Origin: a virus
Direction: 5' to 3' (one strand)
DNA: 64,000 nt
Virus record (IMG/VR): IMGVR_UViG_3300031576_000028
Location: 1-64,000 of that record
Shown: one piece after another, positions 1 through 64,000 of the stretch
How positions within the stretch are numbered: position 1 is the stretch's first letter
Layout: each line of letters starts with the position of its first letter
Translations under genes and position numbers: made by a program
The notes under the pieces: generated by a model
What the model saw: only the letters and a program-made list of their open reading frames with translations
Databases searched by the model: none
Told to the model about the DNA's origin: nothing

Positions 1-108
<108 letters not shown>

Positions 109-140
109 AACCAAACACCACAACCAAGGAGAAGAGACCA

Positions 141-1019
141 ATGCAGAACATGAAGAAGATCGAGGACAGGGAGCTCGTGATGGTGAGCGAGGGCGACGAC
201 TCGGCGGGGGCCACCGTGTGGTGGCGGCTCCGCGGGGACTGCGACCGCCTGGCTCTGGTCGCGGCGCTGAGCGTTCGCAACCTGGAGAGCCGCGGCCCGG
301 TGACGCACGCCCCGGAGGTCGCGCTGCGGCGCGCGGTCGGCGTGCTCCGCGGCAAGCGTCGGCTGATCCGCCCGCTGAGGCGCGGGTCGTGGGCCGTGGT
401 CGAGGAGCAGCTCAACCCCACGGCCGACGCCCTCAAGCACTGGACCGGCCCGACCGTGTCGCTCGACGTGATCGGCCGCGCCGTGCTCAAGAACGCGAGC
501 GCCGAGGAGGCGACGCAGGTCCGGGAGGCCTACGAGTACCACCTGGACGCGCTCACGACCGAGGACGTCAGCTCCTGGCTGATCGACCAGGTCGAGCACT
601 GCGGCGCGGTCGGGCTCCGCGAGGGCGGGGGGATCTACTACCTGCCGCCGGCGGCGATGCCGCTGTGGAACCTGCTGGTCGAGGCGCTCGGGCAGGCCGC
701 GCCCAAGCACACCGTCTACAAGGTCCCGACTGTCCGCATGACCAGCGACGGCGCGAGGGCGATCATGGACTCGCTCCAGGCCGAGGCCGATGCCGAGGTG
801 CAGAGGATCGACCGCGAGCTGTCGACCGGCAAGCTCGGGGTCAGCGCGCTGGAGACTCGCGCGTCCGACGCCCAGGACCTGCTGGAGAAGGTCGGGCGGT
901 ACGAGCGTCTGCTCGACACGCGCCTCGAGGCCCTGCGCGGGACGATCGCGGCGCTCCAGACGGACGTGGCGACCGCCAAGCTCGCGGCCGAGGCGGCGGC
1001 CGAGGAGAAGGCGTCGTGA
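141..1019 (+). CDS. Hypothetical phage protein with C-terminal coiled coil (possibly DUF3150/DUF6744-like)
   Basis: AAGGAG RBS at 126-131, strong GC3 bias, GTGA overlap with the next gene; family is a guess. Confidence 0.75.
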   Translation: MQNMKKIEDRELVMVSEGDDSAGATVWWRLRGDCDRLALVAALSVRNLESRGPVTHAPEVALRRAVGVLRGKRRLIRPLRRGSWAVVEEQLNPTADALKHWTGPTVSLDVIGRAVLKNASAEEATQVREAYEYHLDALTTEDVSSWLIDQVEHCGAVGLREGGGIYYLPPAAMPLWNLLVEALGQAAPKHTVYKVPTVRMTSDGARAIMDSLQAEADAEVQRIDRELSTGKLGVSALETRASDAQDLLEKVGRYERLLDTRLEALRGTIAALQTDVATAKLAAEAAAEEKAS

Positions 1020-1414
1020 ACCAGACGAGGAGGATCGTCACCCTGGGGGACCTGCAGGAGTGCCTGCGGCAGTTCCCCCCGAACACCACGCTCCGCGTGA
1101 CCGCGAACGAGAACGGCCACGTGGGGCTGCTCGTCAGCCCTGTCGACGACGGTCAGGAGGTCGTGGACGCGCGCACCGCGTACGAGACCTACTGCGAGGC
1201 GCTCACGCTGGATGACCTGGTGAACGCCATCGTGGTCGACCACGTGGCTTCGATCCTGAAGCGCCAGGACGTGGGCGGCGTCAACGCTCACGTTGGGTCT
1301 CGGAACGGCAGGGGCTGGTGGACCGAGTGCCTCGGGTGCTCCGACTGCCGGCCCGAGGAGTACCACCCGCAGGACGACACCGGCGCGCAGAGGGGGCCAC
1401 ATGGCAACGGATAA
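1016..1414 (+). CDS. Hypothetical protein with C-terminal CxxCxxC
   Basis: GTG start overlaps the previous TGA; corresponds to the 3' part of ORF 218..1414. Confidence 0.7.
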   Translation: MNQTRRIVTLGDLQECLRQFPPNTTLRVTANENGHVGLLVSPVDDGQEVVDARTAYETYCEALTLDDLVNAIVVDHVASILKRQDVGGVNAHVGSRNGRGWWTECLGCSDCRPEEYHPQDDTGAQRGPHGNG

Positions 1415-1793
1415 GATCACCGACTTCACCAAGCTGGCGCGCCGCGAGGTCCGCCTGAAGCGGAGGACGTGCAGGCACGACTGGCGCCCAAGCCGGAACG
1501 GGGTCGAGGTGTGCGCCGGCTGCGGGGACAAGTTCCCGTGCCCAGGCGACTCCTGCGAGCACCTCGACTGCATCGAGCGCGGCCACGAGCTCGGCAGGCG
1601 CCTCGGGTTCCCGCGGAGCTACTCGTGGAGCTTCCGCACGTACGCCGACGGGCACCGGGGAGGCGACGACTGCCCCGGCTGCTCCGTCGCGCCGGAGGAC
1701 CACTGGGAGTACGACGTGGACAAGGACGAGGACCCGAGCACGTGGATCACCAAGATCCCCCTGGAGCCGGCGGACCTGCGGAGGCTCGTATGA
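1401..1793 (+). CDS. Cys/His-rich putative zinc-binding protein
   Basis: ATG at 1401 after GGGGG; CRHDW..CAGC..C..C..H..C and CPGC motifs. Confidence 0.7.
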   Translation: MATDKITDFTKLARREVRLKRRTCRHDWRPSRNGVEVCAGCGDKFPCPGDSCEHLDCIERGHELGRRLGFPRSYSWSFRTYADGHRGGDDCPGCSVAPEDHWEYDVDKDEDPSTWITKIPLEPADLRRLV

Positions 1794-1996
1794 TGGATGT
1801 CAGCATCCGGCAGGTGACGACGCAGCCCGGACTCGTGTTCGTCCGCATGAACGCCAAGGCCTCGAACTGGGGGCCGCCCAGCGGATGGGACGTGATCGCC
1901 TTCGCCGACGACCTAGACGCGGCCGTGGAAAGGGCCGAGGCGGAGATCGCCGCGCTGCTGCTGTTCAAGATGGACGTGCTGGGGGTGGGCCCATGA
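1790..1996 (+). CDS. Hypothetical protein
   Basis: ATGA overlaps at both ends; GGAGG upstream. Confidence 0.65.
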   Translation: MMDVSIRQVTTQPGLVFVRMNAKASNWGPPSGWDVIAFADDLDAAVERAEAEIAALLLFKMDVLGVGP

Positions 1997-2175
1997 GCGA
2001 GATGAACAGGACCGACACGAGGAGGTGGGCCAAGGAGGAGTTGGCCCAGGCCGTGGTCGACTGCGTCGCGGAGGTCTGCGGTCGCATCGACACCGACGTG
2101 GACGAGGAGTGCGCCATCAAGGCCCAGGCCAGGCGCGTCCTGAAGTTCCTGGGGGACGGGAGCGTGCTCCCGTGA
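1993..2175 (+). CDS. Hypothetical protein
   Basis: ATGA/GTGA coupling, GC3 bias. Confidence 0.6.
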   Translation: MSEMNRTDTRRWAKEELAQAVVDCVAEVCGRIDTDVDEECAIKAQARRVLKFLGDGSVLP

Positions 2176-2921
2176 GGTGCAAAGATGGGGGCTTCGTGTT
2201 CTACGGGCGTGACGGCCACGAGTGGCTCCGCGTCCAGAACAGCGACGCGGAGGCTCCCGCACTCACCAAAGGCGCGAGCCTCGAGATCGATCGCGCGGTG
2301 TCGCAGATGGGCGCAGCCATGCCGGCGGCGCCGGAGCGAATCTTCGGTTTCGTGAACGAGCACGAGGAGGACGTCGACGCGGAGGAGGTGCTCCGCATCG
2401 CGAAGGCCGTGGCCCAGCGCTACGCGAACAGGTGCTGGTGGGCCGACGTCGGCGACATGGTCCAGGAGGCCACCGTCGCGATCATCGTGGCCAGGCGAAC
2501 GTGGGATCCGCAGGTGGGCGTGCCGTTCGACGGCTACGCCGCCCGCGCGGCCGCGCTCCGCGTGAAGGACTGGCTGTGGCGCGAGTCGAGCCCGGTCACC
2601 GGCGGGCTGCACGACCCGCGCAAGAACGTGGCGGGCGTCCACGCCGCGGAGCTGAAGGACGACGTCGCGCCGCAGCCGGCGCGGGACCCCGGAGAGGCCC
2701 TGGACGAGATCGACTGGCGGCTCCGCGTGCGACGCCGGCTGCGGGCGCTCGCCGGGAGGACCCGGGACGGGGACCTGGCGGCCGAGGTGCTGGTGCGCGG
2801 CCGCCCGCCGGCGGACGTGATCCGGGAGACCGGCGCGGACGTCTACGGCGCCGTGCACCTGGTCCGCCGCAAGGTCGGGTCTGACGCTAGGATGTACGCG
2901 CTCTGGAGGAGGAAGAGGTGA
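2172..2921 (+). CDS. Phage-encoded sigma-70 family RNA polymerase sigma factor (region-2-like; start uncertain)
   Basis: IAKAVAQRY...DVGDMVQEATVAIIVARRTWDPQVGVPFDGYA matches the sigma region 2 pattern (DLxQEG...FDP..G..F.TYA); C-terminal HTH-like segment. Confidence 0.75.
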   Translation: MRCKDGGFVFYGRDGHEWLRVQNSDAEAPALTKGASLEIDRAVSQMGAAMPAAPERIFGFVNEHEEDVDAEEVLRIAKAVAQRYANRCWWADVGDMVQEATVAIIVARRTWDPQVGVPFDGYAARAAALRVKDWLWRESSPVTGGLHDPRKNVAGVHAAELKDDVAPQPARDPGEALDEIDWRLRVRRRLRALAGRTRDGDLAAEVLVRGRPPADVIRETGADVYGAVHLVRRKVGSDARMYALWRRKR

Positions 2922-3376
2922 GCACCAGCGCGACGCGGCCGCCCTGCTACCATAATGATAGCGTCGACCACGCGTGGGTCGTCGTTCCCTGGGAGCCGGG
3001 GATTCCAGAGCACGTCGGCTGCCGGGTTTGCTCAGAGACGCTCTCCAACCAGGAGCTCCTCGATTCGTACCTCGAGACCAGACGCATCGTGGAGTCCGGC
3101 ATCGCGGTGATCACCGGCGAGCTGGAGCAGCTCAGGGCCGACCACGCTGCGGCCGCCGGCGAGCTGCGGGTCTCGCTGGACGACATGCCGCCGGGATCCG
3201 TGGCCAGGCGGGTCGTGGTCGCCAACCGGCACCTGTCGAACGAGCGCGGCAGGTACCGCGAGCAGCGAGCGAGACTCCAGCGGGCCATCATGCTCGCGCT
3301 CCGCGCCACCAAGACCCACGACTCGGTCGGCGCGGCGGACGCGCTCGAGGAAGCCATGATCGAGGTGGACAGTTGA
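2918..3376 (+). CDS. Hypothetical protein (N-terminal C/H + CxxC, coiled coil)
   Basis: GTGA overlap, GC3 bias. Confidence 0.7.
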   Translation: MSTSATRPPCYHNDSVDHAWVVVPWEPGIPEHVGCRVCSETLSNQELLDSYLETRRIVESGIAVITGELEQLRADHAAAAGELRVSLDDMPPGSVARRVVVANRHLSNERGRYREQRARLQRAIMLALRATKTHDSVGAADALEEAMIEVDS

Positions 3377-3471
3377 TTAACAGGGGGGCGCCGGGTGTGG
3401 TGCCCGGTTCGGGGTCGGCTGCTTTCGTGGTCGCGAGTCCTTGGGCGGCCGACCCCGCCTCCCGCCTTTCC

Positions 3472-3507
3472 AGGCCCGCCGCGATCTCCGCGGCGGGCTT
3501 TTCTTTT
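3472..3507 (+). terminator. Rho-independent terminator
   Basis: AGGCCCGCCGCG-ATCTC-CGCGGCGGGCTT followed by TTCTTTT. Confidence 0.85.
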
Positions 3508-3523
3508 GACTCGGAGGTGTGAC

Positions 3524-4054
3524 GTGGCAGCAGACAGGAGCGCCGTCGGGCGCAGGAGCAGGCGCAAGGGCCAGGAGTTCGAGCTCGCAGTCCGCGATCG
3601 TCTGACGGAGGCGTTCGTCTCCCAGACCAACACCGATCCGGAGAACGGCCTGTGCGTGCGCAGATCGAGCCAGGCCGAGCGGGCCTACGAGCCCGACCTG
3701 ATCATCGAGGGCCCAGGCGTGCCGCTGTGGCTCTGCAACCTCTGGGTGGAGTGCGAGCACGCGAACGCCCCGGACCCCGGGAAGAAGATGGAGCAGGCGA
3801 AGCGGGACGCCGCGCTGGCGATCCAGCGGACGCGGCGCGACCGCGTGCCGGTGGTCGTCTGGCGCGAGACCGGCCGGCGGGTGATCTGGCTCTCCACGAC
3901 CCTGCCGATCCTGAACGAGCTGATCGGCGGCGTGTGGCCGGTCGCCAACCGAGCCAGCGACCTGCTCGTCACGGTCGAGCTGGGGTCGGCGCTGGACCTG
4001 ATGTCGATGGTGCCGGTGGCGACGCGCCAGCCCCGCCTGGAGGTAGCCCCATAG
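3524..4054 (+). CDS. Holliday junction resolvase-like PD-(D/E)XK nuclease
   Basis: SRRKGQEFE...PDL...VECE...PVVVWR motifs; GGAGG RBS 3513-3517 before GTG 3524. Confidence 0.75.
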   Translation: MAADRSAVGRRSRRKGQEFELAVRDRLTEAFVSQTNTDPENGLCVRRSSQAERAYEPDLIIEGPGVPLWLCNLWVECEHANAPDPGKKMEQAKRDAALAIQRTRRDRVPVVVWRETGRRVIWLSTTLPILNELIGGVWPVANRASDLLVTVELGSALDLMSMVPVATRQPRLEVAP

Positions 4055-4358
4055 CCTCGCGCGCCAGGATGCAGTCGCGCTGCGCGGCGATCAGCGCCCG
4101 TGCATCGACCAGGTACTCCCCAATCGCGCGGACCGTGTCGGTCGTGAGCAGGATCTTTCCCGGGGAGTTGACCTCACCCCTGACGTCGACCGGGGTGGGT
4201 TCAGATGGTAGGTCGCACGGCGGCGGCTTCGGGCTCACCACGACCACCGCCGGCGGTCGCGGCTGCTGGACGCACGGCTGGCAGCTCCGGCCCGAGCAGC
4301 CTCCGGACTTCAGCGAGAACGTCATCGTCAGTGCCAGTAGCCAGCCTCTCGCGGACAT
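3969..4358 (-). CDS. o-spanin (Rz1-like lipoprotein) overlapping the i-spanin
   Basis: MSARGWLLALTMTFSLKSGG-C lipoprotein-like signal, Pro-rich body, start nested in the i-spanin in another frame, GGAGG upstream. Confidence 0.7.
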   Translation of the reverse strand: MSARGWLLALTMTFSLKSGGCSGRSCQPCVQQPRPPAVVVVSPKPPPCDLPSEPTPVDVRGEVNSPGKILLTTDTVRAIGEYLVDARALIAAQRDCILAREAMGLPPGGAGASPPAPSTSGPAPTPARP

Positions 4359-4635
4359 GCTTCGACAGCTCCTCCCGCGCGTCGCGCGCGGCCTTGGCGT
4401 ACACGGCGGCCTGGGCCCTCGCGTCCTCGAGCTCGGCGAGCGCGCGGACCTTCGCCGTCTTCTCGTCATCCCGATCACGCTCGACCGCACCGCGCTGCTT
4501 GGACTCCTCGTTCGCAAGCGCCTGGGCCTCGCCGCGGAGCGTGACCTCCGCGCGCACCCAGCGGACGGCCAGGATGAGGCCGATCGCGAGGGTGAGCGCG
4601 ACGGCCGAGACCCCGATGGTCGCGGCGGCCCCCAC
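4201..4635 (-). CDS. i-spanin (Rz-like)
   Basis: Single N-terminal TM helix followed by a long coiled coil; downstream of the holin-like gene. Confidence 0.75.
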   Translation of the reverse strand: MGAAATIGVSAVALTLAIGLILAVRWVRAEVTLRGEAQALANEESKQRGAVERDRDDEKTAKVRALAELEDARAQAAVYAKAARDAREELSKHVRERLATGTDDDVLAEVRRLLGPELPAVRPAAATAGGGRGEPEAAAVRPTI

Positions 4636-4871
4636 CTAGAGGCCCCCTAGCGCCGCGTAGCCGCACGCGCACGCCGTCGGAACGGCCTGCCCTCGTGTAA
4701 CTCGGGGCTGGGCTGTCGAGGCGCTGAGGGCCCCTGAGAACGCCCGTACGAGGACCCCCCAAAAACACGCCACCAGCGGCCCGTTCTCGAGAATGTTCAA
4801 CTGAGGGCCGGGCAGGGGCCCTCTGGTGTCGTGTCCGTTTGGACACATATAAACAAGCAGTTCCAGCACTT

Positions 4872-5405
4872 TTAGGTTGACGGGGCCGGCTCGCGCTTCT
4901 TGAAGGCCTGGAGCAGCTCGTGGACGAGCACCGCGCCGGGGCCACCCCCGGCAACGACGAGGGAGTCGAACACGGAGTTGCCGAGGGCGTAGTGGGACAG
5001 CAGGGCGATCGGCACGGCGAGCCCCATGGCGATCCACGCCATCCACCGCTTGGGCTTCGGCCCGGAGACTCGGTGGACGATCGTCAGCAGCAGCTTCAGC
5101 ATGCCGGCGATGAGACCGGCCCACAGGAGTAACTTGGCGTCCTTGTCGCCCTGCGCCTTGATCACCTCGTACTTCGCCCTCAGCTCCTTGAGCTCGTCCA
5201 CCACGCCGAGTGCGGGCGCCGAGACGACGTCGATCGCGGACCCAGACCCAGACCCAGACCCAGACCCAGAGTCGGCGTGCGCCGTACCCACGGAGTAGAG
5301 GGCCAGCAGCCCGGCCGCAATTACCGTCGTGAGCAGGGCGGTCAACGCCAAGCTGATGATCAGCGAACGCATCTGTGACTGGCGTGGGTAGGTACCGGTG
5401 GTCAT
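4872..5405 (-). CDS. Holin-like multi-pass membrane protein with (SG)n linker
   Basis: ATG 5405 overlaps the upstream TGA; 3-4 hydrophobic helices; next to the spanins; (GACCCA)n repeat about 5239-5270. Confidence 0.6.
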   Translation of the reverse strand: MTTGTYPRQSQMRSLIISLALTALLTTVIAAGLLALYSVGTAHADSGSGSGSGSGSAIDVVSAPALGVVDELKELRAKYEVIKAQGDKDAKLLLWAGLIAGMLKLLLTIVHRVSGPKPKRWMAWIAMGLAVPIALLSHYALGNSVFDSLVVAGGGPGAVLVHELLQAFKKREPAPST

Positions 5406-5776
5406 GGCTGGTCGTCCTTGGTTGGTTGGATGAGCCTGGGCGTGTCGGCCCCGAAGCGGTGATAGACGAACTTCTGAAGCTCGCGCACGTCCGACTTGAT
5501 CTCGTCGGCTTGGCGTTGGGCCCTCTCGATCCCGTTCCTTATCGTCGCATCCTCGGCGCCGAACCCGTAGAGGGTCTTCGCCACCGCGATGGCACTGCCG
5601 AGCGCGAATGCGGTGGCGGTGGCGGCGGCCCACCGCAGTAGCTTGTTGGTCTGCTGCAGCCTGTCGACCTGGATGACGAGGATGCCTATCCGGTTCTCGA
5701 GGTCCTGCAGCGGACCGACGGTTCCGTGCGCCGGCGTCGTAGGGCACAACGGGATCTCATCGCTGTGCTGGCTCAC
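5402..5776 (-). CDS. Coiled-coil/TM membrane protein of the lysis region
   Basis: GTG 5776 overlaps the upstream TGA; coiled coil-TM-coiled coil. Confidence 0.6.
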   Translation of the reverse strand: MSQHSDEIPLCPTTPAHGTVGPLQDLENRIGILVIQVDRLQQTNKLLRWAAATATAFALGSAIAVAKTLYGFGAEDATIRNGIERAQRQADEIKSDVRELQKFVYHRFGADTPRLIQPTKDDQP

Positions 5777-6174
5777 GGCGCCCTCATCCTCGGCGTGACG
5801 TTGAAGTACGAGGGCGCCACCACCTGCTGCTGGGCCGCTGCCTTCGTAGCCCACACGTCCATGATCACTCTGCCGCTGAGGTCGATCGTATCTGCGCTGG
5901 CGATCGAAAATGAGTATCGACCGACGGCGGTCGACACCTTCATCGCGAGCTTGGCTAGAACTGGGTCACCACCAAGTGTGCTGCGCATCGTGAGCTCCAG
6001 TCGATCCGCTCCAGCGAGGTCGAGGTCGACCAGCTGGCCGTCGTGGTCCACCAGGTTCAACTCGATCACCCCGTCGGTGCCGCGCGGCCAGTCGACCTGT
6101 ACGGCCGTGTTCGTCAGCACCCCGTCGGTGAGGGGGCCGTCTGCGAGCACGCCGAGGAGGGTCACGAGCGCCAT
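5773..6174 (-). CDS. Putative virion beta-sandwich protein (tail/baseplate accessory)
   Basis: Beta-rich ORF at the end of the tail module. Confidence 0.6.
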   Translation of the reverse strand: MALVTLLGVLADGPLTDGVLTNTAVQVDWPRGTDGVIELNLVDHDGQLVDLDLAGADRLELTMRSTLGGDPVLAKLAMKVSTAVGRYSFSIASADTIDLSGRVIMDVWATKAAAQQQVVAPSYFNVTPRMRAP

Positions 6175-6215
6175 TGGTCGCTACGGTAGCATGAAGGCTG
6201 GTAAGCTGAGCACCC

Positions 6216-7019
6216 TCACAACCTTGGCCACACCACCCAGCGCCACACGCCGACGCTGGACTCAACCACTCGACCTATGATTCTGGAGTTGGTCCCCGGG
6301 GCAAGCGCGGGCTGCGCCGTGTCGCTCACGTACACCGGGTCGTTGACCGCCGGGGCTCCCGCCTCGGACACCTCGACGAGACCGAGCACGCGCACGAGCA
6401 CGAGTCCGCTCGCGGCCGGCGCCGCTCCGGTCGGCGTCCCGACGACGACGCCGAGCGGCCCGCTGACGTTGACCGCGACGGTAGCAAGCGCCAGCGCCGT
6501 GACGGCGAGCCGTTCCTCACCCGGTAGGCCTGCCTTGATCAGGGCTGTCGCGTTGAACTGCACGACGTCTCCAGTGGTCGGGAAGCTGACGGCGGGATTC
6601 TTGGCGACGATGACGTTGCCGTCGGTTCCAGCGACGTTGAGCTTGCGCAGCTGGCGGTTCACCGCCGTCTTCCAGCCGCGGGCTGAGTCGACCTCGACGG
6701 TCTCCTGCGCGGCGACCTCTCGATCGTTGGTCCGGAGGTACCGGACGGCGGCTATCGCCATGTCCGAGACCTCGCTGGCCAGCGTGTCGTTGACCGTCAG
6801 CCTGAGCAGGTAGGAGCCCTCCTTCTTCGGGGTGAACGTCGGGTTCTCGATCGTCGTCGACGACAGCACGTCGGCGGTGCCCTCTGGCTGATCGAGGATC
6901 TCCCAGAAGTACGTGACCTCGCCGCCCACGTCGGCGTTCGACAGCTGAACCAGCGTGTTGATCGGCAGGTCGTCATTCGACGCGGCGACGCCGTTGATCT
7001 CGATATTGGCAGCCGGCAT
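6216..7019 (-). CDS. Virion protein with PKD/Ig-like N-terminal domain
   Basis: TYFWEILDQPEGT...NPTFTPKKEGSYLLRLTVND is PKD-like; GGGAG RBS. Confidence 0.7.
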   Translation of the reverse strand: MPAANIEINGVAASNDDLPINTLVQLSNADVGGEVTYFWEILDQPEGTADVLSSTTIENPTFTPKKEGSYLLRLTVNDTLASEVSDMAIAAVRYLRTNDREVAAQETVEVDSARGWKTAVNRQLRKLNVAGTDGNVIVAKNPAVSFPTTGDVVQFNATALIKAGLPGEERLAVTALALATVAVNVSGPLGVVVGTPTGAAPAASGLVLVRVLGLVEVSEAGAPAVNDPVYVSDTAQPALAPGTNSRIIGRVVESSVGVWRWVVWPRL

Positions 7020-7028
7020 TGAGTCTCC

Positions 7029-8123
7029 CTACGGGGGCGGTGTCCTGGTGATGTACGTGTTGCCGATGATGATCCCAGCCGCGTTTGGGTCGGCCTTCAG
7101 GTAGTACGTCTCGTTCAGCGAAGTCCTCCCGACGATCGAGTTGGGAATGGCCACCGTGTACGCCGCCCAGGCCGCCGGCGGGTTGGTGACCGTCAGGAGG
7201 GCGACATTGGTGGCCGATCCTGTGTTGTCGGTGAAGTTCACCTGGACGTCGACGTCGGCGACCCCGTTCCCGAAGATGTCCACGGTCAGACTCCGAAGGA
7301 TCGTCCCCCTCGGGTAGACCAGGGGGAGGTACCAGTCCTGGACGTCCAGTGGAAGGTGGATGCCGAGGAACGGGGTGAGCCAACCCGCGGCTCCGCCCGG
7401 CGACCACAGCGCCGGGTGGATGAGGTCCACCTGGTCGGCGACGTTCAGCGGTGAGATCGCGCTGCGAACGACGGTGTCGATATTGGCGGCGTTGATGACG
7501 ACCACGGCGGTCCCAACCGTGATGTGAACGAGCGCCAGGTAGCCGGTGTCGGTGGCCGGGGCGACGGGGACGGCCGCCACGACGCCAGACTTGTACGCGA
7601 GGGCCGTCGTGGGCACCGCCGCCGCCGCGTAGTAGGCGAGCGTACCGTCGACGTTGAAGTCGAGCGTCTTATCCACGCTCGCTGGGCTGAACGCGTTGGT
7701 TACCGGGTCCAGAAAGCTGCGAGACTGCGGGTTGTCCGTCTGGCGGTTGTACCTGACCTCGATCAGGTCGATGCGGCTGTTCACACCTGGGGCCGCCGGG
7801 ACGGCCACGGTCAGGTCGGTGGCCAGGAGGATCGGCTTATAGCGCGCGAGGTCGTCGAGCCCGACGACGGCGTCTACGGCGCTCGGCACGTCCGTAGGGG
7901 CGTCCTGGAATCCGATGCCGGCCTTCAGGAGGACGGACATCGCGACCGGACTCGAGGCCTGGACGAGGAACCCGGTGCTCAGGAACCCGTCGCGACCGCG
8001 GAGGAGGCTGAACATGGTCTCGCGCAGGGACCTGTCCAGCTGAGAGAACCCCTGGTTGATGTCGTCCGCCAGCGGTTTCTCCAGCGGGTAGATCACAGTC
8101 CTGTTGTACGGGTTATTGGCCAT
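7029..8123 (-). CDS. Tail fibre / baseplate-attached protein
   Basis: AGGAGG RBS; N-terminal RIDLIEVRY and LALVHI motifs typical of fibre anchor domains; position. Confidence 0.65.
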   Translation of the reverse strand: MANNPYNRTVIYPLEKPLADDINQGFSQLDRSLRETMFSLLRGRDGFLSTGFLVQASSPVAMSVLLKAGIGFQDAPTDVPSAVDAVVGLDDLARYKPILLATDLTVAVPAAPGVNSRIDLIEVRYNRQTDNPQSRSFLDPVTNAFSPASVDKTLDFNVDGTLAYYAAAAVPTTALAYKSGVVAAVPVAPATDTGYLALVHITVGTAVVVINAANIDTVVRSAISPLNVADQVDLIHPALWSPGGAAGWLTPFLGIHLPLDVQDWYLPLVYPRGTILRSLTVDIFGNGVADVDVQVNFTDNTGSATNVALLTVTNPPAAWAAYTVAIPNSIVGRTSLNETYYLKADPNAAGIIIGNTYITRTPPP

Positions 8124-8138
8124 TGCTTCGTTTCCTCC

Positions 8139-9386
8139 TTACGTCTCGAACTCGTCAACTTCAGCCGGGATGATGGACACGGCGACGCCGCCGCCCTTCA
8201 CGGATCGCAGGAGGTCCCAGACCTTCCGTAGGAAGGCCGCGCGGCCCTCGGAGCTGTCGTCATCCTCCCCGTTCCATACACCGGACAGGGTTGCTCCGTC
8301 TAGCACCGGGCTGCTCCACGCCGAGACGGCGCGCTCCACTGACCCCTCAGTCGCCGGGTCGTTGTAGGCCATGCCGCGATCCGCGAAGGACGGAAACACG
8401 GCAGGCACGATCACCACGAAGGCCCCGCGGTGATCCGCCTCGCTCATCCAGCGGGGGGTGAACCTGTCATCTCGTGGATCGTTGTAGGCCCACTGGGCCG
8501 CCGGGCCGAATATCGCGTTCGTCGGACCCCCGCCTGAGTGGTTCCAGCACGTCTGGTATCGACTCTCCCAGGTCTCGATGAGGTCGTACTGGAACCCCCT
8601 CGGGAGGAAGATCGCGTCGAGCTGCCGGCGGATGGCGTCCAGGCTGACCGTGTCGGGCAGCTGCCTGATGCGGGTCTTGTACGTCTCGTCGACCTCACTC
8701 GGGAGTCTCGGCAATCGCCGGTCGAGGCCGAGCTGGTCCAGTACGGCCGCCTGGCCGCCCGCGGCGTCGGCGACCTGCCTGACCTGGATGGTCGGCTCCG
8801 TGAACGGCGGGTCCTCCAGCGGGATGACCACGCGGTCGATCTCGCCGGGGAGGACCGCCCCGTCGGCGGTCGAGAACGGCCCGGCGACGTCGTACTCGGG
8901 ACCGGGCGCTACCGCCCTGACCTGCCCCTCCTTGAACAGGTCGAGCGCGCCGAACTCGACGTCCGCCACGAGATAGTACGAGCGCCCCGTCCTAGACGTC
9001 CGGCAGATCGTCCCCTCCTGTAGGGTAAACGCGCCGGCCGCCGCGCTCGCGCGCGAGAACTCCACCGTCGCTACGGAGTGGAACCCACCGTGCGAGAGCA
9101 GGATGAACGAGCTGCACTCGAAGCGGCCGATCGCGAGCGACACGCGCTCGAGGGCCTTCGCGTAGGCCTGGAACACCTCGTAGCCGGACTCCGGGTCCGC
9201 CTTGAGCGGGTCGAGGTACCACTCCGGGAACACGCGGTCGAGGACCGACAGCAGGTCGGCCTCCGTCAGGTAGTACGGGTTGCATCCCGCGACGCCGCCG
9301 CCCGGCGCCAGGTACGAGGTCGACGGGATCGCGCCCGGGGCTGGTAGACCCGGGACGCTGAGCGGCCACGAGAAGGTGAAAGGCAC
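8139..9386 (-). CDS. Baseplate wedge protein (J-like insert plus tail-protein-I-like segment)
   Basis: LDQLGLDRRLPRLPSEVDETYKTRI motif; J-like beta segment ATVEFSR...GTICRT. Confidence 0.6.
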   Translation of the reverse strand: MPFTFSWPLSVPGLPAPGAIPSTSYLAPGGGVAGCNPYYLTEADLLSVLDRVFPEWYLDPLKADPESGYEVFQAYAKALERVSLAIGRFECSSFILLSHGGFHSVATVEFSRASAAAGAFTLQEGTICRTSRTGRSYYLVADVEFGALDLFKEGQVRAVAPGPEYDVAGPFSTADGAVLPGEIDRVVIPLEDPPFTEPTIQVRQVADAAGGQAAVLDQLGLDRRLPRLPSEVDETYKTRIRQLPDTVSLDAIRRQLDAIFLPRGFQYDLIETWESRYQTCWNHSGGGPTNAIFGPAAQWAYNDPRDDRFTPRWMSEADHRGAFVVIVPAVFPSFADRGMAYNDPATEGSVERAVSAWSSPVLDGATLSGVWNGEDDDSSEGRAAFLRKVWDLLRSVKGGGVAVSIIPAEVDEFET

Positions 9387-10292
9387 CTACGGCCCCACGT
9401 AGACGTTGCCGAGTAGGTCCACCGCGAAGACCCGCAGCTGCGGGTTAGTGGTCCACCCACCCTTGCGGCGGAGCGTGTATCGGTACCCGTTCGAGATTGC
9501 CTCCCTGGTCGACCCGCCGTCCAGGTACAGCTCGGTGAACTCGGTGAAGTCGTGCGCGGGTTCCGGGAGCCTGAACGGGTCGAGGGTGATCATCGGGATG
9601 ACGAGCACGAGCCCGTCCGAGTCGGTCATGTCAAACTGAATCGGGGTATCTGGACCGACCGGCTGACCGTTCGGTGGCTCGAGGTTGGTCAGCGTGGGCG
9701 CAGCTCCGCTGCCTGGCACGTAGACGGACCAGGAGTACACGTATGTGAGAGCGGGGGCCTTGATGACCTTGAGCGCGCCGAACCCCGGGACGTCGACCTC
9801 GGCTGCGGCCAGCTCGTAATAGTAGGCCCCGGAGCCGGTCTCCGTCACTGTACCCGCGCCGTTTGCGAACGCGCCGCCGTTCTCGCTCACCTGGCGATCA
9901 GCCCCCGCGATGGCCAACCCCGTGACGGGGACCCCGGAGCTGTCGACCAGGTAGATCGGGATTCGGCGCCTGGCTGCGCTGGCCTCGTTCGTGACGAGGC
10001 GCCGGTCGATGTCGACGGCGAGCACGAAGATGCTCGCCGTCGGGCTGACGTTGACCTTGAGCATCGCGTAGCTGTCGGTCGTCACCTCGGCGAGCGTCGC
10101 CTCGTAGTGGTACAGACCAGACCCAACCTCGGCCCACGTACCCGCCCCGTTGGCGAACGCAGCCCCGCTCTTGCTCACCTGGAGCTGCGCACCGGCGGGC
10201 ACGACGCCGGTAACTGGGGCGCCCGTGCTGTCCACCAGGTAAACAGGGATGCGCCTCCTGGCGGCAGTCGGCTCTGCGTAGTTGATGATCAT
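9387..10292 (-). CDS. Virion protein with two tandem ~95-aa repeats
   Basis: ARRRIPxYLVDSxGxPVTG...AFANGAGT..ExGSGxYxYE occurs twice. Confidence 0.75.
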   Translation of the reverse strand: MIINYAEPTAARRRIPVYLVDSTGAPVTGVVPAGAQLQVSKSGAAFANGAGTWAEVGSGLYHYEATLAEVTTDSYAMLKVNVSPTASIFVLAVDIDRRLVTNEASAARRRIPIYLVDSSGVPVTGLAIAGADRQVSENGGAFANGAGTVTETGSGAYYYELAAAEVDVPGFGALKVIKAPALTYVYSWSVYVPGSGAAPTLTNLEPPNGQPVGPDTPIQFDMTDSDGLVLVIPMITLDPFRLPEPAHDFTEFTELYLDGGSTREAISNGYRYTLRRKGGWTTNPQLRVFAVDLLGNVYVGP

Positions 10293-11281
10293 GGCTGGAG
10301 TGTTCTGGTCAGGCCGCCGCCGCCGGCGCCGCCATTTTGCCCCGTCCCCGTCCCCGTCCCGGCGGCGCCGCCAGTGACGCTGAGCGTGACGCTGAGTGGC
10401 GAAGATGAATTCGTTATGATCACGATGATGCCACCGGGGCCGCCGCCTCCTCCTCCTGCGTTACCGCCGCCGCCACCGGCGTTACCTCCAGCGCCGCCCT
10501 TGGCCTCGATGGTTCCAGCCCCGGCAATGGTCTTCGCCATCACGCCGATGACGCCGCCGGCGCCGCCGCCGGCGCCGCCGCCGCCGGTTCCAGCCCCGCC
10601 CGCACCAGCGCCACCAGCGCCACCAGCTCCTCCGCTCACGAGGGCGGCGGGTGAACCCTGGAGGTTTGGGCACCGCCCAGTGAGGATCTGCGTCAGGTCG
10701 TTCCAGCTCGGGCCCTGCGTCGCAGACGGTGGCCCAGCTGGGACGTCGCCGCCTCCGCCGCCCGCTCCGTTACCGCCGCCGCCTCCCTGGAGCACGCCTC
10801 CGTTGCCGCCGGCGCCCGGGCTCGTCGTCGCGACACCAAACGGCGGGCTGTTCGGTGCCGCCGGGCTGTTCACACCCCCAGCGGCCGCGTTGCCACCAGC
10901 CGCGCCCGAACCAGTCTGGCTGTACACCGTCTGCACGACGTCAGCCGGTGTACCCGCCGTGCCGCCGGTCGTGGTCGTGCCGTTTCCGCCCACGCCGCCG
11001 TTGCTCCTGATCGTGCCTGAGAGGGTCAGCGTGCCAGAGCAGAAGATCCTGAACCCAGCCGTCTTGATGATCGCGGCGACGGCGACCGTGATCGACGTTG
11101 CCCAGATATCTCGCGTCAGCGTGTAGACATTCGCCGCCGGCACGAGCGAGAGTCCAGCGAAGCCGGTGACGGTGGTGACCCCGTCGAAGGCAAGGGCACC
11201 ATCGACGCCGATGCCGTACCAGGCGGTGCTTCCGGCATTGGCTGGGGTCCCGGCGCTCTGCGGCGAGAGTAGGTCACCCAT
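10289..11281 (-). CDS. Glycine-rich tail fibre-type protein
   Basis: Long G/A/N runs with GGGGxGGxIxI motifs; position after baseplate J. Confidence 0.75.
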   Translation of the reverse strand: MGDLLSPQSAGTPANAGSTAWYGIGVDGALAFDGVTTVTGFAGLSLVPAANVYTLTRDIWATSITVAVAAIIKTAGFRIFCSGTLTLSGTIRSNGGVGGNGTTTTGGTAGTPADVVQTVYSQTGSGAAGGNAAAGGVNSPAAPNSPPFGVATTSPGAGGNGGVLQGGGGGNGAGGGGGDVPAGPPSATQGPSWNDLTQILTGRCPNLQGSPAALVSGGAGGAGGAGAGGAGTGGGGAGGGAGGVIGVMAKTIAGAGTIEAKGGAGGNAGGGGGNAGGGGGGPGGIIVIITNSSSPLSVTLSVTGGAAGTGTGTGQNGGAGGGGLTRTLQP

Positions 11282-11284
11282 GAG

Positions 11285-12505
11285 TTAAGTTGCCTCCGTG
11301 ATGATCTGGTCTGGATTGACCGTCGTGAAGAGGGACGCGCCCTGATTGGTCGCCGTCACGAGGTCGATCGTGGTCCTGAGGACCTGCATCGCCCTCGGCA
11401 CGATCGTACCTGCAGGCACCGCGATCTCGTTGCCCGTGATGATGAGACCGTTCACGGCGCGCAGGGTCGCTGCGGCGGCCTCTGGCTCGAATGACTCTCC
11501 GGGAACCAGCTCGTTGGTGTAGTTGACCACGGCGGCCCGAGCCTGCTCCGACGTCAAGATCGGGTCGACGCCGGCCGCGAACGTCAGGTCGAGGCGAGAC
11601 TGGATCAGCACGACCTGGGCTACGATGACCTGCACGAACATCCCAGCGCAGCGGACGTTCGACAGGGCGAGGAATACGGTTCGCGCCAGGCTCTGCGCCT
11701 GGGCGTCGTACAGGGCGCTCGTCTGGTTGATGGTAACCAGGGCGTCGGTGAATCGATCCGAGATGAGCAGCTGGACCCACCGCCCCGGTCGTCCCGTCGA
11801 GTCGAGCACCTCGATCGCGTTGGCCTTGACCACGCCGGGGACGGCGAGCGCCCCGGCCTCGATGGCCGCGAGGGTTCCCCTCTGGGCCGTCGTCCAGAAC
11901 CTCCGACAGCGGTCCCGCAGGCTGTCGTCGGACTCGGCGTCGGCCGCGCCGGCGGTCGCCACGACGTTGGTGACTGCGAGGTCGCTGGGCGACCCGGCGA
12001 TGGAGGACACGATGCTCGTGATGGCGCCGGCCTTGGCCTGCTGGTTGAAACCGGCGAGGATGGACCGGATCGAGACGTAGGTGGGGCCCACGGACGAGAC
12101 CGGGAAGCTGGTGGTAACCGTCGTGATGAACTGGACCCCGTCCGACGTGGTCAGCTGGGTACCAGCTGGGATGGAAAACGCGCTCGTCGTCAGCGCCGTG
12201 GTCGTGAACTTCACCGTCCCGAGCGAGGGCGCCGCTGGCTTCTTGACGATGGTGTACCTGTCGAGCGCCAGCCTCTCCAGCCTGGCCTCCTCCGAGGAGT
12301 CCAGGAACTGCCCACGGCACACGTTGATCAGCTGCCCGACCACCTCGTCCGCCATGGCCGCGCCTCCGGCTAGGAGGACGTTGGCGTCGGTCCCGTCTCG
12401 CTGCACGACGTCGGCGGACAACTTCGCGTTGAGGCCCAGGATGCGATCCCGGGCGACGCGGAACAGGTCTTCTCTGGTGGGGAAGTCAGCCAAGGGTCTG
12501 CCCAA
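11285..12505 (-). CDS. Baseplate J-like (Mu gp47-like) protein
   Basis: GAADAESDDSLRDR...GTLAAIEAGALAVPGV signature. Confidence 0.9.
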   Translation of the reverse strand: MGRPLADFPTREDLFRVARDRILGLNAKLSADVVQRDGTDANVLLAGGAAMADEVVGQLINVCRGQFLDSSEEARLERLALDRYTIVKKPAAPSLGTVKFTTTALTTSAFSIPAGTQLTTSDGVQFITTVTTSFPVSSVGPTYVSIRSILAGFNQQAKAGAITSIVSSIAGSPSDLAVTNVVATAGAADAESDDSLRDRCRRFWTTAQRGTLAAIEAGALAVPGVVKANAIEVLDSTGRPGRWVQLLISDRFTDALVTINQTSALYDAQAQSLARTVFLALSNVRCAGMFVQVIVAQVVLIQSRLDLTFAAGVDPILTSEQARAAVVNYTNELVPGESFEPEAAAATLRAVNGLIITGNEIAVPAGTIVPRAMQVLRTTIDLVTATNQGASLFTTVNPDQIITEAT

Positions 12506-13313
12506 TGGGGGAATTGAGGGCGACAGTAACCTGCTCGCCGGTCCGAGTCATCACCGCGGTGACCTTGACCGAGAGGGTGTTCTGGCGCTGGGAGATGGAC
12601 GCGGAGACCGAGGAGATGCCGGGCTGCTCGAGCATGAGCTCGCGCTCGATGGCGGCCTTGAACCTGACCAGGTCCCCGCCCGGGATCGGCTGCTTGACCC
12701 GCAGCCCGACCCCGTACGCCGGGATGTGGTAGAAGTCACCCGGCGTCGTGGTCAGCCTACGCAGCAGCAATTTCTGAATCAGGGCGGGCCCCTCCACGAG
12801 GGCGTAGTCTCCTCCCTGCACGACGAGGACGCCCCCGAGGTTGGTGTCCCCAGACGACGGGGAGGGCGCGCTGGCCAGGTCGCGACTGCCGACCCTCCTC
12901 CTCGTCAGGAGGGCCTGAGGCGTCGACGTGGCCACCTCCGTTACCCCGGCGAAGTCGGCGCTGTCTGGGGTTGTCACGACGTGGTCAGCCGCGTCCCTGA
13001 GGGTCACGGCCGTGACCCTCATCGTGCCCGTCGAGTTAATGAACTGCTGGACCGACCGCACCCGCCACGAGAGCGGGTGCTCGTGCGGCGTGATCTCGGC
13101 GACCTCGAAGACCTGCAAAGTCGCTGGTACGGAGAACTGCCAAGACAGCGGGTTGCGAACGTCACCCGGTAGGACCAGTGACCTGTCCAGCGGCGGGCGA
13201 GACAGGACCACCACTGCCTCGTGGGTGCTGACGGCCCACGCCCTCTCGACGGTCAGCGCCGCGGCTACGCCGTAGGCGCCTAGGCCCCACGGCCCGGTTC
13301 CCCAGGACGTCAC
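12486..13313 (-). CDS. Baseplate wedge initiator (gp25/GPW-like C-terminal domain) with N-terminal extension
   Basis: LLRRLTTTPGDFYHIPAYGVGL motif; lies just upstream of J. Confidence 0.75.
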   Translation of the reverse strand: MTSWGTGPWGLGAYGVAAALTVERAWAVSTHEAVVVLSRPPLDRSLVLPGDVRNPLSWQFSVPATLQVFEVAEITPHEHPLSWRVRSVQQFINSTGTMRVTAVTLRDAADHVVTTPDSADFAGVTEVATSTPQALLTRRRVGSRDLASAPSPSSGDTNLGGVLVVQGGDYALVEGPALIQKLLLRRLTTTPGDFYHIPAYGVGLRVKQPIPGGDLVRFKAAIERELMLEQPGISSVSASISQRQNTLSVKVTAVMTRTGEQVTVALNSPIGQTLG

Positions 13314-13975
13314 GTAGTCCTAACCTTCTGCGAGAGGGCCGAAGCCACCGCCGAGGTGAACGCGGTCAACGCCGCGGTCAGCGCCGCAGCTGGCGTGCCA
13401 GGCGGAGTCGTCGTGCACGTCGCGGCGAACGTCGTGATGGCGGTGAAGAAGGCGTCCTCCGCGAGCCTGTACGTCGTCCCCTTAATGACTGACTCGGAGG
13501 CCGACTCGGCGCCGAGTCGGACCCCGCCGCTGCCCTGGGCCTCGATGACGAGGTTACCGGCGCCCTTGGTGATCATCCGCAGGGTCTTCCCGGGCTTGAC
13601 CACAACGAGCAAGTCCTCGGGGTGGTCAACCACCTCCTGCGGAGGTGGGTCGCTCGCGCCGTGCAGCCGGCGGGTGACGATGAGCCCGGCGTCGGGGTCC
13701 CCGCTGGGGGCCTCGACCAGCACCTCGTCATCGACCTCGAGCGGGGCGTACATGCCGAACCCGTTGCCAGCGTACTCGACGCCCAAACGGGCGGCCGACT
13801 GATCGCCCAGCGGCATGAGGGTGACGTCGACGAACACCCCCTCAGCCGGGTCGACGTGAACGGCGGTCACGACGGCCAGCGATACCCACGTGCGCGTGTC
13901 CATGCCCGGGCCCCGCACCGCGGCGCCGAGCCGGGCGGTGTCGATGGACTTAGAGACTCTCGAGTTCTTCAGCAT
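13310..13975 (-). CDS. Baseplate spike / assembly protein V-like
   Basis: OB-fold pattern YAGNGFGMYAPLEVDDEVLVEAPSGDPDAG. Confidence 0.8.
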   Translation of the reverse strand: MLKNSRVSKSIDTARLGAAVRGPGMDTRTWVSLAVVTAVHVDPAEGVFVDVTLMPLGDQSAARLGVEYAGNGFGMYAPLEVDDEVLVEAPSGDPDAGLIVTRRLHGASDPPPQEVVDHPEDLLVVVKPGKTLRMITKGAGNLVIEAQGSGGVRLGAESASESVIKGTTYRLAEDAFFTAITTFAATCTTTPPGTPAAALTAALTAFTSAVASALSQKVRTT

Positions 13976-13981
13976 CGTTAA

Positions 13982-15943
13982 TCATTCACCACGAAAGTTC
14001 TTGTTGATGGCAGCGAGCGTCTCCTCGGTGCTGCGCCGGGCCTTCTCGATCTCTTTCCGGCGAGACCAGTAGACGGCGGCCTCCTTGTCAGTCGGTTCCT
14101 TGTCCGTTCCGTACTTCTTCTGCATGTCTCGCGCGGTCAGGGTCTTCGGCTTCTGGTCGTTCGAGGCGCCGATGGTGGTGGTCGCCACCGTCGCGTTGGC
14201 GCCGAGCTGCTCGCTGATGTCGTTTCGCACAGTCACGAAGTTCTGGAAGTCGAAGCTGACCTGGATGCCGGCACTCTGGGACCAGTTGAACACGACGTTG
14301 GACGTCCGGAACGTGCTCAGCAGGTCGATGACGGTGCCGCGGCTGGATGCGGCCAGGACGCGAGCGAGGTTCTCGTCACCCGCGTCGGCCTTACCCCACA
14401 GGGCCTGCCGAATCTCGCCGACGGCCTCTGCAAACGAGGACCTGTTGCTGTCGACGTACGTCGACACGTTTGGCGCCGTCGAGCCGAGGGCGCGCACGTC
14501 GACCCGGAAGTCGACGGCGTCCCCGGGTCGGAGGCGGAGGAGGTCTGGGTCGACGTTGTCCCCCTTGTACGACGCGAGGGTGTCCGTCCTGCACGACCCG
14601 CCGATCTCCTGGCGGCTGATCTCCTCCCACAGGGACCGGGCGATGCCGACGAGCTGGTTCTGGTCTCGAATGCCGTGGACCGAGATGACCTTCACGTCCT
14701 CCTGGGAGACCTCGCCGCTCGGGGAGACCCCGGACATCCTCGCCATCTTCTCGTTGACGGGGGGCCATTGGGCCGTCAGGAGCTTGGACAGGCCCCGTGA
14801 GGTACTCGACGTGTCGAACGACACGACCTTGATGACGGGCACCTTGGTCCCAGAGAGCTTCCTCTCGAAGGTCAGCTCGCGAATGTTTCTCCCATAGATC
14901 ATCTTGCGCTTCGCGAACTCGCGGCCCAGATCGTCTGTGCGCGGGGTCGGCACGAACACGGGGTCCGTCGGCGCGAACGTCGGCTTGGATTGGTCGAAGA
15001 TTGAGAACGCTGGGCGGATGACCAGGGTCCGACCGCGAAAGTACGGGATCGCCCCGACCAGGAAGCAGTACTTCGTGATCATGTCCCACATGGCGACCTT
15101 GTCGTCGCCGCCGTTTCCGGCGCTCGTCCCCTCCCCGTTCGCCTTCCGCCGCACGCGGGTGAGGCCCTCCGAGTCGAGCACCGTCGCCGGCGCCCCGTTC
15201 GGCCAGTCCTCGGGAGAGACCTTGACCTCCATCCTGGCCGCCTGCGGGTGGGTCTCGAGGATGGCTGCGACGACCTTGTCGATCGGCTGGTCGAGGTTGA
15301 TCTTCGCGATGACCTCGGGCTTGACCGGGGAGTCGAGGAAGATGCCGCGGAAGTCTCGTCCCTCGATCTTGACCGTGGACGAGGTCTCCCCGTGCGAGAC
15401 GAACCACGTGTCTACGACTCCCGCGATGACCATCAGGTCGTCCCGGGGCGTCCCGCGCATGCCGGCCGACGTCGTCTTCAGGACCGATCGACGACTGCCG
15501 TCCTGCTCGACGCCGGCCATGCCGGCCGAGAAGTTCTCAGGGGACACGGTTCCCATGTAGACCTCGACCGCCGCGGAGCGGACCAGCCTCGGGTCGATGG
15601 GCAACTCCCGCCAGTCCAGCTCCAGCGAGAACTTTCCAGCCTGCCTGTAGCCGGGAAGTTCGACCTGGGCCGAGATGGGCACGCGGTTGCTGATGAACGA
15701 CATGTTGGAGTCGCCCTGCTGGGTGATCAGCGGCCTCGGGACCTTCACGACTCGACGCCCGTGTGTAATCCCGCGGACCTGCTTGCCGCCGACGACCGGC
15801 TGCTGGGACCTGGAGGTCGCAGCTGGGTCGCCATCCTGAGGTCCCGGCTCCGGGATTGGCTCGTCGACCTTGAAGGCCTCGTCGAAGCGCAGGCGAAAGT
15901 TCACCACGCAGCTCGGGTAGAAGTACTCGCCGCCCTCGGGCAC
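13982..15943 (-). CDS. Baseplate hub / late control D-like tail protein
   Basis: Long ORF between the tube initiator and the spike; GVVD...VKIEGRD motif; start placed at GTG 15943. Confidence 0.7.
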   Translation of the reverse strand: MPEGGEYFYPSCVVNFRLRFDEAFKVDEPIPEPGPQDGDPAATSRSQQPVVGGKQVRGITHGRRVVKVPRPLITQQGDSNMSFISNRVPISAQVELPGYRQAGKFSLELDWRELPIDPRLVRSAAVEVYMGTVSPENFSAGMAGVEQDGSRRSVLKTTSAGMRGTPRDDLMVIAGVVDTWFVSHGETSSTVKIEGRDFRGIFLDSPVKPEVIAKINLDQPIDKVVAAILETHPQAARMEVKVSPEDWPNGAPATVLDSEGLTRVRRKANGEGTSAGNGGDDKVAMWDMITKYCFLVGAIPYFRGRTLVIRPAFSIFDQSKPTFAPTDPVFVPTPRTDDLGREFAKRKMIYGRNIRELTFERKLSGTKVPVIKVVSFDTSSTSRGLSKLLTAQWPPVNEKMARMSGVSPSGEVSQEDVKVISVHGIRDQNQLVGIARSLWEEISRQEIGGSCRTDTLASYKGDNVDPDLLRLRPGDAVDFRVDVRALGSTAPNVSTYVDSNRSSFAEAVGEIRQALWGKADAGDENLARVLAASSRGTVIDLLSTFRTSNVVFNWSQSAGIQVSFDFQNFVTVRNDISEQLGANATVATTTIGASNDQKPKTLTARDMQKKYGTDKEPTDKEAAVYWSRRKEIEKARRSTEETLAAINKNFRGE

Positions 15944-15945
15944 GG

Positions 15946-17115
15946 CTAGCACCCATCCTGCGGCGGGATGGCCGGCACGAACACGACCTGGCCAGCCGAC
16001 AGTCGGCTAGACCCGAGGCGATTGTAGATCATCAACCCTCGCCAGTCGTCGGGGGACCCGTAGAACACCGTCGAGACCTCCCGGAGATCCTGGTCCTGCC
16101 TAGCCTGGAACACGCGGATGGCGTCGCCCTCGATCAAGGTGAGAAGCGCCGACTGCTCGCTCGCGGCCATGTTTCGGAGCGCGGTTGCGCTGCGAGCTCG
16201 GTCGCGAGCTTCTGCCCGCTGCGAGAGGATCTGGCCGAACGTCAGCTCGACCGAGTTGATCACGCTGACGCCGCCCTGGTCGAGGGCCGCGCCGTCTATC
16301 GACCGGTTGACCAGCGTGACGAACATGTCCGCCTCGAGCTTGAGGCCGTCGAGCACGGCGGCGGACTTCCTGAGTGACTCTGGCCCAGACAGGCCCAGAG
16401 TGACGGCCTCGTTGACCGCGTCCCCCATGGCCTCCGCCCCGAGCTGGAGCAGGCTCGTAACCTCGTCCAGGAAGCTCGTCAGTCCGGCGAACCTGTCGCC
16501 AGCCTGCGGCACGATGTCGGCGACGGTCCCGGTCGGGACGAGACGATTGACCGCGTTCTGGACCTTGACGGGGAGGTCCCCGAGGTCGGATGCGCCGGGA
16601 TCTTGGAACTTGACGTTGGCCAAGGACTCGGCCTGGGAGGTCCACGCGAACATCATCTCCCACTCGCAGTCGTGACCCGTGTGCCACTTGACCGTGAACC
16701 GATCGATGATCCCACGGCGGGCCTGGTCTAGCCACGTCACCTCGACCTGGGACCCCTTCCGACGCATGTCATCGGCGGTCCTCACCAGATCTCGCACGGT
16801 GTTGAGGGACACCTCGATTCCGTCCTCAGCCGAGGTGACCTCAGCGTACGGGAGGTGCTCGCTGGTGATGAGGTGCTCGCCGATGAAGACGTCCTTCCAC
16901 TGGCCTGTGACCGTGGTTGGCTCCTCCTTCGCCCCGTAGGCCTGGAGCGTTCCGATCGGCGAACCCGGGTACCAGCTGATCGAGTTTCGCTGCGTACCAG
17001 ACAGCTCGAACGGTCGATAGGGCAGCGCCCGCCCGCGGAGCGTCAGAGCCCGCTTGTCACCTGTCATCTCCCGGATGGAGAACGGCGTAGCCAGATCGTT
17101 GGCGGTCTCGGCCAC
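15946..17115 (-). CDS. Tail tube initiator-like protein with C-terminal LysM/tail-X-like domain
   Basis: DLREVSTVFYGSPDDWRGLMIYNRL...LSAGQVVFVP. Confidence 0.75.
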   Translation of the reverse strand: MAETANDLATPFSIREMTGDKRALTLRGRALPYRPFELSGTQRNSISWYPGSPIGTLQAYGAKEEPTTVTGQWKDVFIGEHLITSEHLPYAEVTSAEDGIEVSLNTVRDLVRTADDMRRKGSQVEVTWLDQARRGIIDRFTVKWHTGHDCEWEMMFAWTSQAESLANVKFQDPGASDLGDLPVKVQNAVNRLVPTGTVADIVPQAGDRFAGLTSFLDEVTSLLQLGAEAMGDAVNEAVTLGLSGPESLRKSAAVLDGLKLEADMFVTLVNRSIDGAALDQGGVSVINSVELTFGQILSQRAEARDRARSATALRNMAASEQSALLTLIEGDAIRVFQARQDQDLREVSTVFYGSPDDWRGLMIYNRLGSSRLSAGQVVFVPAIPPQDGC

Positions 17116-17118
17116 CGC

Positions 17119-18894
17119 TCACCGCACCGTGTAGAGGGGCGCGAACCCCGACTGGAGGCGGCGCTCGCCTACCGAGGCCAGGTCGGACGCGAACGCGACC
17201 GCTATGCGGTCGGGGTCGAACCCCTCCGCGAACTCCTGCTTGATGTCGAAGCGGGATCCGCGGAAGTCCTGGTAGGTATCGCCCTTGTCGGGTGTGCCTG
17301 TGAGGGATCCCCCGAATTTTTTGCGCTGTGCCTCGACCGCCGACCTCGTCTTGCTTTCCCCCGTGAATAGTTCAGGAGATAGCTTGTGGGCCCTCTTGAG
17401 GGCGGCTTCGGCTTCCTGGAACTTCTTGCGCTCCTCGTCCGTGACCTTCCCCCTGTGACCAGCCAGCTCGCGGGTGATCACCTTAACCTTCTCCTGGGCT
17501 GCCGCGATCTTCTCACCTCGCTGGATGTCCTCCTCGGCCTTCCTGCGCAGGTTCTGCTCGCGCTTGGTCTCCCAGTGGGCGATGCGTTCTACGCGGTCTG
17601 AGATCCACTCGACCACAGAGGCTATGGCCCCGAAAACCGTCTCGAAGACCGACATGAGCTTCTCGCCGAGCCACGCCAGTCCACGACCGATCGGCGAGTC
17701 CTCGCTGAACATCTTGGCGATAGACGACCCGATCTTGCCGAGGGCGCTGAAGATTCGGCTGAAGTGGTCCTTGATCCTCCCCGCGATCTCAGGGAACGCC
17801 TTGAACGCGGCGACGATGAGCCCGATGGCCCCGCCGATGATGCTCAGCCTCCCGAGCATGCCGATGATGGGACCTAGGGCCGTAGCCCCTTTGAAGAACG
17901 ACATGATGGACCCACCAGCGGACGCCAGCCCGAGCCCGCCGCCGCCCTTCGTCACCCACTTCCCGGCCCCGCCCTTCGTCACCCACTTCCCGGCCCCGGC
18001 GACCATCCCGCCCATCGTCATCTTCCCGCCGGACAACTTCTGCATGGCGTAGCTGGCCATCATGATCTTGGCGTACGTTTTCGCCAGCGTGATGATGGTC
18101 TCCATGTGGTTGACTAGGAAGATCCCGAACCTCTCGGCCTTGTCCGCCCACCCGCTGATGGACGACGAGAACTTGTCCGCCAGCTTGGTGAGCGCCGGCG
18201 CCAGCTTGATCATGATGCCGGCGGTCAGACGCTTCCACGCGATGCCGATGCGGCTAGTCGCCTCGTTGTACTCCTGCATCCCGGCCATCGCCTGCTCGTT
18301 GAAGGCGGAGTTGGCCAGCGTACCGTCCTCGATCATCTTCTTGACGACCTCGGGGCCCTTCCCGAGCATGTCGATCATGCCAGCCGCCGACTTAGCGCTG
18401 ACGTTGAGAGCGCGCCCGATCTGCCCGGCGTCTAGGCCGCTGTTGACGACGGCCTTGGACATGGCGACCAGGGACTTCTCGGGACCCTCCTTGAGGTTGA
18501 TGCCGTACTTCTTGGCGAGGTTCGCAGCGGCCTTGTTGCCCTCCTCGAGCTTGGTCCCGCGCTGGACCATGCGGGCCATGATGCCCTCGACCTCGTCGGC
18601 GGCGACGCCGCTCTCCTCCATGGCGTTCGAGATGCCGCCGACCCGGTCGGCGGCGATGCCAGTCAGGTCCGAGATCCTGTCTAGGTGGTCGATGTAGTCC
18701 TTGGCTCCGCGGATCGCCCCGCCTAGGTTGAACAGGGCCCCGAAGATGGCCGCCCCCTTGGCCATGTCGACGAAACGACGAGTCGCCCCGTCGACCGCCT
18801 TGCCGAGGCGGTGGGCCCCGGTCTCCATGTTCCGGAGCTTGGGAGACGCCTTGTCGTCGACGTCGAACTCGATGTCTACCTTCTCGTCGGCCAC
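17119..18894 (-). CDS. Tape measure protein
   Basis: Helical A/G/K-rich 591 aa directly after the chaperone pair. Confidence 0.85.
   Translation of the reverse strand: MADEKVDIEFDVDDKASPKLRNMETGAHRLGKAVDGATRRFVDMAKGAAIFGALFNLGGAIRGAKDYIDHLDRISDLTGIAADRVGGISNAMEESGVAADEVEGIMARMVQRGTKLEEGNKAAANLAKKYGINLKEGPEKSLVAMSKAVVNSGLDAGQIGRALNVSAKSAAGMIDMLGKGPEVVKKMIEDGTLANSAFNEQAMAGMQEYNEATSRIGIAWKRLTAGIMIKLAPALTKLADKFSSSISGWADKAERFGIFLVNHMETIITLAKTYAKIMMASYAMQKLSGGKMTMGGMVAGAGKWVTKGGAGKWVTKGGGGLGLASAGGSIMSFFKGATALGPIIGMLGRLSIIGGAIGLIVAAFKAFPEIAGRIKDHFSRIFSALGKIGSSIAKMFSEDSPIGRGLAWLGEKLMSVFETVFGAIASVVEWISDRVERIAHWETKREQNLRRKAEEDIQRGEKIAAAQEKVKVITRELAGHRGKVTDEERKKFQEAEAALKRAHKLSPELFTGESKTRSAVEAQRKKFGGSLTGTPDKGDTYQDFRGSRFDIKQEFAEGFDPDRIAVAFASDLASVGERRLQSGFAPLYTVR
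17942..17998. repeat. 27-bp perfect tandem duplication in the tape measure gene (GAGKWVTKG x2)
   Basis: CCGCCCTTCGTCACCCACTTCCCGGCC repeated twice. Confidence 0.9.
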
Positions 18895-18897
18895 GGC

Positions 18898-19544
18898 TCA
18901 GCCTCCCCTCGCCTCTCGGTGCGATAGGGAGGTCCCCGTCTTGTTCTCGGACTCGATCAAGTAGCCGAGGCCGTCATTGAACCGCACGAGCTGGTCCCAG
19001 GTCAGCTCCCCGATCTCGGAGAGCTGCTGGTGGCCGTAGCGGGCGGCGCAGGCGATGGTCTTGAACATGTCCGTGACGTGCTCCTCTACGTCGGGGAAGG
19101 CCCGCGACAGCAGGTATATGTAGCCACCGGGGGGCCTCCGGAAGGCGTCAGGGGAGTCGGCCTCTAGACCTTGACCTTCCGGCTCCCCAGGAACTTTTTT
19201 GTGACGGCCTGGCTCTTGACCGTGCTCATGTCCGAGTACGCCTCCAGGATGAGCTCCCGGATTACCGGGTCGGCGTGCTCGAGCACGCGCTCATCCTCGG
19301 CCTCGGCCTTGTTCAACTTCCGCCCGTCGACCTCGACCAGCGCGAAGCGGGCCCAGTTGTAGGCGAGCTTGGCCTGGTTCCCGCCGGCACGCTCCGAGGC
19401 CGCGATCTCCTCGCTCATCTTGAGCTTGACGAGCCCGACCGACCGCCTGACGAACTCGTCCTGGTCGACCATCTCCTCGGGCAGCTCGTACTCGTAGACT
19501 GGCCTCTGCTCCGGGGCTTTTCGGACGTTCGGTAGTGCCTCCAC
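18898..19544 (-). CDS. Tail assembly chaperone, long form made by programmed -1 frameshift
   Basis: Slippery A AAA AAG at 19194-19200; the -1 frame stays open with good codon usage to TGA 18898, 3 nt before the tape measure start. Confidence 0.85.
19164..19544 (-). CDS. Tail assembly chaperone, short form
   Basis: Between tube and tape measure; AGGAGG RBS. Confidence 0.85.
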   Translation of the reverse strand: MEALPNVRKAPEQRPVYEYELPEEMVDQDEFVRRSVGLVKLKMSEEIAASERAGGNQAKLAYNWARFALVEVDGRKLNKAEAEDERVLEHADPVIRELILEAYSDMSTVKSQAVTKKFLGSRKVKV

Positions 19545-19558
19545 GCGCTCCTCCTAGT

Positions 19559-19990
19559 TCAGATCTGGTTGTAGTCTTCACCCTCGAAGTCGAGGGAGAT
19601 CGTACCGTAGTCGGTCCGCGAACCGAAGCTGATCGGCACCTCGCCGAACGAGAGGTCCTTGAGCAGCATGCGGACGCGCTCGCCTCCCGGGAACACGAAC
19701 GTCGCCTTGGCGTTGATCCGCACCCCCGGCGTCCGGCGCCTGGCCTTGTCGATGAGCCGGCGAACGAGGTCGAGCACGTCGCGGTTCTCGTAGTGAAGCT
19801 CCATCTTGCCTCGGAAGCCGCGGTACACGGAGTCGCGCCGGTCGGTCGTCTCGCCGAGGTAGCCCTCGCGGAGGATCTCGAGCTGGGCCGCCATCTCGAA
19901 CGATCGAATGTCCTGGATCGAGGACAGTGGGACGTTGTCCTCGACGAGCAGCAGCTCGACTTCCTGCCCCTTGATTCTTTGAGCACACAT
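19559..19990 (-). CDS. Tail tube protein
   Basis: 143 aa, beta-rich, downstream of the sheath. Confidence 0.8.
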   Translation of the reverse strand: MCAQRIKGQEVELLLVEDNVPLSSIQDIRSFEMAAQLEILREGYLGETTDRRDSVYRGFRGKMELHYENRDVLDLVRRLIDKARRRTPGVRINAKATFVFPGGERVRMLLKDLSFGEVPISFGSRTDYGTISLDFEGEDYNQI

Positions 19991-20008
19991 CCTTTTTTCT
20001 CCGTCCTG

Positions 20009-20061
20009 AAAAGAAGAAGGGCGCGGCGGAGGTCCTTACCTGGACCGTCCCTCCGCGCCCT
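20009..20061 (-). terminator. Terminator-like hairpin plus U-tract just upstream of the tube gene
   Basis: Minus strand AGGGCGCGG...GGTCC-AGGTAA-GGACC...CCGCGCCCT followed by TCTTCTTTT. Confidence 0.55.
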
Positions 20062-20125
20062 ATCCCCGTCTTCGTACCCGGGTGAAGCGCCCTCGGGGGT
20101 GGACCCCCGAGGTGACTCTCGAAAG

Positions 20126-20320
20126 CTACGCGGAGGCCCGCCGGCTGTCAATCCCGAAGCCGGACCCTATGAAGAGCGGGGCGCAGTCGCACGAGGTGCC
20201 GCGCATGACGCCGCAGCCGACGTGGTGGAGCACGAACGCCACCTGCTGCCGCAGCGCGGCAGCCCAGACCTCGTCTGGGACGAGGTCCACCGACGCCTGC
20301 TTGCGCGAGCGGCGGCTCAC
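20126..20320 (-). CDS. Small hypothetical protein (H..C....CxC)
   Basis: GTGA overlap with the sheath stop. Confidence 0.45.
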   Translation of the reverse strand: MSRRSRKQASVDLVPDEVWAAALRQQVAFVLHHVGCGVMRGTSCDCAPLFIGSGFGIDSRRASA

Positions 20321-22383
20321 GCCGCGGCCGGGACCTGGGACGTGACGACGACGCCCTCGCCCGCGTTGACCTGGACGACGATGAAGTCGGCCGAGGCGAG
20401 CGTGCGCACATTCACGATCATGACGAAGATGTTCTTGTCCTCGGACTGCAAGGTATTCCCGCTCTTGCCATCAAGCGTGTAACCGGAGATCCTCTGGGCC
20501 GACGGGTTGTCCGGTGACAGGAGTGACGTGAGGAAGTCGTCGACCTGGCCGAGCACTCCGTCCTTGAACTGCTCTGACATCGGCAGCTTGACGAACGGCT
20601 TGAGCGCCTGGGCGATCGAGTCCTCGATGAAGTTGGCCATCTTGCGGCGGTTGATGTTCTTCTGCTTTGAGAGCAGGGACGTCGTGACGCCGGACTGGAA
20701 GATCGGCCCGACGGTCTTGTCCATCCGGATGCCCGCGATACCCCGCAGGCGGAGGAGCTTCCACGAGTTGATGTCGAGCGTCGGGACGGCCCTCGCATAG
20801 CCGAGGACGGGCGCCAGCACGCGCTTGGTCGTCCCCGACGCCTCGCCGGGGTTCCGCTCCGGCGGCAGGTTGCCCATGATGGCCGACATCCAGCCGTCGC
20901 CGCCGACGTCGACCATGCCGTCGGTGGTCGTCGACCCGTCGGCGCGCCGGATGAAGAACCCGACGGCCTCTGGGACGAACGTCAGCACCGGCGGCCAGTG
21001 GTAGAAGACGCTCTCGTCCCGGTTCGCCCCGACGCCCGGGTCGGCGTCGCTGGTCACCGTGGTCAGGGCCGTCGACTGAGTCTGGTCCAGCTCCGGGGCG
21101 ATCGAGCACGTGCGACCGACGCCGTTCGCGGACGAGCTGAGGACGTGCGAGCGCAGCTTGGTCCGGATGGTCGACGACTTGCGCGCGGCCCAGACGTGGG
21201 TGACCTCGGACGACGGAATCTCGTCGGCGAGCATGGAGTCGACGGCCGTCGCGTACAGCGCATCGATGCTCGCGTGATTGACGGCGTTGGTCCGCTGCAC
21301 GTTCGCCGTATACGCGACGGCGGTCGTCGGGCCGACCTTCCCCGCGAGGCCCGACAGTGGATCCCAGGTGGTCGCGGTGGGCGCGGGGGGTGCGACGAGC
21401 GGCTCGATGGCCGTGTTGACCGCCCACGTCCCGTCTGACGAGTCGACGCCGGTTCCCGCCCCATTGGTCAGCGGGCGGGCGGCGACGGTGAAGCTGCCCT
21501 GCGAGGTCAGCACGGACCCGGCGCCGGACCCGTACGAGTCGGCCGCGCGGCCGGGGTGGATGCGATACGCGAGGGCAGCGCCGGTCGTCCAGTTGAACGA
21601 CGACCCGTCGAGTCGCTCGACGACGAGGTTGGTCGCATCGGTGATCGATCGAACTCGGTAGGTTCGAGCGTTGGCGCCCTGAGCGCCGGCGGCGCCGATG
21701 ACGCCAAGTACGAGGATGTCCCCGATCTCAACCCCGACCTTGCCGTCGGATCTGGACAGCGTCAGGAAGGACCCCGTCGCCGAGGTGAAGATCTGCGTGA
21801 CGGCAGCCCCGACGGCCGTGACGGAGCCGTCGACTGCGGTCTTGTACTCATCCTCGGCGGAGAAGTCGACGTGGACCGCGAGCTTCATCCGCTCGGCGGC
21901 GACCAGCGACTGCTTGAACACGCGCCCCGCGGCGGCCGTCGCCCCCGCCAGTGGGATGACCGGCGTCGGGTTGGTCGCCGAGGTGTTGGTCGGCAGCTCG
22001 CGCCACACGCGAACGCCCGAGGCCGAGGCGAGGTTCACCGCCGCTAGGATCAGGCGCCCGAAGGTCTTGTTGCGCATCTCGACGTAGCCGCTCCCGCAGT
22101 CACCGCCGAACTGGCCGATGGTCTCGTCGAAGCCGCCGAACTTGTTGAGCACGTCTTGGCCCGAGACGACCTCCTGTGGCTTGGTCACCGAGGTGAACAC
22201 CCCGGATGTGTCGACCGCGATCGCGTACGTCATGTCGGCAAACTCGCCTACGAGGGCCACCACGTTGGTGTCGACGCCGCCGATGGCGGCGGGGGGCGCG
22301 AGGTCGACGATGTTGATGCCCTCGATCGCCGTGATGACGTTCTCGGGCGGGAACGTGGTGAACCTTCTGATGAAGCCGGACAT
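20317..22383 (-). CDS. Contractile tail sheath protein
   Basis: N-terminal VVALVGEF and C-terminal NINRRKMANFIEDSI...ADFIVVQV patterns; AGGAGG RBS. Confidence 0.9.
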   Translation of the reverse strand: MSGFIRRFTTFPPENVITAIEGINIVDLAPPAAIGGVDTNVVALVGEFADMTYAIAVDTSGVFTSVTKPQEVVSGQDVLNKFGGFDETIGQFGGDCGSGYVEMRNKTFGRLILAAVNLASASGVRVWRELPTNTSATNPTPVIPLAGATAAAGRVFKQSLVAAERMKLAVHVDFSAEDEYKTAVDGSVTAVGAAVTQIFTSATGSFLTLSRSDGKVGVEIGDILVLGVIGAAGAQGANARTYRVRSITDATNLVVERLDGSSFNWTTGAALAYRIHPGRAADSYGSGAGSVLTSQGSFTVAARPLTNGAGTGVDSSDGTWAVNTAIEPLVAPPAPTATTWDPLSGLAGKVGPTTAVAYTANVQRTNAVNHASIDALYATAVDSMLADEIPSSEVTHVWAARKSSTIRTKLRSHVLSSSANGVGRTCSIAPELDQTQSTALTTVTSDADPGVGANRDESVFYHWPPVLTFVPEAVGFFIRRADGSTTTDGMVDVGGDGWMSAIMGNLPPERNPGEASGTTKRVLAPVLGYARAVPTLDINSWKLLRLRGIAGIRMDKTVGPIFQSGVTTSLLSKQKNINRRKMANFIEDSIAQALKPFVKLPMSEQFKDGVLGQVDDFLTSLLSPDNPSAQRISGYTLDGKSGNTLQSEDKNIFVMIVNVRTLASADFIVVQVNAGEGVVVTSQVPAAA

Positions 22384-22418
22384 ATGTCAGTCCTCCTGCG
22401 CGGGGTTGTCGGAGAGTA

Positions 22419-23156
22419 TCACAGGTCGCCCCCGTCGCAGCCGTCCGTGACCTCGAGGTCCACCAGCGGCCGGAGGCCTGGGAGCGCTCGAGACCTGATT
22501 ACCGACGCTCTGGCGGTCAAGAACACGGACCCGGGCCGCCACCGTCGGCGGGCGTTGTCCTCCGAGTCGAGCATCTGCGTTCGCATGGGCTCGTACACGG
22601 CGATCTGGTTGAAGTAGTGCGGAAGCTGCAGCTTGAACCCGTACATCCAGTCGACGGGGTTGAGGGCGTCCTCGAGCAGCATGGAGCACTGGATGCGCTC
22701 CTCCGGGTTGCTGGTGTGCAGCTCGACGACGAGCGGGATGGTGGCCTCCGAGTACCTGACCAGGTAGGTCTTGCGCTCGGGGGAATCGCCGGGCAAGGAT
22801 TGAACCGGCGTCGTGTCGAGCGTCGGCGTGAGCGACGCGGCGTCATACTCGGCCTCGTCGCGGGCCATGATCGCCGCACCTGGGTACTTGGCGGTCTGCT
22901 CTGGCTCAGACCAGACCTCGGTCACGCGCTCGAAGCGGACGCGAACTCCGAGCACGTCGAGGTACACCTGCTCCAGGTACTCGCGGAGTCCGCGCTTGAC
23001 GGCGGTGACCGCGTCGCACTCGCGATTGGCGGTGTAAGTGGACCGAACGTCCGACGGCCGCGTGATCAACGTCGTGCGGCCCAGCGGCGGCGGGACCAGG
23101 ACAGGGGGGTTCACCGCCTCCGGAGGCGGGATCTGCGGATCGTTGCAGTCGCTCAT
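22419..23156 (-). CDS. Tail terminator/completion protein (putative)
   Basis: Position between neck and sheath; ATGA coupling. Confidence 0.6.
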   Translation of the reverse strand: MSDCNDPQIPPPEAVNPPVLVPPPLGRTTLITRPSDVRSTYTANRECDAVTAVKRGLREYLEQVYLDVLGVRVRFERVTEVWSEPEQTAKYPGAAIMARDEAEYDAASLTPTLDTTPVQSLPGDSPERKTYLVRYSEATIPLVVELHTSNPEERIQCSMLLEDALNPVDWMYGFKLQLPHYFNQIAVYEPMRTQMLDSEDNARRRWRPGSVFLTARASVIRSRALPGLRPLVDLEVTDGCDGGDL

Positions 23157-23689
23157 CCGTTCTTCGCCCTCTTCAGCGCCGACCGGATCTCCTCGCGTAC
23201 CTCCTCCATCACGATCCTGATGATCGCGCCGGAGGTGCCTGGGTTGGTCAGGACGCGGCGACCCGCCAGGCCTCGCTTGGCGATGGCCAGGGCGATCGGG
23301 AACTTCGCCTTCTCAGCTTCCTCGTCGGACAGCCCGAGGCGCTGCTTGACCCAGAGCTTGATGGTGTCGGGCGGTGGCATGCGCGAGCCGGCCCTGCGCC
23401 CGCGCTCGATTACGTCGGCGGCCGGATGGTCGTTGAACACGCGGCCGCCTGTGGCCGTGAGCTCGAACTGCCAGCGGCGCTTGTACTCGCCGGTGTTGAC
23501 CGCGCCGATCGAGCCGTTCGGGCTCGCCGGCATCGCGTTGTCAACGGAGCTGTGGACCACGGCGATGGACCGCATGACGCCGCTGTGTATGCCGCGGACG
23601 ATCGCGCTGTCCGCACCGCGCAGGTTCGACTTGAGCTTCGCGAAGTACTTGCGAAGGTCGGCAACGGTCATGGAGCGGCCGACGCTCAT
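23153..23689 (-). CDS. Neck protein, HK97 gp10-like
   Basis: AVNTGEYKRRW...ADVIERGRRAG..PP...IKLWV motif. Confidence 0.7.
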   Translation of the reverse strand: MSVGRSMTVADLRKYFAKLKSNLRGADSAIVRGIHSGVMRSIAVVHSSVDNAMPASPNGSIGAVNTGEYKRRWQFELTATGGRVFNDHPAADVIERGRRAGSRMPPPDTIKLWVKQRLGLSDEEAEKAKFPIALAIAKRGLAGRRVLTNPGTSGAIIRIVMEEVREEIRSALKRAKNG

Positions 23690-24240
23690 CCCTGCGTCCC
23701 CCCGTCTCGAGATCGGTTCTCGAGCGCGCTAACCAAGACGACCGTCCACTCGAACGAGGTCGCATTCCACGACGGCAGCGAGTCTCGCACGAACCGGCGC
23801 TTCTCGGATGGTAGGCCGTCGCGCCGGAAGAACTCGATCTCGTAGTACAGCGTCTCGTTCGGCGGCGGGTCTGACCCGTCGGATCCGGAGCCGAGCAGGT
23901 GCTCCTCGGTGTACCGGCCGCTGATCTTCTGGAGCTGGATGAGGCCCTGCTCATTGAGGCCGATCGGGGTGACGACCTCCTTGAGGGAGGAGACGTCGAC
24001 TACGAGCGGCGTCGGCAGGATCTCCAGCTGTCCAAGGACCTGCTCAGGGCCCATGCCGCGGCGCTGCCCGGCGTACCGCGTGCGAACGATCTGCACGCGG
24101 TACGGCCTGAAACCGAACTTGGTGAGCTTGTCTCGCGCCTTGTCGACGACCGGTACGAGGCGCTGGCCGAGGGAGCTCTTGATGAGCTCCGCGGTCGGGA
24201 TGGTGAACCCGTCCTTCTTGCCTGCGCCGTCGCAGCCCAT
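23686..24240 (-). CDS. Head closure / head-tail joining protein (putative)
   Basis: Position and size. Confidence 0.55.
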   Translation of the reverse strand: MGCDGAGKKDGFTIPTAELIKSSLGQRLVPVVDKARDKLTKFGFRPYRVQIVRTRYAGQRRGMGPEQVLGQLEILPTPLVVDVSSLKEVVTPIGLNEQGLIQLQKISGRYTEEHLLGSGSDGSDPPPNETLYYEIEFFRRDGLPSEKRRFVRDSLPSWNATSFEWTVVLVSALENRSRDGGTQG

Positions 24241-24243
24241 GGC

Positions 24244-24660
24244 CTACCCGCGCACCGGTATGGAGCCGGCGACGGCCCCGCCGCCGACCCCGAGCAGGCT
24301 CCGGAACTTCGCGGCGCCCGGGTACAAGGGGGCCCCGACGACGTCGGCGAGCCTGGCCGCCCAGCGGCAGTACTCCTTCTCGAGCTCGTCGATGTGGTCC
24401 TTGCGGATCTCGACCTGCTCGACGCGCGTGACTTCGAGGCTGTCGAGGCCACCCTCCATCTTGCACTCGATCTTGTCGAGCGTCGTGATGAGCTTGCGGA
24501 CGCGGTCCTCCGAGGTCGTCGGCAGGCGATCAATCGCCGACTCGACCAGGAACATGGTCTGGATCGGCACCGGCAGGCCGTACGCGAGGCCGGCGGCGGT
24601 CGCCTGCCCCGTGTACCCCATGTGGTACTTGATGCGCTCCTTCTCGGGCGGGTCGAACAT
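24244..24660 (-). CDS. Head-tail adaptor (putative)
   Basis: EKERIKYHMGY N-terminus; position after the capsid gene. Confidence 0.6.
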   Translation of the reverse strand: MFDPPEKERIKYHMGYTGQATAAGLAYGLPVPIQTMFLVESAIDRLPTTSEDRVRKLITTLDKIECKMEGGLDSLEVTRVEQVEIRKDHIDELEKEYCRWAARLADVVGAPLYPGAAKFRSLLGVGGGAVAGSIPVRG

Positions 24661-24664
24661 CGAC

Positions 24665-24967
24665 CTACTCCCTCACCAACTCCAGCTCGAGGCCCTGGCG
24701 CTTCAGCTGGTCGATGTCGTAGCCGGCCGAGTCGAACACCCGGCCGGCTTTGTAGTCGATGAGCTGGCCGGCGAGCGAGGCTCGCTTGTCGGCCAGGAGC
24801 CTGTAACGCGGGCGCCTCGAGCCTTGAACCGGCACCGGCTCGTCGAGGTCGCTCACGTCGACGTCCTGCGGGCCAGGAGGAGCCTTCGCCGTCGGCTTCG
24901 CGGCCGCGACGTCGGGTCCGAGCTTCGCGGACTCCAGGGGGTCGTACTTCGCCTTACCAGATGCCAT
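24665..24967 (-). CDS. Hypothetical protein
   Basis: GGAGGAG RBS; follows the major capsid gene. Confidence 0.7.
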   Translation of the reverse strand: MASGKAKYDPLESAKLGPDVAAAKPTAKAPPGPQDVDVSDLDEPVPVQGSRRPRYRLLADKRASLAGQLIDYKAGRVFDSAGYDIDQLKRQGLELELVRE

Positions 24968-25050
24968 AGCGCTCCTCCACGTGGGTGCAGGTGGGCCAGA
25001 TCAGTAGGACCAGGCCCTTGGAGGAGGCTACCCTGCGCCGCCTCCGGCGG

Positions 25051-26448
25051 CTACTCGCCGTGGAGGATCGTCTGCACGCGCTTGAAGCGCGCCGCGTCGC
25101 CCGTCGTCGCGTCGGTGCGCATCGGCCAATCGCCGATGAACTTCCAGGACGTTGAGACGAGGTCCTGGAGTCGGTTCAGCGGGGCCCGGATGATGAGCTT
25201 GATGCGGTCCGTCGAGATCTCGATTCCGTTGTTGTTGATCGAGGGCTCGCCGACCTTGCCGGTGATGCCGGCCTCGGTGATGAGGCCAGCGAGGTCCTGG
25301 TAGTACTCGAAGATCGAGGACTGGCCACACAGGAGCACGCGGTTCATGCGCACGCCGGTCGAGGCGACGCCGTTCGAGAACAGCTCCGGGCTGAACGGGT
25401 CGTCGAGCGAGAACGTCGCCGTCGAGCCGCCGATCACGGTCTCCGGGACCGGGCACTCCGAGTTCCGGAAGATGACAGTGTTCAGGAGCTCGCCGACCGC
25501 GAACTGCTTGTACATGTAGTAGTCGGGCAGCGACTGCAGGAGGCGCTGGAACTCGGCGTCGCCGAAGATCTGCGTCTGGCCAGTCGGGTTCATGTGCGCG
25601 TGGAAGCGGCCGTCCGGCATCTCCGGGACGTTCTGCGACCAGAAGCGCGCGACCGCCGTGCGGAGCGAGGCGAGCGTCAGCACGTCGCCCGAGCCGATGT
25701 CGTCCGTGCGGTTGCCGCCGCCGACGTACACCATCGAGGTGCGGTCGCTGGAGACGAACAGGTCGCGGTCGGTGACCGCGATGGCCACGTCGAGCGTCAC
25801 CGTACCTGGGCCGAGCTCATCGCCCGGGTTGTCCGGCGTGAACCCGACCACGTTGCGCGTGGTCGCGAGCGACGTGATCGACACGAGCAGCGGGTTGTTG
25901 ACGCTGACCGGCGAGAACTTCACCGGCGAACCGGCGATGAGCGTCGGGTTGCGCGCCTTCGTGAAGCCGTTGAGGCGCTTCACGCGGATCGTCGTGGATG
26001 CGCCCTGCGTGCCGTCCGCGACCGTCCAGCCGCTGGCGGCCGTGTTGTACATCTTGTTCCGGACGATGCGGTTCATCGTCTGGCCGGCAGACATGCCGAG
26101 CTGCTGCGCGTTGCGCAGGAACAGGTTGGCGATCGCCGCGATGCTGGTGGGCATGTGCGTGTCGATCGAGTCGGCGTACTGCTGGATGGTGGCCTCCCAC
26201 TGCTCGGCCTGGTAGGTCGAGGGCGGCGGATCGGTCCCGGGGACCAGCGGTCGCGCCTTGGGCGTGATCAGGCCGGTGCCGGTGAACACCATCGTGTCGC
26301 CGACGTTGGCCGGCCACAGCTGGGGGGCGGCCTCGCCGCGGAAGAGGAGGCGGGGGAACAAGGCGTCGTGAAACGCCCGCTCCAGGAGGTTGTCCTGGAC
26401 CAGCGCCCGAATCTCGGGAGCCTGGCTGATGGTTGAGAAATCGGGCAT
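25051..26448 (-). CDS. Major capsid protein
   Basis: 465 aa after the scaffold; GDTMVFT, ATIQQYAD, LGMSAGQTMNRIVR and PLNRLQDLVSTSWK patterns of HK97-fold capsids. Confidence 0.85.
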   Translation of the reverse strand: MPDFSTISQAPEIRALVQDNLLERAFHDALFPRLLFRGEAAPQLWPANVGDTMVFTGTGLITPKARPLVPGTDPPPSTYQAEQWEATIQQYADSIDTHMPTSIAAIANLFLRNAQQLGMSAGQTMNRIVRNKMYNTAASGWTVADGTQGASTTIRVKRLNGFTKARNPTLIAGSPVKFSPVSVNNPLLVSITSLATTRNVVGFTPDNPGDELGPGTVTLDVAIAVTDRDLFVSSDRTSMVYVGGGNRTDDIGSGDVLTLASLRTAVARFWSQNVPEMPDGRFHAHMNPTGQTQIFGDAEFQRLLQSLPDYYMYKQFAVGELLNTVIFRNSECPVPETVIGGSTATFSLDDPFSPELFSNGVASTGVRMNRVLLCGQSSIFEYYQDLAGLITEAGITGKVGEPSINNNGIEISTDRIKLIIRAPLNRLQDLVSTSWKFIGDWPMRTDATTGDAARFKRVQTILHGE

Positions 26449-26486
26449 CGTGATCTCCGTTCAGCGGCGGGCGTGACTGCCGCGCC

Positions 26487-27365
26487 TTAGAGGTGCGGGT
26501 TGAGGCCGAGCTCTCGGAGGCGCTTCTGCACATCCTCGGGCTTGGCGGTGCGTGCGTCGAACTGTCTGGTCGCCGCGTCAATCACCTGGGTCTCCCCTGG
26601 CGTCGGCGCGACGACCTGGGTGCCACCGGGCTTCACAGCCCCGTTGGTCCCGGTCGTGGCAGGGGCCACCGTCTCGCCGAAGAGATACGGCTTGTCCTTC
26701 TTGAGCCCGTCGTAGAACGCCTTGCGGTCGAACGCCGCGATCTCCTGCTCGCTCTTACCCTCGAGGACTCGGGTGAGCAGGCGGATCGAGTAGTCGACGT
26801 CCTTGATGCCAGCGCCGTAGCACTCGTCGCGGAGGGCCATCTCGGCATCCTTCGCGTCGAGCTTCGCCTGGAGATCCCGGTTCTTCCGATTCTCCGAGCG
26901 CCACTGCTTGCGCATCTTGGACCTCTCGTCGTTAGCGCGGGCTTGCTCCTGGCGGAGCCGCTCGGCCTCCTTCGAGGCGGCGTCGTTCTTGGTGGCTGGC
27001 TTGATCGGCATCGTCGTGGTTCCTTGCGGCGGGGGTGGGGTCTGCGTGATCGGGGTTTGCGGCTTCTTGAGAGCTGCGAGAGCCTTCAGTGCGTCATCAT
27101 GGTCGGCGAACCCGGCTGCCCGGGCCCTGGCGTCGAGATCGGAGATCGCCTGCTGGCGTCCCTTCTCCTTGGCCTCTTCCTTGATGCGCTTGAAGTCGCT
27201 GTGCCTGACCTGCTGGACTCCCTCCTCTTGACCACCCTTGGGCTCCGCTGGGGCGGCTTGCGCCGCGCCGTTGGTCGGCTGCTGGGTGGTCGTCGCTGCC
27301 GGTCCTGTTCCGGCGGTGCTGATCTTGGATTCGTCGATCTCTTCGGTCGGGTCTGGGTCTGGCAT
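26487..27365 (-). CDS. Capsid scaffolding protein
   Basis: Disordered N-terminus, coiled coil, LKKDKPYLF motif; directly upstream of the capsid gene. Confidence 0.8.
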   Translation of the reverse strand: MPDPDPTEEIDESKISTAGTGPAATTTQQPTNGAAQAAPAEPKGGQEEGVQQVRHSDFKRIKEEAKEKGRQQAISDLDARARAAGFADHDDALKALAALKKPQTPITQTPPPPQGTTTMPIKPATKNDAASKEAERLRQEQARANDERSKMRKQWRSENRKNRDLQAKLDAKDAEMALRDECYGAGIKDVDYSIRLLTRVLEGKSEQEIAAFDRKAFYDGLKKDKPYLFGETVAPATTGTNGAVKPGGTQVVAPTPGETQVIDAATRQFDARTAKPEDVQKRLRELGLNPHL

Positions 27366-27394
27366 CGCTCTCGCTCCTCGTTCCCCGGGTTCAC

Positions 27395-27418
27395 CGTCTG
27401 TTAACCGCCGACGTGGCG
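27395..27418 (-). promoter_or_regulatory. Compact H-type RNA pseudoknot in the scaffold gene leader
   Basis: Minus strand CGCC-A-CGTC-GGCG-GTTAACA-GACG: stem1 CGCC/GGCG, stem2 CGTC/GACG. Confidence 0.55.
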
Positions 27419-27515
27419 TGGGTGGGTCCCGGAGCTCGATCGCTACCTGACTGGTGGTTGGTCTGTTGGTTGATCGGGAAGGTTGTACCTTGCCCGCCTA
27501 AGCGGGCGCAAGGGC

Positions 27516-27971
27516 TTACGGCGCGCCGTCGAGGGCCGCCTGCTCGGCGGTCATGTCGGTGAACGGCCGCGGGATGTACTCGATCACGAACGCCGTGACC
27601 GCGGCCTGGAACGTGATGACCTTGCCGTTGTCCGACAAGAGGCAGACGTGGACCGATCCGGCGCCGATGGCCGTCGCGGTACCGCCGGCGTCCGTGACGA
27701 CCGCCGGTCCGGCCGCGAGGGTTCCGGCGGTCACGCGGAGCGTGGTCACCGACAGGGCCGCGAGGCGCTTCGAGTTGCTTGCGCCGACGGTCTCGCCGGT
27801 GCCGTCGATTGCAGTGAGATCCTGCGTCGCGGCCGAGGTCAAGCCCGTGAAGGTGCGCTTCAGTGGGGCGAGCAGCGTGCCGAGGCGGACCTTCGCGAGG
27901 ATGTCCTCGAGTTGGCCGCCGCGGGCGCCGTCGAGGGCGGACTGGAGGGTGGTTCGAGCGGTAACGGTCAT
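27516..27971 (-). CDS. Putative head decoration/structural protein
   Basis: AAGGAG RBS; A/T/G-rich beta protein in the head module. Confidence 0.65.
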   Translation of the reverse strand: MTVTARTTLQSALDGARGGQLEDILAKVRLGTLLAPLKRTFTGLTSAATQDLTAIDGTGETVGASNSKRLAALSVTTLRVTAGTLAAGPAVVTDAGGTATAIGAGSVHVCLLSDNGKVITFQAAVTAFVIEYIPRPFTDMTAEQAALDGAP

Positions 27972-28001
27972 CGGTTGAGCTCCTTGTGGGGCGTGGTCAT
28001 A

Positions 28002-28385
28002 TCACGACTTCTGGCCGAGGAAGACCTTGACCCTGGTCTCCTGGCCCACGACCCGCTGGAGGTCGAGTGCGGTGAAGGGGGCCGTCTTCGAGATCAGGCT
28101 GAGGTGACCGTCGACCGGGATGACCTGAGTCGCCCCGTCCGCGCTGGTGAACCGTGCCTTGATCTTCCTGTCGCAGGAGATCTCGATGACGTTGGCGTTG
28201 ACGACGCCGCCGAACGCTACCACCTGCACGGCGTCGAGGCTCAGGACGTAGTCGTCGAAGTACTTCTGCGCCAGAGTGACAGTCTCACTGATCGGGGCGA
28301 GGAGCGATGGGGCGCCGCTGGCGAGGAGGACCCCCGTCTGCGGCGTCGTGCTCCAAGATCCCTGGATCGTGAACTTGTCGGTCAT
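28002..28385 (-). CDS. Putative structural protein
   Basis: GC3 bias; head module. Confidence 0.65.
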   Translation of the reverse strand: MTDKFTIQGSWSTTPQTGVLLASGAPSLLAPISETVTLAQKYFDDYVLSLDAVQVVAFGGVVNANVIEISCDRKIKARFTSADGATQVIPVDGHLSLISKTAPFTALDLQRVVGQETRVKVFLGQKS

Positions 28386-28400
28386 GCTGGCGCTCGATGA

Positions 28401-28586
28401 TCAGGTCGGGCCGAGCTTGAAGGGTGCCGGGTCGGGCGCCGCGGGGTTCGCGTTCGGCATGCCCTGCAGCGTGCCGGTGCGCTTGACGTTGTCGGAGTAC
28501 GTGCCGTGCTCGGCGTCGTACTTCTCGATGACTTCCTTGTAGGTGCCGGACTGGCCGACGCCGTCCGCCTGGTTCTGATCGGGCAT
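28401..28586 (-). CDS. Micropeptide paralogue C (ends AAPDPAPFKLGPT)
   Basis: AGGAG RBS; motif shared with neighbours. Confidence 0.75.
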   Translation of the reverse strand: MPDQNQADGVGQSGTYKEVIEKYDAEHGTYSDNVKRTGTLQGMPNANPAAPDPAPFKLGPT

Positions 28587-28604
28587 GGGATTGCTCCTGG
28601 TTGG

Positions 28605-28829
28605 TTACTTGATCGGGTCTGGGTCGGGGGCCGCGCCGTTTGGCGCGTTGGTGAAGGGCGATCCCGAGACGTTGTCTCGGTACGAGCCACCTGCAACGGA
28701 GGTCGGGACCCCGGCCTCGTGGTCCATCGGCTGGGCGTCGGCCGGGAAGCCGCCTCGGTCCGTGCCGATGTCGAGGGCGCGGTTGCGCGGGGTGTTCAGC
28801 TTGGTCGGCGATCTCGGTGGGCTCGGCAT
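28605..28829 (-). CDS. Micropeptide paralogue B (ends AAPDPDPIK)
   Basis: AGGAGG RBS; overlaps the upstream stop. Confidence 0.7.
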   Translation of the reverse strand: MPSPPRSPTKLNTPRNRALDIGTDRGGFPADAQPMDHEAGVPTSVAGGSYRDNVSGSPFTNAPNGAAPDPDPIK

Positions 28830-29026
28830 CACATGCCTCCTAGCTTGAACGGCGAGGGATCTTGGCGGCCAGCAGGAGCGGCGTGCCCCGCCTGCGGGGT
28901 CGCGGCGTCGAGCTCGAACGAGCCCGGCCACTCGACCCCCGGCATGGACGGCTGAGCCTGCTGATCGTAGAAGGACTGCTCCTTCGTCGAGTTCCCCTGA
29001 AGTGGAAGGACCATCGGTCTCTTCAT
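28829..29026 (-). CDS. Micropeptide paralogue A (ends QDPSPFKLGGM)
   Basis: First gene after a sigma-70 promoter. Confidence 0.7.
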   Translation of the reverse strand: MKRPMVLPLQGNSTKEQSFYDQQAQPSMPGVEWPGSFELDAATPQAGHAAPAGRQDPSPFKLGGM

Positions 29027-29035
29027 ACTCCCGTG

Positions 29036-29064
29036 AGCCTATGCGCAGGCGCACGGCGTGTCAA
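29036..29064 (-). promoter_or_regulatory. Sigma-70-type promoter for the head operon
   Basis: TTGACA-17 nt-TAGGCT on the minus strand. Confidence 0.75.
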
Positions 29065-29643
29065 CTACGCGCGGCGCCCCTGGATCAGGGAGAGCAGCTC
29101 CGCGCGGGAGCCGGGATCCTTCCGGAAGGCGCCCAGCATGCAGGAAGTCACGGTCGAGACGCCCTTCTTGTTGACGCCGCGGGTCGACATGCACTGGTGC
29201 TCGGCCTCGACCACGACCCCGACGGCGAGGGCCTCGAGGGACTCCTGGACCGCGTGGGCGATGTCGGAGGTCATCTTCTCCTGGATCTGCAGGCGCTTAG
29301 CGAAGGCGTCCACGACCCTGGCGAGCTTGGAGATCCCGACGACGCGCTTGTTCGGCAGGTAGCCCACGTGGACGACGCCGAGGATGGGGACGAGGTGGTG
29401 CTCGCAGTAGCTCTCGAACTGGATGTCCGTCAGCAGGACGATCTCGTCATAGCCGCTGACGTCCTCGAACGTCTTCGAGAGGATCTTTTTGGGGTCCTGT
29501 TCGTACCCGCGGAAGAACTCCTCGTAGGCCTTCACGACCCTGGATGGAGTATCGACCAGACCCTCGCGAGCCGGGTCGTCGCCGGCCCACGCGAGCAGCG
29601 TGCGCACGGCTGCCTCGGCCTCTAGCCTGGTCGGACGGGTCAC
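29065..29643 (-). CDS. folE: GTP cyclohydrolase I
   Basis: [33 protein letters not shown] and HQCMSTRGV motifs. Confidence 0.97.
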
Positions 29644-30221
29644 TCGGCGGCCGGGGGGCCTGGCTCGTCGGCGGCCGCGTCCTCCGCGCCCTCCTCGGCC
29701 TCTTCCTCTTCTTCGGAGACGTTGAAGTCCTCGTCGACGTCGATCTCCTCGCCGGCGTACTTGCCCGCCTGGAGGAGGAACGCGCAGAGGAGCTTCTCGT
29801 CGGCCTTGTCGCCGACGCTGGGCGCGAGCGCCGTCGCCAGCGCCTCGCAGTCCTCCGGCGAGAGCGCCGAGACGTACTTGGCGAGGCCCATGGACAGCTC
29901 GTCCGGCATGCGGTCGACGGCCTTGCCGACCTCCTTGAGGGCGTCGTCAGGAACCTCCTTGAGGAGGAGGTCGCCACCGACGTCCATGGCGAGATCGTGC
30001 AGCTCGCCCGCCTCGTCCTTGATCGTCCGACCGAACTCACCCCACTCCTCGATCAAAGCTGCTCCGCGCGCGGCCGGGTCGGCGGCGACGGGGGCGTCGG
30101 CCTCGTCATCGTAGTCGTCGGCCATGCCCTCGTGGCCGGGGGGCTGGGCCATCCCGAGCTCGACCGCGGAGGGGCCGGAGGCGTGCTGATCGACCAAGGC
30201 CTTGAGCTTGTTTGCGAGCAT
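29640..30221 (-). CDS. Acidic hypothetical protein coupled to folE
   Basis: GTGA overlap; D/E-rich. Confidence 0.75.
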
Positions 30222-30245
30222 GCCTGATGGGTACCACGACGCCGC

Positions 30246-30764
30246 TTACTCAGGCAAGAAGCGACCAGTAACTGTGTCGATAGTTCTCCCTACGTAGTGC
30301 TCACGCAGGTGGTCGGCGCGAGTCGCCTTGAGCTCGAGGTTGTCGGGGCGGTTGTCGGCTCGATCTTCGTTCACGTGATGAACGTCCTCGGTCGGGAGCA
30401 GGTACCTGCCGAGGCTAGCTTCCATCACCAGCCGGTGCTCCCGAATTGTCCCGTCGGCGTGCGCGTGTGGGTGGCCAGCTGGCGCGGTCACGTCGATGTA
30501 GCCATCCTCCCGCAGCTTGTAACCGACGAGCCCGCGCCCAGGCAGCACGTGCTTGCGGCGCGACTTTACGGATCGCTCGATGGCGAGCCGAGCAGGCTTC
30601 TGGCCAGCCTTCCCCTCTGAGATCGACCGCATCCTAACACCTGCTCGGCGAAGCCACGTTCGCGCGGTTGTGGCAGAGACATTGAGCTCCGCAGCGCAGG
30701 CACGCACCGACAGAATTTCCACTTCGTAGAGCTCCGCCATCCTCGACCGACCTGGGCACTTCAT
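30246..30764 (-). CDS. HNH homing endonuclease with N-terminal HTH
   Basis: EHRLVMEASLGRYLLPTEDVHHVNEDRADNRPDNLEL; locally lower GC. Confidence 0.9.
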   Translation of the reverse strand: MKCPGRSRMAELYEVEILSVRACAAELNVSATTARTWLRRAGVRMRSISEGKAGQKPARLAIERSVKSRRKHVLPGRGLVGYKLREDGYIDVTAPAGHPHAHADGTIREHRLVMEASLGRYLLPTEDVHHVNEDRADNRPDNLELKATRADHLREHYVGRTIDTVTGRFLPE

Positions 30765-30788
30765 AGGCCGAACGATAGCGCAGTTAGT

Positions 30789-31712
30789 TTACTTGCGCAC
30801 CACCCGCTGGCCGTCGATCAGCTCCCAGCCCCACCCCCAGCCTGGCCGCCACGGCTGAAGTACGCTGCGATCATTTGGGCGGTTGGGCGGGAAGGTCCAC
30901 TGCATGCCGAGCATGCTCGGGCTGATCTTCAGGTTTGGGGGGTTGACCAGGGGCATCCCGAAGGAGGCCCCCGGGCGCGCGAGCTGTCCGTGCATGGCGC
31001 AGGAGTCGTCCCCGACCCTCGCGTCGAGCTTGGCGAGGGTGACGTCTGCGACGTACTCCACCCACCGCATCATGATGTCGGGGAAGGTCTTCTTGGTGGC
31101 CCCGATCGCGTCCATCTGGGTCGCGTTGTAGGCCCACGCCGTCTCGGTCCTCGCGATCCTCTCGGCGCGCCACAGCTCGCCGCCGATGACCTCCGAGACC
31201 CCTTGGACCATCTCGAACCCGCTGAGGCCCTGCAGGAGGCCCACGCCGATCGTCTGCTCGACCTTGACGACGACGGAGGCCCCGTACTTGGCCATGGATC
31301 GCGTGTTCAGAGACATCAGGCTCGTGCGCCGCGCGTCGACGACGCCGGCGAACCTCGCGGCCTGCTCGATCGGCAGCTGGACGACGGCACCGCTCGCGAC
31401 CTTCTCCATCCTCTTGACCGCCATGATCATGGCGTTGGCGGAGGACTCCTGCGCGATCACCGTCTGCTCGTTCATGGCAGCGCCGAGGTGCACCGACAGC
31501 CGGACGAGGCCCTGCCTGGCCTGGGCGAGCATCGACTGGGCCTTCTGGATCGTGAATGGCGAGGCACCCGAACCGACTGCCCGGGCGAGCTGGCGCTCGA
31601 GGCCCTGCGCGGCCTCCACGTAGAGACCCCTGATTCGCGGGACGCTGCCCTTCTCGATGAGGCCGTTGAGCCGCCGCAGGTGGGCCTTGGCCGACTCCTG
31701 GTACTCGCCCAT
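30789..31712 (-). CDS. Minor head protein, MuF/SPP1 gp7 family
   Basis: RAERIARTETAWAYN...D.RVGDD...HGQ...PPNRPNDRS. Confidence 0.85.
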   Translation of the reverse strand: MGEYQESAKAHLRRLNGLIEKGSVPRIRGLYVEAAQGLERQLARAVGSGASPFTIQKAQSMLAQARQGLVRLSVHLGAAMNEQTVIAQESSANAMIMAVKRMEKVASGAVVQLPIEQAARFAGVVDARRTSLMSLNTRSMAKYGASVVVKVEQTIGVGLLQGLSGFEMVQGVSEVIGGELWRAERIARTETAWAYNATQMDAIGATKKTFPDIMMRWVEYVADVTLAKLDARVGDDSCAMHGQLARPGASFGMPLVNPPNLKISPSMLGMQWTFPPNRPNDRSVLQPWRPGWGWGWELIDGQRVVRK

Positions 31713-32122
31713 CAGAACCGAACCACATCTCCGACGTCGACGCCGCTCGCCTGGCACCAGCCGGCGTTGACCTCGAGGACGTAGAGCGACGGCTGACCGG
31801 CGCGCACCTTGTCGGTGCCGGGCGCCGCGTTGCGGACGATCGCGACCACCATCATGCCCTCGTCGATGAACACGAGGTCCAGCGGGATCAGGACGCCGCG
31901 CATCGTGGACGGGTGATCACCCACGTGCCCAGGCATGAACAGCATACCGGCGTCTCGGGCTAGGGCCTTCCTGCCGGCGAGCCCTCGCTCCATCCTGCCC
32001 GGCTCCGCGACGATCTCCGCGGTGACCGCGGCCGGCCCAACGCGGACGACGAACTCGCCGCGCGGGATCTGCGGGGCTGGCGTCGTGGCGGAGATGTGCC
32101 CGAGGATCTTCCTGGTCAGCAC
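31712..32122 (-). CDS. DUF192 family protein
   Basis: ERGLAGR..LARDAGMLF...MRGVLIPLDLVFID...YVLEVNAGW. Confidence 0.85.
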   Translation of the reverse strand: MLTRKILGHISATTPAPQIPRGEFVVRVGPAAVTAEIVAEPGRMERGLAGRKALARDAGMLFMPGHVGDHPSTMRGVLIPLDLVFIDEGMMVVAIVRNAAPGTDKVRAGQPSLYVLEVNAGWCQASGVDVGDVVRF

Positions 32123-32123
32123 G

Positions 32124-32627
32124 TCAGCCTCCTCTGGACACTGAGATCGCGTAGAAGGGCACCTGGGCGGTCGAGTGGCGCCAGCGCCGCATGAGCTTGT
32201 CCGACGGCGTCGACATGCGGCCGACGCCTGGGTCCTGCACCACGATCAGGTCGTCTTCGTCGAACCCGGTCGCGGCCACCCAGTGGTCCCAGTCGTCGAC
32301 GGCGAGGATGCACGGTCGGCTCGACGCCAGGCTGCCGTGGAGGAACTCGCGCGCAGCGTCGGCGTCCGAGAACTCCTCGGCCTGGTGCCTGAGGCCGAGC
32401 GCGTCGAGCGCGGCCAGCAGCTGGTCGGAGTCGGTGCCGGCGGGGTCGGCCTCGGACAGGCTCCGGGCCTGGGCCTCCGTCACGACCACGCCGAGGGCCC
32501 GAGCGCAGCTGACGACGGCGGCCGGGCCGCAGCTCCACGACGTCTCCTGGATCGCGGGCGGCAGGCGGGCCGGCATCGGCGTCACGGCCTGCTGCTGGAC
32601 GAGGGCCATGAGCTTCCGGTGGTCCAC
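32124..32627 (-). CDS. Peptidase C39-like cysteine protease (start approximate)
   Basis: QETSWSCGPAA (Q, C), DHWV (H) and VQDP (D) catalytic pattern. Confidence 0.8.
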   Translation of the reverse strand: MDHRKLMALVQQQAVTPMPARLPPAIQETSWSCGPAAVVSCARALGVVVTEAQARSLSEADPAGTDSDQLLAALDALGLRHQAEEFSDADAAREFLHGSLASSRPCILAVDDWDHWVAATGFDEDDLIVVQDPGVGRMSTPSDKLMRRWRHSTAQVPFYAISVSRGG

Positions 32628-32629
32628 GC

Positions 32630-33058
32630 TCAGGACCTGGCGATGTCGGTGGCGACCTGGACGATCGGCTTGTCGGCGCCGGGGCCGCGGTCGATCTCGA
32701 CCAGCACGTAGCTGGGGGCCTTGGCGGCCGCACGCTCCGCGTCTCGCTGGTGTGTGCGGCACGCGTTGACGGTCGAGAAGCGGACCATGGGGCCGAACGT
32801 CGTCGGCGTGCACGGGATGTACTTCCCGTTCGGGTTCGACAGGGCGATCATCGTCGCCATCCGCGGGTTCCGCTGGACGAACTCGTCGTGGAGCATGAAC
32901 ATCTTGATCTGGATGACCGGGAGGTTCGGGCACCCCTTGATGGCGCAGGGGTCGCGGAGGCCGTGCCTGGCGTGTACATCCTCGGCCGTCCGCACGCCTC
33001 CGAACAGCTTCGACCTGTGGATCACCTCGGAGCGCTTCAGTCGCGAGTCTCGTCCCAT
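32630..33058 (-). CDS. Putative zinc-binding hypothetical protein
   Basis: CAIKGC...CRTH; TAGTGT -10 element 5 nt upstream of ATG 33058. Confidence 0.7.
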   Translation of the reverse strand: MGRDSRLKRSEVIHRSKLFGGVRTAEDVHARHGLRDPCAIKGCPNLPVIQIKMFMLHDEFVQRNPRMATMIALSNPNGKYIPCTPTTFGPMVRFSTVNACRTHQRDAERAAAKAPSYVLVEIDRGPGADKPIVQVATDIARS

Positions 33059-33175
33059 GGGCCACACTAGCAGCGCCTCAGACGGCGCGCCAGGGCCCAT
33101 GTAACTTGACGGGGGCCGCCAGCTCAACCAGCTCAAACGCGCTCGTACGCGGCGCTAGGAGCCCTCATCGGCGAC

Positions 33176-33454
33176 CTAGTCGAAGCGCGTCGGCGTCCGG
33201 TAGATCTCGAACTGGAACGGGTAGCAGCGCGCGGCGAGGCGGAGCAGCAGCCAGAACAGGAAGAACCGCCAGCGGCGGTGCGGCGGTGGCTGGTCGACCA
33301 TCACGGCCATCGTCAGCCCGCGGCGGCGCCCGGACACTGGGACGCCGTGGACGACCTCGAGCTCCACCGGGGAGTTGGCCGGCATCCGCTCGACGGCCTG
33401 GACGGCGAGGTCCGGGTTGAGGGCCGCGCAGGCGAGGGCGAACCGATCGCTCAA
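33176..33454 (-). CDS. Hypothetical protein
   Basis: TTGA overlap with the portal stop. Confidence 0.55.
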   Translation of the reverse strand: MSDRFALACAALNPDLAVQAVERMPANSPVELEVVHGVPVSGRRRGLTMAVMVDQPPPHRRWRFFLFWLLLRLAARCYPFQFEIYRTPTRFD

Positions 33455-35343
33455 GCGGGAGGCTCCTCAGCCGGCGGGGCCTCGGGCTCCTCCTCCGCGA
33501 GCTCCCCCGGCGGCCTGCGGGCGACGGCGGCGGACTTGGGGATCGCGCCCCTGAGGTCGGAGAGCATCTTGTCCGCCGACGCCTCGGGAACGTTGAACGC
33601 GAAGATGAGGAGCTCGCGCGCTGCGCTGATCGGGAGGATTCCGGACGCGGTGTCCTTGATGATCTCCGACATCGCGGTGACCTGCGCGCCGTTGAGGGCC
33701 GTATCCTGCTCCTTCTTGGGGGCCTCGGCGGCCGCGGGGTCCGTCGGGGCCCCGGCGAGGATCTCGGCCTCGATCTCATCCTGCTTGGCGCGGTCCTCAC
33801 CCTGCACCTTGCCGGCGAGCTCGGACGGGTCCTCGACCTGGAAGAACGGGGCGATGAACTTAGTGGCGTGCGCCTGGTCGATGAGGCCGGTCTGCTTGGC
33901 CATCGCCGACGCGCTGACCGCCTTGCCGACGTCGTCGAGGCTCGGCTCGAAGTACGGGGGCCAGGTCAGCGTCGCCTGGTACGGGCCCTTCCCGAGCGCG
34001 TGCTCCCCGCCGTCCTCCTTCTTCGGGAGGGTGATCGAGAAGCGGGTGATCTTGCCGTCGACGTTGCGCGGGCGCGACAGCGAGACGGCCGCGACGAGGG
34101 CCATGTTGATAAGCCGCTTGACGCCCATCTCCCCGTACTGCTCGCGGAACGTGTCGGCGCGGGCGAGCATCGCGGCGAAGTTCCGCTCGACCTCCGTGGC
34201 CGTGCGATTTCCGCCGTCGGGCTGCTCGAGGACGCACTGCGCGACCTCCAGAGCCATCTCCTTGTAGATCTTCGCCTGCTCGCGGGCCTGCACGATGCCG
34301 CCGCCGGACATCTCCATGTAGCCGGCCGATCCGCCGTTTGGGAGCTTGATCGCGTTCGCCGATCCCTTGCGAACCTCGCCCATCTGGGCGTCCGTCGTGA
34401 TCACGGTCGTCGGATCGCAGTTGGCGAGGATGCCCTTCTCGCCCTGAGCGTTGAGTCGGTCGATCGCCTCGACGAGCTCGTATACGCCTTGGCAGTCAGG
34501 ATCGCCGTCGACGTCGGTGACCACGGCCTGGTTCTGCATCCAGGCGACCGGGCAGAAGCCGAGGCCGTGCCGCACGACGGTGGCCGGAGTCCACTCCGGA
34601 TTCCTGATCCGCGGGTCCGCGAGGATTGGCTCGAACACGACGTCCTGCTCAACGTCGATGACGCGTCGGTACCAGAAGTCGGCCTCGACCCACTCGCCGG
34701 TCTCCTGGTCGCGGACCTCCTGCTTGAAGGTGTGGCGATACTCGAGCGCGCGGAGGATCAGGTTCGCGCGGTCGAGGAACGTCGGTGCGCACCAGCGCGG
34801 GTCGAACACCTCGAACGATGGCCGGCCGGCCAGCACCTTGAAGCCGACGACCGCCGTGCCGGTGGCCCCGCCGAACGTCCTGGCGAGCATCATCTGGGGC
34901 CACAGGCGCCCCGCCTCGATCACGGCGTTGACGTAGTCCTCGGTCTGCTCGTCGCCCTTGACCGTCACTTGCGGGTGGCGCTTCTGCCCGAACAGGAGGC
35001 CGGTGAAGCGGTCTACGATCACCTTGCACAGGTGGTACGGGGTCGACGGCTTGCGGAACTGGATCGGCAGCGTCTCGCTGTGGGCGACGTAGAACCCCGG
35101 CGGCACGTAGCCGGCGAGGGCGATCGCGTCACGCTCGAACTGCCCGACCGCGCGCGAGCCGTCCCAGGCCACGCTCCGGGCGGCGTACTGCTCGCAGCGG
35201 TAGTAGCCCCACCGACGGTCGAGCTCGCGCTGGCGCGGGGACAGCGACACCGCGCCGACGTCCCGGACCTCCAGGTCCTCGTTAACGACCCTACCGGAGG
35301 CGACCGCGAGCGCCGGGTGTCCGCCGCCTCCTGTGAAGCTCAT
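33451..35343 (-). CDS. Portal protein
   Basis: KVIVDRFTGLLFG and HGLGFCPVAWMQN (SPP1 gp6-like); position ahead of MuF. Confidence 0.85.
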   Translation of the reverse strand: MSFTGGGGHPALAVASGRVVNEDLEVRDVGAVSLSPRQRELDRRWGYYRCEQYAARSVAWDGSRAVGQFERDAIALAGYVPPGFYVAHSETLPIQFRKPSTPYHLCKVIVDRFTGLLFGQKRHPQVTVKGDEQTEDYVNAVIEAGRLWPQMMLARTFGGATGTAVVGFKVLAGRPSFEVFDPRWCAPTFLDRANLILRALEYRHTFKQEVRDQETGEWVEADFWYRRVIDVEQDVVFEPILADPRIRNPEWTPATVVRHGLGFCPVAWMQNQAVVTDVDGDPDCQGVYELVEAIDRLNAQGEKGILANCDPTTVITTDAQMGEVRKGSANAIKLPNGGSAGYMEMSGGGIVQAREQAKIYKEMALEVAQCVLEQPDGGNRTATEVERNFAAMLARADTFREQYGEMGVKRLINMALVAAVSLSRPRNVDGKITRFSITLPKKEDGGEHALGKGPYQATLTWPPYFEPSLDDVGKAVSASAMAKQTGLIDQAHATKFIAPFFQVEDPSELAGKVQGEDRAKQDEIEAEILAGAPTDPAAAEAPKKEQDTALNGAQVTAMSEIIKDTASGILPISAARELLIFAFNVPEASADKMLSDLRGAIPKSAAVARRPPGELAEEEPEAPPAEEPPA

Positions 35344-35376
35344 GTTGGCCAGCCTAGCTCAGCGCCGGTCCGGGGT

Positions 35377-35646
35377 CTACGGCTTCGGCCTGCGGCGCTC
35401 GACGCGGCCGGCCGCGTCGTGGTCGAGGTCGCGCTCCAGCTCCGTCTTGGGGAGCGGCTCGGGGTTCGTGCCGGCCCGGTTGACCAGCGCCAGCAGGAAT
35501 TCGAGGTCGACGACGTACTTGTCCGCGTACACGGTCGGGGGCTGCCCGCCGAGGGCCGTCTGGGCGTGCACCTTCTTGAAGTAGGCCAGGTCCGCGAGGA
35601 TCTGGGCGAGCCTCGCGGCGTCATCTGGCGCTTGGTCGTCGGGCAT
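35377..35646 (-). CDS. Hypothetical protein
   Basis: GC3 bias, GGAG RBS. Confidence 0.6.
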   Translation of the reverse strand: MPDDQAPDDAARLAQILADLAYFKKVHAQTALGGQPPTVYADKYVVDLEFLLALVNRAGTNPEPLPKTELERDLDHDAAGRVERRRPKP

Positions 35647-35905
35647 CTTCGATCATCTCCTCGAGCTCGACGAACCACTCCGGCTGGGTGGAGTGGATCT
35701 CGACTCGGCTGGGGGTTGAGCTCACTACGTACCACACCAGCGCGGGCGGGAGGGCCCTCGCCGCCGCCAGAGCCTGGGCCCGCTCCAGGGCTGCGAAGGT
35801 TACGGCGACGAGGAACAGCGGCTCGAGGTCGCGGTCGACGAGGGTCGACCCGCGGACGTTCTTCCACGACCGAAGCTCGGCGACCTGGCCGGGCGACAGG
35901 CGCAT
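35621..35905 (-). CDS. Hypothetical protein
   Basis: TGATG overlap with the endolysin stop. Confidence 0.55.
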   Translation of the reverse strand: MRLSPGQVAELRSWKNVRGSTLVDRDLEPLFLVAVTFAALERAQALAAARALPPALVWYVVSSTPSRVEIHSTQPEWFVELEEMIEDARRPSAR

Positions 35906-36807
35906 CAGTAGGGGATCCCCTTGCGGCTCGGGTCCCACGTCTCCGGGATCGGCTTGCCGCCGGCGCCGTCGTGGATGCAGAAGCCGGGACCGCCGTCGTG
36001 GAGGCCGAGCTCGGCCATCAGCTCGCGGGCTACCCCCCACGTCCTCGACCCGGGGTCGTTAGCGCGGCTGCGAGACGAGCAGCGGTGTGGGACGATGACG
36101 TTCATCATGCCGCCGAGCGAGTCGATCACGTGCTTTCCCCAGCGGACCAGCTGCTTGAGTGAGTGGACCTGCGCGTCGGTGATCGACACGGCCTGCTCCA
36201 CCCACCTGGTGGACCTGTCGTCCCAGACCGTCCTCGGGTCGCCCTCGACGCCGGCGAACAGGCCGTCGACCTCGACGCCCCACGTGAGGCGGTTGAAGCC
36301 GTTGCCGTGCGCCACGAGGCGGTTGAAGTCGTGGAGCCACAGGACGTCGCCGTCCTTGTAGTGACCGCCCGCCGCGCGGGCGATCAGGAAGTGCGCCGTG
36401 ACCTTGTCCATGCGCGCCGGGTCGCGCGATCCGGACATGACGCACGCCGTCTGGTGCAGGCACGCGCCGGTGATCTTGTCCCATGGACGGGGACCGTAGT
36501 CCCCATACGGCCCGACGATCGGCCGGCGGTCGACCAGCTGGTCGGGCTCTGGGACGGCCTGCGCGGCCATCGCCCGCCTCCTCGCGAGCAGGTCGTAGAC
36601 GAGGGCGACCTCCTGGTCGTCGGCCACGTCCTTGTCGGGGTCGTCGGGGTGGGCGCGGCCCTGCTCGAACAGCACGTGCACGAGGGCCGACGCGGTCTCG
36701 CCGCCGAAGTCCGCGTCCGCACCCCACCTTGGCAGCGCGGCGCCGAGCTCGAGGAGGGCCTCCTGGAACTGCTTCACCTGGTCGCCGCGGTCGCCGATCT
36801 TGAACAT
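35905..36807 (-). CDS. Endolysin: PG-binding domain plus N-acetylmuramoyl-L-alanine amidase (Amidase_2)
   Basis: GDRGDQVKQFQEAL...DADFGGET; LHQTA, TAHF and PHR..S.R..DPG zinc-amidase motifs. Confidence 0.88.
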   Translation of the reverse strand: MFKIGDRGDQVKQFQEALLELGAALPRWGADADFGGETASALVHVLFEQGRAHPDDPDKDVADDQEVALVYDLLARRRAMAAQAVPEPDQLVDRRPIVGPYGDYGPRPWDKITGACLHQTACVMSGSRDPARMDKVTAHFLIARAAGGHYKDGDVLWLHDFNRLVAHGNGFNRLTWGVEVDGLFAGVEGDPRTVWDDRSTRWVEQAVSITDAQVHSLKQLVRWGKHVIDSLGGMMNVIVPHRCSSRSRANDPGSRTWGVARELMAELGLHDGGPGFCIHDGAGGKPIPETWDPSRKGIPY

Positions 36808-36817
36808 GCCAACTAGA

Positions 36818-37015
36818 CTAGTTCAAGTCAGACCGGCGCGCCAGCTCCTCGGCCGCGACCTCGCCGCGGAGGGCCTCGACGTACAGCTCGACGTCGACGC
36901 CCCATCGCTGCAGGCAGGTCTGGGTGAGGGCGAGGAGCACCTCCAGGACGACAACCTTCCGCTCCCCGTGGATGGCGAGCCCCAGCTTCTCGATCAGCCT
37001 CTCTGCGTCGCTCAT
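36818..37015 (-). CDS. Hypothetical protein
   Basis: AAGGAGG RBS, ATGA overlap. Confidence 0.6.
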   Translation of the reverse strand: MSDAERLIEKLGLAIHGERKVVVLEVLLALTQTCLQRWGVDVELYVEALRGEVAAEELARRSDLN

Positions 37016-37278
37016 CGGGGATCCTCCTTGTCCATCACCAGTCTCCTGGCGATCACCTTTGGGTCCCGGCGCACCCTCCAGCGGGCTAGGAACAAGAACG
37101 GCAGGCCGACGAGGGCCGGACCCCACAGCGAGCAGAAGAGGATCAGCTTGAGCTGCTCCACCCGCTCGCGATCGTCCTCCTCCTCCAGCGGGGACATCAC
37201 CTCGTCTATGCCAGTCAGCACCCCCCACAGGGCCGAGGCGAGGACCATGTAGATCGCAGCGAGCCAGTACCACTCCAT
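37012..37278 (-). CDS. Small two-TM membrane protein
   Basis: MEWYWLAAIYMVLASALWG... and LILFCSLWGPALVGLPFLFL. Confidence 0.65.
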   Translation of the reverse strand: MEWYWLAAIYMVLASALWGVLTGIDEVMSPLEEEDDRERVEQLKLILFCSLWGPALVGLPFLFLARWRVRRDPKVIARRLVMDKEDPR

Positions 37279-37922
37279 CAAAGGACCCCCCAAGTATCGC
37301 GGATGATGACGGCCGCGGCCTCGGGGTCGTCGATGATTAGCTCGCGGGCGATCTCGTTCGTCGCGGCCACTCGGAGGATCTTGACCCGCACGTGGACCGG
37401 CAGGAGCTTGTCGATGTCGCACTCCCTCCAGACCCTCTCGGTCCGCGGCGTCTGGCCCTTCGAGGTGCGGGTCGAAATGGTCTGCGACACGAGCTGCCGC
37501 TTCTGGACGTAGCCGAGCCGCCTCGCGAGCTGCTTGTCCCTCGTCAGTCGCTTGGCCATCTCCCACGCCCACACTGGGCACGTCGCCTCGAAGGTTAGGC
37601 TCTCCTGGACGTCGCCCCAGTGGTCCAGCACCCTCCTCGTCACCATCCTGAAGCCGCGGGACCGACTCCCCTCCTCGACCTCCTCCTCGCGGTACACGGG
37701 CTCCCTCCACCACACGTACGCCGGGGCCATCTTGGCGATCCCTGCCTTCGACAGCAGGGCCCCGAACTGGCCGGCGAAGCGCCACCCGATCTCGTCCAGC
37801 CTCTGCTGGGTCCTGCGCGCCACGCAAAACGGGGCGTTCTTCCCGTGCTGGGCCTTGAGCATCCTGAGGGAGGTCATCCTCCCACACCACCGACACTCGA
37901 TCTTGGTCACGTGTCCCATCAC
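37278..37922 (-). CDS. Hypothetical protein (CxxC...H...C)
   Basis: Coupled ORF, GC3 bias. Confidence 0.65.
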   Translation of the reverse strand: MMGHVTKIECRWCGRMTSLRMLKAQHGKNAPFCVARRTQQRLDEIGWRFAGQFGALLSKAGIAKMAPAYVWWREPVYREEEVEEGSRSRGFRMVTRRVLDHWGDVQESLTFEATCPVWAWEMAKRLTRDKQLARRLGYVQKRQLVSQTISTRTSKGQTPRTERVWRECDIDKLLPVHVRVKILRVAATNEIARELIIDDPEAAAVIIRDTWGVL

Positions 37923-38527
37923 GTACCTACTTGCGGAGCGTCGCCGGGGATCCTACCGAGCTCGCCGAACGGCACCTGCGGTGCGACCTCGCGCAGGAGG
38001 TCGAGCGCCCTGCCGAAGTTCGCCGGGTCGTTCCAGTCCCGCGTCCGGCCGCTCGGGTGCGGGAGGCTGACGATCGACACGTGGAAGTCGGCGAGCTCGC
38101 AGGAGGCCCAGTCGTCAACCTCCTTCCACCACGGGTACCAGGACCAGGTGTCGAGGTGCTGCCCGAGGGCCCCGCCCACGACCGTCGACACCTTGCGTCC
38201 GAGGCAGACTACCGTGGTCCACGGGGTCCACCCGGTCGACAGGACGATCGCGGCGCGCTCCTCTGCGGCCGCGCGGTTCCACGTCGGGCTGCAGAGGTTG
38301 GTGCGCCACAGGCCGTAGTAGGTCGCGTGGCCGAGCTGCAGGATCTTCGACTGGAGGCGCTCGCCGGCCACGCCTGTCGGCGCCGCCCACAGGGCCCTCG
38401 TCGGGTCGTCGGACTGAGGGTTGTCCTCGCCGAGCAGCAGGACGCGGTGGCCCTCCCAGGGCTCCTGCCCCTGCGGGCCGACGCGGCAGGCCCCTGCCCA
38501 GGTGTGGTGGACGAGCGACCCGGTCAC
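37919..38527 (-). CDS. Uracil-DNA glycosylase superfamily protein (minimal)
   Basis: VLLLGEDNP...G.AG.RL...RTNL...VVCLGRKV...LPHPSGR motifs. Confidence 0.7.
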   Translation of the reverse strand: MTGSLVHHTWAGACRVGPQGQEPWEGHRVLLLGEDNPQSDDPTRALWAAPTGVAGERLQSKILQLGHATYYGLWRTNLCSPTWNRAAAEERAAIVLSTGWTPWTTVVCLGRKVSTVVGGALGQHLDTWSWYPWWKEVDDWASCELADFHVSIVSLPHPSGRTRDWNDPANFGRALDLLREVAPQVPFGELGRIPGDAPQVGT

Positions 38528-38868
38528 TTCGGGTCCCCGCGGTCGGCGGCGAGCCTGGTCGCAGCGATCTCCGTCAGCAGGTCCTCGACGGTTGATTTGC
38601 CTGGACCGATGCCGACCGTGGTCTTGAGGCTCACCGAGCCGAGGCCGATGAAGAGTTGCGCCCCGGTGACCTTGTCGATGGTGAAGCTGATCGACAGGAT
38701 GTTCGGGATCCGATAGCGGAACAGGTGGCCGTCGTCGTCCTCGAGGACGAGGAAAACATTGGTACCCGAGCCCGTCCCGTCGCTGACGACCTCGACGCGG
38801 GACTTGTCCGAGGTGCGGTGACGCCGACTTCTTGGAAGAGCGACCTTGTAGTCCCCTTCGTCAGTCAC
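38524..38868 (-). CDS. Hypothetical protein
   Basis: Coupled ORF. Confidence 0.6.
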   Translation of the reverse strand: MTDEGDYKVALPRSRRHRTSDKSRVEVVSDGTGSGTNVFLVLEDDDGHLFRYRIPNILSISFTIDKVTGAQLFIGLGSVSLKTTVGIGPGKSTVEDLLTEIAATRLAADRGDPK

Positions 38869-40068
38869 CTACTTGGACTCCTGCTCGATCGCGAGCTCCA
38901 GCAGCTCGAGGGCCGCGGCGGCCTCCCCCTTGGCGCGCTCGGCCTCTGTGGTGGCGGCGGCGGCGGCCTCCTGGGCCCGGGCCGCAGTGACCTCCGCGCG
39001 CGTCTGCTGGACCCGGGCGCGGCCGTAGGCCTCGGCGAGCTCGGTGACGGTGGACCGCTCGGCGACCCCTGCGTCGACCAGGTCCTGCTCCCACAGCCTG
39101 CGAAGGCACCTCGCGCACACCCACGGTCCCATCTTGCCGTCGGGCCTCGACACGTCGCCGCCGCACGGGCACCTGCGGACGTGGTGCTCGTGGGCCTCTG
39201 GAATGATCCGCACCTCGCTGGCGCGCGGCGAGTCCGGCTTAGGCGCGCCGCAGATAGAGCAGACGATGTGTAGCGGGATATTGACCCCGTCAACGATAAC
39301 GTCCTTGAGCTCCGCCTCGAAGACGTGCTCGTGGGGCCGAACCGTGTCTGCGAACGACTGCGGGTTCTCGTGCCTCATCCTCGGTGTGCGCTGGCGGGCG
39401 ATCTCCTCGTCGCTCTGCGCCAGCGCCATGTCGAGCATCGTGTCGACGGTCGGCGACCTGGGGAATCCGCGGCCGCCCGTCGGCTTGGCGATGTCCTGCG
39501 ACCACTTGGGGCGCTTGATCGCCCCGGTCTCCATGCCGGCCTTGAGCTCGGGGAGGACCTCAAACAGCTTGAGCAGATTCTCCTTGACCGGGAGGGCGTC
39601 ACCGGTCTCCCACTGCGAGACCGCCTGTCCGACCACCCCGAGGATCTCCCCGAGCGCCTCCTGCGTGACCTCGTTCTCCTCCCGCACGCGGGCGAGGCCG
39701 GGGCCGAACTCCTGCGATTCCGGCTTGTCGTACTTGTCGAGGACCGGGATGATCTTCTCGATCACCCCCGCGTTCCACTCGCGGTCGTCGTCCACGCAGC
39801 CATCGACTGCGGCGCCGCCGAGCCCGGCCCACGTGGGGAAGAACGGCGCCACGCGCGGGAGGCGCGAGACGAGGCGCTTGAACTGCTGATTGTTCGGGAT
39901 CGCCTCGCCGCGCTCCCATCGGCGGACCTCGCGCTCGCCAACTCCGACGTGCTTGGCGATGTCGCTGCGGCTGACCTGGTAGCGCGCCCGCTCGCGCATG
40001 AGGGCCTCCTGGAATTCAATCTTCTTGGGTTGCTGCGTCATCTGGGTGCTCCTGGTTGGTGTCGCCAT
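38869..40068 (-). CDS. Transcriptional regulator with two XRE HTH domains and C-terminal Zn-ribbon/coiled coil
   Basis: VSRSDIAKHVGVGEREVRRWERGEAIP and VTQEALGEILGVVGQAVSQWETGDALP; CSIC, CPC...CARC. Confidence 0.85.
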   Translation of the reverse strand: MATPTRSTQMTQQPKKIEFQEALMRERARYQVSRSDIAKHVGVGEREVRRWERGEAIPNNQQFKRLVSRLPRVAPFFPTWAGLGGAAVDGCVDDDREWNAGVIEKIIPVLDKYDKPESQEFGPGLARVREENEVTQEALGEILGVVGQAVSQWETGDALPVKENLLKLFEVLPELKAGMETGAIKRPKWSQDIAKPTGGRGFPRSPTVDTMLDMALAQSDEEIARQRTPRMRHENPQSFADTVRPHEHVFEAELKDVIVDGVNIPLHIVCSICGAPKPDSPRASEVRIIPEAHEHHVRRCPCGGDVSRPDGKMGPWVCARCLRRLWEQDLVDAGVAERSTVTELAEAYGRARVQQTRAEVTAARAQEAAAAATTEAERAKGEAAAALELLELAIEQESK

Positions 40069-40095
40069 CGAGCGAAGCCTTACCGATCCGCGGCG

Positions 40096-40389
40096 CTAGT
40101 CCAACCTGGTCGGCAGGTCGTCGAGGAGCGCCAGCCTGGCGAACTCGGTGCGGCACGCGTCGCAGGTCACGGCGCCGCTCTCGATCGCGTAGGCCTTCCG
40201 CTGGTCATCCCCGTGCGGCGCATCTTGCAAGAAGCGGCGCCCGAGGACGGCCCAGATCCCGAGCTAGGACATCGACCTGCGGTCGCGCCCGCAGAGCGTG
40301 GGGTCACCGTAGCCGACGACGAGGTGGATCGCGGTCCTACGGCGCGCCCGGAAGAACTTGACCGCGTCCCAGTCGACGACCTCGGGCAC
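40096..40389 (-). pseudogene. Zinc-finger protein gene interrupted by an in-frame TAG at 40264-40266
   Basis: IHLVV...TLCGR..SMS*LGIWAV...VTCDAC: ligands lie on both sides of the TAG and codon bias continues. Confidence 0.65.
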
Positions 40390-40827
40390 TACCGCTTCTT
40401 GCCGATGCCGACCGTGGTCTTGCGCAGGCCAGGGGTTGTGGCACTTCTTCGCGGACGGCCTGGCGCGCCTGACCACGCGGACGAACACCCGCACCTCGAT
40501 CTCCGACCCGAACTCCGGATGGTGCCCGAGGGCCCGGCCGATCAGGTCGTACATGGTTGGCGAGTTTATCCTGTCCGTGGCGTCCTCGGCTCTGAACTCC
40601 ACCAGTTGGTAGTAACCCCCGCACGGGGCGCCTGACCACCCGAGACCTCGATCCGGCCTGAGGAGCACCTTCGTAGATCCCTCATCCCCCAAACCATTGG
40701 CGGCGTACGACCGCATGCTCGCCTTGAGATTCTCAGTCGCCGTCTTCGACTTCTTCAGCTTCTTCTTCTTCTTGGTCACGCGAACAGCCTTGCCTGCCTC
40801 AACGCGCGGTCCTACTTCGTCACCCAC
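40389..40827 (-). pseudogene. Hypothetical protein with an apparent +1 frameshift near the 3' end (run at 40432-40435)
   Basis: GC3-biased frame switches to GLRKTTVGIGKKR* whose TAG overlaps the next GTG. Confidence 0.45.
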
Positions 40828-40834
40828 GTGATGA

Positions 40835-42286
40835 TCATCTTCGGTTGAAGTCGACGCCGCCGTGGTTCTCGATCGCCCTCATGCCGAGCCGGCAGCCCTC
40901 GCGCGCGAACCACGAGGCCATGAGGCGGTCGCCTGTGTGCGCGGACGGGTTATAGTAGAGCATCTCGTCGACCCAGGCCTGGACCTCCGGGTGCATGACG
41001 CCGCCGCGGTTCGGGATCCTCCACTTGCCGGCGGCCATCTCCGTCGCCAGGCCCTCGATGCCGAACTCCGGGTGGGCCTTGTTGCGCCCGGTCGTGAACG
41101 GGATGATCGGCACGGCGCTGCCGGCGCGGGCGAACTGGACTATGAAGTCCTGCGCCGCGTTGTTCTCCACGATGATGATCGACTGGTACCGCTGGTGGTG
41201 CTGGTTGATCTTCGTGACGATCTCCGGGCCGGACCAGCGCCCACTCTCGATGTTGAGGACGCTGCGGTTGCCGTACGGGTCGACCGCGATGTCGAACAGC
41301 GCCGTGAGGTCGTTGTCGTCCTTCTGCTGGACGGCGAGGTCGACGCCCGTGTAGGTCCGGTAGCCATGCGGCACGACCTGCAGGGCCGAGGCGAGGGACG
41401 TGCCGTCGCCGAGCCGCAGCGCGACCTCGACCCACTCGCGCTTGAAGCGCGCGCTGGCGTCGTCGCGGGCCTCGCACATGAGCTGACGCGGGGCCTCGAG
41501 CGGGCCGAGCTCGCGGACGCGCTGGGCGATGCGGGCGACCGGCCAGCGCTCCGGCCAGCGGGGGTGCCCGTCCTGGTCGACCACCGGGTACTTGAACGCG
41601 GCGAAGCCCTGCCGCGCGAGGTGGTGGAGGATGTCTTGCGGGTGGAAGGCCGTGCCGACGCCGAGCACGCGGCAGGGGTCCGTGTAGCGGCCGGTGACCG
41701 CCGACTTGTACCACTCGATCAGCCCCTTGCGGGCCTCCTCCGTGTGCGTGTTCTCGTAATCAAGTAGATCGTCCAAGCGAACGCGGTCAAGGCGAGCACC
41801 CTGGATGTTGCCGTGAACACCGGACGTCTGAACCGAGTAATCCTTGGAAATCGTCGCGCGGCTGACACTAAACGCGTTGGTGCCCCAAGGCTCGCCAGGC
41901 TGGAGATCTGGAAACACATCATGCAGCTCAGAACTGCGCTCAACGTATTGTTTGATGGTAGCAGCAACCTTTGCTGCTTGGTTCTTGGTATTCGAGAGGA
42001 TCAAGAAGCGGAGGCTTGGATCGCGGCCGAGCTCCCACAACGTTCGAGCGATCGATAACTGGCTAGTTTTCCCAGACTCGATATGCGCCCAAATCAGAAG
42101 CCGATCATGTTCGTCAGCCAGCCGATGCCAGGCAGCGTGTGGACCTCCTTGGACGATTGGTTGATTGGTCGCCTCGTCCCGTAAAACGAACTCACAGAAT
42201 ACGTTTATGTCAGTGCGGGCCAGTCGGGCGATCAGTGCCCTCCTCGCCCTAGCGTGGCGAACAAGGCTCGCCTTAACCGCGACCAT
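40835..42286 (-). CDS. terL: Terminase large subunit
   Basis: Walker A HIESGKT, GARLDRVRLDD, VGTAFH..D, nuclease GVDLA and HTGDRLMA. Confidence 0.93.
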   Translation of the reverse strand: MVAVKASLVRHARARRALIARLARTDINVFCEFVLRDEATNQPIVQGGPHAAWHRLADEHDRLLIWAHIESGKTSQLSIARTLWELGRDPSLRFLILSNTKNQAAKVAATIKQYVERSSELHDVFPDLQPGEPWGTNAFSVSRATISKDYSVQTSGVHGNIQGARLDRVRLDDLLDYENTHTEEARKGLIEWYKSAVTGRYTDPCRVLGVGTAFHPQDILHHLARQGFAAFKYPVVDQDGHPRWPERWPVARIAQRVRELGPLEAPRQLMCEARDDASARFKREWVEVALRLGDGTSLASALQVVPHGYRTYTGVDLAVQQKDDNDLTALFDIAVDPYGNRSVLNIESGRWSGPEIVTKINQHHQRYQSIIIVENNAAQDFIVQFARAGSAVPIIPFTTGRNKAHPEFGIEGLATEMAAGKWRIPNRGGVMHPEVQAWVDEMLYYNPSAHTGDRLMASWFAREGCRLGMRAIENHGGVDFNRR

Positions 42287-42773
42287 GCTTCTCCAGGTAG
42301 AGCGCTAGAAGCCGAAGGACTGTTGGGTCGTCTTCTGCGTACCCAAGTGATCGATTGCAGTTGTTGCAGAGGATGCCACGTAGGGCGCCAGTTTGGTGAT
42401 CGTGGTCCATAGCCCAGTTGGCACCCTTTGGGTCTTCTCCAAGGCACGCCGCGCAGCGGGATCCTTGTGATAGGAACAGGTGCTGCCAATCCGCCAACGT
42501 GATCCCGTACTTCCTGACCAAGTGATAGTTACGAGCCACCGAACGCGCGGCGTCTGCGTCGAGGTCGAACAGAGCTTGCTTATGCAGCGATGCAGACGCG
42601 ATCATTTGATCACGATGGCGCGCATAGTAGCGCTGCTTGCTCGCTGCGATACGCACCTCGTTATTTGGATCAGCGCGATAGCGATCCATGCGCTCTTTAA
42701 CCTCAGGTCTCGCTCGATACGCTCGAAAGTACTCACTGCGGTCTTTTGGCACTTGCTCGACTTGTTGACTCAC
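42273..42773 (-). CDS. Endonuclease VII-family (HNH-type) homing endonuclease
   Basis: KYGIT...Q..RCAAC...DHDHQTGALRGILCNNCNRSLG. Confidence 0.92.
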   Translation of the reverse strand: MSQQVEQVPKDRSEYFRAYRARPEVKERMDRYRADPNNEVRIAASKQRYYARHRDQMIASASLHKQALFDLDADAARSVARNYHLVRKYGITLADWQHLFLSQGSRCAACLGEDPKGANWAMDHDHQTGALRGILCNNCNRSLGYAEDDPTVLRLLALYLEKHGRG

Positions 42774-43011
42774 GGCTAACTTCCAATACCACGTCCTCGA
42801 CCGGCGTGTCGAGATCGTTCCAGTCCTCCCAGCCGTCGTCGTCCGACGCCACGTCGGCGCGGATCTCCGGGGGCACGGACTCGAGGACCTGGATCGGCCC
42901 GACCACCTGCGCCCCGGTCACGCACCTGGCGTGGAGGTGCGCCGAGTCCGGCCAGCGGTACGCCGCGAGGACGATGCCCCCGCCTGCGACGATATGGACC
43001 TCGTCCGACAC
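42733..43011 (-). CDS. Hypothetical protein
   Basis: TAGTCT -10 element 6 nt upstream; GC3 bias. Confidence 0.6.
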   Translation of the reverse strand: MSDEVHIVAGGGIVLAAYRWPDSAHLHARCVTGAQVVGPIQVLESVPPEIRADVASDDDGWEDWNDLDTPVEDVVLEVSRESTSRASAKRPQ

Positions 43012-43039
43012 CCAGAGAGACTACCATCCGGGTCTGACG

Positions 43040-43525
43040 TCACCACGCCCTGCGGAACACCCGCTGGGGCGGCAGGACCTGCGTCGTGAAGCGGGCGGCC
43101 GGGCCGCGGCGGCGGGCGATGTCCTCGGGGGTGAGGTCGTAGGGGTCGCGGTCCTCCATCCACGAGCGGACCCGCCTGGCCTCGACGAGCGGCTTGACGT
43201 TGCGCCAGATCACCCGGTCGGTGCGGCGGCACGCGGCGGCCAGCTCCTTGATCGTCATCCCGTCCCCGTGCTCGAGGGCCTCGAGGATGAGCCCCTGCGT
43301 GCCTACCGGGATCGCGTCGAGGGTGAGGCACTTGAAGCAGGCCTCGGCGACCACCCGCTTGATCGTCCCGCAGTCGCAGAACTCGGTCTCACCGACGACC
43401 CACGGCTGGACGAGCGCGTCCGGCTCCTGGCCTCCCCAGCCGGTGCGGAGCGAGGCCGCGGCCGCGGCGTAGGTGTTGGGCACCGAGGATCCGAACGTCA
43501 CCCTGGGCATGCTCGGCTGAATCAT
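43040..43525 (-). CDS. Zn-finger plus winged-HTH DNA-binding protein
   Basis: CDCG...CFKC then ILEALEHGDGMTIKELAAAC. Confidence 0.65.
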   Translation of the reverse strand: MIQPSMPRVTFGSSVPNTYAAAAASLRTGWGGQEPDALVQPWVVGETEFCDCGTIKRVVAEACFKCLTLDAIPVGTQGLILEALEHGDGMTIKELAAACRRTDRVIWRNVKPLVEARRVRSWMEDRDPYDLTPEDIARRRGPAARFTTQVLPPQRVFRRAW

Positions 43526-43593
43526 TGCGCGGCCCCAGAGGGCTTGTCGAGGCGCCGGCGTGGTCCTACGTAGTTTTACGCACGGCGTCTCGG

Positions 43594-44127
43594 TCAATCG
43601 AGGACGAGGAGGCGGACGGACAGCCACTCGTCGGCGAGCTCCTCGTCGACCTTCCAGACCATCGCCTTGGTGATCCGCCGGCCCTCGACCTCGCCCTTCC
43701 CCATCATCGTCGAGGTCCACACGGGGCCGAACTCCCTGACCGTCGGGTGGACGAGGACGCGATCCTCGATGAGGAGGTCGATGACGCGGTCGACGATCAG
43801 CCCGATGCTGTGGTCGTTCCTGTACCGGGTCTCGGAGTAGTGGACCCGGACCTCCTCGGCCGAGTAGGAGATCGCCTGGTGCAGCTCGCGCTCGGCGATG
43901 TTCCTCGCGACGAACGGCATCTCGTAGCGGTTGCCGCTCTTGGCGCAGTAGCTGTCCACCCAGTCCTCGTGCAGGCACCTGCGAATTGCCCTGAGGGCCT
44001 TCCTGTTCCTCGTCCACACCTCGTCGGTGGGCTCGCCGGCGAGCCGGCCCAGCAGGACCCACGGCACGCGCCGCGGGCTGATGCCGGTGGCGCCGGGGAT
44101 CCGGTACCTGACGACGCTGCCGATCAC
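43594..44127 (-). CDS. Hypothetical protein, tandem paralogue 3
   Basis: C-terminus DEELADEWLSVRLLVLD. Confidence 0.65.
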   Translation of the reverse strand: MIGSVVRYRIPGATGISPRRVPWVLLGRLAGEPTDEVWTRNRKALRAIRRCLHEDWVDSYCAKSGNRYEMPFVARNIAERELHQAISYSAEEVRVHYSETRYRNDHSIGLIVDRVIDLLIEDRVLVHPTVREFGPVWTSTMMGKGEVEGRRITKAMVWKVDEELADEWLSVRLLVLD

Positions 44128-44582
44128 CCGTCGGCCTCCATGACGAGGAGCGTCGAGGCGAGCCACGCGTCCGCCTTTGCCGCGTCGCACCGGAACGGGC
44201 GGCGGCGCACCACGCCATCCACGATCAGGTTGTTGGCGAGCTGCTCCGCGAGCCTGTTCATGAACAGGTGCGGCCACCCGAGCCTCCGGGGCGCGTTGGG
44301 GACCCACGCCGCGTGCTCGGTGATCAGGTCGGCCAGCCTCTGCACGAGGAGCACGCGCTGGTTGCCTCCGGAGCCGACGGAGGTGACCGCACGGTGGACC
44401 CCGCGGGCCGTAGCCCGGTTGACGCGCACGTCGCCGACCATGACGCCCCCCTCGACCTCCTCCAGCAGCGAGGACGCGACGAGGGAGGACCTGTACACGT
44501 CGAGCATGGCCCTCGCCGTGATCATCTCGCGCATGCCAGGCGCCCTGAGCACGTCGGCGAAGGACGACTTGACGGCGCTCAT
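44124..44582 (-). CDS. Hypothetical protein, tandem paralogue 2
   Basis: AGGAGG RBS; C-terminus DAAKADAWLASTLLVME. Confidence 0.7.
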   Translation of the reverse strand: MSAVKSSFADVLRAPGMREMITARAMLDVYRSSLVASSLLEEVEGGVMVGDVRVNRATARGVHRAVTSVGSGGNQRVLLVQRLADLITEHAAWVPNAPRRLGWPHLFMNRLAEQLANNLIVDGVVRRRPFRCDAAKADAWLASTLLVMEADG

Positions 44583-45085
44583 GGTCCTCCTACTAGCACG
44601 AGGAGCCTCGAGGCGTACCACGAGGCGAGGGCCGAGGCGTCGAGCCTCTGCGTGCCATGGTCGATCACGCCGTCGCCGCACAGCGCGTCGTACGCCTCGA
44701 CGGCGGCCCTGTTGCCGTCCCGGAACGGGATCTCGGAAACCTGGACGGCCTAGTAGGTCAGCTCCTCGGACACGCCCCGGCGACCTCTGACCATGACGTG
44801 CGCCGGCCAGCTCGAGCGCATCACCAGGTTGTGGATCTTCTGGACCAGCATGTCCATAGACTGGGCGCCTCCGTGCGGGGTGCGAATCCCCGCGAAGTGG
44901 ATGTGGAGGACCTCGGCCAGCATGTCGATCGGGCGGCGGTCGCAGGCGACGATCCACGACGTCGGCGCGAAGCCGGTCACCAGGTGCGGCCTGGACAGCA
45001 GGACGCAGGGGCGTACCTGAGAGCCCGGAACCACCGAGTGGAGGATCGTGAAGCCGTCGACGACGGGCCGCTGATTGTCAGCCAT
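44579..45085 (-). pseudogene. Tandem paralogue 1, interrupted by an in-frame TAG at 44750-44752
   Basis: ELTY*AVQVSEIPF...DASALASWYASRLLVLVGGP then TGA overlapping the next ATG. Confidence 0.7.
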
Positions 45086-45418
45086 CGGGCTCTTGCTGGA
45101 TCTTGTGCGCGGCGTACTCGGTCAGGCACGCCTCGCAGCTGACCTCGGACAGGTCGCCGTTGATCACGTACATGGTCCGGTCGACCGGCCGGCCGCAGGC
45201 GGTCCTGGTGCGCCCGACCTTGTCGCCCTGGATAGGCTCGCCGCCGGCCCTCAGATCTGGGGTCCAGTGCCGGTCGCCGGTGGTCGCGAGCTGGCCGTCG
45301 ACGAGCGCGGCCTCGATCGCCGTGCCGGTGCGCCAGGCGAGCCGCAGAGGCCGCGCCACGGTCAGGACCCCCACGAGTCGTCGAACTGGATCAGGCTCGA
45401 CGCGACCCACCTAGGCAT
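45078..45418 (-). pseudogene. Zn-finger hypothetical protein with an apparent -1 frameshift at a G5 run (45368-45372)
   Basis: GGAGG-ATG MPRWVASSLIQFDDSWG joins VLTVARP...TACG...VSCEAC if one G is added. Confidence 0.5.
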
Positions 45419-45656
45419 CCTCGACCTCCTCGACGGTGTACTGGTCGCCGTCCGTCCCGATGAACTGCAGGGCGAGGGCGGCCGCGTCCTCGGCCGTGAG
45501 CCTGGTGGCGTCGTACCTGGACGTCCAGCCGTAGCTGCCACCGGCGGCGTGGTCCCACCTCGGGTGGTCCGGCGGCGGGTCGAGCTCGAGGAACACGTCC
45601 GAGTCCGGGTGGCGCAACGCGATCGAGCACCTTACGAGGAAGCGCCGCTCGCTCAT
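45411..45656 (-). CDS. Small protein of the expanded VV..W..A..EDA family
   Basis: AAGGAGG RBS; motif shared with other copies. Confidence 0.7.
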   Translation of the reverse strand: MSERRFLVRCSIALRHPDSDVFLELDPPPDHPRWDHAAGGSYGWTSRYDATRLTAEDAAALALQFIGTDGDQYTVEEVEDA

Positions 45657-46101
45657 CAGCCCTCCTTGAGGATAAGACTCGCTCACAGGCAGCCCGCCTC
45701 TCGCCACGCCTCTACGTCGACGGGCTCGACCTGCGTCTCGTAGCCGTCCTCGGCTACGATCAGCGCCCAACGGGCCGCGTCCTCTGCCGCCATTGCGGTC
45801 CCCTTGGTGGGGCGGATGGCCCAGTCCGTAGTCGAGAGCCTCTCACTCACGCGGTGGCGGCGGCGGCCGGACCGCTAACCACCAGCCACTTGATCGGGCC
45901 TACGCACCTCGACCTCCGACCGTCGGGGTCCGGGAGCCACACGACCAGGCCCTTCGACACGACGTACAACTCGCTCACGCAGCCCACCACAGGGCCCCGC
46001 AGGCGAGCCCGGCCACGAAGCCGACCACCATCCAGCGGGCGCGCCGGGCGTCGCAGGTGCAGCTCCTCGAGGCGTCGCGCGGGTCCACGTGTAGGGTCAC
46101 C

Positions 46102-46347
46102 CTAGTTCGGTAGGTCGCCATCGACCCTCGACTTGAGGGCGGGCCACCCGCGGTCCGACCGGGCGCGCACGAGCTCCAGCAGGTCGTCGACGTCGCGCCT
46201 GGCGTCCAGGCAGGCCTCGCGAGCGCGGCCCCCGTCTCGGACCTCGGCCATGAGCGCGTCGCGGACGCGAGCGTTGGCCCCACGCTCGCGGACGAGCGCG
46301 ACCAGCAGGACCGCGACGATCACGAGCAGGACGAAGACGACCCACAT
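46102..46347 (-). CDS. Small membrane-anchored coiled-coil protein
   Basis: MWVVFVLLVIVAVLLVALV N-terminal TM. Confidence 0.6.
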   Translation of the reverse strand: MWVVFVLLVIVAVLLVALVRERGANARVRDALMAEVRDGGRAREACLDARRDVDDLLELVRARSDRGWPALKSRVDGDLPN

Positions 46348-46634
46348 CACGGGTGCAGCCCACCTGCCCTGCGCCCGACCAGCAGAAGGTCGTCGACGTC
46401 GACCTCCTTGACGCCGCACGCGGTATCCTCAAGACCGTCGATCATGAGCGCGACGGCGACGGCCTCCTCCAGGCCGTTGAAGAAGTGGGCGCTGCACAGG
46501 TCGGCGGACCACTCGAGCTCGAGTGGGGCGGGGGGCGCGTCGAGCATCACGCCGAGCATCACGCCGCGCGGGACGTCGCGCGACGAACAGCCAGCTAGCT
46601 CGGCCGGCCTCGCCTCGACCAGGTAGTAGGTCAT
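46347..46634 (-). CDS. Small protein of the expanded VV..W..A..EDA family
   Basis: YYLVE...WSADLCSAHFFNGLEEAVAVA...VKEV. Confidence 0.65.
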   Translation of the reverse strand: MTYYLVEARPAELAGCSSRDVPRGVMLGVMLDAPPAPLELEWSADLCSAHFFNGLEEAVAVALMIDGLEDTACGVKEVDVDDLLLVGRRAGGLHP

Positions 46635-46672
46635 GCCGTCCTCACCCGCGACGCGGGCCACCCAGCGCGCCG

Positions 46673-47008
46673 TCACGGGTCCCCGTAGCCGTAGAGCTCG
46701 CCGGCCAGCTGGGCGCCGCAGCAAACCGAGAGGCCGATGATCGACCCGTCGCTGGGCTCCGTCCTCCTGAACGCGAACGGCGCCGAGCCGAAGTGGCCGC
46801 CGGTCATCAGATGCAAGAAGGCGTCGGCGGGCTGCCGGCTCGGGTACGCGTCGCCGGTGTCGATCCTCTGCTCGCGCATGCAGGCCGAGCAGCGGAGGAC
46901 CACGCCGCGACCGCTGAGCTCGCGATCCTCCTCGCCGTCCTTGACCACGGGGTCGCCGCTGGGCAGCTTGGTCGCCAGGACGTTCTCGTCTGGGTCTGGG
47001 GCGCTCAC
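46673..47008 (-). CDS. Hypothetical Cys-containing protein
   Basis: CSAC...CCG; TAGGCT -10 element 6 nt upstream. Confidence 0.6.
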   Translation of the reverse strand: MSAPDPDENVLATKLPSGDPVVKDGEEDRELSGRGVVLRCSACMREQRIDTGDAYPSRQPADAFLHLMTGGHFGSAPFAFRRTEPSDGSIIGLSVCCGAQLAGELYGYGDP

Positions 47009-47475
47009 GACATCAGCCTATCACAGAGGTCGAGCGCGGCCCGCACGAGGTGGGAGGCGGTCACCGGGCTGACCACCTTGGTCACGTTGTTGGACCCGCG
47101 CTCCTTGACCACGACCTCGACGACGCCGCCGTCGGTGTGGTTGGAGCGCCGCGGCTTGCGGCCGGTCGCGATGGCGGCGCACTCCAGGTCCTTCCTGCGG
47201 ACCGCGTCGCGGGCCGAGACCTCGTACTCCATGACTGCCTGCTCGAGGCTGGCTCGGCGCTCCAGCTCACCTAGCAGGCACCGCTCTTTGATCCTCGCGA
47301 GCGTCAGCGGCCACGAGCCTAGCCCGCATCCGATCGTGGCCCTGACCTGCTTCAGCTCCGCGGAGATCGACGTGGCGTCCATGGTCCGCACGCGACCGGA
47401 CCACTTCACACCCTCGTCCTCGAGCTTCTGGGCCGCGGGCCCCTCGCTCGAGCGCTTCTGCTTCTTCTTCACCAT
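47005..47475 (-). CDS. Hypothetical protein
   Basis: Coupled ORF, GC3 bias. Confidence 0.6.
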   Translation of the reverse strand: MVKKKQKRSSEGPAAQKLEDEGVKWSGRVRTMDATSISAELKQVRATIGCGLGSWPLTLARIKERCLLGELERRASLEQAVMEYEVSARDAVRRKDLECAAIATGRKPRRSNHTDGGVVEVVVKERGSNNVTKVVSPVTASHLVRAALDLCDRLMS

Positions 47476-48011
47476 GCCACCGGACTTGCGAGCGCGGGGC
47501 CCGTCCTCCTACCGCGGATCGCCGCGGCCAGCCCCAGCCGCTCGCTCGTGGTCCGACAGCCGCCAGTGGTGGTCCTCCCGTCGGCGCACGCGTTGAGGTA
47601 CGGGAGGCCCCCGGCGTAGCCGGCGAGTCCGCACGCGATCGAACCGCGGCACCTAGGATGGGCCCGCCACCGGCCGAGCAGCTCAGCGCCGGCGAGGTAG
47701 CCGGCCGCGAGGCTCGACCGCAGGCGCCGGCAGTCGGCGAGACCGCGCCCCGTGGCCTGGGCCACGCCGCACGACAAGGCCCCGGAGCGCTCGACGAACA
47801 CGACGTCGGCGCGGTAGTTGGACTCGCCGCGAGCGATCGCGAGGAGCACCGCGTGGTCCTGCCCCGTCGCGAGCTCGGCCGCGCGGGCGGCGCCGAGGTG
47901 CTCGCGCGCCTGGTCCGAGGTCAGGTATCGCGGGGCGACCGAGCGGAGGCGCTCGACGTCGGCCGGCTCGGCGAGCCAGGCCAGGAGGGCCGCCATGGCC
48001 TCCAGCAGCAC
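47469..48011 (-). CDS. Lytic transglycosylase (SLT-like)
   Basis: LLAIARGESNY...CGVAQ...GAELL...LAGYAGG. Confidence 0.7.
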   Translation of the reverse strand: MLLEAMAALLAWLAEPADVERLRSVAPRYLTSDQAREHLGAARAAELATGQDHAVLLAIARGESNYRADVVFVERSGALSCGVAQATGRGLADCRRLRSSLAAGYLAGAELLGRWRAHPRCRGSIACGLAGYAGGLPYLNACADGRTTTGGCRTTSERLGLAAAIRGRRTGPALASPVAW

Positions 48012-48034
48012 GACGTCTACCTCATCCCGACCTC

Positions 48035-48400
48035 CTACGCCACGCCGATCTCACCCTCGCCATCGATCGTAAGCGCCGAGGCGGCAGCAGATCCGCCAAC
48101 AAGGAAGTCGGCGACGTCGAGGCGCAGCATCCCATACCAGTCGTACGCGTCGTTCGCGGCGATCGCCTTGCCCTGCCCGATGACCTCGGTGCCGGCCACG
48201 TTGCCGTTGGTGATCCCCAACCACAGCGAGAATGTCGCTGGGGATGCGGTCTTGTTGACGATCCTGATGTGCCGGAGCACGATGTACTGCCCGGATGCTC
48301 CTCCGTTGACCCCGCCGGTAGCGCCGGCAGGGTTGAGGATGTTCGTGGTGAGAACCGTGGTCAGTGCCACTGGTCCTAGTCTGAAGACTTTGTTCGCCAT
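48035..48400 (-). CDS. Putative virion structural protein
   Basis: AAGGAG RBS; beta-rich, resembles the N-terminal domain of 49254..50846. Confidence 0.7.
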   Translation of the reverse strand: MANKVFRLGPVALTTVLTTNILNPAGATGGVNGGASGQYIVLRHIRIVNKTASPATFSLWLGITNGNVAGTEVIGQGKAIAANDAYDWYGMLRLDVADFLVGGSAAASALTIDGEGEIGVA

Positions 48401-48432
48401 CTCGGTTCTCCTTGCCCGTTGTTACCACAAGC

Positions 48433-48642
48433 TCAGCCGGCGCTCGACCACCACCAGTGGCCGCACAGCAGGCCCATGCCGAATGCCACCAGGAGGCGGA
48501 GCGGTGGCCAGACCTTCGCCCACGCACGAAGTCGCTCGCTATACGTGTTGCCGTCGCGCCGGTCGAGCGCCAGCCAGACGTCGGCTCCGATGAACGCTGC
48601 CGCGAAGCTGATCATGATGATGGCGGTTGCTGTGTTGCTCAT
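48433..48642 (-). CDS. Small two-TM membrane protein
   Basis: Two hydrophobic helices. Confidence 0.6.
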   Translation of the reverse strand: MSNTATAIIMISFAAAFIGADVWLALDRRDGNTYSERLRAWAKVWPPLRLLVAFGMGLLCGHWWWSSAG

Positions 48643-48660
48643 GGATCCATACCCGTCCGG

Positions 48661-49257
48661 TCAGAATACTAGCTCCAGCAGCGACATCGAACAGCCGCGG
48701 ATCAGCAGCGACACAGCGCCGCCGAGCCTGCCCTGGAGCACGAACTCGCACTCGCTCGGCGACGGCGGCTGGTTGGTGCTGAACTGGAGCAACACCCACG
48801 CGCCAGCCGAATCGGCGACCGGCTTGACGGCGGAGATGGCGCGTTCGGCACCGCCGAGCGCGCGCTCGACCACCCTCAACTCCGCTCCGGCGCCGACGCA
48901 GAGGACGGAGGCGTTGATGCGGCCGAACAGGCCAGCCGCGTTGACGGAGAAGAAGCCGGCGTTGGTGACGACGACGCCGAGGTCGGCCCAGTCGAGGCCG
49001 GCGACGATCTTCTCCCCAGGTATCAGCGTCGTGCTGACGTGGAACTTCACCGTCGGGGGCGAGCCCGCCGGAGGTGCAAACTGGCCGCCAGCGTACGACC
49101 AACCTGGACCAGGCGTGGGCTGAAGGTCGGTGACGTCGACGGCGACCTCGAACTGCGCGAAGTACCCTGGGGACTGTTCTTGGAACGTCCCCAGGTCGTC
49201 GACCACGATAACGTCGACGACCTTGCCGACGGAGATCATGGCGACGGTGCGCGTCAC
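48661..49257 (-). CDS. Fibre-associated / tail fibre assembly-like protein
   Basis: AMISVGKVVDVIV...PGPGWSYAGGQFAPP pattern commonly found after Gly-rich fibres. Confidence 0.6.
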   Translation of the reverse strand: MTRTVAMISVGKVVDVIVVDDLGTFQEQSPGYFAQFEVAVDVTDLQPTPGPGWSYAGGQFAPPAGSPPTVKFHVSTTLIPGEKIVAGLDWADLGVVVTNAGFFSVNAAGLFGRINASVLCVGAGAELRVVERALGGAERAISAVKPVADSAGAWVLLQFSTNQPPSPSECEFVLQGRLGGAVSLLIRGCSMSLLELVF

Positions 49258-50846
49258 GCAGGCTCCATGACATAGAAGATCACGAGCTGGCCGCCGCTGC
49301 CCGCACCACCAACCGCCCCGTTTCCGCCGGCCCCGCCGGTGACGCTGCCAGCGCCACCACCACCGCCACCGCTCGCGCCCGATCCGCCGCGACCGTTGGT
49401 TCCCGCGCCGCCGGCCACGCCAGGACTGCCGACTCCACCAGTGCCGATCGCCCCGGCCCCGCCGTTCGCACCGTTGACCGGCGTCCCGCCTGACGCCGCC
49501 GCCCCCTGGAACACCGCGACCTCGTCGCCGAGACCACCAGCACCCGATGCCCCGGATGCGCCGCCACCTCCGCGTGCGCCACCCTCACCGGCACCGCCGG
49601 TTCCTCCAGCGCCGCCCGCGATGACGGTCGCGGTCGGCGACGCCGTGTAAAAGACCGCGACCTGCGCAGCCGAGATACCACCATTGCCGCCGGCCGTGCC
49701 CGTGACACCACCACCAGCGCCGCTCGTCCCGCTCCCTTGGCTGATGCTCGACTCGGCGCCATAGCGAGCGGCGAACGAACCACCAGCCGCTCCAGCGGCA
49801 CCGCCGGCCGATCCCGTACCTGCGCCGCCCCTACCCGGGGCCGGGGCGCCCGCACCGGCCCCGCCGATGCCGGACGCGCCGGTCCACCACGCGGCGAGCG
49901 TCGTGCCGCCATCGAGGAACTTGGTAGCCCCTCCGTTGGCTCCCACGCCGCCGGCCGTGCCCGCGACCAATGCGGCACCGCCAACGCCAGCGGTACCGCC
50001 AGCGCCACCGGCTCCGATCGTGACGGTGTACGTCGTCATCGGGGTGACCGATACCTGGAGCCGGAACGAGTTGGCGCCGCCACCTCCAGAGCCACTCCGG
50101 CCGCCGCCGCCACCGCCGTCGGATGGTCCGCCAGATCCGCCGCCGCCGCCACCAGAGCCCGCGCCGCCACCGGCTCCCGGTCGACCGATTAGGGTCACCT
50201 TGGTCACGCCCGGCGGGCATACCCACGAACTGGACGCAGCGAACACCTCGGCGACCACGCGAGCGCGCGGGCTCAGCGGTCCGAGCCAGTGCAGCTCGGG
50301 GATGTCAGGCGACGGGGTGACCATGAACAAGGCCGGGCCGTCGACGCCGCGTACTCCGTCGGCGCCAGGCGGACCAGGCGGACCGGGTTGACCTTCGTCT
50401 CCCTCTTCCCCCTGAGCGCCGACGAGGCCCTGCGGTCCCTGTTGACCAACCGGTCCGGTGACACCAGCACGGAGGCTACCGTCAGCGTTGTAGTAGTGCC
50501 ACCCGTCCGCGTCGAGCACCGCGTGGCCGTTTGCGACGATGGAGATCGATCCGGTCAGTTGATTTCCGGGCGCTGTTCCACCGCGGTAGATGACCACGCC
50601 GGAGACGTCGACTCCGGTCGCGTTGGCGAGGTGCAGCGACTTGACCAGCGCCCTGAGCGGGCTCGCCGGCGCCGCATAGATCACCCCGGCGACCGCGGCG
50701 AGCTGACCCTGCGCGAGCACCTTGTAGTCTGGCGGGAGCGCGGCGTTCGCCGGGGTGTGGACCTCGCAGCCGAACAGCGTGAACGTGATCGCCGCCGGCG
50801 TGCCGGCGACGCCGGCCAGGGTGTCTAGGCTACCGAGCGTGAGCAT
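49254..50846 (-). CDS. Collagen-like plus glycine-rich fibre protein
   Basis: (GXY)n run, then FAASSSWVCPPGVTKVTLIG and long Gly-rich repeats ending GSGGQLVIFY. Confidence 0.8.
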   Translation of the reverse strand: MLTLGSLDTLAGVAGTPAAITFTLFGCEVHTPANAALPPDYKVLAQGQLAAVAGVIYAAPASPLRALVKSLHLANATGVDVSGVVIYRGGTAPGNQLTGSISIVANGHAVLDADGWHYYNADGSLRAGVTGPVGQQGPQGLVGAQGEEGDEGQPGPPGPPGADGVRGVDGPALFMVTPSPDIPELHWLGPLSPRARVVAEVFAASSSWVCPPGVTKVTLIGRPGAGGGAGSGGGGGGSGGPSDGGGGGGRSGSGGGGANSFRLQVSVTPMTTYTVTIGAGGAGGTAGVGGAALVAGTAGGVGANGGATKFLDGGTTLAAWWTGASGIGGAGAGAPAPGRGGAGTGSAGGAAGAAGGSFAARYGAESSISQGSGTSGAGGGVTGTAGGNGGISAAQVAVFYTASPTATVIAGGAGGTGGAGEGGARGGGGASGASGAGGLGDEVAVFQGAAASGGTPVNGANGGAGAIGTGGVGSPGVAGGAGTNGRGGSGASGGGGGGAGSVTGGAGGNGAVGGAGSGGQLVIFYVMEPA

Positions 50847-50849
50847 TGG

Positions 50850-51458
50850 TCACCCGCACATGAAGAAGAGGAAGGCCTCGTCGCCGCCGCCCGTGCCCTT
50901 GTCGCCGTCGCGACCGGGGCCGCCGCCCCGGGTCGGGTACGGGCGGTCGAAGACGTACTTCTTGAGCTCGCGGTCGTGGGCGGCGAGCGTGCGGCGGACG
51001 TCGTCGACGCCATCCGCCGCCGGGCCCTGTGGTCCCCGCCCTCCGATGGGGCCCTGCGGTCCCGCCTGGCCGATCATGCCGCGGGGGCCGGTGGGGCCGA
51101 CCCGACCCTCAGGACCCTCCTGCCCCTCCTCGCCCCGGGGGCCCTGCTCGCCGTCGCGGCCCGGCGTCCCGCGGTCGCCCTTCTCCCCTCGGTCGCCCTT
51201 CTCGCCCGGCGCCCCGCTGGGACCCAGCTCGCCGCGCGCGCCCTGAGGTCCGCGCTCGCCGCGCTCGCCTCGGTCGCCGTCATCCCCGTCCTTGCCGGGC
51301 GGCCCCTCGACGACCATGACCCGTCCCGGCGGCCCGGCCGGGCCGGGCGCGCCCCTGGGCCCGGAGGCGGGCGGCGCGGCGGCGCGCCTCAGCCCGTCGA
51401 GCTCGCGCTTGATCCGCGAGAGCTGGTGCTCGAGGTCGTCGACGCGGGCGTCACTCAC
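50850..51458 (-). CDS. Collagen triple-helix repeat protein
   Basis: N-terminal coiled coil and a long uninterrupted GXY tract. Confidence 0.85.
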   Translation of the reverse strand: MSDARVDDLEHQLSRIKRELDGLRRAAAPPASGPRGAPGPAGPPGRVMVVEGPPGKDGDDGDRGERGERGPQGARGELGPSGAPGEKGDRGEKGDRGTPGRDGEQGPRGEEGQEGPEGRVGPTGPRGMIGQAGPQGPIGGRGPQGPAADGVDDVRRTLAAHDRELKKYVFDRPYPTRGGGPGRDGDKGTGGGDEAFLFFMCG

Positions 51459-51515
51459 CGCGAGAACCTACCACGGTGGGCGGCGGCGGCACAACTAGAA
51501 CGCCGATCGCCTCCC

Positions 51516-51743
51516 TCACTTGGGATCCTTGGGCTCGACGGCCATGTGCGCCGTCATCCGGTCGACGTCGTACTCCACGCGCACGCGCAGCTGGTCGACC
51601 GCGGACCAGACGTTCTTGTCGTTGACCGACGGGCGCTCGATGCGGAGCTTCTCGACCACGGCGTTCGGGATCCCGCGGTCCTCCATCCAAGCGCGGATGG
51701 CCTCGCGGACCTCGAGGTCGGTGATCGTCACCTCGACCCTCAC
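51516..51743 (-). CDS. Hypothetical protein
   Basis: GC3 bias. Confidence 0.6.
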   Translation of the reverse strand: MRVEVTITDLEVREAIRAWMEDRGIPNAVVEKLRIERPSVNDKNVWSAVDQLRVRVEYDVDRMTAHMAVEPKDPK

Positions 51744-52635
51744 GGCCTACCACGGACCTTGTCGATCCTGCCGAACGTTCCTATGCTCATGGTCCCTGGT
51801 CCTGGTCGTACTCCCTGCTCCTCAGGCGCCGCTCCTCCTGCGCTCGGCGGACGTACTCGAAGTTATGCCGACGCGCGTCCAGTTCGGCCATCGTCGGCCA
51901 GCTGCTAGGCGGGCGACCCTCGTTCAGGGCGCCGGAGCACGTCCGGCAGCACCGGCGCTTCGGCGGACCGCGGAGCACGCGCCTGGGTGCTCGCCGTGCG
52001 CCTGGTCGCCTCGATGGGCCTGACCCGCGAGCAGGTCAGGGAGGCCCTGCCCCCCGCTTGGCGCCCGGAGGTGGTGGTCGAGCACAACCACTCGACGCGC
52101 GCCATCCTGCGCCGCAGGCTCTGCCCCGCGTGCGACGAGCACCACGCCCGGCAGGACGCCAGGCGCCTGAGCGGTATCCCGAACGTGGCCGCCGAAATCT
52201 TCGACTGGAGGCGCTCGCCGGCCACGCCGGAGCAGGTCGACGGCGAGGTGCTCTGGGGCCGCCGCGATCAGCAAAATCGTGGTAAGTGCCGCGGCTGCGG
52301 TTGCGGGCCACTGACCCTGCTCGGGCGGTGGGCCTGCTCGGCGAGGTTGTGCTCGCGGAACCTCCGGAGCCTCTTGCCGCACGCGGCGCAGGCCGAGACA
52401 TCGCTGGCGATCACATACTGGCTCTTCTTGAGCACCTTCACTTGGCCCGGCTCCCTCGAACGTCCTTCGTGTGGAGCGCCGGTCGTCGCAGGATGCTGGA
52501 CGAAGCCGTGAAGTTGATGTCCTTGGTCGCGGCGACCTTACGCTTGGTCGTCTTTCCCGCTCGCGATACTTGATTCTCGATCTTGATCTTCTGCATGCCC
52601 CGGGCCTTGCCGATCCTGCCAGGCGTTCCGACGAC

Positions 52636-53373
52636 CTACTCGGCGTCGCCCCTCTTCAGACCGCCGTCCAGGACGATGAGGCCGCGGGCCGCGGCGCGCT
52701 GCAGGACCGCGTCCTGGTAGCCGGCCAGCCTGACGAGCTCGCCGAGCGGCATGCCGTCCAGCTCGGTCTCCACGCCGATGATGGTCGTGGGGTCGCCGTG
52801 GTACAGGCGCTCCATCTCCATCGCCATCTGCCCGGCGGCCGCGATCTCGCGGAGCATGGAGCTGAAGCGGCGGCCGATCGCGGAGAGCTGGTTCAGCTCC
52901 TTGGCGGTCAGCGGGCCGCCCTGCGCGATGTTGATCAGCTCGTCGCCGACCCGCCGCATGCTCGCCTTGAGGCCCTCGGTCGCCCCGGTCGCCGCGGCCA
53001 TCGCGCGGATGGCGGCCTGCCGGCTGAGGACGATCAGCGCGGCCTCCTCCTTGCGGGCGCTGAGGGCCGCCTGGCGGACGGCCTCGCGATCGCGCTCGGC
53101 CTCGGTCAGCTGGATGTCTTCCATGAGGGAGGCGCGCTCCTCCTCCAGGGCGTGGCGACCGCGGGCGAGCTCGACGTCCTCCGTGATCAGGACCCGTATG
53201 GGCTTGGAACCCCAGGGCCTGTCGGTGTAGCCTTTGTCCCAGGCGTGCTTGGCGGTCTTGCGTTGGACCATGGCGTGGCGGCTCGCGGCCGAGTGGTTGC
53301 CCGGGTCCGCGCGGTAGGCCTCGAGGAGCTTGTCCCACGTGGGCTGGTCGACGCGTCCCCTGGAGGTGCCCAT
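52636..53373 (-). CDS. Putative terminase small subunit (N-terminal HTH plus helical domain)
   Basis: LLEAYRADPGNHSAASRHAMV.RKTA..AW HTH; MERLYHGDPT C-terminal pattern; first gene of the minus-strand block. Confidence 0.5.
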   Translation of the reverse strand: MGTSRGRVDQPTWDKLLEAYRADPGNHSAASRHAMVQRKTAKHAWDKGYTDRPWGSKPIRVLITEDVELARGRHALEEERASLMEDIQLTEAERDREAVRQAALSARKEEAALIVLSRQAAIRAMAAATGATEGLKASMRRVGDELINIAQGGPLTAKELNQLSAIGRRFSSMLREIAAAGQMAMEMERLYHGDPTTIIGVETELDGMPLGELVRLAGYQDAVLQRAAARGLIVLDGGLKRGDAE

Positions 53374-53461
53374 GCCTGTGTACCTAGCCCTAGCAGGTGG
53401 TCAGTCGGTGGTCAACAGTTGAGGCTCGGAAGGCGCCGGCTGGTCACTAAGTCCACCGCCG

Positions 53462-53674
53462 ATGGCCGGCAAGCGCGTCCATAGGACCCACCCGGGGCTC
53501 AAGCTCGACCTGGTCAGGCGCGAGACCCGCCACCTGGACTGCGTCGACGCCTCGGAGGGCTCGAGGGCGGAGGTCGACTGCTACCAGGTGGAGAACTTCG
53601 AGTACACGATCCTGTGCTGCCGGCGCTGCGCGATCAGGCTGGCCGTGGCGATCCTGGAGGCCGAGGTTGGCTAG
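53462..53674 (+). CDS. Small Cys-rich protein
   Basis: C..D...CCRRC; first gene of the plus-strand block. Confidence 0.6.
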   Translation: MAGKRVHRTHPGLKLDLVRRETRHLDCVDASEGSRAEVDCYQVENFEYTILCCRRCAIRLAVAILEAEVG

Positions 53675-53746
53675 CCATGGACGGGCGCCCGTCTGCCGGC
53701 GTCGCGCGGTCGAGCTCGCGCTGGCGATGCTCGAGATGGAGTTCAG

Positions 53747-53956
53747 ATGATCGGCCATCGTGTGGTCTGGGTGGTTAAGGGGAGCACGCTTGGCGGGCGG
53801 ACCTACTGGGTGGCGTCGTGGGCGCCTGGCGGACCTGGGACGGAGTTCACCGGAGTGAGATCGGAGGTGGCCGAGTACCTGCGCCCCGAGGACGCCGCGG
53901 CGGCGGCCATCGACGTTGAGGAGGTGGTGGTGCAGGAGGAGATCGTACCACTGTGA
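53747..53956 (+). CDS. Small protein of the expanded VV..W..A..EDA family
   Basis: WVVKG...YW...VAEYLRPEDAAAAA..VEEV. Confidence 0.65.
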   Translation: MIGHRVVWVVKGSTLGGRTYWVASWAPGGPGTEFTGVRSEVAEYLRPEDAAAAAIDVEEVVVQEEIVPL

Positions 53957-54301
53957 GCGGCGACGCCCTGGACTTCGCGTGCGGCCTGGACAGGCTGTAC
54001 GAGGGCCAGTTCCCGGCCTACGGTTGGGTCGTGCGCTGCGTCGACGCGACGGGGTACGGGTGGTGGCTGGGGGTGGCGGGTCGCGGCCCGCGGCCTGGAG
54101 CTCGACTGGACCGAGTGCTGGGAGTTCGCTCCGACGAGGCACGTCATGCGCTTCCGATCTCGGGAGGACGCGGAGGCTGCGCTGGCGGGCGAGGTCAAGC
54201 GGCGGCTGGTCGACGCCGAGAGGGCGCGGGTCGAGGAGATCGGGGACGTGGAGGCCTGGAAGTCCGCCGTGCTCCTGGCCGAGGAGGACGAGCGTGGCTA
54301 G
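53953..54301 (+). pseudogene. Family paralogue with an apparent +1 frameshift at G5 (54069-54073)
   Basis: ...GYGWWLG joins WRVAARGLELDWTECWEF...FRSREDAEAAL...RVEEIGDVEAWK..* if one G is removed. Confidence 0.6.
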
Positions 54302-54570
54302 CGTGTTCGTGGTCGTCCACGACCCGGTACCTGGCGCGGGCCATCGGGCGGAGGGTGCCAGGTCGCCAGAAGAACTCCGGGGCGCCGCAGTGGGCCTGGG
54401 CCCCGTCCATGATCGTCATCCTGTTCCGGACGCGCGCGGCCGCCGAGGATGTCGCGGCCCAGATCTCGAGGTCGACCTACAAGAGGACCGACGGCGCGCG
54501 GGTCGAGGAGCACGACGCGGACGCGTGGGAGGCGGCGGTCCGCATCCTGCTGGTGTCGGATGGCGATTAG
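54294..54570 (+). pseudogene. Family paralogue with an apparent +1 frameshift at CCC (54323-54325)
   Basis: GAGGAGG-GTG MASVFVVVHD joins RYLARAIG...FRTRAAAEDVA...RVEEHDADAWE if one C is removed. Confidence 0.6.
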
Positions 54571-54919
54571 CAAGATCGTCTGGGTCGGCGAGGTTCGCCG
54601 GGAGTTCGTGTGGGTGCGGGACCCGGACGCCAGCGAGTACCAGCGCCCGTGCGAGGGCTGCGACGGCTACTGCGAGCTGTCGAGATCCGAGGACGAGGCG
54701 ACCAGGGAGCTCGGCGAGATCTACCAGCAGCAGTACTGCTGCGGCCGCACCCTCGTCAGGCAGACGGTCAGGTGGCGCGCGTCGATCCCGTACAGGCGCG
54801 ACCGCTCCTCGTCTCCGGATAGCGCCAGCTGGACCGGGGACGAGGAGGAGGAGTGCGTGACGCGGGCCTGGGCTAAGATCGCGGCGATGCGGCTTGACGA
54901 CGACGAGGGCGATCCGTGA
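54560..54919 (+). CDS. Cys-rich hypothetical protein
   Basis: CEGCDGYC...CCG; overlaps the upstream stop. Confidence 0.65.
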   Translation: MAISKIVWVGEVRREFVWVRDPDASEYQRPCEGCDGYCELSRSEDEATRELGEIYQQQYCCGRTLVRQTVRWRASIPYRRDRSSSPDSASWTGDEEEECVTRAWAKIAAMRLDDDEGDP

Positions 54920-55191
54920 CGGTCGACGACCTGCAGGAGTGCCTGGAGGCCGCGGAGGCCTCGATCCAGTACCTGGGACCGTGGGGGCTGACGCGGGTCG
55001 GCGGCGAGACGATCACGAAGTACGTGTGCTCGATAGGCCCCTCACACGCGTCGGAGCGGTGGCGGGTCGGGGAGTGGACGATGCGCGGCAAGGGGCGCTC
55101 CCTGCGGGAGGCCCTCGAGGACGCGCTGACGCAGCTCGCGGCCTTCGCCCTGAAGCAGGACGGCGGTGCGAAGGATCCGGCGGATCAGTAA
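54916..55191 (+). CDS. Hypothetical protein
   Basis: GTGA overlap. Confidence 0.65.
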   Translation: MTVDDLQECLEAAEASIQYLGPWGLTRVGGETITKYVCSIGPSHASERWRVGEWTMRGKGRSLREALEDALTQLAAFALKQDGGAKDPADQ

Positions 55192-55201
55192 GTCCGGCGG
55201 C

Positions 55202-55705
55202 ATGACGCAAGAGGACGACGGCGCGCTGCTCGCGCTGAGCAACCTGTGGGCCACCATTGTGCGCGTGTTCGACGAGGTGCCCGCGGCCGAGCGAATCATC
55301 TTCATGGCGCCGGACATGCAGATGACCCCGGCCAGAGACAAGATCTGGGGGTACGTCCAGACGATCGAGAAGGCGATCGGTAAGGACATCCCTAGGTGGC
55401 GAGCGTGGGCAGAGGCGGTCAGCTGCATCCTCGGTGGCTTCCGACTGAGCGCCGAGGTCGAGAAGCACCTCACCCCGGAGGCGGTCGGAGATCGCGAGCC
55501 GCAGCACGTCGAGCGCGCCAGGAGCGTCCGGCGGGAGTGGGAGCAGCTCGAGGAGACGGAGCGCGCCGCGATCGCGTTCGTGCTGGAGGTCGAGGCGGCC
55601 GGGAAGGCGGGGCCGAGGGCCACCCTGGAGAGGAGCGAGAAGTGGAGGCTCCTGCAGGCCTGCGCCGCGGCTGGTAGGCTGCGCCGCTACCAGGAGCCGG
55701 CGTGA
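55202..55705 (+). CDS. Hypothetical protein
   Basis: GC3 bias; GTGA overlap downstream. Confidence 0.65.
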   Translation: MTQEDDGALLALSNLWATIVRVFDEVPAAERIIFMAPDMQMTPARDKIWGYVQTIEKAIGKDIPRWRAWAEAVSCILGGFRLSAEVEKHLTPEAVGDREPQHVERARSVRREWEQLEETERAAIAFVLEVEAAGKAGPRATLERSEKWRLLQACAAAGRLRRYQEPA

Positions 55706-56352
55706 CCTACAAGACCCCTCCCCAGACGGCCTCGTTCTCAGCCGACTACGTCGTCGAGTGGAGCGTCGAGAACGACCCGGACAGGTACAAGAGGCTGTCG
55801 ACGGTCGGCGTCCCGACGCGCGACGAGGTCACCTACGACCGGCGCGGCAAGAAGAGGACGGAGAAGATCCCGACGCACGCGGTCGTCCTCGTCGCGCTGG
55901 AGGTCCCGCTCCCCGAGCTCGAGAAGGTGACCAGCCAGCTGAAGGCGAGCCGCCTCGTGAGGCCGATGGCGCCGGTGCTCCAGTTGATGATCGAGTCGGC
56001 GAGCGGGGCCACGGAGTGGCGCGACAGGTGCGCGAAGCTGGAGAAGGAGGTCCGTGACCTCCAGCTGCTCGCCGTCTCCAAGGCCTGCATGATCGACGCG
56101 CACGAGGTCGGCATCGCCAGGGCGTGCGACCTGACCGACGACGAACACCTGTGGAGCCGGTGCGGGGTGTCGGTGTCGAACCCCGGAGCGAAGCTGCTCG
56201 GCATCAGAAACCAGGAGGAGACCAAGAAGGAGATCAACCTGATCACCGTCGGGTCGTGCAACTACATTAAGCAGGTGAGGACGGCGCTGGACGAGAAGCG
56301 GGCCGACGTCGCCGCGCGCCTGCTGGCGGCCCTGCCCGAGGGCGACTTCTAG
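55702..56352 (+). CDS. Hypothetical protein
   Basis: AGGAG RBS; converges on queE with overlapping stops. Confidence 0.7.
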   Translation: MTYKTPPQTASFSADYVVEWSVENDPDRYKRLSTVGVPTRDEVTYDRRGKKRTEKIPTHAVVLVALEVPLPELEKVTSQLKASRLVRPMAPVLQLMIESASGATEWRDRCAKLEKEVRDLQLLAVSKACMIDAHEVGIARACDLTDDEHLWSRCGVSVSNPGAKLLGIRNQEETKKEINLITVGSCNYIKQVRTALDEKRADVAARLLAALPEGDF

Positions 56353-57113
56353 CGGACCCCGATGTACTTGTGCTGCTGGAGCGACAGGCGCCAGCGCGGG
56401 TTCCGCCTGACGAAGTCGACGCACAGGTTGACGTTGGCCGAGTAGATCTGACCAGCGACGCCGGAGCCAAGCGAGTGGTTCTTGATCGACCTGCCGTGCG
56501 TCAGCGCGGTGAGCTCGACGGTGGTCGGGTCGGTCACGTCCTGCGGCTGGACGAACAGATGCCCCCAGTCGCCCTGGTCGGCGAGGCCGAGAAGCTCCCC
56601 GTCCGACCACTGGTGCTCGGGCGGGGCGGCCGGGACGCCTCCCGGGAGGACGACCTTCAACTCCTCAGCCCGCCACACCACGAGCGTCGAGCCGCGCTTG
56701 GGGGAGACGCAGACGTGGTCGATGATGTCGAGCGCCTCGCACTGGTTGGTCCCGTTGGTCTCGATCGAGGTGAACCACCCCTCGTGCTTCAGCGCCTTCG
56801 CCAGCGCGAGGTCCAGCTGGAGCGTCGGCTCGCCGCCGGAGATCACGACCATGCGGCCGAGGTCTCCGGCCCCGCCCTGCTGCCAGTTGGCCTCGAGGCG
56901 CGTGAGGACCTCGGCCAGATCCTGCGAGTCGCCTTTGGCGAAGTTCGTGTCGCACCACATGGCGCAGGCCCCAGAGCCCTTGGCTCGGTCCTCTGGGCGC
57001 CCGTTCCACTGATTGCACCCCGACAGGCGCAGGAAGACGCAGGCGCGCCCGGCCAAGAGGCCCTCGCCCTGCAGCGTCGGGAAGATCTCGACCACTCCGT
57101 ACTTGCTAGACAT
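56349..57113 (-). CDS. queE: 7-carboxy-7-deazaguanine synthase (radical SAM)
   Basis: EIFPTLQGEG..AGR..VFLRLSGCN...C..WCDT, SGGEPTLQL, IETNGT, CVSPK, WRLSLQQHKYIG. Confidence 0.95.
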   Translation of the reverse strand: MSSKYGVVEIFPTLQGEGLLAGRACVFLRLSGCNQWNGRPEDRAKGSGACAMWCDTNFAKGDSQDLAEVLTRLEANWQQGGAGDLGRMVVISGGEPTLQLDLALAKALKHEGWFTSIETNGTNQCEALDIIDHVCVSPKRGSTLVVWRAEELKVVLPGGVPAAPPEHQWSDGELLGLADQGDWGHLFVQPQDVTDPTTVELTALTHGRSIKNHSLGSGVAGQIYSANVNLCVDFVRRNPRWRLSLQQHKYIGVR

Positions 57114-57606
57114 CGCGCCAGGTCCTTCCGTAGATCGCCGAGGCCATCGAGGTCTGGGAGACCCCGTACTTCTCGGCGAGGGTCTTGATCGACCAGCCGA
57201 GGGCCTTGAGGTTGTAGAGCATGCGGGCCTCGCGCACGGTCTCAATAGTTAGCTTGGACGCGTGGTGCCGCTCACCCCTGACGGGGTTGCTCCTCCGGCG
57301 GCCGCGGGCGTCCATGTCCGCGGTGTTCTCCTTGTGAGTGCCGATCACGAGGTGCCGCGGGTTCACGCAGGCGGGGACGTCGCACGTGTGGCGCACGACG
57401 AAGCCGCGCTGCCGGATGCCGGCGTGGGCGAGCTCCCAGGCGAAGCAGTGGGCGCCGACGAGCACGCCGCCGCCGCGGTTGAAGATCCCGTAGGTCGGCT
57501 CGCCGTCCTCGGTGGCGAGCGCCCCTGTCCAGATCCAGCACCCCGAGGGGTCCCTGCGGACGTGGCGCCAGAAGCGCCTCGCCGGGTCCTCAGCGCGCCG
57601 GGCCAA
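57106..57606 (-). CDS. HNH homing endonuclease between queD and queE
   Basis: RFWRHV...CWIWTG...AHCFAWE...VRHTCDVPACVNPRHLVIGTHKENTADM. Confidence 0.9.
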   Translation of the reverse strand: MARRAEDPARRFWRHVRRDPSGCWIWTGALATEDGEPTYGIFNRGGGVLVGAHCFAWELAHAGIRQRGFVVRHTCDVPACVNPRHLVIGTHKENTADMDARGRRRSNPVRGERHHASKLTIETVREARMLYNLKALGWSIKTLAEKYGVSQTSMASAIYGRTWRDV

Positions 57607-57609
57607 GCC

Positions 57610-58023
57610 TCACCGAGCCTTCGCCCTGCAGTTCAGCGTCTCCCACAGGACCACCTCCACGACCGTGATCCCGTAGTCGGACATCAGGTCGCGAGCCTTC
57701 GCGAGGAAGCGCATGGCGATGTTCTCGGCCGTGGGCGGCGCGGGGAGGGCCTCGCACTTCTGCCCGTCGCGGAGCAAGAAGGTGCCGAGCGGGTCGCCCT
57801 CCTGATAGAGGAAGCCGTGGTCCCAGTGCGCGTCGAGCCAGCCGCCGAGGACCTGCTTGACGACCGAGAAGTCGATCACGCGGCCGAGGTGATCGAGATC
57901 GACCGCCGAGCACTCGACCTCAAAGACGTAGCGGTGGCCGTGCGCGTTCCGGCATTTGCCCTCGTGACCCATCAGCCTGTGGCCGGCGTCGATCTCGAGG
58001 CGCTGGACGATGTTCGCGCTCAC
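57610..58023 (-). CDS. queD: 6-carboxy-5,6,7,8-tetrahydropterin synthase
   Basis: DAGHRL..HEGKCRNAHGHRY, DFS.VK, WDHGFL, PTAENIA, LWET. Confidence 0.95.
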   Translation of the reverse strand: MSANIVQRLEIDAGHRLMGHEGKCRNAHGHRYVFEVECSAVDLDHLGRVIDFSVVKQVLGGWLDAHWDHGFLYQEGDPLGTFLLRDGQKCEALPAPPTAENIAMRFLAKARDLMSDYGITVVEVVLWETLNCRAKAR

Positions 58024-58811
58024 GACTGCACAGCCTTCTTGGCGCGCCTGGGGGCCGGCGCCGGGACCGCCGCGGCCTTGGCCGCCACCTGCGCGTCGAC
58101 CTGAGCCGCCGTCGCCTGGAGTCGCTCGACCCAGTCCCGGAGGACGGTCTCGGGGTTGCTGCTCCCCACCGCGGCCGCGCTGCGGTTGAACTCGGTCATC
58201 AGCTCGTCGTGGAGCCTGACGGGGATCGACCCCTTCGAGGTGCCGAGCTGGAAGCGGCGCTCGCCGCCGATGTTAGCGGGCTCCTGCGGGCGGGCCGGCG
58301 TGTCGGGGAGCGTCGCCTCGACCGCGCCCCAGTCGAACTGGGTGGTCGACTTGACGAGGCTGTCGAGCTCGACGGCGGTCATCGGCAGCTCCTTGGCGAG
58401 GTCCTCGATCGAGGTCGAGTCGCTGAGGTCCTTGATGAGGGCCGCGAGGAGGACGGGCTCCGGGGCGCCGCGCAGCTCGTTGGCGATGATCGTCAGCTTC
58501 TTGGCCTTGGCGTCGTCCATGACGCCGAGGTTGATGGCGGGCACCTCCGTCATGCCCTCGGCGGTCGCCGCCTTCCACCTGTGCTCCCCGTCGATGATCT
58601 CGTAGAGGTAGAGGTTGCTAGGGTCGTTCACGATCACCCGAACCTTGATGGGCTCCACGAACCCGTAGGTGCGGATCGAGAGGCGCTCCTTCTCGAACAT
58701 CGCCTCGGACATTTTATTGGGGTTCCATGGATTTTTTCTGCATCGGCTGAGATCGACCATCTCGGCCTTGAGACCCTTGCCCCAGCTCAGCGTCTGCTTC
58801 TTCTCGCTCAT
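58020..58811 (-). CDS. ParB/Srx N-terminal domain protein
   Basis: NPWNPNKMS...SIRTYGFVEPI...YEIIDGEHRWKAA...NELRG. Confidence 0.88.
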   Translation of the reverse strand: MSEKKQTLSWGKGLKAEMVDLSRCRKNPWNPNKMSEAMFEKERLSIRTYGFVEPIKVRVIVNDPSNLYLYEIIDGEHRWKAATAEGMTEVPAINLGVMDDAKAKKLTIIANELRGAPEPVLLAALIKDLSDSTSIEDLAKELPMTAVELDSLVKSTTQFDWGAVEATLPDTPARPQEPANIGGERRFQLGTSKGSIPVRLHDELMTEFNRSAAAVGSSNPETVLRDWVERLQATAAQVDAQVAAKAAAVPAPAPRRAKKAVQS

Positions 58812-59737
58812 CTTGGCATCCTCGGGTTGGCTATCGCGGCGTCCCAGTCTACACCGCGGGCGCGCCAGATGTCAGTCACGTGCCTCTCGGCCTCGATCCA
58901 GGCCCTGGCAGAGGCTACCAGGCAGTCAACGCGCAGGCGGGACGTGGTCCCATTGCGAGGCATGATCCCGTACCACGACGGGCGCAGCATGGACTCACCG
59001 AGGCCCTCGCCCTGGTGGCGGATGTTCACGACGCCGCCCGCGCGGGTACTCATGACGTAGCTGCCCTGGGAGGTCGGCGTGATCCACGAGCTCGAGTCCA
59101 CGGAGTAGAACGGCCACTTCTGGATCGCCTCCTGCGAGGTCATCCGGAACGCGTGCACGCGCACGCCTCGGGCGTAGGCCTCCTTGAGGAAGCGGGTATA
59201 GTCGAGCGGGTCGCGGTTGAGCTGGTTGCCCTCGATCGCCACGTAGTTGGAGCGCCCGGGCCTGCGGCACTCCTCCAGCAGCTCGATCCAGTACGCCCAG
59301 TCCTGGTCGCTGTGCCAGACGTTGACGAGGCCGGCGCCGAGGCCGGCCCCGATGATCTTGTCGCGCTGCCTGTGCACCCAGTCGTAGGACGCCATCATCG
59401 CGATGTCGAGTTCGATCCACAGGTCGGCGAGGCCGGCCGTGCGGAGCCACCTGAGCCACTCGATGTAGCGCGCGAGGAACGCGTCGTAGTCGACGTCCTC
59501 GGCGTTGGCGCTGCCCGACGTCGACACGAGGTCGCTGACGCTCGTGCGCAGCGTGAAGGCCCCCGAGTCGATCAGCCTCAGGCCGGCCTGACGCAGGCAC
59601 TGGAGCCACACGTCGCGGTAAGTCTTGCGGAGGTACCCCGCGTAGAAGAAGGACGTGAGGACGTGCTGGGCCCCGGCGTGGACCGCGGCACTCGCGTGCT
59701 CCCGAGAAGACTCGATGGCTGCGAGGAAGATCTTCAT
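58808..59737 (-). CDS. dpdA: TGT/DpdA-like 7-deazaguanine base-exchange (transglycosylase) family protein
   Basis: LIDSGAFT, ELDI, VWH, YVAIEG, VHAF and PFYSVDSSSW TGT-fold motifs; inside the que operon; subfamily not determined. Confidence 0.7.
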   Translation of the reverse strand: MKIFLAAIESSREHASAAVHAGAQHVLTSFFYAGYLRKTYRDVWLQCLRQAGLRLIDSGAFTLRTSVSDLVSTSGSANAEDVDYDAFLARYIEWLRWLRTAGLADLWIELDIAMMASYDWVHRQRDKIIGAGLGAGLVNVWHSDQDWAYWIELLEECRRPGRSNYVAIEGNQLNRDPLDYTRFLKEAYARGVRVHAFRMTSQEAIQKWPFYSVDSSSWITPTSQGSYVMSTRAGGVVNIRHQGEGLGESMLRPSWYGIMPRNGTTSRLRVDCLVASARAWIEAERHVTDIWRARGVDWDAAIANPRMPR

Positions 59738-60210
59738 CGGCCGCGGTCCATCTTGTAGTCGGGCGGAGTCGATCGTACGCCGTCGCGGACAGCCCAGGTG
59801 ACCAGCGAGTACGGCACACCAACCGTGACCTGGTCGTTGGCGCGCAGCTTCTCCATCCACGGAGCGCGCATGTTGGCTCGCACCATCAAGGTGGCTCGCC
59901 AGAGGATCGGCCACGTGAGGCGGTCATCGACGTCGTCCTCGTTGACCGCGATCGTCAGGTGCCCCTTGGTGCGCGGAAGGACGTGCTGCTGGACCCAGGC
60001 CCAGTCGGTGAAGTTCTCAGTTAGGAACACGTGTCGGACGCGACTCGTGGACAGGCGCCGCTGCAGCTCCGCGAGGTCGCCTGGGTCCTGCGGCACCGAG
60101 TCGATGAACGCGGTCGGCACTCGGTGCCGGGCCAGCGCGCCCTCGACCTCTAGGCCGTACCAGATCGCCGTTCGACCGACGCCGACGTCCGGACCAGCTG
60201 GGTGGGTCAC
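59734..60210 (-). CDS. Unknown protein coupled between the glycosyltransferase and the DpdA-like gene
   Basis: GTGA/ATGA overlaps; WYGLEVEG...TAF N-terminus, DYxxD C-terminus. Confidence 0.7.
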   Translation of the reverse strand: MTHPAGPDVGVGRTAIWYGLEVEGALARHRVPTAFIDSVPQDPGDLAELQRRLSTSRVRHVFLTENFTDWAWVQQHVLPRTKGHLTIAVNEDDVDDRLTWPILWRATLMVRANMRAPWMEKLRANDQVTVGVPYSLVTWAVRDGVRSTPPDYKMDRGR

Positions 60211-61208
60211 TGGACTCCCAGCAGGCGGGCGATCCTGGGGATGGCGTAGTGCCCGGGCGCCGGGTCGAGGTGGTAGGGCTCCGACGCGTCTAGCGCGCGC
60301 CTGATCAGGAACGCCGCGCCCGCGATGGAGGAGTACTGGTGCTCGCGCTCGTAGAGCTCGAGGTACGAGAGGCGGGCGGGGACGACCGGGCGGCACCCGA
60401 GCGAGGCAGCCTCGAGCATCGCGATCCCCCAGGTCTCCTGCCGCGCCGACGAGAAGGCCACGCGGCTGTCGCCGAGGAGCGCGTAGTACTCCTGCTTGGT
60501 CTGGAAGCAGTCCTTGGTGCGCAGCCACTCGACCTGGTCGTCGGGGTAGGCGTCGGCGTAGGCCGACATCACATCCGCGAACTCCCACGGCGCCTTCTCC
60601 GGCGCGAGCCTGTGCGGGAACACGACCCGCCGCGGCCGGTCGTGCCAGGGCCTCGAGTACGACGACCACTCCTCGTCGAGGAGCGGGAAGCCCGTCACGT
60701 GGATCTTCGCTCGCGAGCAGCCGGCCCCCACAAGCATATCGCAGTGTAATTCCGTCGCCACGGCCACAACGTCGTAGATCTCGAACAGGGCCCTCTCGAA
60801 GCTCGGCGCCCAGCGACGCACTAGATCGGAGCGCCCCAGGAGGTCGTGCGGGTCGTAGGAGCCGGCATGGAAGAGGCCCGCGATCTTGAACGACACGCCA
60901 CCGAGGTCGCGCATGTACGCGAGCTGGACAGCGGCCGGACTCCACGCGTCGAGGCAGAGGACCCAGTCGCCGTCGCGGACTGAGCCTCCCCTCAGCTGGT
61001 GGCAGAACGCCGACAGCTGCGTCGACTTCCACAGGTTGGTGTCGACGACGTCGAGGAACTCGCCCTGGGTGATCTTCTCCTCCGCGTGGACACCAACCAC
61101 GGTCACGTACTCCGCGCCAAGCCTGGCGAGGGTGTCCGGGAACCAGCGCATCCACTGAGCGCTGTACCTTTCTTCCAATGGCTCGATAGGCATGATCCAG
61201 ATGGTCAT
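60207..61208 (-). CDS. GT-B glycosyltransferase (GT4-like; C-terminus resembles GTDC1/QTMAN)
   Basis: VFPHRLAPEK...KQEYYALL..SRVAFSSARQETWGIAMLEAASLGCRPVVPARLSYLELY (E-x7-E motif). Confidence 0.85.
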   Translation of the reverse strand: MTIWIMPIEPLEERYSAQWMRWFPDTLARLGAEYVTVVGVHAEEKITQGEFLDVVDTNLWKSTQLSAFCHQLRGGSVRDGDWVLCLDAWSPAAVQLAYMRDLGGVSFKIAGLFHAGSYDPHDLLGRSDLVRRWAPSFERALFEIYDVVAVATELHCDMLVGAGCSRAKIHVTGFPLLDEEWSSYSRPWHDRPRRVVFPHRLAPEKAPWEFADVMSAYADAYPDDQVEWLRTKDCFQTKQEYYALLGDSRVAFSSARQETWGIAMLEAASLGCRPVVPARLSYLELYEREHQYSSIAGAAFLIRRALDASEPYHLDPAPGHYAIPRIARLLGVQ

Positions 61209-61570
61209 CGGCTAGTCTCCGCCAGCTCCACCCGCGACCCGTTCTCGCCGTCCTCCCAGGCCTCGACCCAGGACACGACGTAGCCCTGGGAGCCTAGGTG
61301 GGAGGCGAGCTCTCTGGCGATCATCTCGCAACTGCGGGAACCGAAGTCGTGGCCGTCGTCACGGAACGATCTTCTAACGTCGTTCTGTAGGGTATGGAAC
61401 TCGACCTCGCGGTTGGAGTGGCTGACCACCACCGACGCGATGATCAGGAACATGTGTCGGTGCCGGTGCGAGAGGTACGAGACCTCTGGTGGCGCGCCGG
61501 GCCAGTAGTGGAACCCCGGCACTCTGTGGGTGACCATCACGGTAGTCTTCTCGGTCCTGATCTCGTTCAT
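61205..61570 (-). CDS. dpdL: QueD-like T-fold protein, DpdL-type (putative CDG decarboxylase)
   Basis: GFHYWPGAP..VSYLSHRHRHMF (LxxxHRHxF), REVEF, SCEMIA, EDGENG. Confidence 0.65.
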   Translation of the reverse strand: MNEIRTEKTTVMVTHRVPGFHYWPGAPPEVSYLSHRHRHMFLIIASVVVSHSNREVEFHTLQNDVRRSFRDDGHDFGSRSCEMIARELASHLGSQGYVVSWVEAWEDGENGSRVELAETSR

Positions 61571-61589
61571 CGTAGACTCCGGGAGGTGA

Positions 61590-63221
61590 TCACGTAACCT
61601 GCCCTCCGTCAACCCTCAGCCTGACGTCGGCGCGCGTGGACGCGAGCTGCTCATCGTGCGTGATGAGCACGACGCACCTGTCTCTCGCGAGGGAGGCGAC
61701 GACGTCCATCACGGCCTCGCGGCCGTCGGAGTCTAGGCTGTCGAACACCTCGTCGAAGAACAGCGGCGAGCGCCAGCTGCCGCCGCCCTGGACGCCGGAC
61801 GCCAGCTCTGCGAGGGACATCAGGATCGCCACGTCGACTCGGCGGCGCTCGCCCGCCGAGGCCCCAAGGTATCCGCCATCGCCGCCGGCGCCCGAGAGCC
61901 CGAGCGAGATCGAGTCGACCTGCCCGCCGGACTTCTTTTCCGTGTACGGCTTGAGGGAGATCCTGACCTCGGACTGCAGACGCCCTATCCAGGTGTTCGC
62001 CAGCGACTCGACCCCGGACAGCGTGCGGCCGAGGAGCAGGGCGCGGGCGCCGCGGATGCCGAGGACCTGCTCGCAGGCCTCGAGCTCGGCGACATCGACG
62101 CTGGCCTGGTCGATGGACGCCTGCACCTCGAGGAGCCGCTCGCTGGTCAGCGCCAGCTTTGGTCCCTGCTCGTCGAGGGCGGCCTGCAGGCGCGTGCGGA
62201 GGACCCTCTGGTGCTCGATGCCGTTGAGCTTGGCGCGGGCGCCGTCGAGGAGGGGGCGCAGGGCCTCGGCCTCCTCGTTCAGCTCCCCCAGCTGGGCGGT
62301 GACCTTCTCCAGATCGACGGACGCGGACGCCACCGCGGCCTCGGCGGCAGCGAGGGCCTCGCGGACCTCGGACTCCAGCCGCGCCCGGACCCCCTTCGTG
62401 ATCAGCTGCCCGCACGCGTGGCAGTCGCCGTCGCCAAGCCGGCTGAGCCTGGAGCGGGCCTGCTGGGCCCTCTCGCGCTCCGCGCCGCCCGCGCCGTGCA
62501 GCCTGTTGCGCCTGCGGTCGAGGTCGACGTACTCGCCGGACACGTCGGCCAGGTGGTCGGTGTACTTGTGGACCTCGACCCTGGCGAGGCCGACCTCGGG
62601 CACCGGCCCAGCCTGCTCCAGCAGCTCCTGCGCCTGGCGCAGCTGCTTGCTGATCCCGTCCAGCCTCTCGCGGAGGAGGTCGCGCTCCCGCTCCGCCTGC
62701 CCGCGCGCCGTCTGGGCGGCACGGAGGTCGTGGCGGCAGGCGACCAGCGCGCGGTCGAACCAGCCGAGGCCGAGGAGGGACTCGAGCAGCTCCTTGCGCT
62801 CGGCGTCCGTCGAGAGGGTGAAGTGGGCGGCGTCGGCCGCGCTGAACACGCAGGTCCGGCGCCACACGTCGAAGGGCCCGACGTACTGGTCGAGCGCCTC
62901 CTGGGCCTTGGTCGTCGTGTCGAACTCGATCATCCCGCCGGCGACCATGCGGCGCCACTTGAGCTGCTTGGCCTTGCCAGTCCACTTGCGCTCGACTACG
63001 ACCTGGGACGCCTGGTCCGTGATCGTCACGTGGCCGGCCTCGGCGCGCCACGGGGACCACCGCAGGCTCCTAGAGCCCTTGCCCCACATGGCGACCCCGA
63101 CGGCCTCCAGGATAGCGCTCTTGCCGGCTCCGTTGGACCCGGTGACCTGGACCACGCCGCGTTCCGGGAGCTCGACCACCGAGTGGTCGTGGCTCATAAA
63201 ATTGGTCAGCTCGATGATCAC
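61590..63221 (-). CDS. SbcC/Rad50-like SMC ATPase
   Basis: Walker A GSNGAGKS, coiled coil with CHAC zinc hook, SAGERRR signature, FFDEVFDSLD, ITH. Confidence 0.93.
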   Translation of the reverse strand: MIIELTNFMSHDHSVVELPERGVVQVTGSNGAGKSAILEAVGVAMWGKGSRSLRWSPWRAEAGHVTITDQASQVVVERKWTGKAKQLKWRRMVAGGMIEFDTTTKAQEALDQYVGPFDVWRRTCVFSAADAAHFTLSTDAERKELLESLLGLGWFDRALVACRHDLRAAQTARGQAERERDLLRERLDGISKQLRQAQELLEQAGPVPEVGLARVEVHKYTDHLADVSGEYVDLDRRRNRLHGAGGAERERAQQARSRLSRLGDGDCHACGQLITKGVRARLESEVREALAAAEAAVASASVDLEKVTAQLGELNEEAEALRPLLDGARAKLNGIEHQRVLRTRLQAALDEQGPKLALTSERLLEVQASIDQASVDVAELEACEQVLGIRGARALLLGRTLSGVESLANTWIGRLQSEVRISLKPYTEKKSGGQVDSISLGLSGAGGDGGYLGASAGERRRVDVAILMSLAELASGVQGGGSWRSPLFFDEVFDSLDSDGREAVMDVVASLARDRCVVLITHDEQLASTRADVRLRVDGGQVT

Positions 63222-63454
63222 CTGAGGTCAGCCTCCCTAATGGCTACGATCTGCTGGGCGACACTGAGGCACGAGATCGACCCGCACGTGGTGATGCCCC
63301 TCGTCTGGACGTACCGCTTGGATCGCTCCGACCACGGGATGGTGAGCATAAAGCGCATGATGTCGACGTTGGGCGGTTGCCGCAGGCAGACCTCGCATTT
63401 AATATTCCGCCCCAGCGCCGCGGGGAAAACGTCGGCGTCGACCGTCTGGCTCAT
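63218..63454 (-). CDS. Small zinc-binding protein
   Basis: CEVC...CGSISC; coupled at both ends. Confidence 0.6.
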   Translation of the reverse strand: MSQTVDADVFPAALGRNIKCEVCLRQPPNVDIMRFMLTIPWSERSKRYVQTRGITTCGSISCLSVAQQIVAIREADLR

Positions 63455-64000
63455 CCGGCGACCTTCCTGTACTCGGCGAGCCGGCGGGCGACGCCATCCC
63501 GGGTGCCCGGCTCCTCGACCTTGGCGAGGTCGGCGTACGTCTCGGATAGGTCGTCGCGGGCGCTCGCGATCGCAGCCCTCGCGGCCTCTCGCACGGAGAC
63601 GGCCGCCTCGTCCTCACGCACCTCGACGTGGACCATAGCACCGGGGCACTGCCCAAGTAGCCTATCCCTGAAATCGAGCGCTTCTGGCAGCTCGTCCCCC
63701 CTGACCGTCGCGCGGACGTACACGCGGCCGGTTGATAGCTGCGAGTGGTGGCGCAGCAAGGTACCTTCGTAGACGAACTGCTTGAACTCCTCGAGGCCGT
63801 CCGGTTTGAGGAACAACGGCGACGCCATGATGAAGATCCTGGACAGCGAATGCGAACCTGGTTGGTGCATGATCATCGAGCCGGGCACCTGAGGATCAGA
63901 GAACGACGCCGGACAGACCGTCCCGGGGATCACGATGAGTGGAGGGGGTCCGCCGACTGGAGGACCCCACACAGCGTGCGAATGCCAGTTGCCGGCGAAC
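63451..64000 (-). CDS. SbcD/Mre11-like metallophosphoesterase nuclease, C-terminal part (5' end outside the window)
   Basis: FAGNWHSH...IPGTVCPASFSD motifs; upstream of the SbcC-like gene. Confidence 0.75.
   Translation of the reverse strand, partial: FAGNWHSHAVWGPPVGGPPPLIVIPGTVCPASFSDPQVPGSMIMHQPGSHSLSRIFIMASPLFLKPDGLEEFKQFVYEGTLLRHHSQLSTGRVYVRATVRGDELPEALDFRDRLLGQCPGAMVHVEVREDEAAVSVREAARAAIASARDDLSETYADLAKVEEPGTRDGVARRLAEYRKVAG

Follow-up and report, generated by a model that had tools for sequence, protein, structure and literature searches.

Does a phage glycosyltransferase encoded among genes for 7-deazaguanine synthesis put a sugar on a 7-deazaguanine in DNA? The question is raised by a gene of an uncultured phage, on the minus strand at 60207..61208 of the window, by which we mean the whole analysed stretch of 64,000 nt (positions 1 to 64,000 of IMG/VR record IMGVR_UViG_3300031576_000028). 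A first-pass annotation, made from the letters of this DNA, had described its product as a glycosyltransferase (GT) resembling the queuosine mannosyltransferase QTMAN/GTDC1 inside a deazaguanine operon. To our knowledge, sugars on phage DNA are carried by hydroxymethyl-pyrimidines, and we are aware of no DNA in which a purine analogue is glycosylated, so that a sugar on a deazaguanine would be the first case; our literature search returned no report of a sugar on deazaguanine in DNA. The eight 7-deazaguanine DNA bases listed by Cui et al. 2023 (PMC10516641) all have small substituents, and a sugar-bearing deazaguanine would represent a new class of DNA base.

The gene itself is as described. 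Its reading frame translates from an ATG into 333 aa with zero internal stops, and the motif strings quoted in the annotation (VVFPHRLAPEK, KQEYYALL, FSSARQETWGIAMLEA and LGCRPVVPARLSYLELY) are all present in the translation in the same order. Third-position GC of this ORF is 0.92 as against ~0.67 for the region overall, which marks it as the coding frame of a high-GC genome. The GT start overlaps the stop of DpdL within an ATGA at 61205-61208, and the GT stop overlaps the GTG start of a 158-aa ORF within a GTGA at 60207-60210. Similar 4-nt overlaps chain DpdL, GT, the 158-aa ORF and a DpdA-like gene, and these four genes are, on the evidence of their reading frames, translationally coupled.

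The surrounding genes, all on the minus strand, cover the making of a 7-deazaguanine and, with one candidate, its insertion into DNA. Immediately upstream of GT lies DpdL (61205..61570; phrog_17812 E=1.4e-19), a QueD-paralogue T-fold protein and proposed 7-carboxy-7-deazaguanine (CDG) decarboxylase, which has 121 aa from an ATG at 61570 and an ORF that stays open to a TTG at 61612. The DpdL signature LxxxHRHxF (Cui et al. 2023, PMC10516641) is present, with L33, H37, R38, H39 and F41 invariant or nearly so in alignment A2 of 28 homologues; DpdL and QueD align at hhalign E=3.4e-6, and three Cellulophaga phages with dDG, phiST, phi13:1 and phi19:2, gave tblastn matches to the window's DpdL beside their MazG-like gene. 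Downstream of GT the order is the 158-aa ORF, the DpdA-like gene, a ParB-like gene, QueD, an HNH endonuclease and QueE. The 158-aa ORF (59734..60210), which also overlaps the DpdA-like gene through an ATGA, had no Pfam match and was rejected as a conserved module partner because it has a single homologue among 80 related loci (L008, E=4.6e-23). The DpdA/TGT-like DNA-guanine transglycosylase candidate (58808..59737; 309 aa from an ATG at 59737) matched phrog_887, 'queuine tRNA-ribosyltransferase', at E=9.7e-22 from residue 58 of the longer ORF, and had no Pfam TGT match at E<=0.01. The ParB_N-domain protein (58020..58811; PF02195 E=8.4e-12; phrog_723 E=8.5e-21), with homologues in only 4 of the 80 loci, is possibly a DpdB-like helper of DpdA. 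QueD, the 6-carboxy-tetrahydropterin synthase (57610..58023; PF01242 E=5.2e-27; TIGR03367 E=7.8e-20), has its catalytic CxxxHGH as C-RNA-HGH. Between queD and queE, the HNH homing-type endonuclease (57106..57606; PF13392 E=3.3e-7; phrog_1872 E=2.2e-30) is probably a selfish insert outside the pathway. The radical-SAM CDG synthase QueE (56349..57113; TIGR04508 E=3.2e-49; phrog_2076 E=1.6e-23) likely starts at the ATG at 57113, and the TIGR04508 (queE_Cx14CxxC) match begins at residue 49 of the long QueE ORF. FolE (GTP cyclohydrolase I, 29083..29616; PF01227 E=9.5e-75), the enzyme of the first pathway step, is encoded ~27 kb from the operon; together FolE, QueD and QueE make CDG. QueC was not found in the whole 78.9-kb record, which is estimated to be 89% complete. 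With DpdL, a DpdA-like gene, QueD and QueE around GT, the proposed deazaguanine-operon setting is confirmed, and the gene of a sugar-transferring enzyme is, from its sequence, intact amid genes for 7-deazaguanine DNA modification.

The closest described system is that of Cellulophaga phage phiST, which makes dDG with FolE, QueD, QueE, DpdL and DpdA3 (Cui, Hutinet et al. 2023, PMC10516641). The window shares with it a CDG pathway that lacks QueC, the LxxxHRHxF motif of DpdL and a location beside replication genes, and its DpdA-like gene is a candidate for the DpdA family; it differs in having a phrog_887-like type of DpdA candidate, a ParB-like gene and the extra 158-aa ORF, whereas phiST and its relatives lack a GT homologue. 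Because phiST-type phages make dDG with DpdL and without GT, GT would be dispensable for the basic dDG pathway, and the predicted product of the window lies one step past dDG or dCDG. Literature follow-ups on DpdL or DpdA3 returned nothing relevant.

Is GT an active glycosyltransferase? At the level of fold, the proposed identity was borne out. The predicted structure is a complete GT-B fold with two Rossmann-like domains (pLDDT 93.7), and the solved structures nearest to this model are generic retaining GT4 enzymes (MshA, BshA and sucrose-phosphate synthase). MshA transfers GlcNAc from UDP-GlcNAc in the mycothiol pathway and BshA does so in the bacillithiol pathway; from both, GT differs in being only 12-16% identical in sequence and in having an N-terminal acceptor domain with its own invariant residues (E9, R14, Y15, W19, D53, D87, W89, H114, D119 and D122). 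The GT family has 717 proteins at E<=1e-3; in 32 diverse members P198, H199, R200, K205, E258, E266, R279, L280 and Y282 are invariant or nearly so, with the donor-site motifs R200/K205 and E258-x7-E266 invariant. The R200...K205 segment aligns with RLATEK of Gtf1 (5e9t) and E258/E266 with the E...E segment of 8xsg. Library models were less responsive: PF00534 (Glycos_transf_1) scored GT at 15.5 bits and E=0.013, under its gathering threshold of 26.4, and matched 30 of the 32 members at E<=0.1 (best 3.2e-6). With the GT sequence alone as query, Pfam, PHROGs and PDB sequences gave no significant match, an NCBIfam search gave a weak WcaL match only, and PDB sequences searched with the family profile gave weak GT4 matches only. 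The family is a divergent GT4-like branch, recognised via fold and motifs and not via a Pfam model.

Divergence of this kind could also mean that GT no longer transfers sugar and persists as a scaffold of GT-B fold, or as a subunit that binds nucleotides, to aid DpdA or DpdL, for example through base binding or complex recruitment. The sub-threshold scores on Pfam GT models fit such a role, as does the N-terminal glycine-rich loop, in whose usual place stands PIEPLEERY, invariant in the family. However, HR...K and EX7E are invariant despite divergence that reaches 25-40% identity inside the family, the usual mark of purifying selection for catalysis; genes for nucleotide-sugar enzymes accompany GT, and GT persists while the DpdA type changes between window type, 517-aa type and phrog_10773 type across GT loci. 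We consider such a role without sugar transfer very unlikely.

The resemblance to QTMAN/GTDC1 was upheld for one of the two domains. This tRNA-queuosine mannosyltransferase family combines QTMAN_N (PF12038) with a GT4-type C-domain and uses GDP-mannose as donor; QTMAN is the one enzyme known to us to glycosylate a 7-deazaguanine derivative, the acceptor being the cyclopentenediol hydroxyl of Q (queuosine-34) in tRNA. Twelve bacterial PF12038 proteins served as stand-ins for animal GTDC1 in all comparisons, with 24 generic GT4 proteins as the control set. The GT-family profile aligned with the 12 proteins at hhalign E=1e-20 over columns 146-301 of alignment A1, the C-terminal donor domain. Single-sequence scores were 85-125 for the bacterial QTMAN_N proteins versus 11.5-68 for the GT4 controls, and the reciprocal test also separated the sets (72-100 versus 12-55). 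Two motifs recur in both families but hardly at all in the controls: HRxxxxK (32/32 phage GTs, 12/12 QTMAN family, 1/24 controls) and RL[AS]YxE (28/32, 12/12 and 0/24, respectively). In the N-terminal domain, by contrast, PF12038 had zero matches at E<=0.1 among the 32 members, and the N-domain profile aligned with the QTMAN_N region of the 12 bacterial members at hhalign E=0.086 with a probability of 0.7%; the phage proteins are also shorter (~330 versus ~365 aa). The 30 nearest Atlas clusters included no PF12038 cluster, PDB searches returned no QTMAN/GTDC1 entry, and no relevant paper on the structure of QTMAN came out of a literature search. The resemblance, as far as sequence comparison can tell, is specific beyond generic GT4 similarity, yet partial, covering the C-terminal donor domain only, so that the analogy is silent on the acceptor of GT. 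The acceptor of QTMAN, the cyclopentenediol of Q, is a group that the phage pathway cannot make.

Gene linkage is our sole ground for taking a 7-deazaguanine, whether within DNA or as its precursor, to be the acceptor. The co-occurrence check that the first-pass annotation had suggested gave near-universal association with dpdL, queE, folE and dpdA. FolE, QueD, QueE or DpdL lies within 10 kb of GT in 79 of 80 IMG/VR loci, and DpdL is adjacent in 76; in the four loci without DpdL, GT is within ~1.4 kb of the locus end. Deazaguanine genes lie within 10 kb of GT in 14 of 15 loci on prokaryote MAG contigs. Homologues of GT were found in 23 cultured-phage records from at least seven genera, with DpdL also matched in 16 of the 23, and among the five cultured-phage neighbourhoods inspected QueE, QueD or FolE stands beside GT in PA5oct, ACP17, Phosso and BUCT-ZZ01. 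The PhiXhv-12 group (five cultured records) had no DpdL match, and in PhiXhv-12 Gat-QueC is directly upstream of GT. Other cultured carriers are Xanthomonas phages X1 and BUDD, Burkholderia phage BCSR5 and Paride. With 15 loci among 185,579 species genomes, the family is almost missing from cellular genomes and in essence confined to phages. A megablast search with 20 kb of the window matched none of the cultured phages. The linkage statistics led us to reject the reading of GT as a moron-borne glycosyltransferase for surface glycans. Thymidylate-synthase-family dCMP/dUMP hydroxymethylases are the source of hydroxymethyl-pyrimidine acceptors; neither this record nor ACP17 nor BUCT-ZZ01 has a PF00303 match, and a hydroxymethyl-pyrimidine glycosyltransferase of the T4 AGT/BGT type was rejected for want of a ThyA-family gene, an absence that also counts in favour of a deazaguanine acceptor.

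An active GT could still share only its regulation with the que genes and act on something other than a DNA deazaguanine, such as a tRNA base of host or phage (queuosine or another), a pterin formed along the FolE/QueD branch, a protein or a glycan of the cell envelope. QTMAN offers a precedent for a tRNA acceptor, and tetrahydrobiopterin glucosyltransferase one for a pterin. Against this, the near-obligate adjacency to DpdL and CDG genes, in very distant phages and in three collections, is hard to account for unless a substrate is shared. GT has an N-domain other than QTMAN_N, phages that lack QueC would make no Q precursors of their own, and QueE commits the pterin to a deazapurine. We regard an acceptor outside the deazaguanine of DNA as unlikely. 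The place of GT among these genes, kept in hundreds of phages, predicts a sugar-bearing purine in DNA, and we think it probable that GT is an active, probably retaining GT4-like GT-B enzyme dedicated to the QueC-less 7-deazaguanine DNA-modification pathway, in which it would put a sugar on a 7-deazaguanine product. Counting for this explanation are the intact fold and catalytic motifs, the coupled operon, the linkage in three independent collections, the sugar-metabolism partners and the kinship of the C-domain to the QTMAN family; counting against it, the papers searched report no sugar on a deazaguanine in DNA, phiST-type phages make dDG without GT, the N-domain holds no hint of the acceptor, and GT scores below the PF00534 threshold.

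Under this explanation, CDG made by FolE, QueD and QueE would be acted on by DpdL in the same pathway, and the DpdA-like transglycosylase, encoded two genes downstream of GT, could place the base in DNA. GT would bind a nucleotide sugar in its QTMAN-like C-domain, at the site of the conserved R200/K205 and E258/E266, and join the sugar to the 7-deazaguanine product, and virion DNA with the glycosylated base may then be shielded from restriction and other DNA-reading defences. The sugar could be added after insertion, as when T4 alpha- and beta-glucosyltransferases glucosylate hmC in DNA after replication or QTMAN mannosylates Q in tRNA, or before insertion, on the base or nucleotide in free form. 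Members of the GT family are acidic (median pI ~5.5-5.9; the window-type DpdA family has a median pI of 9.0) and do not look like DNA-binding enzymes, which we count against the explanation. Because 7-deazaguanine has no side-chain hydroxyl, candidate attachment points are the CDG carboxylate, N2, O6 and the electron-rich C7/C8, and a base-linked sugar may involve unusual chemistry, as a C-glycoside at C7, an acyl glycoside or an N-glycoside. The product of true CDG decarboxylation by DpdL would have no obvious O- or N-acceptor at C7, which is a further point against.

The sugar could also be a transient handle. GT would then attach it to CDG, perhaps forming an acyl glycoside, or to some other intermediate, to activate this or mark it for DpdL, DpdA or a phosphoribosyltransferase, with the sugar lost before or upon insertion and mature DNA left with plain dDG or another small derivative. 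This would agree with the tight pairing of GT with DpdL, whose genes overlap here and are adjacent in 76 of 80 loci, and with the CDG carboxylate being the sole side-chain nucleophile available. It would also agree with the failure of ACP17 DpdL and DpdA, expressed without GT, to give dDG in E. coli, after which the authors raised a possible need for further enzymes (PMC10516641); we count this result in favour of sugar transfer to a retained product as well. However, phiST-type phages reach dDG without GT, and the PIG-L deacetylase, oxidoreductase and epimerase genes found by GT in some lineages fit a retained, elaborated sugar better. We also know of no precedent for such sugar activation in deazapurine pathways, and count this against a transient sugar, which we judge quite unlikely.

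If the sugar is retained, as we prefer to think, virion DNA of the DpdL-GT phages, including PA5oct, ACP17, Phosso and BUCT-ZZ01, may have a 7-deazaguanine with the sugar directly on the base, made by DpdL together with GT as a phage branch of the queuosine-mannosyltransferase lineage, a proposal that we put at slightly short of an even chance. The DNA of PA5oct, a GT carrier, has an unidentified modified G (PMC12191111), which we count in favour of sugar transfer to a deazaguanine product. If true, the proposal would explain the modified G of this therapeutic-candidate jumbo phage and might explain the failed reconstitution with ACP17 DpdL and DpdA. It would also bear on how END nucleases, Dag glycosylases and type IV restriction see such phages, and the link to the QTMAN lineage suggests that 7-deazaguanine glycosylation may have arisen in one enzyme lineage and been used on both RNA and DNA.

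In some sub-lineages GT is accompanied by partners from sugar metabolism. Of the 80 loci, 25 have an SDR epimerase/GDP-mannose-dehydratase-like gene near GT and 22 a HIT protein, and the GT of PhiXhv-12 is flanked by a PIG-L GlcNAc deacetylase and a GFO/IDH/MocA oxidoreductase. Phosphoribosyltransferase homologues occur in 43 of the 80 loci, a count taken from a single-round search because the iterative HMM drifted into FolE (118 ORFs). The GT family as a whole is present in at least 595 IMG/VR contigs, and several of its carriers are in culture.

The candidate glycosyltransferase (GT) is encoded on the minus strand at 60207-61208, where translation from an ATG start gives an uninterrupted 333-aa frame containing every motif string quoted in the first-pass annotation. 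GC reaches 0.92 at its third codon positions, against about 68% for the genome as a whole, indicating a coding frame. The gene does lie, as had been claimed, inside a deazaguanine operon, with genes for DpdL, a DpdA-like protein, QueD and QueE around it on the same strand. The gene order, all on the minus strand, is an SbcC-like nuclease subunit (61590-63221), DpdL (61205-61570), GT, a 158-aa ORF (59734-60210), a DpdA/TGT-like protein (58808-59737), a ParB_N protein (58020-58811), QueD with its CxxxHGH motif (57610-58023), an HNH endonuclease (57106-57606) and QueE (56349-57113); FolE is encoded apart from the operon (29083-29616). The stop of the gene directly upstream and the GT ATG overlap as ATGA. 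The 158-aa ORF overlaps both its neighbours by 4 nt, its GTG start with the GT stop and its own stop with the ATG of the DpdA-like gene; it has no family match, and one homologue (in the IMG/VR locus L008) was found among 80 related loci. The HNH gene, which overlaps the start of queE by 8 nt, appears to be a homing endonuclease that has inserted itself here.

The small protein upstream of GT was identified as DpdL, the proposed decarboxylase of 7-carboxy-7-deazaguanine (CDG), because it carries LxxxHRHxF, the signature that defines DpdL (Cui et al. 2023, PMC10516641) and is invariant across 28 homologues, shows a profile-level relationship to QueD (E=3.4e-6), and matches a region beside a MazG-like gene in the Cellulophaga phages phiST, phi13:1 and phi19:2, which contain 7-deazaguanine (dDG) in their DNA. 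No QueC was detected in the 78.9-kb record (estimated to be 89% complete). This gene content indicates a CDG pathway that lacks QueC and includes both DpdL and a DpdA, as in the phiST type, from which this phage differs by the addition of GT.

Co-occurrence with que and dpd genes, proposed earlier as a check, was borne out in IMG/VR, in prokaryotic genomes and in cultured phages. Among 80 IMG/VR loci, searched with iterative HMMs over flanks of up to 10 kb, 79 contained at least one of FolE, QueD, QueE or DpdL, with individual counts of 76 for DpdL, 69 for FolE, 54 for QueE and one for QueC; in the four loci lacking DpdL, GT lies within ~1.4 kb of the locus end. Relatives of GT occurred at 15 loci among 185,579 prokaryotic species genomes, all of them MAGs, and had deazaguanine genes beside them in 14. 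A tblastn search found GT in 23 cultured-phage records from at least seven genera, 16 of which also matched DpdL. These counts show that GT is a near-obligate member of a deazaguanine module, while the type of DpdA varies: the window-type DpdA (22/80 loci) and a 517-aa family (51/80) never occur together. The latter family, of 517-540 aa, includes PA5oct EST35_0316 (L001:6379-8001) and matches nothing in Pfam or PHROG. It is a distant relative of phrog_10773, present in ACP17 (L002:6718-7992) and BUCT-ZZ01 (hhalign E=1e-5), and is probably the DpdA3-like inserter of these lineages. One MAG locus (L101) has a GT/DpdL/QueE/517-aa module inside a 3.18-Mb Alphaproteobacteria contig (1709437-1730294) and may be a prophage; the modules of L087 and L097-L100 are on short contigs binned to CPR, DPANN and archaeal MAGs, which are probably viral contigs.

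In the cultured phages PA5oct, ACP17, Phosso and BUCT-ZZ01, GT lies within ~6 kb of QueE, QueD or FolE, and none of these four complete genomes contains QueC; X1, BUDD and BCSR5 have a DpdL match ~1.5-3 kb from GT. No DpdL match was found in the Xanthomonas/Erwinia PhiXhv-12 group (five records). In PhiXhv-12, the one member inspected (L005:600-9857, equivalent to PV764601.1 115739-124996), a protein annotated as 'L-glutamine-D-fructose-6-phosphate aminotransferase' (GlmS) is a Gat-QueC fusion, matching PF06508 (E=2e-49) and GATase. An L/F-tRNA-protein transferase and a GNAT/FemAB-like protein come before it; after it come a PIG-L GlcNAc deacetylase, the homologue of GT, whose HRWAEDK motif closely resembles that of bacterial QTMAN-family proteins, and a GFO/IDH/MocA oxidoreductase. 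This cluster looks like an aminosugar-plus-aminoacyl hypermodification on an archaeosine-type base.

Single-sequence database searches with GT returned almost no matches. Its family nevertheless comprises 717 proteins at E<=1e-3 among 5.8 billion, is represented in 595 or more IMG/VR stretches, and falls in Atlas clusters whose membership is 95-100% viral. When 32 members (38-59% identity) are aligned, 35 columns are invariant, including H114-A-G, D119, D122, P198-H-R200, K205, E258 and E266; at E<=0.1, 30 of the 32 match Pfam Glycos_transf_1 and 13 match Glyco_transf_4. An AlphaFold2 model has a complete GT-B fold (pLDDT 93.7, pTM 0.90), for which Foldseek ranked retaining GT4 enzymes first (MshA 3c4q, E=5e-12), followed by BshA, sucrose-phosphate synthase, PglA and tetrahydrobiopterin glucosyltransferase. 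R200/K205 align with the phosphate-binding motif, and E258-x7-E266 with the EX7E motif, of solved GT4 enzymes. We infer that GT is an intact, probably retaining, nucleotide-sugar glycosyltransferase; a non-catalytic role is very unlikely.

The first-pass annotation had likened GT to the animal queuosine mannosyltransferase GTDC1, for which 12 bacterial proteins with PF12038 (now called QTMAN_N in Pfam) served as stand-ins. Such proteins, 360-373 aa long, were present in 28 of 401 Pseudomonadota genomes sampled (e.g. in L102-L113); to our knowledge no bacterial role has been described for them, and bacteria are not known to make mannosyl-queuosine. The likeness proved real and specific, but it lies in the donor half. 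The phage profile matched an alignment of the 12 proteins with a probability of 99.3% (hhalign E=1e-20), confined to the C-terminal domain (alignment columns 146-301), and scored them individually at 85-125 versus 11.5-68 for 24 generic GT4 controls from four genomes, some with probably incorrect frames; a reciprocal test also separated them (72-100 versus 12-55). HRxxxxK was found in 32/32 phage GTs, 12/12 QTMAN_N proteins and 1/24 controls, and RL[AS]YxE in 28/32, 12/12 and 0/24, respectively. The likeness did not extend to the N-terminal acceptor-binding domain, where no member of the 32 matched PF12038 at E<=0.1 and hhalign detected no similarity (E=0.086), and the 30 Atlas clusters nearest to GT include no PF12038 cluster. 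By domain architecture, GT thus falls outside the QTMAN family.

Glycosylation of phage DNA and modification of DNA with 7-deazaguanines are each already known, and GT would combine the two. None of the eight 7-deazaguanine DNA bases listed by Cui et al. 2023 is glycosylated, and ACP17 DpdL plus DpdA produced no dDG in E. coli, for which the authors suggest that other enzymes are perhaps needed (PMC10516641). PA5oct DNA contains a modified G of unidentified nature (2025 preprint, PMC12191111). A search of papers available without subscription found none tying a glycosyltransferase to deazaguanine DNA. On balance we favour GT as a dedicated pathway enzyme that would make a sugar-bearing 7-deazaguanine, a reading directly testable on carriers already in culture. 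Its main weakness is chemical: 7-deazaguanine, if that is the DpdL product, has no side-chain hydroxyl, so the linkage would be unusual (CDG carboxylate, N2, O6 or C7/C8). That the sugar is a transient handle seems quite unlikely.

Sugar-handling genes that neighbour GT in some sub-lineages, including the PIG-L deacetylase and oxidoreductase of PhiXhv-12, fit a real, sometimes elaborated, sugar. An SDR epimerase/GDP-mannose-dehydratase-like protein (25/80 loci, e.g. L045:4553-5350) and a HIT protein (22/80, e.g. L031:12979-13398) recur ~5 kb or less from GT and may supply or tailor the donor. Activity on another acceptor is unlikely; a hydroxymethyl-pyrimidine is argued against by the lack of a thymidylate-synthase-family gene in this record, ACP17 and BUCT-ZZ01. 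The acidic median pI of the GT family (5.5-5.9, versus 9.0 for window-type DpdA) tips the balance slightly towards a small molecule, rather than DNA, as acceptor. A purine-type phosphoribosyltransferase (PF00156) occurs with the FolE/QueE/DpdL/GT module in 43/80 loci, PA5oct (MK797984.1 226978-227229) and BUCT-ZZ01 (L004:3084-3545), but not in the window; some lineages may therefore convert the free deazaguanine base to a nucleotide, either in place of base exchange by DpdA or in addition to it.

A replication module fills the record from 64 to 79 kb and encodes primase, DNA polymerase, SSB, a UvsX-like recombinase and SbcCD. Here a 609-aa ORF (L138:6067-7896; record 69066-70895) has C-terminal dCTP-deaminase matches and terminase/primase-like matches in its middle, and the 1176-aa DNA polymerase (L138:8127-11657; record 71126-74656) has an internal stretch resembling RNR/PhoH-like families, which suggests in each case an intein-type or other insertion into a replication gene.
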